In this document: piece by piece, positions 1-7,837 of the stretch
Layout: each line of letters opens with the position of its first letter
How positions within the stretch are numbered: position 1 is the stretch's first letter
Assembly (NCBI GenBank): GCA_030649345.1
Contig: JAUSKK010000021.1
Span: 1-7,837 of the forward strand
Direction of reading: 5' to 3'
Source of the DNA: Candidatus Iainarchaeum sp.
GTDB taxonomy: Archaea > Iainarchaeota > Iainarchaeia > Iainarchaeales > 0-14-0-20-34-12
DNA length: 7,837 nt
Position numbers and translations under genes: made by a program
The notes under the pieces: model-generated
What the model was told of the DNA's origin: nothing
Database searches by the model: none
The model's input: the letters and a program-made list of their open reading frames with translations, nothing else

Positions 1-21
1 CTTTATTTCATCCATATACTG

Positions 22-30
22 CTTATAATC
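22..30 (+). promoter_or_regulatory. A/T box CTTATAATC, also present verbatim at 5527-5535 upstream of the second tRNA-Ser; candidate shared promoter or upstream element
   Basis: Identical 9-mer in the same orientation upstream of both tRNA-Ser genes; TATA-like composition. Confidence 0.3.
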
Positions 31-75
31 CGTAATTTCTTTAAATCAAACTTTTTAAACACTCCCAAACACTGG

Positions 76-84
76 TTTTATATT
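76..84 (+). promoter_or_regulatory. TATA-like box TTTTATATT, possible promoter of the tRNA-Ser(UGA) precursor
   Basis: Resembles the archaeal TATA consensus; lies about 25-30 nt before the start of the structured leader (around 110). Confidence 0.3.
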
Positions 85-110
85 CTCTGTTTTTAGAGAG
101 TGTCTTGACC

Positions 111-167
111 AGACAATCGAATGCAATGAAGATTGTCTATCAGGAGGTATCGGAACCTAAGGTTCTG
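111..167 (+). other. Structured 5' leader of tRNA-Ser(UGA) with two hairpins
   Basis: Hairpin 1 is AGACAATC (111-118) / GATTGTCT (131-138) with 12-nt loop GAATGCAATGAA. Hairpin 2 is CGGAACC (151-157) / GGTTCTG (161-167) with loop TAA. The tRNA starts 4 nt later. Confidence 0.5.
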
Positions 168-211
168 ATTTGGTGAGGTGGCAGAGCCCGGTTGAATGCG
201 CCAGCCTTGAG

Positions 212-313
212 CTGCCTTTTCTTTTTCTTTGTGAAAGAAAAAGAAAATGTAAGTTGCCAAAAGAAAAAGAAAGCTGCGCCTGTTGGCGCTAGATTTAGGC
301 AACAGTAAAAGTT
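212..313 (+). ncRNA. 102-nt structured intron at position 37/38 of tRNA-Ser(UGA); contains copy A of the pyrimidine/purine module
   Basis: Sequence between G37 and A38. Contains a 14-bp Y/R hairpin 217-247, lower stem GTTGCC 253-258 / GGCAAC 298-303, and upper hairpin GCGCC-TGTT-GGCGC 276-289. 3' bulge is T312 T313 | A314. No sense-strand ORF. Confidence 0.75.
217..272 (+). repeat. Module copy A: Y tract 217-230, loop GTG, R1 234-247, linker TGTAAGTTGCC 248-258, R2 259-272
   Basis: Y=TTTTCTTTTTCTTT, R1=AAAGAAAAAGAAAA, R2=AAAAGAAAAAGAAA, which is the exact mirror of R1. Confidence 0.8.
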
Positions 314-360
314 AGCTGGTAGGTCGCAAGGCCTCACGAGTTCAAATCTCGTCCTCACCG

Positions 361-370
361 TTTTTATTTA
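361..370 (+). terminator. Oligo-T terminator after tRNA-Ser(UGA)
   Basis: TTTTTATTTA immediately follows the discriminator base; archaeal RNAP terminates at T runs. Confidence 0.5.
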
Positions 371-393
371 CTTAGGTTGAAAAATTGATTTTT

Positions 394-1008
394 ATGGATT
401 CAAGAAAAGAACAATTGCAGTTTGCAGTTTCCATTTTATTTGATCACTCCATTCGCTATCTGAAAGGTGAACGAAATCCTGCAAATGAATTTGGCGATAT
501 TCCAGATCCTTTTGGTGAATTTGAGTCTGCAGTTCAAACTGTTCGCAATGAATTACTGGCACGAAAATGGAAACATGCTGCAGCCCAATTGTATACGTAT
601 GGCGAACACAAATCGTATGGAAAATTGTTGTTGCATTTGTCTAAAACAAGACTTTTGTCTGCTCGGCAAAGAAAAGAATTTAAGCCTTTTTTGGAAACTT
701 TGGATTTTGCTTACAATTTTATTAGACAATTTCATGCACGTAAAGCAAGTTATTCTGCTGAATTATCTAAATTGGGCGATCAATTGATTGTAAAACTTAG
801 TGATGTGTTTACTCCGCAAGGTCAAAAGCTTATTGGAAAAATCAAAGCACGCTTGACTGTTGAAGCAGCTGGCCGAAAACTTCATGGCCCAAGTGTTTTT
901 CCGGTTGGAAGCAGAGAATGGAATACTGTTCATAAATACAAACAAGCTGATTTACGTCCACGCAAAAAACCAGTTAAACGAGTTCTATTGAGAAAAAGAT
1001 TAAGGTAA
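394..1008 (+). CDS. Hypothetical protein, predicted helical with a strongly basic C-terminal tail (RPRKKPVKRVLLRKRLR)
   Basis: Long ORF with codon usage like its neighbours. I place the start at ATG 394 rather than the TTG at 385 used by the ORF track. No family recognised. Confidence 0.6.
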   Translation: MDSRKEQLQFAVSILFDHSIRYLKGERNPANEFGDIPDPFGEFESAVQTVRNELLARKWKHAAAQLYTYGEHKSYGKLLLHLSKTRLLSARQRKEFKPFLETLDFAYNFIRQFHARKASYSAELSKLGDQLIVKLSDVFTPQGQKLIGKIKARLTVEAAGRKLHGPSVFPVGSREWNTVHKYKQADLRPRKKPVKRVLLRKRLR

Positions 1009-1055
1009 AAAATTCATCAATTTCTTTTATTAATTGTTGTTTTCTTTATTTTATT

Positions 1056-1850
1056 ATGAATCGTTTGTTAGCCGGCAAGCATTTGGTTTTAAAGGCTGGC
1101 TGGATTGCGAAAAAATATTTTCGCAGACCAATTCATTTTTCGTTTAAGAAAAATAATAATATTTCTGAAGTAGTAACACCTGTAGATTTATTGATTGAGC
1201 AAACAGTCTGGCATTCTTTGCATAAATTGTTTCCAGAAGATACTGTAATTGGAGAAGAATTGGGAACGCATACTGGTTCAAGTGAATTTACTTGGTATAT
1301 TGACCCGATTGATGGAACGCAAAATTTTTACAAAAAAATTGGATTCTTTAACACTGCTGTGGCTTTAGAACAAAATGGTGAAGTTATTGCCGGCTGGATA
1401 TACAATCCTTTGTCCAATGACTTGTTTTTTGCCGAAAAAGGAAAAGGTGCTTTTTTGAACGGCAAAAAAATCAATCCTTCCAGTCAATCCAAATTCAAAG
1501 ATGCTTACTTGTTTTACTGTGATGGTAAATGTTCTAAAAAAGAATTGGATTTGTTTGGAATTATTTTCAAAAAATTACGTTCTCGTGTTTTTGAATTAAG
1601 AAAAGTAGCTTCTGCTAATTTAGAATTTGCGTATATTGCCTGCGGTCGTGCAGATGTATTTGTTTGTACTGACTTAAAATTGGTTGACTTTAAAGCTGGT
1701 CTTTTGCTGTTAACTGAAGCCGGCGGAAAAGCCACAGACTGGGCTGGAAAAACACCTGGGCAAGAAACAAGAAGTTTTGTTGTCAGCAATGGAATATTGC
1801 ATTCTAAAATTATTTCTGAAACCAAACCTTTTGCAAAGAAACTAAAATAA
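1056..1850 (+). CDS. Inositol monophosphatase / FBPase-family phosphatase (SuhB-like)
   Basis: Family motifs GEE(L)G, WYIDPIDGTQNF and TEAGGKATDW; length 264 aa is typical. Confidence 0.85.
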   Translation: MNRLLAGKHLVLKAGWIAKKYFRRPIHFSFKKNNNISEVVTPVDLLIEQTVWHSLHKLFPEDTVIGEELGTHTGSSEFTWYIDPIDGTQNFYKKIGFFNTAVALEQNGEVIAGWIYNPLSNDLFFAEKGKGAFLNGKKINPSSQSKFKDAYLFYCDGKCSKKELDLFGIIFKKLRSRVFELRKVASANLEFAYIACGRADVFVCTDLKLVDFKAGLLLLTEAGGKATDWAGKTPGQETRSFVVSNGILHSKIISETKPFAKKLK

Positions 1851-2325
1851 CCCAAACGCCAAAGCAAGCCACGGCAATTTTTTGCAATATTGGACTTTCT
1901 CTAAAAATTAAAAAAACTAAATCAATTAAAACAAATCCAAAACCAATTAAAGAAAGTTTTTTATCTATTTTTAATTTTTCCAAAGAATACAGTAATGCAG
2001 TTATTCCTGCTAGTATAAAAAATCCAGCAGCTGTAACAAAGTGTTCGAATGCAATATTCATGGGAAATATTCCCACTCCGCTTAAACTCAATCCTGCGAA
2101 AATTCCAGTGATTTTTTGAATTGAATCAAAATTCAAAAAGAAATAAGCTGCAAAACTGAATCCAGCTAAGATTAAGCCAGTATTAAACCAAAAAGCACTG
2201 GTTGATCCAATTCCAAGTTCGCTTAAATATTGTCCGGTGAAATTGTAATTGACATAATTGAGTATTGCAATTGCTGTAAAAACTAAAAAAAAGAAAACTC
2301 CTAAAAGTCCAAAATATTTTTTCAT
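1810..2325 (-). CDS. Polytopic membrane protein, possibly DUF998-like
   Basis: About 5-6 hydrophobic segments; the YLSELG motif resembles DUF998. Start moved to ATG 2325 (MKKYFG), 4 nt after the ribH stop, instead of TTG 2346. 3' end overlaps the IMPase 3' end by 41 nt. Confidence 0.6.
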   Translation of the reverse strand: MKKYFGLLGVFFFLVFTAIAILNYVNYNFTGQYLSELGIGSTSAFWFNTGLILAGFSFAAYFFLNFDSIQKITGIFAGLSLSGVGIFPMNIAFEHFVTAAGFFILAGITALLYSLEKLKIDKKLSLIGFGFVLIDLVFLIFRESPILQKIAVACFGVWVILVSLQKVWFQK

Positions 2326-2329
2326 GATT

Positions 2330-2815
2330 TCACTTGATTTTGTCAATTTCTTTCAATTGTTGTACAATCGCTTCAATTGTTCTTTTTCCGTATTCTAAAG
2401 CCCGTTCTTCTGCTTGCTTCATTGTAGCTCCTGGTCCAATAATTCCAAAACCTACTGGTTTATCGTATTTTACACTCAACCTCTGCAATTGTTTGGCTGT
2501 GCTATATCCAATCACTTGGTCATGGTCAGTTTCTCCTTTTACAATTGCACCTAAAACAGCTACTCCATTAATTTCGTTTAATTCCAATAATTTTTTGCAC
2601 GGCAGTACTGTATCGTAACTCCCATTTACTTCCAATTCATACACAATTTTTATTCCAAGTTTTTGTGCGCTTTCTCTTGCGCCTTTTAATAAATCTTGAG
2701 AAATTTTCGGATAATAATTTGAGTACACAATTCCTATCCGAACCGCGGGGGAACCAAGGTTTCCCCCCAGTTCTAGGGAGTTCCTGACCCCCTTCCTTGC
2801 AATTAATTTTTTCAT
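2330..2815 (-). CDS. ribH: 6,7-dimethyl-8-ribityllumazine synthase
   Basis: Conserved GETDHD and KPVGFGIIGPGAT...AEER motifs; collinear with archaeal RibH from RIGIVYS onward. Carries an atypical roughly 25-aa N-terminal extension. Confidence 0.88.
   Translation of the reverse strand: MKKLIARKGVRNSLELGGNLGSPAVRIGIVYSNYYPKISQDLLKGARESAQKLGIKIVYELEVNGSYDTVLPCKKLLELNEINGVAVLGAIVKGETDHDQVIGYSTAKQLQRLSVKYDKPVGFGIIGPGATMKQAEERALEYGKRTIEAIVQQLKEIDKIK
2747..2792 (-). other. Pair of GC-rich hairpins inside the 5' extension of ribH
   Basis: Minus strand: GGGGG-TCAGGAA-CTCCC (2792-2776) and GGGGG-A-AAC-CTTG-GTT-CCCCC (2767-2747). This is a local GC island in an A/T-rich genome. Confidence 0.45.
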
Positions 2816-2839
2816 TTTTTCACTTCAAATATTTTTTGC

Positions 2840-3328
2840 TTATAACTTTACTGTCTTTTCATTTGAAAATCCTTGTCTTTGTCCTGTGCCTGCTTTTTTT
2901 TGCAATGCTTTTGGATTAAACACTAAATCCAAAGCATTCAATGTATGTTTTACAGTTCGATTTCTCATAATTTTTGCCAATACTTTGTCATTTCCTTTGC
3001 TTTCGTTTTCAAAAACAAATACTTCAATGACATGCTTATTGGTCATTAATTGCACTTGCATTATTCCTTGAGCTGCTTCATGGGCGCACATATAATCAAT
3101 ATCTGCTTTTCCGCCCATTCCGCAAGCTATCACAATTTCGCATTCTTGTTCTTCAATTAATTTTTTGCAAGCCACAGCCAAATCTTTAAAACCTGGAACC
3201 GTGTATCTTAAAACTTCAACTTTTTTGGAATACTTGCTTTTTTGAATAGTTTTTTCAGCCAAAGAACCCATGTCTCCGCGTGCAAACATAGTGTCTGTCA
3301 CACCGATTTTAACTTTTTCATTTTCCAT
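2840..3328 (-). CDS. ribC: Archaeal-type riboflavin synthase
   Basis: Close resemblance to the MJ1184 family: VTDTMFARGDMGS, VPGFKDLAVACKKL, CAHEA, QLMTNKHVIEVFV, GQRQGF. Confidence 0.88.
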   Translation of the reverse strand: MENEKVKIGVTDTMFARGDMGSLAEKTIQKSKYSKKVEVLRYTVPGFKDLAVACKKLIEEQECEIVIACGMGGKADIDYMCAHEAAQGIMQVQLMTNKHVIEVFVFENESKGNDKVLAKIMRNRTVKHTLNALDLVFNPKALQKKAGTGQRQGFSNEKTVKL

Positions 3329-3711
3329 TATTCCACTTCCACAATTAAAGTATCTCCAACTTGTAAGCTAAATTTTTTAACCAATTCTTCGTTTGCAATT
3401 ACTTCCATTATATTTTCTGGATGTGTTGTTTTGTCCGGTACAACAATGGCTGCAGTTAATCCATTGATTTTGCATGGAAAACAATTGACTCCAAAATATT
3501 CTTGTCTATTTTCTTTAAATCCATGCATGTATACATTTTCTGCAGTTGCTTTGAGTTCTTCTAATTTTTCTTTTTTAACTTCTAAATTTAATGTTCCAGG
3601 AAAAGGAATAAATCCTAATTTTTCTTTAAATTGTTTAATGTAGCTTGGATGACTTAAAAAAGTTCCAGCTGTTCCAAATCCTTTAATCCAGGTTCCTGTA
3701 ATGGAAATCAT
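3328..3711 (-). CDS. ribK: CTP-dependent riboflavin kinase (archaeal RibK, MJ0056 family), no HTH domain
   Basis: GFGTAG and PFPGTLNL motifs; 127 aa. Its TAA stop shares one nt with the ribC ATG (TAATG), indicating translational coupling. Confidence 0.8.
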   Translation of the reverse strand: MISITGTWIKGFGTAGTFLSHPSYIKQFKEKLGFIPFPGTLNLEVKKEKLEELKATAENVYMHGFKENRQEYFGVNCFPCKINGLTAAIVVPDKTTHPENIMEVIANEELVKKFSLQVGDTLIVEVE

Positions 3712-3747
3712 ATAATTATTTCGAATCCCAAATCGTTAAAAATAGAG

Positions 3748-3756
3748 CTTTTATAG
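3748..3756 (+). promoter_or_regulatory. TATA-like box CTTTTATAG in the divergent ribK / GT2 intergenic region
   Basis: About 30 nt upstream of ATG 3782, suggesting a leaderless mRNA. The reverse complement CTATAAAAG also faces ribK. Confidence 0.35.
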
Positions 3757-3781
3757 TTGTTTGTTGCATTCTTTTATTTGT

Positions 3782-4456
3782 ATGCGAAAAAAAGCAGTAA
3801 TTGTAATTGCCGCCTTTAATGAAGAAGAATCCTTGGGCCGTACTCTAGACTTAATCAAAGCAACGCGTTTGCCTGCACAAATTATACTAGTCAATGATGG
3901 TTCTACAGATAAAACTCGAGCAATTGCTTTAGCTAAAGGAGCCCAAGTCATTGACATGGTGGATAAAACAAATCAATCCAAAAATCGCGGTAAAGCGAAT
4001 GCAATTTTTGCTGGATTGCGTGCTGCTTTGAAATTTAATCCAACTTCAGTGGTTACCTTAGATGCAGATATGTTAACTGTTCCGCGTGTTTCTTTAAAAG
4101 AATTAATTGATTCAGCTCATACAGCTACACGCATAGGAAAAATTGCAATGCATGTTGCACCGTATGCGGAAGGAACCTTTGAACCGCACACATACCTTTC
4201 TGGTTTGCGTTCGTTTAGTATTCCTGCTTTACATTATTTGCATAAATCTAAATTCAAAAGCATTCCGCGAGGTTATGGTTTGGAAACTTTTTTAGGAATC
4301 TTTTTTTCAAAATTTAGACAAAATACAAAAGGTTCGTTTCAATTAGAGCCTGGGTTTCGTTCAAGTGCCAGTAAACAACATCAAAAATCTGATATTGCTT
4401 TGACTCGAAAAAGAATTACAAAACGCTTTCGGCCGCGTTTTCGTTTGCATGTTTAA
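3782..4456 (+). CDS. Family 2 glycosyltransferase
   Basis: N-terminal VIVIAAFNEEESL...VNDGSTDKT and DAD motif (TLDADM). Start placed at ATG 3782 rather than TTG 3761. Confidence 0.8.
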   Translation: MRKKAVIVIAAFNEEESLGRTLDLIKATRLPAQIILVNDGSTDKTRAIALAKGAQVIDMVDKTNQSKNRGKANAIFAGLRAALKFNPTSVVTLDADMLTVPRVSLKELIDSAHTATRIGKIAMHVAPYAEGTFEPHTYLSGLRSFSIPALHYLHKSKFKSIPRGYGLETFLGIFFSKFRQNTKGSFQLEPGFRSSASKQHQKSDIALTRKRITKRFRPRFRLHV

Positions 4457-5340
4457 TTTCTTTCCAGTTTTGTTCCTTTTTTGAATACAATTTCCATGTG
4501 AGGATACGCAAATTCTACGTCTTCGGTTTTTCTAAAACGTGCATGAATTTCTTCGGTTATTTCGTGGGCAATTTTATCCATTTTAGGCGGAGGCACTGGA
4601 AATCGTAAATTAATGTCTACACTGGATGCTGCAAATTTGGTTCTTGTATGCGGATCCATTTTGCTGGGCGCAATATATTTTCCTGCTTTTTCTTTAGCTA
4701 CATCCATCATAATTTCTTGAGCTTTGGTTAAATTGCTTTCATACGTTACTGATAAATGAATTTCTTTCAAAACAAACTGGTTCATAAACCTATAATTAAT
4801 AACTGGTTTTTCAAAAATAACAGATGTTGGAATTAATATTGTTCGTCCACTGTGAGCTTCGCTTTCAAACATTCCTCCGACTTCTCGTAAAACCAAATAA
4901 AACATGGTGATGTCTTCAATATCTCCTTTGAGTGTATCAATGATTATTCGGTCTCCGATTTTGAATGGTTTTTTGATTAAAATCATTAACCATCCAACTA
5001 TTCCTGCAATGGGTTTTTGTAATGAAAAACCTAAAGCTGCAGATAATAAACCTAAAGTAACTCCAGTTAATCCAAGGTTTCCTGAAAAAGTCAGCAAAAT
5101 AACTACAGCTGCTAAGAAAGCAAAAGCATACCGCCACATTTTTTCAACAGTAGCTCTATCTTCTTCTTTAAATCTTTGCAGGCTTTTATGAACCCCAAAA
5201 CTAACCAGTTTATAGACTACAAAAATAACCACTATGGCCAATATTATGGTTAATGCCGTAGGCAAATAACTGTTTAAGGTGTCTGTTAAAGAAACCAAGG
5301 CAGTGCCTGCCTTTTGAAAGTTCTGGTCAATTAGCCCCAT
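4453..5340 (-). CDS. Small-conductance mechanosensitive channel (MscS family)
   Basis: Three N-terminal TM helices followed by KKPFKIGDRIIID...GDIEDI...GRTILIPTSVIF, the typical MscS beta-domain signature. Confidence 0.85.
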   Translation of the reverse strand: MGLIDQNFQKAGTALVSLTDTLNSYLPTALTIILAIVVIFVVYKLVSFGVHKSLQRFKEEDRATVEKMWRYAFAFLAAVVILLTFSGNLGLTGVTLGLLSAALGFSLQKPIAGIVGWLMILIKKPFKIGDRIIIDTLKGDIEDITMFYLVLREVGGMFESEAHSGRTILIPTSVIFEKPVINYRFMNQFVLKEIHLSVTYESNLTKAQEIMMDVAKEKAGKYIAPSKMDPHTRTKFAASSVDINLRFPVPPPKMDKIAHEITEEIHARFRKTEDVEFAYPHMEIVFKKGTKLERN

Positions 5341-5420
5341 AATTAGATCGTGTGTTGGTTTTTTTTCCTTTTTTAAAATATTATACTAAAGTATATCCTT
5401 TCTTTTATTAATCATTTCCT

Positions 5421-5500
5421 CGGCCCCTTTTCTTTTTGGAAAAAAGAAAAGGTGTACGTTAGCCCAAAAGAAAAAAGTGCACTTCGTGCACTGGCGTGCG
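5421..5500 (+). ncRNA. Module copy B, free-standing outside any tRNA exon; candidate small RNA or 5' part of a long tRNA-Ser(GGA) precursor
   Basis: CGGCC; Y 5426-5437 CCTTTTCTTTTT; loop GGA; R1 5441-5452; linker TGTACGTTAGCCC; R2 5466-5476 AAAAGAAAAAA; hairpin GTGCAC-TTC-GTGCAC 5477-5491; TGGC. A/T boxes lie upstream (5371-5398) and T-rich tracts downstream (5513-5529). Confidence 0.5.
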
Positions 5501-5526
5501 GTTATTAATAATTTCTCTTTACTTTT

Positions 5527-5535
5527 CTTATAATC
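5527..5535 (+). promoter_or_regulatory. A/T box CTTATAATC, second copy of the 22-30 box
   Basis: Identical 9-mer about 90 nt upstream of the tRNA-Ser(GGA) 5' end. Confidence 0.3.
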
Positions 5536-5569
5536 GTATTCGGTACGTATTTGCATCTTAATGATGTCC

Positions 5570-5624
5570 GCGCTGCTGAGCAACAGCGAAAGCAGTGCTA
5601 AAGCGTCAACCGATTTTGCGGTTG
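5570..5624 (+). other. Structured 5' leader of tRNA-Ser(GGA) with two hairpins
   Basis: Hairpin 1 is GCGCTGCT (5570-5577) / AGCAGTGC (5591-5598) with 13-nt loop GAGCAACAGCGAA. Hairpin 2 is CAACCG (5607-5612) / CGGTTG (5619-5624). The tRNA starts 2 nt later. Confidence 0.5.
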
Positions 5625-5664
5625 TTGCAGAGATGGCGGAGCGGTCAAACGCACTAGCCTGGAA

Positions 5665-5868
5665 CGGCCTTTTCTTTCTTTGCGAAAGAAAGAAAATGTA
5701 CGTTGCCAAAAGAAAGAACTGTGTGCCTTTCAGGCACTGGCTTTCGATTGGTTGAATTAGTCCGGTATATTTCTGTGCTGCTTTAGCACGATTAAAACGT
5801 GTTCGTTTTAATGTGCATTAAGCCTTTGGCTTAATTGCAGCACGTGCTATCAACCGGCACCCCGGTTG
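5665..5868 (+). ncRNA. 204-nt structured intron of tRNA-Ser(GGA): module copy C, a three-way junction and a terminal hairpin
   Basis: Module 5665-5741. Closing stem GTGCTGC 5775-5781 / GCAGCAC 5837-5843 encloses hairpins 5786-5816 (13 bp, TGTT loop) and 5819-5833 (TAAGCC-TTT-GGCTTA). Terminal hairpin is CAACCGG-CACC-CCGGTTG 5851-5868. Confidence 0.75.
5670..5718 (+). repeat. Module copy C: Y 5670-5681, loop GCG, R1 5685-5696, linker TGTACGTTGCC 5697-5707, R2 5708-5718
   Basis: Y=TTTTCTTTCTTT, R1=AAAGAAAGAAAA, R2=AAAAGAAAGAA, the mirror of R1. Confidence 0.8.
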
Positions 5869-5916
5869 AGCTAGATCCTTTACGGGATACGCGAGTTCGA
5901 ATCTCGTTCTCTGCGA

Positions 5917-5928
5917 TTTCCTTTTTTT
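5917..5928 (+). terminator. Oligo-T terminator after tRNA-Ser(GGA)
   Basis: TTTCC followed by a T7 run at 5922-5928, directly after the discriminator. Confidence 0.55.
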
Positions 5929-5978
5929 CCAACACTGACACACGAAGCTTAATATAGTACAGCTTCAGGAGTGTGAGT

Positions 5979-7226
5979 ATGAAGGAAAATTTGGGAGAAA
6001 CATTCAAAGACAAAGTAGACATCTATAACTATCCTAAAAAGATTAAACGTCAACTAGAGAAACTAAATGAATTAGATGCACATAATTCTAAACTAATTTT
6101 GGATTTCTATCGAACTTATTGCATTTCAAATAATCTAACCCATCCAAGAACCTTTAAGGCACTGAATACCCTTTACTTGATTGCAAAACGCACTCAATGT
6201 CCTTTAGACAATATTACGCTTGATGTAATTCGTGAACTAAAAGCTCAATTGCGAGAAAAAAAGTTATCTGACTTCACAGTGAATGACTATGTTACTCATA
6301 TCAAAACATATTTGATTCACTTAGATAAGAAGAAATATGCTGACTTACTGGATTCTAGGGAACTTAAGTTCATTGATGGATATAAAACAAAAGCAAAGCT
6401 TACGACTGATGACTTATGCAATGAACAAGACCTTAGAAATATTTTAACTGCCTGTAAAAACACGTATGAGTCTGTTTTGGCTTATTTACTTATTGAATCT
6501 GCTTGCAGAATTTCTGAGTTAATGAATATTCGAATCAAAGACTTAAAGTTTGATGAAAATGGATGTGACGCTGAAATTACTAAAAGTAAAACTGCAACAG
6601 GTGTTCGAACTATTCGTTTAGTTCAATCTCGTCAAATATTGCAAAAATGGCTTGAAGAACATCCACAGCGAACTGACAGAACTGCATTGGTTTTGCTTTC
6701 GCCTAAAGGAAGAGTTTATTCTTATGCAGCCGTGAAGAAAATTTGGAAAGCAGTAATCAAACGTGCTGGAATTGATGCAAGTAAGTTAACTAATTTTCAT
6801 GCTTATCGTGCTCTTCGCTACACTGCACTAGAATCTTCTGGTAAGTTGTCTCAAATGGAAATCAATATGCATATGGGTTGGAGTGCACAAGGTGGAGCTA
6901 GACAAGCTCAACGATACTCAAGACATTCTTACAATAACCTAAAACAAAAAATGAATGAATTAAATGGAATTATTAAACCTAAAGAAATTGAAAGAAAAAA
7001 TCAGTTTGAAAATAAAGTTTGTTTAAGCTGCTTTTCTGTTTATGATACAATCGCTATGTTTTGTAAAAAATGTAATATTCCATTAGATGAAAGTTTAAAG
7101 AAAAAGAAAGAATTATTCGAAAAAAGCGAACTAATCGAGTATGCTGCAGGAAAAGAAAAACTAAAACAATACATTTTCGAAATAATGGAAGAATACTTCA
7201 AAGAGAAAGGGGTTATTGCTGATTAG
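5979..7226 (+). CDS. Tyrosine recombinase / integrase with a C-terminal zinc-ribbon extension
   Basis: Catalytic pattern: R (ESACRISEL), K (TKSKTATGVRTI), H-x-x-R (FHAYRALR), W in place of the second His (MGWS), Y (QRYSRH). CxxC-x10-CxxC at 7020-7073. Start placed at ATG 5979, preceded by AGGAG (5967-5971), rather than GTG 5973. Confidence 0.85.
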   Translation: MKENLGETFKDKVDIYNYPKKIKRQLEKLNELDAHNSKLILDFYRTYCISNNLTHPRTFKALNTLYLIAKRTQCPLDNITLDVIRELKAQLREKKLSDFTVNDYVTHIKTYLIHLDKKKYADLLDSRELKFIDGYKTKAKLTTDDLCNEQDLRNILTACKNTYESVLAYLLIESACRISELMNIRIKDLKFDENGCDAEITKSKTATGVRTIRLVQSRQILQKWLEEHPQRTDRTALVLLSPKGRVYSYAAVKKIWKAVIKRAGIDASKLTNFHAYRALRYTALESSGKLSQMEINMHMGWSAQGGARQAQRYSRHSYNNLKQKMNELNGIIKPKEIERKNQFENKVCLSCFSVYDTIAMFCKKCNIPLDESLKKKKELFEKSELIEYAAGKEKLKQYIFEIMEEYFKEKGVIAD

Positions 7227-7821
7227 TTAACTTTTGTTTGTTTGATTTATTAACTAAATATACACTTATTTCTACAAATTCATTTATTTTATTTTCTTTC
7301 CACATCTCTAAGTCTTTCACGTATTTAATATTCCCTGTATTTTTTTTTCTAAAATTAAATTTGATTGAATGGGCATAGTCATTTATTTTTTGTTTTATTT
7401 TAGACTCACTGTCACTGCGTTCAATAGAAAAATTATTTGCAAGTTTTTTTATGGTTTGATTAAAATTATCTTTTTTTATAAGCTGAACTAAGTTAATAAT
7501 TAATTCATTAACTATGTCTTTGTTAACGCGTTTGTCTTCTATTAAGCCTTTACAAATATCACGTTCTAAATCAGCTACTTTTGTATCTTTTGCGGCGTTA
7601 TTTAAAAAAAATAACCTCGAAATTGGATTATTCCAATAATTGACCATTTTCTTAATAACTGTTCCTTTTTCATATTGCCAAATAATACTTTCTATTAAAA
7701 ATGATAAATCTGTGTAAAAATAAATAGTTTCTTTGTTTTTATTTGTTTTACTAATTTCCTTAGAAAAAAATGGTTGCGTTAAAAATTTGTTGAGCCATTC
7801 ATTTTTGTTTAAGGAATACAC
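7213..7821 (-). CDS. Hypothetical protein, Lys/Asn/Ile-rich, element cargo; N-terminus may lie beyond the window
   Basis: Long ORF convergent with the integrase and overlapping it by 14 nt. The annotated start is GTG, and the frame stays open upstream to 7837. Confidence 0.5.
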   Translation of the reverse strand: MYSLNKNEWLNKFLTQPFFSKEISKTNKNKETIYFYTDLSFLIESIIWQYEKGTVIKKMVNYWNNPISRLFFLNNAAKDTKVADLERDICKGLIEDKRVNKDIVNELIINLVQLIKKDNFNQTIKKLANNFSIERSDSESKIKQKINDYAHSIKFNFRKKNTGNIKYVKDLEMWKENKINEFVEISVYLVNKSNKQKLTNQQ

Positions 7822-7837
7822 AAGTTGTTGGTTTACG

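Follow-up and report, generated by a model that had tools for sequence, protein, structure and literature searches.

What fold, if any, has kept in step the three tracts, one of pyrimidines (Y) and two of purines (R1 and R2), that recur together at three places on the plus strand of a Diapherotrites MAG contig? The window analysed here is that entire 7.8-kb contig (7,837 nucleotides), and the three plus-strand copies named A, B, and C in the preliminary description lie at the coordinates first read, with their tracts verified in the sequence. Copy A starts with CTGCC (212-216) and continues with Y (TTTTCTTTTTCTTT, T4CT5CT3; 217-230), a GTG loop (231-233), and R1 (AAAGAAAAAGAAAA, A3GA5GA4; 234-247), which forms a 14-bp Watson-Crick hairpin with Y; the conserved linker TGTAAGTT (248-255) and GCC (256-258) lead to R2 (AAAAGAAAAAGAAA, A4GA5GA3; 259-272), which is the mirror image of R1, the same-direction complement of Y, and the candidate third strand. 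The variable 3' part of copy A (276-303) holds a GC hairpin (GCGCC/GGCGC, 276-289), and a further stem, P3, whose 5' strand is GTTGCC (253-258), is closed by TTT (294-296) and GGCAAC (298-303) pairing with 253-262. Copy C has the same layout: CGGCC (5665-5669), Y (TTTTCTTTCTTT, T4CT3CT3; 5670-5681), a GCG loop (5682-5684), R1 (AAAGAAAGAAAA; 5685-5696) in a hairpin with Y, the linker TGTACGTT (5697-5704) with GCC (5705-5707), and R2 (AAAAGAAAGAA, A4GA3GA2; 5708-5718), again the mirror of R1. The rest of its intron (5719-5868) includes a GC hairpin (5723-5737) and GGC (5739-5741); a 127-nt structured 3' domain of this intron lies outside the repeat family and is absent from orthologous introns. 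Copy B (5421-5501, plus strand) is a solo, intergenic copy with no tRNA nearby, located between the start of an MscS gene (5340, minus strand) and the leader of tRNA-Ser(GGA). It is made of CGGCCCC (5421-5427), Y (T4CT5; 5428-5437), R1 (A6GA4; 5440-5450), GG (5451-5452) paired with CC (5426-5427), the linker TGTACGTTA (that is, TGTACGTT-A; 5453-5461), GCCC (5462-5465), R2 (A4GA6; 5466-5476), a hairpin (5477-5491), and GGC (5493-5495), and it is flanked by a 14-nt direct repeat whose left arm (TTATTAATCATTTC, 5405-5418) differs by one mismatch from the right arm (TTATTAATAATTTC, 5502-5515).

A chance origin of this three-copy pattern is excluded: the core pattern has three matches in the window and none in 200 shuffles, and a linker-independent scan for a hairpin followed by a mirror tract found copies A and C in the window and nothing in 1000 Markov-simulated windows. 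The three copies align with a mean identity of 73%, and folding recovers in each of them the Y:R1 hairpin first proposed, with R2 unpaired (z-scores -2.7 to -4.4). The tracts of A and C are almost self-mirror, so that a mirror repeat and a direct repeat shifted by 1 are indistinguishable there, and within the window only B discriminates between the two.

Copies A and C lie within tRNA-Ser genes, both on the plus strand. The gene for tRNA-Ser(UGA) (172-360) was read from the sequence, with the acceptor GGTGAGG/CCTCACC, an anticodon stem at 201-205/315-319, and a long variable arm at 320-335; aragorn -i calls it tRNA-Ser(tga) [171,361] with a 102-nt intron, and it was missed by ARAGORN without introns and by the Rfam search. 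The tRNA-Ser(GGA) gene (5627-5915), read in the same way, has the acceptor GCAGAGA/TCTCTGC and an anticodon stem at 5654-5658/5870-5874; aragorn -i places it at [5626,5916] with a 204-nt intron and mislabels its anticodon. Orthologs of the latter with the same intron module were found at loci L018 (AR10), L020, L037, and L056. Intron A (212-313) and intron C (5665-5868) both split the anticodon loop at 37/38, the canonical position of archaeal bulge-helix-bulge (BHB) tRNA introns, and their removal leaves complete cloverleaf tRNAs (exons 172-211 + 314-360 and 5627-5664 + 5869-5915). A relaxed BHB is possible in intron A, where the candidate motif has a central helix of three Watson-Crick pairs plus G.A (206-209/308-311), a 5' bulge A210 G211/C212 and a 3' bulge T312 T313/A314 (the slash marks the intron boundary), and a weak outer helix (213-215/305-307). 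For intron C, only a 4-nt 3' bulge or competing hairpins were found, against the BHB rule of two 3-nt bulges and a 4-bp helix. The homolog L003 has a clean BHB with the central helix CTTG/AGAG and the outer helix TGCCC/GGGCA, and CUGCC is part of the helix adjoining the 5' splice site; in copies A and C, the element supplies the 5' domain of the tRNA-Ser intron, including what would be the outer helix of the splice motif. A box C/D sRNA hosted in the tRNA intron was considered and rejected, since neither a C box (RUGAUGA) nor a D box (CUGA) is present in 212-313 or 5665-5741 and there is no Rfam match there at E<=1. The Rfam 15 covariance-model search of the window (gathering-free, E<=1) had as its sole match a chance lncRNA elsewhere (E=1), in line with the initial remark that the module was not recognized as any named RNA family.

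By using one pattern scan of GTDB genomes and one of JGI metagenomes, we obtained matches at 67 and 84 loci, respectively. About 25 scan matches in bacteria and other organisms, which lacked the Y hairpin, were discarded, and a scan of viral contigs gave a single match, a coding false positive. The distinct true copies number 82 and come almost all from Iainarchaeum/Diapherotrites (Iainarchaeota-type DPANN) MAGs, one of which, STA_60, carries 13 or more; identical cores recur among these at separate loci. Judged by their sequences, copies A, B, and C are members of an undescribed multi-copy element of DPANN (Iainarchaeota/Diapherotrites), located for the most part in tRNA introns and at the ends of tRNA genes. 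Its core consensus reads (C)TGCC(C) - Y - short loop - R1 - TGTA(A/C)GTT - GCC(C) - R2, with a first loop of 3-6 nt, stems of 10-18 nt, and, in what we call type 1, a second spacer of 11-13 nt (TGTAAGTT plus GCC(C)). A second family (type 2) has the 6-nt linker CC[TC][TC]GG, a CUUG-type turn, and follows the same mirror rule, its tracts being exact mirrors in 16 copies. The common architecture first drawn from the three copies thus holds for the core tracts and for the linker, which is near-invariant across 48 aligned copies. It does not extend to the T(G/A)G and the GC hairpin that follow R2, neither of which is a conserved feature of the family. The module occurs in introns of tRNAs for Ser, Leu, Tyr, Asn, Gly, Ala, Trp, and Cys, and these introns are long (72-204 nt). 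In many STA_60 and STB_123 copies, a TATA-like yTTTkGrTAAACA motif is seen 3' of R2.

The pattern scans combined with MAFFT gave register-true alignments, in which the co-variation of Y, R1, and R2 suspected from three copies proved overwhelming. Among the anchored three-strand positions of the 82 homologs, 954 of 967 agree across the strands as T-A-A or C-G-G, and more than 20 tract patterns are represented. In a first set, Y matched R1 at 662 of 669 positions and R2 was the mirror of R1 at 664 of 669, and the 14 classes of G positions gave a Jaccard index of 0.95, to be compared with a mean of 0.28 and a maximum of 0.44 in 5000 shuffles; the combined set holds 27 classes of C positions in Y, including Cs at its loop-proximal end. 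With the register anchored on the linker, first-tract length (3, 4, 5, 6, or 7) always agrees. An independent tool counted Y:R1 as 99.8% paired, with changes on both sides at 10 of 12 pairs; Y and R2, compared in parallel register over 12 positions, are 100%, 97.3%, and 100% complementary, with both-side changes at nine, against about 74-92% in slid registers, and the observed score was reached in none of 500 shuffles. R2 tracks Y in parallel register as well as R1 tracks Y in antiparallel register. The reading of R2 as a mirror of R1, ambiguous in A and C, is settled by the homologs: in 33 copies the mirror register outscores the best direct one, 22 copies are ties, and in none does the mirror do worse, and the asymmetric copies L042, L058, L124, and L135 rule out a direct repeat. 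This register also matches exactly the polarity first put forward, in which the third strand folds back to run antiparallel to R1. Orthologous introns of tRNA-Ser(UGA) display four different tract patterns, and between L038 and L058, whose exons are about 93% identical (by-eye estimate), three positions have changed concordantly in all three tracts. Because copies within a genome are related by descent, the number of independent compensatory events is nearer 15-25 than 82. Mismatches of the G.U and C.A types in Y:R1, which might have told which strand is selected, gave no power, with about four mismatches in 967 positions.

The element is duplicative: its copies occur in both orientations, and about eight of them, including L005, L011, L019, L027, L033, L039, and copy B of the window, are flanked by direct repeats that vary in length (12-34 nt). 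Among the 45 tRNA-linked copies, 21 are in introns in sense and five in antisense orientation, eight are flush with a tRNA 3' end (sense), seven are flush with a tRNA 5' end (antisense; L009, L022, L026, L044, L045, L050, and L064, spacing 0-2 nt), and four adjoin the T-loop, which gives 33 sense and 12 antisense copies overall; all eight type-2 copies recognized in tRNAs have the sense orientation. The CTGCC end abuts a tRNA processing site (0-3 nt) in over half of the family's copies. Orientation relative to neighboring ORFs is random (12/12/11/11). No transposase or reverse transcriptase is linked to the element, and homologs of the window's integrase lie near modules at only three loci (the window, L030, and L022). 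An empty-site comparison for copy B through MscS homologs gave no usable result, the closest relative being 47% identical. Although small, non-coding, and multi-copy like a MITE, the element was not retained as one, as its ends (CTGCC-Y and R2) are not inverted repeats and the flanking repeats of the eight or so copies vary from 12 to 34 nt. L019 and L027 were also examined as CRISPR spacers between ATTGAAA...CGCCGCC repeats and rejected, each being a duplicated flank beside a terminator hairpin, with no array. Repeats were observed at contig ends at L025, L034, and L051.

Taken together, these sequence comparisons suggest that the module is a multi-copy duplicative DPANN element whose selected fold is probably an intramolecular three-stranded helix. 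A Y:R1 hairpin with R2 lying antiparallel to R1 is favored because it is the sole physical model that predicts mirror covariation. In such a fold, the linker would bring R2 back along the Y:R1 helix, antiparallel to R1, and R2 would read this helix by A.A-U(T) and G.G-C triples, as in a purine-motif ("class II" Y-R-R) intrastrand triplex; the complementary strand would automatically encode a pyrimidine-motif version (U.A-U / C+.G-C). With lower confidence, a compact fold placed at the cut sites of the splicing endonuclease, RNase Z, or RNase P may allow clean removal from the tRNA, and the element may persist because copies with three concordant tracts are kept or propagated. Several observations weigh against a triplex. 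Although R2, first described as a large bulge, is unpaired in the folds, its first few As can pair Watson-Crick in P3, and in many copies a T-rich segment located downstream can pair in this way with the initial 3-12 nt of R2, which would compete with third-strand binding. The type-1 linker (11-13 nt) is strictly conserved and exceeds what a simple turn needs, most tract patterns are nearly self-mirror, so that Y:R2 Watson-Crick pairing is possible with a 1-nt shift, and transcription of the window copies gives the purine version, whose all-RNA triplex reportedly does not form. We also considered a model with four strands (Y:R1 plus R2:Y3); a genuine Y3 partner exists in some copies, but it is short and varies. 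Mirror covariation is not accounted for by reading the module as a promoter, a terminator, or a coding sequence (such as a 37-codon frame in L005).

The Watson-Crick pairing of Y with R2 is the basis of the two-state switch proposed in the preliminary description, in which Y would pair either with R1 or with R2. Such a switch, with Y:R1 as a local hairpin, would change how the GCC boxes pair with the 3' GGC(A) segments and would toggle folding or processing. Part of this proposal stands, in that antiparallel Y:R2 duplexes average only 0.8 kcal/mol weaker than Y:R1 and equal or surpass it in 11 of 55 copies, and TGCC(C) boxes with matching numbers of C precede both Y and R2 and could compete for GGGCA partners. 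We nevertheless consider a switch quite unlikely: it predicts R2 = R1, whereas the mirror register never loses and first-tract length agrees in the mirror sense; strongly asymmetric copies such as L042 (-16.6 vs. -11.8) and L046 lose 3-5 kcal/mol of Y:R2 pairing; and the 6-nt CCUUGG linker of type 2 puts R2 beside R1, not beside Y. Far less credible is the absence of any tertiary structure, the module being then an A/T-rich hairpin of low complexity that acts between genes as a terminator or promoter cassette, with R2 resembling R1 through descent and homopolymer slippage. The T-rich tracts 3' of tRNA ends and stop codons, the TATA-like motif after R2, and the abundance of chance A/T-rich pseudo-triplex motifs in A/T-rich genomes (PMC4666352) would suit it. 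It is already contradicted by covariation and simulation counts, that is, by more than 20 pattern classes with three concordant tracts and by the empty simulated windows; moreover, mirror repeats are not made by any templated mutational process, stems longer than 11 nt were absent from scrambled genomes in a published survey (PMC4666352), and an intron location is incompatible with a terminator role.

If a three-stranded helix is the selected fold, the molecule that adopts it may be the sense RNA, the antisense RNA, or the DNA. It is conceivable, though doubtful, that R2 forms on the Y:R1 hairpin of the sense transcript a long all-RNA purine-motif triplex (10-18 triples), a rigid nuclease-resistant domain of use to the host, which might, for instance, present the splice motif or stabilize the excised or circularized intron. 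The intron copies are mostly sense (21, plus four beside the T-loop, vs. five), as are the type-2 copies in tRNAs; the ends of the element fall on RNA cleavage sites, CUGCC belonging to the helix that adjoins the 5' splice site; and concordance is kept in orthologous introns while the remainder diverges. Broitman, Im, and Fresco are also said to have reported a poly(A.A.U) triplex in vitro in 1987. On the other hand, purine-motif triplexes are reported to exclude RNA strands, all-RNA ones having been found not to form (Semerad and Maher 1994, as cited in PMC4666352 and PMC7583470), and natural RNA triplexes are reported without more than single A.A-U or G.G-C triples (PMC4666352, PMC7583470); the 12 antisense tRNA-linked copies, the random orientation relative to ORFs, and the insertion footprints of solo copies point the same way. 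For these reasons, the term "RNA module" used at the outset is not established, the closest precedent being a repeat that folds as DNA. An element acting purely through a non-B structure of the DNA, as an archaeal equivalent of BoxC/TM_ECO, has about the same modest chance: single-stranded DNA exposed by replication or transcription would fold, the top strand in the purine motif and the bottom strand in the pyrimidine motif, and would promote duplication or rearrangement, tRNA sites being merely tolerated. Both orientations, the multiple copies, the variable flanking duplications, and the repeats at contig ends agree with this, and purine-motif intrastrand DNA triplexes are experimentally established (PMC4666352). 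It leaves unaccounted for the exact (0-3 nt) placement of the CTGCC end at RNA processing sites, the sense bias of intron copies, and the concordance kept in orthologous introns, and A.A-T-rich purine triplexes are weaker than G.G-C-rich ones (PMC4666352). Unlikely, finally, is a functional antisense strand, which would read U-rich tract 1 - linker - U-rich tract 2 - loop - A-rich tract - GGCAG and form a pyrimidine-motif (U.A-U, C+.G-C) triplex; where the element lies directly upstream of a tRNA, this triplex would bury the 3' end of the upstream RNA left by RNase P. This type of triplex is well established in RNA for U.A-U (PMC7583470), and seven copies are flush with, and antisense to, tRNA 5' ends; at L009, the antisense module is followed by tRNA-Gly and preceded, at a distance of about 100 nt, by the end of a co-oriented ORF. 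A co-oriented ORF lies upstream in 5/8 such cases, which does not differ from chance, and since all three window copies and 33/45 tRNA-linked copies are sense, the RNA in question would be made against the tRNA gene.

What is at stake differs between these cases. To our knowledge, natural RNA triple helices are of the pyrimidine motif, and purine-motif triplexes are regarded as DNA-only. We put forward only tentatively that the sense transcript is a natural all-RNA purine-motif triple helix, with 10-18 consecutive A.A-U/G.G-C reverse-Hoogsteen triples in archaeal tRNA introns and trailers, and that its U.A-U complement caps RNase P-made RNA 3' ends upstream of tRNAs; if so, the element would be an archaeal bidirectional analog of MALAT1 and the first long purine-type RNA triplex in biology. 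More than 80 natural variants have a purine third strand covarying base for base with the hairpin, most of them in transcribed tRNA introns, and the existence and selection of an all-RNA purine-motif triplex are thus directly testable with a 60-nt oligonucleotide and compensatory variants. If the fold is restricted to DNA, the intrastrand-triplex repeats of bacteria would have in this element their first archaeal counterpart, and comparative data would for the first time speak for selection on the three-strand fold of such a repeat. The element would also be a module of a new kind that spreads among tRNA introns and flanks in DPANN, which bears on how archaeal tRNA introns are acquired.

Among known systems, the closest kind is the bacterial intrastrand-triplex repeat BoxC/TM_ECO (PIT repeats), 5'-CCCTCNCCC N3-6 GGGNGAGGG N3 GGGNGAGGG (Hoyne et al. 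2000; Holder et al. 2015, PMC4666352), one of the Y-loop-R-loop-R repeats that form stable DNA triplexes in bacteria (PMC4666352). Both are short, non-coding, multi-copy, intergenic elements found on both strands and tied to local rearrangement or duplication, with their blocks in the same order on one strand (one of pyrimidines, then two of purines, separated by loops; purine-motif class) and a complement of the pyrimidine-motif class. The architecture is shared, but the archaeal element is not a member: its sequence is unrelated, its tracts being T4CT3-5C... and A-rich where the BoxC/TM_ECO pattern has CCCTCNCCC and GGGNGAGGG; it is A/T-rich (about 85% A.A-T) instead of G.G-C-rich; its tracts have 10-18 nt instead of 9; and its second spacer is a conserved 11-13 nt instead of the 1-6 nt that define the bacterial motifs. 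More than half of its copies lie exactly at tRNA processing sites, many making up most of a tRNA intron, unlike BoxC, and its covarying tract variants are evolutionary evidence of three-strand constraint, of which we found no report for BoxC. With respect to the ITxF purine class (Holder et al. 2015), the order Y, R, R with a mirror third block and at most one mismatch is observed (954/967), and type 2, with its CCTTGG linker of 6 nt, agrees with the whole definition; the type-1 spacer exceeds the size rule (stems 6-15 nt, loops 1-6 nt), so that an ITxF search would miss type-1 copies.

H-DNA shares its sequence requirement, a purine mirror repeat, with R1 - linker - R2; here, the Watson-Crick partner Y is on the same strand as R1 and R2, and a triplex is therefore possible within one strand, without unpairing half of a duplex as in H-DNA. 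The ENE-type elements of MALAT1, MEN-beta, and PAN likewise have an intramolecular triplex of about 10 or more triples, with two like tracts and one complementary tract, but their composition, two U-rich tracts clamping one A-rich tract in transcribed RNA, is matched exactly on the antisense strand only; the transcribed strand in the window and in most tRNA-linked copies combines a single U-rich tract with two A-rich ones, a reverse Hoogsteen (antiparallel) third strand is expected instead of a parallel one, and the element is archaeal and without sequence similarity. In MALAT1/mascRNA, an RNase P cut at the downstream tRNA-like structure leaves a triplex-buried 3' end; an A-rich tract at such an end is not seen in the window, whereas at the seven loci directly 5' of a tRNA, in antisense reading, RNase P would make a triplex-protected 3' end.

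We know of no earlier description of a three-tract motif in tRNA introns. Fujishima and colleagues reportedly described in 2010 families of similar introns spread among Thermoproteales tRNAs by intron transposition, and the occurrence of the same intron module in many different tRNAs indicates a comparable spread between genes. Like other archaeal BHB introns, the module-bearing ones sit at 37/38 between exons that rebuild the cloverleaf, with a candidate splice motif beside the intron helix. They are longer than the usual 12-40 nt, and the module, unlike these introns, also occurs between genes and at the 5' or 3' end of tRNAs, in either orientation and with flanking duplications. It is because of this element that tRNA genes of these genomes were missed by standard finders.

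Every component of the element listed in the preliminary description was found in the window at the coordinates given there, and its three-copy architecture (a pyrimidine tract Y, a loop, the partner purine tract R1, a linker, GCC(C) and a third, purine tract R2) was confirmed, as the core pattern matched three times in the window and never in 200 shuffles. A linker-free search (pyrimidine arm, loop, purine arm, 4–16 nt, mirror of the purine arm) recovered copies A and C, with no match in 1,000 first-order Markov simulations of the window. The claim that R2 mirrors R1 is borne out within the window by copy B (A6GA4 vs. A4GA6); for copies A and C it required homologues, because their patterns (A3GA5GA4 and A3GA3GA4) are almost their own mirror images, which makes a mirror inseparable from a direct repeat shifted by one.

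By scanning GTDB species genomes with a single pattern in which only AAAA, the linker, GCC and a purine run were fixed, we obtained 67 loci, and the same pattern gave 84 loci in JGI metagenomes. About three quarters of these loci are true copies with the full architecture, and 82 distinct copies (GTDB and JGI combined) remained after removal of duplicates. Iainarchaeum/Diapherotrites-type MAGs, among them the complete AR10 genome, account for nearly all true copies; a few carry the labels Aenigmatarchaeota, Pacearchaeota or just "archaeon". At least 13 copies occur in the STA_60 MAG, where several unrelated loci share identical cores.

Tracts were anchored on the constant parts of the element, Y being read 5′ to 3′ from the C-run, R1 3′ to 5′ from the linker, and R2 5′ to 3′ from GCC(C). 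In the first 55 copies, which show 14 classes of G positions, Y and R1 are Watson–Crick paired at 662 of 669 positions and R2 equals mirrored R1 at 664 of 669; the Jaccard index of R1 versus R2 G positions is 0.95, whereas shuffling the R2 tracts among copies gave 0.28 on average and at most 0.44. In the combined set of 82 copies (27 classes of C positions in Y), T-A-A or C-G-G occurs at 954 of 967 positions, and the linker-nearest tract length (3, 4, 5, 6 or 7) matches without exception when read as a mirror. The clearly asymmetric copies, namely L042 (Y T4CT5CTCT3, R1 A2GAGA5GA4, R2 A4GA5GAGA3), L058 (Y T7CT5, R1 A4GA7, R2 A7GA4), L124 (Y T4CTCT3CT3, R2 A4GAGA3GA3) and L135, leave no doubt that the R1/R2 polarity is that of a mirror. 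Compared with the best direct-repeat register, the mirror register scored higher in 33 copies, tied in 22 and lost in none. Pair counting on a MAFFT alignment of 48 copies (A4) gave 99.8% pairing for Y:R1, with changes on both sides at 10 of 12 pairs, and, for Y versus R2 in the parallel register (column 6+i with 52+i), 100%, 97.3% and 100% "complementary" over 12 positions, with both sides changed at nine. No shuffle reached the covariation score observed for Y versus R2, and slid registers gave about 74–92%. R2 thus follows Y in parallel as tightly as R1 does antiparallel, and the proposed co-variation of the three tracts holds. Because, to our knowledge, no templated mutational process yields mirror repeats, we attribute this covariation to selection, which may act on the concordance of tracts at each locus or on which copies propagate.

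A linker-free scan also revealed a second family (type 2), distinguished from the long-linker type 1 of the window by a 6-nt linker, CC[TC][TC]GG, as in CCTTTTCTT aa AAAGAAAAG CCTTGG GAAAAGAA. It comprises 16 copies with exact mirror tracts in five patterns. Tracts of this family, which occurs at L004, L009, L014, L016, L019, L023, L024, L035, L054, L064, L065 and L066, are 6–9 nt long. Its copies are located in tRNA introns, directly past tRNA 3′ ends and, judging by eye from the flanks, upstream of tRNA 5′ ends in antisense orientation. As C(CUUG)G makes a tetraloop-like turn, type-2 R2 would be forced back alongside R1, just as a fold-back triplex is designed in textbooks. The linker has other variants as well (GGCAGGTTGCC, TGTAGGTT and TGTAAGCT). 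The intron hosts of type 2 are tRNA Gly, Ala, Arg and Ser; the tRNA-Gly of L009 (1771–1934) has three copies, of type 1 at its 5′ end and of type 2 in both the intron and the trailer. Orthologous introns also change concordantly, and the three-strand constraint therefore persists in place, beyond recent bursts: the tRNA-Ser(UGA) introns of window copy A, L003, L038 and L058 show four different tract patterns, and L038 and L058, whose exons we judged by eye on the alignment to be about 93% identical, differ from each other at three positions of the tracts, where all three strands have changed. Likewise, the tRNA-Ser(GGA) intron module is common to the window, AR10 and three other MAGs, and in L020 its pattern is switched in all three strands. 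Tandem "linker-GCCC-purine tract" units with differing G patterns follow R2 in L012 (6926–7060), L048 (3829–3995) and L064 (minus strand, near 6753), and look like arrays of additional third strands without hairpins of their own.

Copies A and C lie in tRNA-Ser(UGA) (172–360) and tRNA-Ser(GGA) (5627–5915) genes read from the sequence, and both begin at the first intron nucleotide past position 37. Neither gene was detected by Rfam or by ARAGORN in default mode; ARAGORN allowing introns recovered both, with introns of 102 nt (UGA) and 204 nt (GGA). Copy B (5421–5501) is outside any tRNA, between the divergent MscS gene and the tRNA-Ser(GGA) leader, with one unit of a 14-nt direct repeat on each side (TTATTAATCATTTC, 5405–5418; TTATTAATAATTTC, 5502–5515). 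The element makes up virtually all of the short introns (72–90 nt): P1 (CUGC/GCAG or TGCCC/GGGCA) adjoins the splice sites and is followed by P2 (Y:R1), the linker, P3 ((GT)TGCC(C)AAA.../...TTTGG(G)CA(AC)), which holds most of R2 as a loop or bulge, and a short 3′ tail complementary to the anticodon loop. The bulge-helix-bulge is clean in L003, relaxed in copy A and ill-defined in copy C, which shows only a 4-nt 3′ bulge or competing hairpins. The 5′ GCC(C)(C) box has as many C's as the box preceding R2, and R1 carries the same number of terminal G's.

Among the 82 copies, 21 are sense and five antisense in anticodon-loop introns, eight begin 1–3 nt past a tRNA 3′ end (sense), seven finish 0–3 nt ahead of a tRNA 5′ end (antisense), four come after a GGTTCRA T-loop sequence, where they probably form non-canonical introns, and for the other 37 no tRNA was recognised within 6 nt. 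It is always the CTGCC/Y end that abuts the tRNA sequence in tRNA-linked copies. Five metagenomic copies (L083, L089, L096, L114 and L151) start right past T-loop-like sequences (...GGTTCAAA(C) or GGGTTCGATA), which suggests that the module may also form non-canonical T-loop introns in some tRNAs; ARAGORN made no tRNA call at these loci. Several solo copies begin 2–6 nt past a stop codon, and solo copies are oriented at random with respect to neighbouring ORFs. Direct repeats of the upstream flank, 12–34 nt long, bracket eight copies; L011 shows a 34-nt duplication of a tRNA-Lys 3′ end and L005 a 23–33-nt duplication of the downstream gene's start. Given these duplications and a fixed 5′ but variable 3′ boundary (from R2 plus 1 nt to >100 nt), the element is duplicative or mobile. 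A TATA-like motif, yTTTkGrTAAACA, is conserved after R2, about 20–35 nt before the next ATG, in L005 (4176–4316) and many STA_60/STB_123 copies (L014, L015, L023, L024, L026, L031, L053, L061, L064 and L066). In L005, the element and the duplicated gene start put this motif in front of an intact gene, and the element may therefore carry an outward promoter; one reading frame of this element is open for 37 codons.

On balance, we consider it probable that the element is a duplicative three-strand element of the fold-back triplex type, parked at tRNA processing sites. A three-stranded helix is the sole physical model that predicts an R1/R2 mirror over 10–18 positions: R2 would lie antiparallel to R1 through A.A-U/T and G.G-C triples, and the complementary strand would, by symmetry, encode a triplex of the pyrimidine motif (U.A-U, C+.G-C), which is the kind known from RNA (PMC7583470). 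The preliminary description had proposed either a triplex or a switch in which Y pairs with R1 or R2; mirror polarity and covariation speak for the former, and the Watson–Crick switch, though energetically feasible, is disfavoured by the polarity data, the mirror never being worse than the direct register. The first few A's of R2 can nevertheless be Watson–Crick paired in P3, in competition with a full-length triplex.

Which molecule would form the triplex is a question whose answers overlap with the three-strand reading itself. Action in the sense RNA is a tentative proposal: the bias of intron copies (25 sense vs. 5 antisense), element ends that coincide exactly with RNA cleavage sites and the maintenance in orthologous introns point to selection at the RNA level. 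A poly(A.A.U) triplex has also reportedly been obtained in vitro. Against this proposal, purine-motif triplexes are said not to form with RNA strands in the literature searched (Semerad and Maher 1994, as cited in PMC7583470 and PMC4666352). Single-stranded DNA is an equally tentative candidate, since a DNA-level or selfish element is favoured by copies in both orientations, random orientation relative to ORFs, flanking duplications and the precedent of BoxC/TM_ECO, a bacterial repeat of the same Y-loop-R-loop-R order that folds into an intrastrand triplex as DNA and is a mark of unstable loci (PMC4666352). Antisense RNA is an improbable site of action. In agreement with the earlier view that no named RNA family is involved, Rfam has no matching family, and a full-text literature search found no description of the element, of archaeal tRNA-intron triplex motifs or of any archaeal RNA triple helix. 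The element combines two known phenomena, intrastrand triplex repeats and spreading archaeal tRNA introns; it also stands a credible, though less than even, chance of being the first long RNA triple helix of the purine motif known from nature.

The window is the entire 7,837-nt contig of a "Candidatus Diapherotrites archaeon" MAG and contains archaeal genes for CTP-dependent riboflavin kinase, archaeal riboflavin-synthase-like and lumazine-synthase proteins, among others; the next homologue of its MscS protein is only 47% identical. Both tRNA genes have apparently long (about 65–80 nt), hairpin-rich leaders (~90–171 and ~5560–5626), with the nearest TATA-like boxes far upstream, which suggests that leaders in this organism are long and processed. 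In the tRNA-Ser(GGA) intron, the 3′ two thirds (5742–5868) form an additional structured domain, with a three-way junction at about 5776–5846 and a hairpin (CAACCGG/CCGGTTG) at 5851–5868, which is absent from orthologous introns and has no Rfam match. A tyrosine-integrase gene (5973–7226, and 7213–7821 on the minus strand) starts 58 nt past the tRNA-Ser(GGA) 3′ end, a classic arrangement for elements that have integrated at tRNA genes, and its product ends with a Cys4 motif and a weak DUF6852 match. A homologue follows a module-bearing tRNA-Cys in L030; integrase homologues are near only three loci. Finally, a G+C-rich island of about 60 nt (2745–2800, ccgcgggggaaccaaggtttccccccagttctagggagttcctgaccccc) with an inverted repeat (GGGGAACC/GGTTTCCCC) stands out from the A/T-rich contig within the 5′ end of the lumazine-synthase-like ORF (2330–2815, minus strand); it encodes 24 N-terminal residues outside the Pfam match and may represent either an inserted element or an artefact of assembly.

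Follow-up and report, generated by a model that had tools for sequence, protein, structure and literature searches.

Two intron-containing tRNA-Ser genes in the window

The window analysed here is a 7,837-nt stretch of a Candidatus Iainarchaeum sp. contig (JAUSKK010000021.1) and carries two intron-containing tRNA-Ser genes, both on the forward strand. The gene for tRNA-Ser(GGA) consists of exon 1 (5627–5664, tRNA positions 1–37), a 204-nt intron at position 37/38 (5665–5868, referred to as unit C) and exon 2 (5869–5915). The joined exons form an 85-nt class II cloverleaf with a long variable arm, the anticodon GGA within a CUGGAAA anticodon loop, and a discriminator G. tRNA-Ser(UGA) (172–360) has an intron at 212–313, and its exons (172–211 and 314–360) join into a normal cloverleaf. 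Both introns are long (102 and 204 nt); a review gives 11–129 nt as the range for archaeal introns (PMC4090602). ARAGORN in its default mode detects no tRNA at tRNA-Ser(GGA); when introns are allowed it reports a tRNA at 5626–5916 with a 204-nt intron, under a wrong name.

A tyrosine integrase gene on the same strand (5973–7226; Pfam PF00589, E = 2.7e-14) lies 57 nt 3′ of tRNA-Ser(GGA), outside the element described below, and is treated as context. Its product is a 100% match to a protein annotated as a Diapherotrites site-specific integrase and has one homolog, at 26% identity, and the best homolog of the MscS protein encoded in the window is 47% identical; no close relatives of the window organism were found.

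A Y-R-R element begins both introns and the tRNA-Ser(GGA) upstream region

Both introns, as well as the 206 nt directly upstream of tRNA-Ser(GGA) (5421–5626, forward strand, referred to as unit B), begin with a copy of a ~55–65-nt interspersed repeat of the Iainarchaeota (Diapherotrites), the Y-R-R element. Its parts are, in order, C-X-GCC(C), a pyrimidine tract Y of 9–16 nt, a loop of 2–5 nt, a purine tract R1 that pairs with Y, a linker TGTA-X′-GTT-GCC(C) in which X′ pairs with X, and a further purine tract, R2, which repeats R1 in mirror order. The written strand reads pyrimidine-purine-purine, and the complement pyrimidine-pyrimidine-purine. This pattern has three matches in the window, where none is expected, and all are on the forward strand. 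Copy B (5421–5477) comprises CGGCC (5421–5425), Y (5426–5437), R1 (5440–5452), the linker TGTACGTT-AGCCC (5453–5465) and R2 (5466–5477), and has G:C as its X2:X′5 pair. Copy C (5665–5718) starts at the first intron base of tRNA-Ser(GGA) and comprises CGGCC (5665–5669), Y (5670–5681), R1 (5685–5696), the linker TGTACGTT-GCC (5697–5707) and R2 (5708–5718). Copy A (212–273) similarly opens the tRNA-Ser(UGA) intron at its first base, with CTGCC followed by Y (217–230), R1 (234–247), TGTAAGTT-GCC (248–258) and R2 (259–273).

R2 is followed by a GC hairpin in all three window copies. It lies at 5477–5491 after copy B (GTGCAC-TTC-GTGCAC, then TGGC), at 5723–5737 after copy C (GTGCC..GGCAC, then TGGC, with compensatory differences relative to copy B), and at 276–289 after copy A, and the paired bases differ among the three (GUGCAC/GUGCAC, GUGCCU/AGGCAC and GCGCC/GGCGC). 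The motifs quoted in the initial annotation, including CGGCC at 5421 and 5665, TGTACGTT at 5453 and 5697, and the stems and terminal hairpins described below, are all present. It had taken R2 for a second copy of R1, and here we differ; because R2 mirrors R1, the structural reading shifts from an alternative hairpin to a three-strand design.

Units B and C are related at both ends

We judged the similarity of units B and C against 1000–2000 dinucleotide shuffles. Over their whole lengths the local alignment score is 63, compared with 18.2 ± 2.6 for shuffled sequences (z = 17, 0/1000), and the first ~80 nt alone give z = 13.6 (0/1000). The middles (5501–5600 and 5747–5845) show no similarity (z = −1.0, 912/1000 shuffles). 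The last ~35 nt score above the shuffles (z = 4.2, 2/2000), as do the stem arms together with the terminal hairpin (z = 4.1, 3/2000). We conclude that the opening ~85 nt of the two units are clearly homologous (z 14–17) and that the final 35–60 nt are weakly so (z ~ 4). The proposal that unit B is a structural paralog of the intron therefore holds at both ends, where the alignments rise above shuffled controls, but not for the unrelated ~100 nt between them, which align at shuffle level. The middle of unit B is a 69-nt AT-rich spacer plus a 13-nt loop and that of unit C a 28-nt spacer plus a 55-nt insert with two hairpins; since these are unrelated and differently built, the near-equality of 206 and 204 nt is a coincidence.

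Each unit ends with a stem and a hairpin. In unit B the stem is GCGCTGCT/AGCAGTGC (5570–5598, arms 5570–5577 and 5591–5598) and the terminal hairpin is TCAACCG/CGGTTG (5606–5624, arms 5606–5612 and 5619–5624), which finishes 2 nt before tRNA position 1. In the intron the stem GTGCTGC/GCAGCAC (5775–5843, arms 5775–5781 and 5837–5843) encloses two hairpins to give a Y-shaped domain, and the terminal hairpin TCAACCGG/CCGGTTG (5850–5868, arms 5850–5857 and 5862–5868) abuts exon 2; the CCGG of its 3′ arm could alternatively pair with CUGG of the anticodon loop. The predicted fold of 5770–5868 has a free energy of −42.8 kcal/mol (z = −7.1, 0/200 shuffles). The compensatory change reported for the stem (C:G to U:A, and G.U to G:C) is real and is a comparison of just two sequences; the GC hairpin after R2 is better supported. 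The tRNA-Ser(GGA) intron appears to be a composite of element, GC hairpin, variable middle, stem and terminal hairpin, and the gene reads element-exon 1-element-exon 2, as initially described.

The three tracts covary

To compare the tracts among copies we scored them position by position. In the Y/R1 hairpin 99.3% of 711 cells are paired, with 12 pairs changed on both sides; none of 500 shuffles reaches this level, slid controls give 60–69%, and G.U pairs are nearly absent from the stem (3/720). The X:X′ pair is U:A in 34 instances, C:G in 13, G:C in three and U:G in two, with three mismatches. When Y(i) is set against R2(i) in parallel register, the two are complementary in 513 of 537 cells (95.5%), compared with 75.1 ± 1.2% in shuffles and 49–64% in slides, and 80 of the 87 informative C/G cells agree. 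The tract signature is identical in 51 of 55 unique copies, distributed over 24 signature classes, and where different genomes carry the element at one tRNA position, Y, R1 and R2 vary in concert.

An alternative role for R2, implicit in the initial annotation, would be as a second partner for Y in a two-state hairpin switch. This is rejected by five copies with asymmetric three-G patterns, which fit the mirror arrangement and contradict a direct repeat. Agreement in the fixed parallel register (501/524) also exceeds antiparallel pairing in its best register (450/524). As in the intrastrand triplex motifs that ITxF defines (PMC4666352), three consecutive blocks are on one strand, the triads follow the C-G.G/T-A.A rules, and the stem (9–16 nt) has a length of at least 8; both loops of that class are short (1–6 nt), whereas here loop 1 is 2–5 nt and the second connector a conserved 11–13 nt. 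We conclude that the Y-R-R tracts follow the sequence logic of a putative intrastrand triple helix. Secondary-structure prediction leaves R2 unpaired on both strands. On the transcribed strand, the sole type possible for all three window copies would be a purine-type triplex (A.A-U, G.G-C). Triplexes of this type are poorly supported for RNA.

Many Y-R-R copies are positioned at tRNA processing sites

The Y-R-R pattern matches 72 stretches of GTDB genomes. Of these, 11 come from bacteria, have no hairpin and appear fortuitous. The archaeal matches are mostly in Iainarchaeota, with up to 14 loci in one MAG, and the family numbers 60 loci in archaeal, mostly Iainarchaeota, MAGs. When metagenomes were scanned for the TGTACGTT subtype, the sole match was the CG08 locus, which was known before. 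In about 35 of 61 copies the first base of the element is at a tRNA processing site: 13 copies begin at the first intron base, eight are 0–3 nt after a tRNA 3′ end, ten inverted copies abut a tRNA 5′ end, and three or four inverted copies abut exon 2. Coincidence of the first base with pre-tRNA cleavage sites is far above chance. The other placements include 26 copies with no known RNA gene nearby, so tRNA processing cannot account for everything. A sister family of 16 copies has the same design and placement, and is sense to the tRNA wherever the tRNA context is recognisable, which is the case for nearly all of them.

Identical 55-nt copies are present at unrelated loci within one MAG. Genomes differ in copy number, and some copies are partial and in tandem. 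The insert lies between direct repeats in L008 (25 bp) and in L022/L030 (~18 bp), and at the copies examined we found no spread mechanism, transposase or regular target duplication. Like REP/BIME elements and MITEs, Y-R-R is a short, structured intergenic repeat of many copies, some of which are identical at unrelated loci, but it differs in having a mirror tract besides the palindrome and no transposase nearby; its ends are C-X-GCC and a purine tract rather than terminal inverted repeats, and there is no target-site duplication of fixed length. The genes nearby are of the ordinary housekeeping kind (the 100 ORFs located within 1.2 kb have hits to 102 ordinary families), and relative to neighbouring ORFs there is no orientation bias, the four arrangements occurring 14, 13, 13 and 10 times. 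An association with transposases or integrases was considered and discarded, since only two integrases are among the neighbours within 1.2 kb and transposases are not enriched.

Several other identities were also set aside. A search of IMG/VR gave no hits, which speaks against a viral origin. Rfam 15 covariance models give no match at E ≤ 1 over the window element, and at 32 other element loci only tRNA hits reach the gathering score; a group I intron or other known RNA family was rejected on this basis. By eye there are no convincing boxes for a C/D-box guide RNA in the intron, nor is there an Rfam hit. Literature searches on the linker sequence, and on elements of the triplex or mirror-repeat type at tRNA genes of archaea, turned up no specific report, and the Y-R-R repeat is apparently undescribed so far.

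The 5′ end of the element contributes to the splice motif

The archaeal bulge-helix-bulge (BHB) splice motif has two 3-nt bulges separated by a 4-bp helix (PMC4090602), and we examined its pairing in eight element-bearing introns. The first base of the element is either the third bulge nucleotide or the base next to it, and the (C)UGC that follows forms base pairs with a GCA(G) that directly precedes the 4-bp central helix. The tRNA-Ser(UGA) intron comes close to canonical form: AG|C and UU|A are its bulges, CUU(G)/(A)AAG is its central helix and UGC/GUA its outer helix. Canonical motifs are seen in introns of relatives (AR10 L021, L023, L043 and L071). At the tRNA-Ser(GGA) intron the anticodon stem is followed by CUGG/CCGG and then GCC/GGC; with two 4-nt bulges and an outer helix of 2–3 bp, this is a relaxed, non-canonical BHB. 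This imperfection counts against the reading that we favour below.

A further suggestion of the initial annotation, that unit B is a leader processed like an intron, is not borne out. Its junctions show no BHB-like pairing, the duplex having an energy of −10.6 kcal/mol compared with −11.1 ± 2.9 kcal/mol for shuffles (fraction as good, 0.54), whereas the junctions of the two real introns give fractions of 0.08 and 0.03. The sequence to the left of unit B is not exon-like. In the 3′-trailer cases inspected, there is no leader-trailer pairing that forms a splice-like motif at the tRNA ends.

Y-R-R introns share with known archaeal BHB introns (Marck & Grosjean 2003; Fujishima et al. 2010; PMC4090602) the position 37/38, the similarity of sequences across isoacceptors, and a splice motif to which the 5′ end of the element supplies the bulge base and the outer helix. 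They are distinguished by a three-tract design unrelated to that motif, and by a module that is not confined to introns, being found between genes and, in either orientation, at the ends of tRNAs.

Discussion

We favour, at a probability of about one half, the interpretation that Y-R-R is a structured interspersed repeat that travels in the portions of tRNA precursors removed during maturation, with a 5′ end that adds to the splice-site helix. The element would reside in the intron, trailer or leader as a compact fold of its own, and its removal by the splicing endonuclease, RNase Z or RNase P would leave the tRNA unharmed. A second, diverged copy of the unit would have been placed in the 5′ flank of tRNA-Ser(GGA) by duplication or insertion at the DNA level, and unit B, if transcribed, would be released by RNase P as part of the 5′ leader and not through splicing. 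The idea of an RNA element riding on tRNA precursors, raised in the initial annotation, is close to what the wider family evidence suggests. Retention at the same tRNA positions across distant genomes, together with three-way covariation in place, counts against this reading, as it argues for a function rather than for a mere passenger.

A different possibility is that the element acts as DNA, forming an intrastrand triplex or H-DNA in single-stranded or supercoiled DNA beside heavily transcribed tRNA genes, and there blocks or pauses transcription or replication, or makes a hot spot of recombination. Such roles have been considered for the intrastrand-triplex repeats of bacteria. Purine/pyrimidine mirror repeats are a hallmark of DNA triplexes, and the near-absence of G.U pairs from the stem, the random orientation relative to protein-coding genes and the occurrence of both orientations beside tRNAs all agree with such a role. 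The closest parallel is the E. coli TMECO/BoxC repeat (Hoyne et al. 2000; Holder et al. 2015, PMC4666352), which likewise has pyrimidine, loop, purine, loop and purine on one strand, is present in many, mostly intergenic, copies per genome whose number varies strongly among related genomes, and has no assigned function; the instability reported for that motif (PMC4666352) is echoed by the copy-number variation, flanking repeats and tandem partial copies of Y-R-R. The Y-R-R tracts are nonetheless A/T-rich where those of TMECO/BoxC are G/C-rich, the second loop is a conserved 11–13-nt linker (TGTA-X′-GTT-GCC) instead of 3 nt, there is a covarying closing pair, the host is archaeal, and one end of the element is placed precisely at tRNA processing sites and within tRNA introns. 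Those sites are defined at the RNA level alone, the sister family keeps to the sense orientation, and a barrier within an intron would impede synthesis of the tRNA itself; action as DNA is possible, if unlikely. It is highly improbable that Y-R-R is a portable promoter/terminator cassette, in which T-rich tracts would terminate transcription on both strands and YCCTGAAYYTTTGRTAAACA, an AT-rich motif that follows R2 in one clade, would be a bidirectional TATA box. The element does often fill entire intergenic gaps, 0–2 nt after stop codons and 10–14 nt before divergent starts, YCCTGAAYYTTTGRTAAACA is at a fixed distance from R2 with start codons 6–25 nt further on, and TATA-like boxes are upstream of inverted copies at tRNAs. 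Yet the window copies lack YCCTGAAYYTTTGRTAAACA, an intron that opened with a terminator would cut the tRNA short, and this role gives R2 no cause to mirror R1 base for base. The hairpin centre itself was considered as a TATA box for tRNAs abutting inverted copies and rejected, as its distance to position 1 is not fixed (about −19 to −25) and shifts with stem length.

A more specific RNA function would be protection of an RNA end made by tRNA processing, as an archaeal counterpart of the MALAT1/MEN-beta ENE. In that kind of triple helix two U-rich strands clamp an A-rich tract at an RNA 3′ end upstream of a tRNA-like structure. RNase P makes the 3′ end of MALAT1 (PMC13541005), and in ten copies of Y-R-R the complement has exactly the corresponding layout, a U-rich tract, linker, U-rich tract, loop and A-rich tract that ends 0–2 nt before tRNA position 1, such that cleavage by RNase P would give the upstream RNA a blunt U.A-U/C+.G-C triple helix as its 3′ end. 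The tracts are A/U-rich with isolated G/C, as in known RNA triple helices, and for four of eight of these copies a co-directional gene ends 19–125 nt upstream. The third strand, however, is joined by a simple linker and not located in an internal loop of the stem, and the orientation is opposite in 21 of 35 tRNA-linked type-1 copies, in nearly all sister-family copies and in all three window copies, which read pyrimidine-purine-purine on the tRNA strand with the purine tracts away from the tRNA 5′ end. Most of the ten cases have TATA-like AT-rich boxes just upstream of the first U-rich tract, a position from which transcription would begin within the linker, so that the RNA would lack the third strand, and the 26 copies without a nearby tRNA are not accommodated; we regard this function as very unlikely. 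Scarcely probable, too, is the proposal that unit B is the gene's own intron, transposed to the 5′ boundary and excised there by the splicing endonuclease. In its favour, the units are homologous at both ends and each closes in a similar hairpin beside an exon, intron transposition has been proposed for tRNA genes of Thermoproteales (PMC4090602), and an integrase gene adjoins, intron gain having been linked to mobile-element integration (PMC3293823). Against it are the boundaries of 5421–5626, where pairing does not rise above shuffles, and the left flank. Duplication of the gene's own intron alone also falls short because the shared module belongs to a 60-locus archaeal family that is represented in the other tRNA-Ser intron of the window; independent insertion plus local sequence exchange explains the similarity equally well.

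In a broader hypothesis, Iainarchaeota may possess a dedicated class of A/U-rich triple helices, of at least two families, that would be carried in tRNA precursors and released or positioned by processing enzymes; at least in inverted copies, the triple helix would shield the 3′ end that RNase P leaves on upstream RNAs. We consider this quite unlikely; if true, it would be an independently evolved archaeal MALAT1 counterpart and, among Archaea, the first long purine/pyrimidine triple helix from nature to show three-way covariation.

Three-way covariation over dozens of copies, and between genomes at identical tRNA positions, is rare direct sequence evidence for natural selection on a long triple-helix design, and the element, at ~60 nt, is a test object that can be synthesised. 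Its precise docking at tRNA cleavage sites brings work on non-B nucleic-acid structures into contact with that on archaeal tRNA processing, fields that seldom overlap. Long, element-bearing introns escape standard tRNA finders, and because such introns defeat them, tRNA-Ser and other genes are likely to have been missed in DPANN annotations. The findings also bear on the origin and spread of archaeal tRNA introns; one and the same module can begin an intron, occupy a leader or a trailer, or lie free between genes.

The upstream region and the tRNA-Ser(GGA) intron share both ends

The window is a complete contig of 7837 bp with archaeal gene content (a CTP-dependent riboflavin kinase, two DMRL-synthase-fold proteins, an MscS channel and an inositol monophosphatase), and there are two intron-containing tRNA-Ser genes, both overlooked by default tRNA finders. 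The exons of tRNA-Ser(GGA) at 5627–5664 and 5869–5915 form, when spliced, a cloverleaf of 85 nt whose variable arm is long. ARAGORN does not report the gene in default mode and gives it the wrong name when introns are allowed; we regard 5627–5915 as a genuine gene. A tyrosine integrase gene starts at 5973, 57 nt past the tRNA 3' end, and 5973–7837 probably marks an end of an integrated mobile element with tRNA-Ser(GGA) as attachment site; its far junction is not on the contig, which stops earlier. GC content falls to about 25% past 7000.

The region directly upstream of tRNA-Ser(GGA) (5421–5626), flanked on its other side by the divergent MscS gene, had been described as a structural paralog of the intron (5665–5868), and all motifs and coordinates quoted for 5421–5868 in the initial annotation are present in the sequence. 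Alignment against dinucleotide shuffles supports paralogy at both ends but not in the middle. The first ~85 nt are homologous (z = 13.6–17, 0 of 1000 dinucleotide shuffles), the middle ~100 nt show no similarity against such shuffles (z = −1.0), and the last 35–60 nt have a modest but significant similarity (z ~ 4, 2–3 of 2000 shuffles) covering the 3' arm of a stem, a spacer and the terminal hairpin adjoining the exon. The common order of parts is thus real at both ends, whereas the near-equal lengths are coincidental, since the middles are unrelated. The compensatory change reported for the second stem is correct, with only two sequences compared; the GC hairpin following the purine tract R2 is better supported, because it is seen in all three window copies of the repeat described below with different base pairs.

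The intron is a composite of that repeat, the GC hairpin, a variable middle, a stem and the terminal hairpin. At 5775–5843 the stem GUGCUGC/GCAGCAC encloses two hairpins in a very stable Y-shaped domain, which together with the terminal hairpin gives a fold z of −7.1; the upstream unit lacks such a domain, and Rfam has no match for it. We interpret the upstream region as a diverged second copy of this composite unit.

The shared module belongs to a repeat family with three covarying tracts

The likeness of upstream region and intron is a single case of a wider repeat family, because a repeat search found the 5' module a third time, at 212–273, and other genomes contain further copies. This third copy begins at the first base of the intron of tRNA-Ser(UGA) (gene 172–360; intron 212–313, 102 nt) and is likewise followed by a GC hairpin. 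A pattern fitted to the three window copies, with a chance expectation of 0 in the window, was run on GTDB contigs (one genome per species) and matched 72 stretches. Eleven come from bacteria, have no hairpin and appear to be chance matches; the remainder are archaeal, nearly all from Iainarchaeum/Diapherotrites MAGs, with one strict copy in AR10, a complete genome, at the low end and 14 loci in MAG STA_60 at the high end. When the fetched loci were scanned less strictly, 61 full copies were recovered, of which 55 are unique. A few full copies are in MAGs labelled as other DPANN lineages (loci L020, L034 and L039, named Aenigmatarchaeota, and L037, named Nanoarchaeia), which could be real spread or misclassified or mis-binned contigs. 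No Rfam family matches the element, a literature search found its linker sequence in no paper, and the viral contigs searched contain no copy.

From 5' to 3' this Y-R-R element reads C-X-GCC(C), Y, a loop of 2–5 nt, R1, TGTA-X'-GTT-GCC(C) and R2, where Y is a tract of 9–16 pyrimidines (for example TTTTCTTTCTTT), R1 is its reverse complement and X and X' are pairing bases. Y and R1 form standard pairs in 99.3% of 711 alignment cells, 12 pairs being altered on both sides; none of 500 shuffles was as good and slid registers gave 60–69%. The X:X' pairs comprise 34 U:A, 13 C:G, 3 G:C, 2 U:G and 3 mismatches, the G:C type being found in the upstream and tRNA-Ser(GGA) intron copies (5421–5477 and 5665–5718) and one copy from genome CG08. 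R2 is the mirror image of R1 and, read 5' to 3', the plain complement of Y, with which it agrees in 513 of 537 cells (95.5%; among-sequence shuffles 75.1 ± 1.2, slid registers 49–64%) and in 80 of 87 informative C/G cells. Signatures of C/G positions, in 24 classes, are identical across the three tracts in 51 of the 55 unique copies. In the five copies with asymmetric patterns, R2 matches the mirror model, and a direct repeat of R1 does not fit. Y, R1 and R2 alter jointly at the same tRNA position between genomes (Ser(GGA), Ser(UGA), Gly(GCC) and Gly(CCC) sites), so their agreement is maintained in place and goes beyond descent from a master copy. These comparisons show, at the level of sequence, that the family exists and that its three-tract design covaries. 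Variants at five loci (L016, L034, L038, L039 and L073) lack Y; R1, the linker and the mirror tract R2 are retained, and an unrelated hairpin, rich in GC, precedes them.

A sister family of 16 copies ([A/G]GCC, Y, loop, R1, GCC[T/C]TGGG, R2 and a further hairpin; loci L006, L010, L014, L019, L022, L042, L048, L051, L053, L069 and L070) obeys the same mirror rule with its own A..T/G..C covariation. Wherever tRNA context is recognisable, as it is for nearly all 16, its copies are in sense orientation right past 5' splice sites or tRNA 3' ends. Members of the two families both flank and interrupt some tRNAs, for example Gly(GCC) in three MAGs.

Copies are positioned at tRNA processing sites

When the 61 copies were set against ARAGORN tRNA calls, 13 began at the first intron base, after position 37/38, in tRNAs for Ser (four anticodons), Tyr, Arg, Glu and Gly. 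Eight lie 0–3 nt past a tRNA 3' end, ten are on the opposite strand and begin 0–2 nt from tRNA position 1, and three or four are on the opposite strand adjoining exon 2; about 26 lie between genes, where no RNA gene was found nearby. The C-X-GCC end always faces the tRNA, while orientation relative to protein-coding neighbours is random.

Among the introns checked, the element starts at the third nucleotide of the 5' bulge or one base later, and (C)UGC pairs with GCA(G) directly upstream of the 4-bp central helix, giving a canonical bulge-helix-bulge (as defined in PMC4090602) in AR10, L023, L043/L056 and L071. The splice motif of the window tRNA-Ser(UGA) intron is near canonical, and that of tRNA-Ser(GGA) is relaxed, with a CUGG/CCGG helix, 4-nt bulges and a short outer helix. 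The positions and predicted pairings show that the first base of the element docks at tRNA processing sites and that the splice motif is formed in part by the element's 5' end. In one MAG, intronless tRNA-Ser(GGA) and tRNA-Ser(UGA) genes (L017:2951–3083 and 7296–7434) carry a short element directly past their 3' ends, so the association with tRNA-Ser survives intron absence.

Signs of spread include identical 55-nt copies at unrelated loci in STA_60 and STB_123, a 25-bp direct repeat (ATGAAAAGCCTTGTTTTGTACGA) that duplicates a gene start and flanks an element plus 37 nt (L008:4170–4330), and ~18-bp flanking repeats, GATTGAAAyyACGCCGCC, in a 51%-GC MAG (L022:1035–1160 and L030:5160–5290). Tandem partial copies of linker plus R2 occur in L013, L017, L038 and L069. 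Neighbouring genes are ordinary housekeeping genes, with no transposase enrichment.

Possible origins and roles of the element

On the reading we favour, with moderate confidence, the element would persist in discarded parts of tRNA precursors because tRNA-processing enzymes would remove it cleanly, and it would fold into a compact self-contained structure; the upstream copy may have arisen by DNA-level duplication or insertion. This region could either be transcribed from an AT-rich box near 5371–5386 or contain the tRNA promoter itself (AT-rich boxes at 5503–5537). Were it transcribed, the region would form a structured 5' leader whose hairpin ends 2 nt before the RNase P site, resembling inverted copies elsewhere, where the hairpin also adjoins tRNA position 1. 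That the leader is excised like an intron, one of the possibilities raised in the initial annotation, is not supported, since the junctions of the upstream region lack splice-motif pairing, and we consider a spliced leader very unlikely.

A hairpin with a mirror tract on the same strand is by definition an intrastrand triplex design, and R2 is predicted to be unpaired on both strands. By published base-triad rules (PMC13541005, PMC4666352), the written strand would form a purine-type triplex (A.A-U/T and G.G-C) with the third strand antiparallel to R1, and the complement a pyrimidine-type triplex (U.A-U and C+.G-C). A triplex acting in DNA as a barrier or recombination site is possible, if unlikely; a protective RNA triple helix like that of MALAT1, proposed for the inverted copies, is less probable still. 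In the STA_60/STB_123/DeMMO3_25 clade, the AT-rich, TATA-like sequence YCCTGAAYYTTTGRTAAACA lies at a fixed distance past R2 (L005, L015, L026, L036, L041, L046, L050, L051, L057, L066, L069 and others), with start codons 6–25 nt further on, and, read on the opposite strand, it precedes tRNAs by ~70 nt; a promoter or terminator cassette nevertheless seems a very improbable account of the element.

Of the known systems, the bacterial intrastrand triplex repeat TMECO/BoxC (PMC4666352) comes closest: it has the same block order, is multi-copy, intergenic and variable in copy number, and has no assigned function. It differs from the Y-R-R element in composition, linker length and conservation, and host domain, and no link to tRNA processing is reported for it. 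Transposing archaeal tRNA introns (Fujishima 2010, as described in PMC4090602) overlap conceptually, as does integrase-linked intron gain (PMC3293823), the integrase here being 57 nt downstream of tRNA-Ser(GGA). For the Y-R-R element, the tRNA positions kept across distant genomes and the covariation in place point to a selected structure and against a purely passive passenger.

Follow-up and report, generated by a model that had tools for sequence, protein, structure and literature searches.

A long tRNA-Ser(GGA) intron of Iainarchaeota that begins with a copy of an intrastrand-triplex-type repeat

The tRNA-Ser(GGA) locus, its intron and its leader

The 7,837-nt stretch of DNA analysed here (the window) carries a tRNA-Ser(GGA) gene whose two exons, 5627–5664 (tRNA positions 1–37, with the anticodon GGA at 5661–5663) and 5869–5915 (positions 38–73, with the long variable arm and G73), are separated by a 204-nt intron at 5665–5868, in the canonical position 37/38; these and all other features of the window described below lie on the forward strand. 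When the exons were spliced by hand, ARAGORN recognised an 85-nt class II tRNA-Ser(GGA) with the T-loop UUCGAAU and all cloverleaf stems intact, among them a 7-bp acceptor stem made up entirely of Watson-Crick pairs and a 5-bp anticodon stem, both free of mismatches. The original prediction, which had read the exons as a class II tRNA-Ser(GGA) interrupted at 37/38, was thus borne out, and its coordinates were all correct. With introns allowed, ARAGORN reported two tRNA genes in the window, at 5626–5916 (204-nt intron) and 171–361 (102-nt intron); in the former the intron was started 4 nt too early and the anticodon was consequently mislabelled, and the junction was then set by hand. ARAGORN at default settings and Rfam made no tRNA call in the whole window, a miss to be expected because the introns are so long. 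The second gene, tRNA-Ser(UGA) (172–360; ARAGORN, covariance model and BHB scan), has its 102-nt intron at 212–313 and a near-canonical BHB splice motif with central helix H CUUG/AAAG, bulges AGC and UUA, and helix h′ UGC/GUA.

The tRNA-Ser(GGA) gene is followed by an oligo-T tract, and 64 nt 3′ of the gene begins that of a tyrosine recombinase (5979–7226; Phage_integrase, Pfam PF00589, E 2.7e-14), so that an integrated element whose recombinase used tRNA-Ser(GGA) as its site is probable. The window further holds a CTP-dependent riboflavin kinase gene (PF01982) and two DMRL_synthase-family genes, one for lumazine synthase and one for an archaeal-type riboflavin synthase; this riboflavin gene neighbourhood, and the location of all related loci in archaeal MAGs, identify the host as an archaeon. 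Exact-protein look-ups gave matches solely in 2-kb Logan contigs of SRR13727527.

The intron, whose limits come from ARAGORN, the fold and the BHB scan, had been described as densely folded and free of open reading frames. The frames that overlap it run through the tRNA exons and are therefore spurious, and its predicted fold, at −73.9 kcal/mol, is far more stable than those of 200 shuffles (−49.2 ± 4.2 kcal/mol; z = −5.8), not one of which was as good. The predicted elements match those described. A hairpin at 5670–5696, with a 12-bp pyrimidine/purine stem, is followed by a P3-like closure, GCCA/UGGC (5705–5741), around a purine tract (R2, below) and a GC hairpin, GUGCC/GGCAC (5723–5727/5733–5737). 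A three-way junction at 5775–5843 has the closing stem GUGCUGC/GCAGCAC and two perfect hairpins, and the 7-bp terminal hairpin CAACCGG-CACC-CCGGUUG, recovered in both the fold and the BHB scan, occupies 5851–5868. Rfam, searched at gathering thresholds and at E ≤ 10, matched nothing in the intron, in the repeat at its start or in the leader; a group I intron, for which the core (P3–P8, G-binding site) was sought, was rejected on the empty result for the intron. The identity of a box C/D RNA host was likewise rejected, since reading 5665–5868 for box C (RUGAUGA), box D (CUGA) and a 10–12-nt guide revealed none and no snoRNA-type family matched in Rfam.

When combinations of helices and bulges were scanned systematically, the splice motif that ranked first was the one already proposed, in which CUGG at 5659–5662 (positions 32–35) would pair with CCGG at 5862–5865 to form H (4 bp, one G·U), flanked by a 5′ bulge AAC, a 3′ bulge UUGA and an h′ of GG/CC only; a 4-nt 3′ bulge and a 2-bp h′ depart from the canonical 3-4-3 arrangement, and this BHB is the poorest among the introns compared that carry the same repeat. 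The alternative junction that had been suggested at 36/37 (loop CUGGAGA) gives a cloverleaf equally acceptable to ARAGORN. Membership in the archaeal BHB-type introns is supported, strict 3-4-3 geometry aside, and relaxed motifs are cleaved by loop-bearing EndA types, which are reported from many DPANN lineages (PMC5829648); the window itself contains no splicing endonuclease gene. Because the motif is the poorest of its set and less stable than a competing hairpin, we infer the splicing of tRNA-Ser(GGA) and its exact junction from the sequence rather than take them as proven.

The competing structure is the terminal hairpin, whose 3′ arm contains the same CCGG (5862–5865) as the candidate central helix. 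The hairpin and splice-competent conformers had been claimed to be mutually exclusive, and on paper they would be: with the cloverleaf enforced, the predicted energies are −110.5 kcal/mol for the hairpin conformer and −104.7 for the BHB conformer, a preference of 5.8 kcal/mol for the hairpin in nearest-neighbour terms that leave out the tRNA body and enzyme binding. A third CCGG, at 5762–5765, allows further alternative pairings. The hairpin might be conceived as a switch within the intron, hiding the 3′ splice site so that the choice of conformer would regulate the splicing of tRNA-Ser(GGA); the CCGG that it shares with the only plausible central helix, and its greater predicted stability, speak for this. 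The 5′ leader of the gene tells against it. The leader (5421–5626; covariance-model hit of 60.4 bits, alignment) is a paralogue of the entire intron and aligns with it from end to end, through the repeat (5421–5477, covariance model), the GC hairpin followed by UGGC, the closing stem and the terminal hairpin. Its order is repeat, degenerate middle, hairpin 5607–5624, UU and then tRNA position 1; past the repeat its alignment to the intron beats all 500 shuffles (z ~4.4), and its stem GCGCUGCU/AGCAGUGC matches the closing stem of the three-way junction with one compensatory change (U:A to C:G). The near-identical hairpin of the leader, CAACCG/CGGUUG, ends 2 nt short of the tRNA 5′ end, where nothing is spliced, and a search of the leader cassette by eye found no BHB. 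Since the paralogue carries it where there is no splice site, the terminal hairpin is best read as a feature carried over when the cassette was duplicated, and not evidently as a splicing switch. Moreover, the introns of relatives that carry the repeat have plain canonical BHBs without such a hairpin. By BLAST, the 3′ 150 nt of the intron and the leader had no significant homologue among all fetched loci, the repeat alone within the cassette being conserved elsewhere, and the switch therefore offers no covariation to test, because the 3′ two-thirds of the intron are without homologues. Regulated self-masking is a possibility without comparative support, and we regard it as improbable.

The repeat family and its three-tract layout

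The original prediction had treated the first hairpin and its flanks as a module of this intron. It is instead one copy of a genome-wide repeat that is also seen in leaders and trailers, between genes and within a permuted tRNA gene. The consensus of this family (family 1) reads CUGCC(C), a pyrimidine tract (Y) of 9–16 nt, a loop of 2–4 nt, the complementary purine tract R1, the linker UGUAAGUU, GCC(C) and the second purine tract R2. The intron copy at 5665–5718 (covariance model R1 hit, 58.6 bits, E 2.8e-12) follows this layout, with CGGCC at 5665–5669, Y at 5670–5681, loop GCG at 5682–5684, R1 at 5685–5696, linker at 5697–5704, GCC at 5705–5707 and R2 at 5708–5718. Where the family linker is UGUAMGUU-GCC, it has the variant UGUACGUU, and both this variant and the start CGGCC in place of CUGCC recur at one other locus (L064). 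Together with the leader copy (5421–5477) and the one that opens the tRNA-Ser(UGA) intron (212–272), the window holds three copies of family 1.

An exact-pattern scan of species-representative genomes returned 85 loci. The Y/R hairpin was present in 45 matches (42 from the scan and the three of the window), all of them from MAGs of archaea, whose labels are for the most part Iainarchaeum, ainarchaeum or Diapherotrites; the rest of the matches were bare pattern hits in bacteria and were rejected as copies. Across 346 kb of related loci, all chosen for carrying the element, the covariance model recognised 56 copies of full length, and one MAG (STA_60) has copies on at least 11 contigs. None of the 24 pattern matches among IMG/VR viral contigs had the hairpin, and of 68 loci from a metagenome scan with the UGUACGUU variant one was real and identical to L064. 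A second family has another linker and the order RGCC, Y, loop, R1, CCYUGGG, R2. The module is a repeat family that extends across the Iainarchaeota/Diapherotrites clade, and searches of open-access literature on tRNA introns of DPANN and Iainarchaeum and on archaeal triplex motifs found no account of it.

R2 is R1 reversed at a constant register, which makes it the complement of the Y tract in parallel orientation. Of 41 distinct copies, 36 show this without a mismatch, and the mirror identity of R1 and R2 (97.4%) compares with 84.3 ± 1.3% for Y and R2 taken from different copies, 0 of 5000 permutations reaching the observed value. Within the window R2 matches at 11/11 positions in the intron copy and at 14/14 and 10/10 in the other two. 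The register is kept even in asymmetric tracts, as in L058 (UUUUCUUUUUCUCUUU/AAAAGAAAAAGAGAAA, 16/16), the length of R2 follows that of the stem across copies, and the same mirror logic is found in family 2 and in variants from tRNA-Cys introns. We know of no copying process that yields mirror repeats, and the mirror R2 therefore argues for selection for a third strand. The hairpin stems comprise 692 Watson-Crick pairs, 4 G·U and 2 C·A, a composition that shows no strand asymmetry and agrees with a constraint acting on the two strands together or on the triads. A switch in which R2 would replace R1 on the Y tract is allowed by the quasi-symmetric tracts in 30 of 41 copies; the fixed-register mirror, which leaves no freedom of offset, fits 36 of 41, and the switch was set aside, if not with full certainty.

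This layout is the signature of an intrastrand triplex. By the definitions of PMC4666352, the order Y-R-R on one strand is that of a purine-motif intrastrand triplex (class II), and the opposite strand falls in class IV (pyrimidine motif); the forward strand of the module accordingly has class II geometry and the complement class IV. The three tracts of PIT and ITx repeats are all present; loop 1, of 2–4 nt, falls within the 1–6 nt that ITxF allows for both loops, and the second connector, conserved and 11–12 nt long, falls outside it. According to literature cited in PMC4666352, RNA forms the pyrimidine motif and not the purine motif. A triplex on the tRNA-sense strand would thus be doubtful as RNA, because the purine motif lies there, and any assignment of the triplex to DNA or RNA, or to one strand, is made conditionally in what follows.

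Placement at tRNA exon ends

In 31 of the 56 full-length copies the CUGCC end lies 0–5 nt from a tRNA exon boundary, with the base of the hairpin always toward the exon. Ten copies, sense to the tRNA, have this end at the first nucleotide of an intron and seven, also sense, at the tRNA 3′ end; ten antisense copies have it at the tRNA 5′ end and four at the 3′ end of an intron, and the four other combinations of position and orientation do not occur at all. All copies are intergenic or intronic. Among free copies, the CUGCC end falls 1–5 nt past the stop codon of a co-oriented gene in 8 of 23 examined, and since Rfam found tRNAs only at 18 loci with free copies, these do not abut other known RNA genes. 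A role as terminator or promoter was considered and rejected, as it explains neither the intron copies nor the antisense copies at tRNA 5′ ends.

In introns the pentamer is part of the splice motif itself. In sense copies it supplies h′: (C)UGC(C) pairs, in part through G·U pairs, with GCA(G) or GGUG just upstream of a 4-bp H with 3-nt bulges, giving textbook 3-4-3 BHBs in L019 (AR10), L023, L052, L070 and L082, and 3-4-3 geometry with three of four pairs in H in L007 and in the tRNA-Ser(UGA) gene of the window. In antisense intron copies the complement GCAG forms the central helix with C32-U33-G34-N35, as in the tRNA-Cys of L045. These loci typically have introns of 75–254 nt with a module of family 1 or family 2 at the start, and similar intron sequences are shared by tRNAs of the identities Ser, Gly, Tyr, Cys, Arg and Ala. 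The original prediction had called the length of the tRNA-Ser(GGA) intron unusual; this holds against the 11–129 nt of surveyed archaeal tRNA introns (PMC4090602), but not within the clade. Modules are also present in a permuted gene: in L081 and L068 a tRNA-Gln(UUG) gene is permuted (3′ half, intervening sequence, 5′ half), with a perfect leader/trailer BHB; the intervening sequence consists of two inverted triplex modules, and the segment appears inverted between the two MAGs.

These comparisons bear on whether the gene of the window still functions. It could have been disabled by insertion of the repeat cassette and be decaying as a pseudogene, its function supplied elsewhere, as the weakest BHB of the set, the altered module start (CGGCC) and the integrase next door might suggest. 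Such decay is very improbable in view of the intact cloverleaf stems, the retained long variable arm and G73, the oligo-T tract 3′ of the gene, and the tRNA-Ser(GGA) orthologues of five other MAGs, which have module introns in the same place.

Origin of the intron and its relation to known systems

The locus is probably best explained as a functional-looking tRNA-Ser(GGA) gene of Iainarchaeota type, whose BHB intron is a composite that starts with the triplex module and likely arose from an element juxtaposed to the exon. Rather than a dedicated regulatory RNA, the intron is made up of one copy of the clade-wide repeat (its first 54 nt, or ~77 nt to 5741 with the P3 stem), foldable on one strand as a hairpin with an in-register third strand, and of a remaining 125–150 nt of lineage-specific perfect hairpins. 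The gene would be transcribed with a ~200-nt leader bearing the paralogous cassette, which would be removed at the tRNA 5′ end, and the splicing endonuclease would excise the intron at the relaxed BHB between C32–G35 and CCGG 5862–5865, for which the terminal hairpin must be opened. The module would fold by itself, with its 5′ pentamer (CGGCC here, CUGCC elsewhere) giving the intron-side h′. As to origin, the intron most likely arose when the element became apposed to the 5′ exon at its 3′ end; numerous other tRNA exon ends of the clade have the element beside them in this way.

Signs of such insertion are found at other loci. Direct repeats flank module-bearing segments at a gene start in L003 (23 nt; orthologue L055), in L053 (16 nt) and in L022/L034 (17 nt); those of L073 comprise 16–17 nt of a tRNA-His 3′ end, and those of L080 11–12 nt of a tRNA-Ser 5′ end. 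Three unrelated loci of one MAG (L013, L017 and L046) have identical Y, loop, R1, linker and R2, and one and the same tRNA can have the module at different boundaries in different MAGs: for tRNA-Ser(GGA) it lies in the intron here and in L019, whereas in L016 the gene has no intron and the module follows its 3′ end. Like a MITE, the element is present in numerous nearly identical copies at loci unrelated to one another; terminal inverted repeats and target duplications of fixed length, which MITEs also have, were not found, the flanking repeats (11–23 nt) being variable in length and missing from most copies. No transposase was identified, and only the 5′ end of the element is sharply defined. 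Empty sites or presence/absence polymorphism were not seen among the fetched loci, all of which were chosen for carrying the element. On the other hand, modules are kept at orthologous loci whose flanks are merely 68–82% identical, and tract and R2 lengths shift together between the orthologues L006 and L079, which points to long retention or function and not to recent mobility. The two readings, a mobile element and a domesticated, functional one, are not exclusive.

As for its role, the module could act as DNA, a triplex or H-DNA-cruciform beside tRNA exons affecting transcription, replication or recombination (e.g. integrase or att access), in which case its presence in intron RNA would be incidental. 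Both orientations obey a single DNA-level rule of polarity, the stem is almost purely Watson-Crick, and the permuted tRNA-Gln, built from modules, includes a segment apparently inverted between two MAGs. A homologue of the tyrosine recombinase adjoins the intron-bearing tRNA-Cys in L045, so that integrase genes stand beside two module-bearing tRNAs, although these are only 2 of about 45 loci. Purine-motif triplexes are established for DNA and not for RNA (PMC4666352), and bacterial intrastrand-triplex repeats are tied to genome rearrangement (PMC4666352). Against this, a triplex in vivo is putative, the 5′ pentamer has a clear RNA-level role as h′, G·U pairs included, and the free copies, which often abut stop codons, could equally reflect a role at RNA 3′ ends. 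We hold this reading to be possible, though doubtful.

It could also act as RNA. The leader (5421–5626) and the intron (5665–5868) could be precursors of a stable small RNA, freed by the tRNA-processing enzymes in the way that the tRNA-Trp intron gives rise to box C/D RNAs, and protected or delimited by the triplex: they are two paralogous cassettes of ~205 nt in one transcription unit, each flanked by tRNA-processing sites, the intron fold is strong, and modules are kept at orthologous sites with co-varying tract and R2 lengths. Antisense copies, read 5′ to 3′, present a Y tract, the linker, a second Y tract, the loop and a purine tract, with the tRNA 5′ end 0–2 nt farther on, and RNase P would thus produce RNA 3′ ends lying in a U·A-U-type triplex. 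The MALAT1 and MEN-beta transcripts have this geometry, an ENE triple helix being followed there by a tRNA-like RNase P site. The likeness lies in the tract order and the adjoining tRNA 5′ end; the intron copy here is in the other orientation (purine motif), and there is no evidence of a stabilised upstream RNA. In addition, the element is found sense and antisense alike with respect to the transcripts that contain it, the module and not the rest of the cassette is conserved, G·U pairs are nearly absent, which is unusual for a constraint on RNA only, and neither an Rfam family nor evident box C/D motifs were found. Small-RNA precursors are unlikely.

Among known systems, the intron itself most resembles archaeal endonuclease introns at 37/38, in that it lies one nucleotide 3′ of the anticodon, its exons make a normal cloverleaf, bases 32–35 can pair with its 3′ end, and its relatives show 3-4-3 motifs; it differs in its length of 204 nt (11–129 nt in PMC4090602), 4-nt bulge, 2-bp h′ and the repeat at its start. 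As a long archaeal tRNA intron with a separately folding RNA unit it also recalls the tRNA-Trp intron of Euryarchaeota, which carries a box C/D small RNA (PMC4090602), but here neither C/D boxes nor guide complementarity were found and the unit is not tied to one tRNA. For similar introns in different tRNAs the closest precedent is the intron "transposition" of Thermoproteales (Fujishima et al. 2010, summarised in PMC4090602), and for intron gain by mobile elements the model of tRNA gene disruption in Caldiarchaeum, with its recombinase-bearing insertion (PMC3293823). Introns shared across tRNA identities, a recombinase by a disrupted tRNA and some direct repeats of tRNA ends are common to those cases and ours, whereas here, in DPANN rather than TACK archaea, the shared unit also lies outside introns and has a defined structure and strict polarity.

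The module has its closest precedent in the PIT, BoxC and TMECO repeats of bacteria (PMC4666352), which are likewise multi-copy, intergenic and linked to rearrangement, with Y, R (Watson-Crick) and R (mirror) on one strand. It differs in being A/T-rich where they are G/C-rich, in having 9–16 triads against the 6–15 of the ITxF search, in its conserved second loop of 11–12 nt (UGUAAGUU-GCC) against the limit of 1–6 nt, and in its archaeal hosts, its location beside tRNA exon ends and the part it plays in splice motifs. Circularly permuted tRNA genes are known from Cyanidioschyzon and Thermofilum pendens (PMC3978253, PMC3218864), and the tRNA-Gln(UUG) genes of L081 and L068, which belong to related loci and not to the window, share their order and leader/trailer BHB but have two inverted triplex modules as intervening sequence.

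The repeat and its rule of placement are of more interest than the self-masking idea, and the element may provide a starting point for understanding intron acquisition in archaeal tRNA genes. How these genes gain introns, split and become permuted is an old question; to our knowledge, proposals that mobile elements cause such disruption have lacked a recurrent recognisable unit. We tentatively propose that a triplex-forming element of Iainarchaeota, inserted or selected in fixed polarity at tRNA exon ends, is the agent that produced long introns, structured leaders and trailers and permuted tRNA genes, its triple helix, in single-stranded DNA or antisense RNA, being needed for spread or processing. 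If so, an identifiable unit would lie behind archaeal tRNA gene disruption: one short element with strong three-way covariation, found where introns start and end, at either end of tRNAs and at the junction within a permuted tRNA, and forming part of the splice motif. The intrastrand-triplex repeats of bacteria would then have, for the first time, a counterpart in archaea that is linked to tRNAs, and the element gives a concrete sequence that can be tracked in population metagenomes and tested for triplex formation and with processing enzymes. The gene also shows that tRNA predictors have to allow for introns longer than 200 nt in DPANN genomes.

Leaders, introns and an integrase at the tRNA-Ser genes

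The 5′ leader of tRNA-Ser(GGA) (window 5421–5626) is a paralogue of the entire intron of that gene, comprising the module, the stem and the terminal hairpin. A TATA-like box, TTTTAAAATATTATA, is present upstream of this leader paralogue, at about 5371–5386. Lookalikes of box C and box D (AUGAUGU ... CUGA) were also noted in the leader at 5561–5577; the spacing between the boxes, just ~7 nt, is too short for a guide RNA. The second intron-containing gene of the window, tRNA-Ser(UGA) (172–360), carries a 102-nt intron (212–313) that starts with a family-1 module, the triplex-prone repeat, and possesses a near-canonical bulge-helix-bulge (BHB) splice motif. Two hairpins are likewise found within the leader of this gene (~65 nt, about 105–171).

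Directly 3′ of tRNA-Ser(GGA) lies a tyrosine recombinase gene (5979–7226), followed on the minus strand by an ORF of 202 aa (7213–7821) with no match in Pfam. Together they probably represent the near end of an element that integrated here; the far att site of this putative element would lie outside the window. At L045, a related archaeal locus, an integrase 24% identical to the window recombinase adjoins an intron-containing tRNA-Cys. Elsewhere in the window, a palindromic G+C-rich island (GGGGGAACCAAGGTTTCCCCC and flanks, 2745–2795) stands in A+T-rich surroundings, within the N-terminal extension predicted for the lumazine synthase ORF and upstream of its Pfam domain, which starts at residue 25.

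Permuted tRNA-Gln genes

Two Iainarchaeota MAGs carry plus-strand tRNA-Gln(UUG) genes in circularly permuted form (L081, 3627–3887; L068, 5814–6045), and the sequence of a third locus, L062, from 1938, is probably of the same kind. The parts of these genes run in the order leader, 3′ half, intervening sequence of 160–190 nt, 5′ half and trailer. The leader and trailer form a perfect BHB, with a central helix CUUU/AAAG and a helix h′ of 9–12 bp, and the re-joined halves are called as tRNA-Gln by ARAGORN. Two inverted triplex modules make up the intervening sequence, which appears to have opposite orientations in L081 and L068. Directly 3′ of the permuted gene, a small conserved ORF of ~65 aa with the motif ...KKWMGQYWHKKC... 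is present in all three MAGs (L081, 3936–4131; L068, 6146–6347; L062, downstream of 2000).

Direct repeats and a second module family

At five loci, module-bearing segments are bordered by direct repeats of 11–23 nt (L003, 4170–4320; L053, about 3990–4080; L073, 1930–2160, minus strand; L022, 1040–1170; L080, 2850–2950), several of which duplicate a tRNA end or gene start. These repeats look like target duplications, although their lengths vary.

A second module family consists in order of RGCC, Y, loop, R1, CCYUGGG, mirror R2 and a short hairpin. Its members (in L002, L006, L013, L017, L022, L050, L068, L079, L080 and L081) are located at intron starts, 3′ of tRNA 3′ ends, or free-standing. 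Finally, the linker and purine tract (UGUAAGUUGCC + R) are repeated in tandem, two or three times behind one hairpin, in L011 (6925–7040) and L016 (7230–7350).
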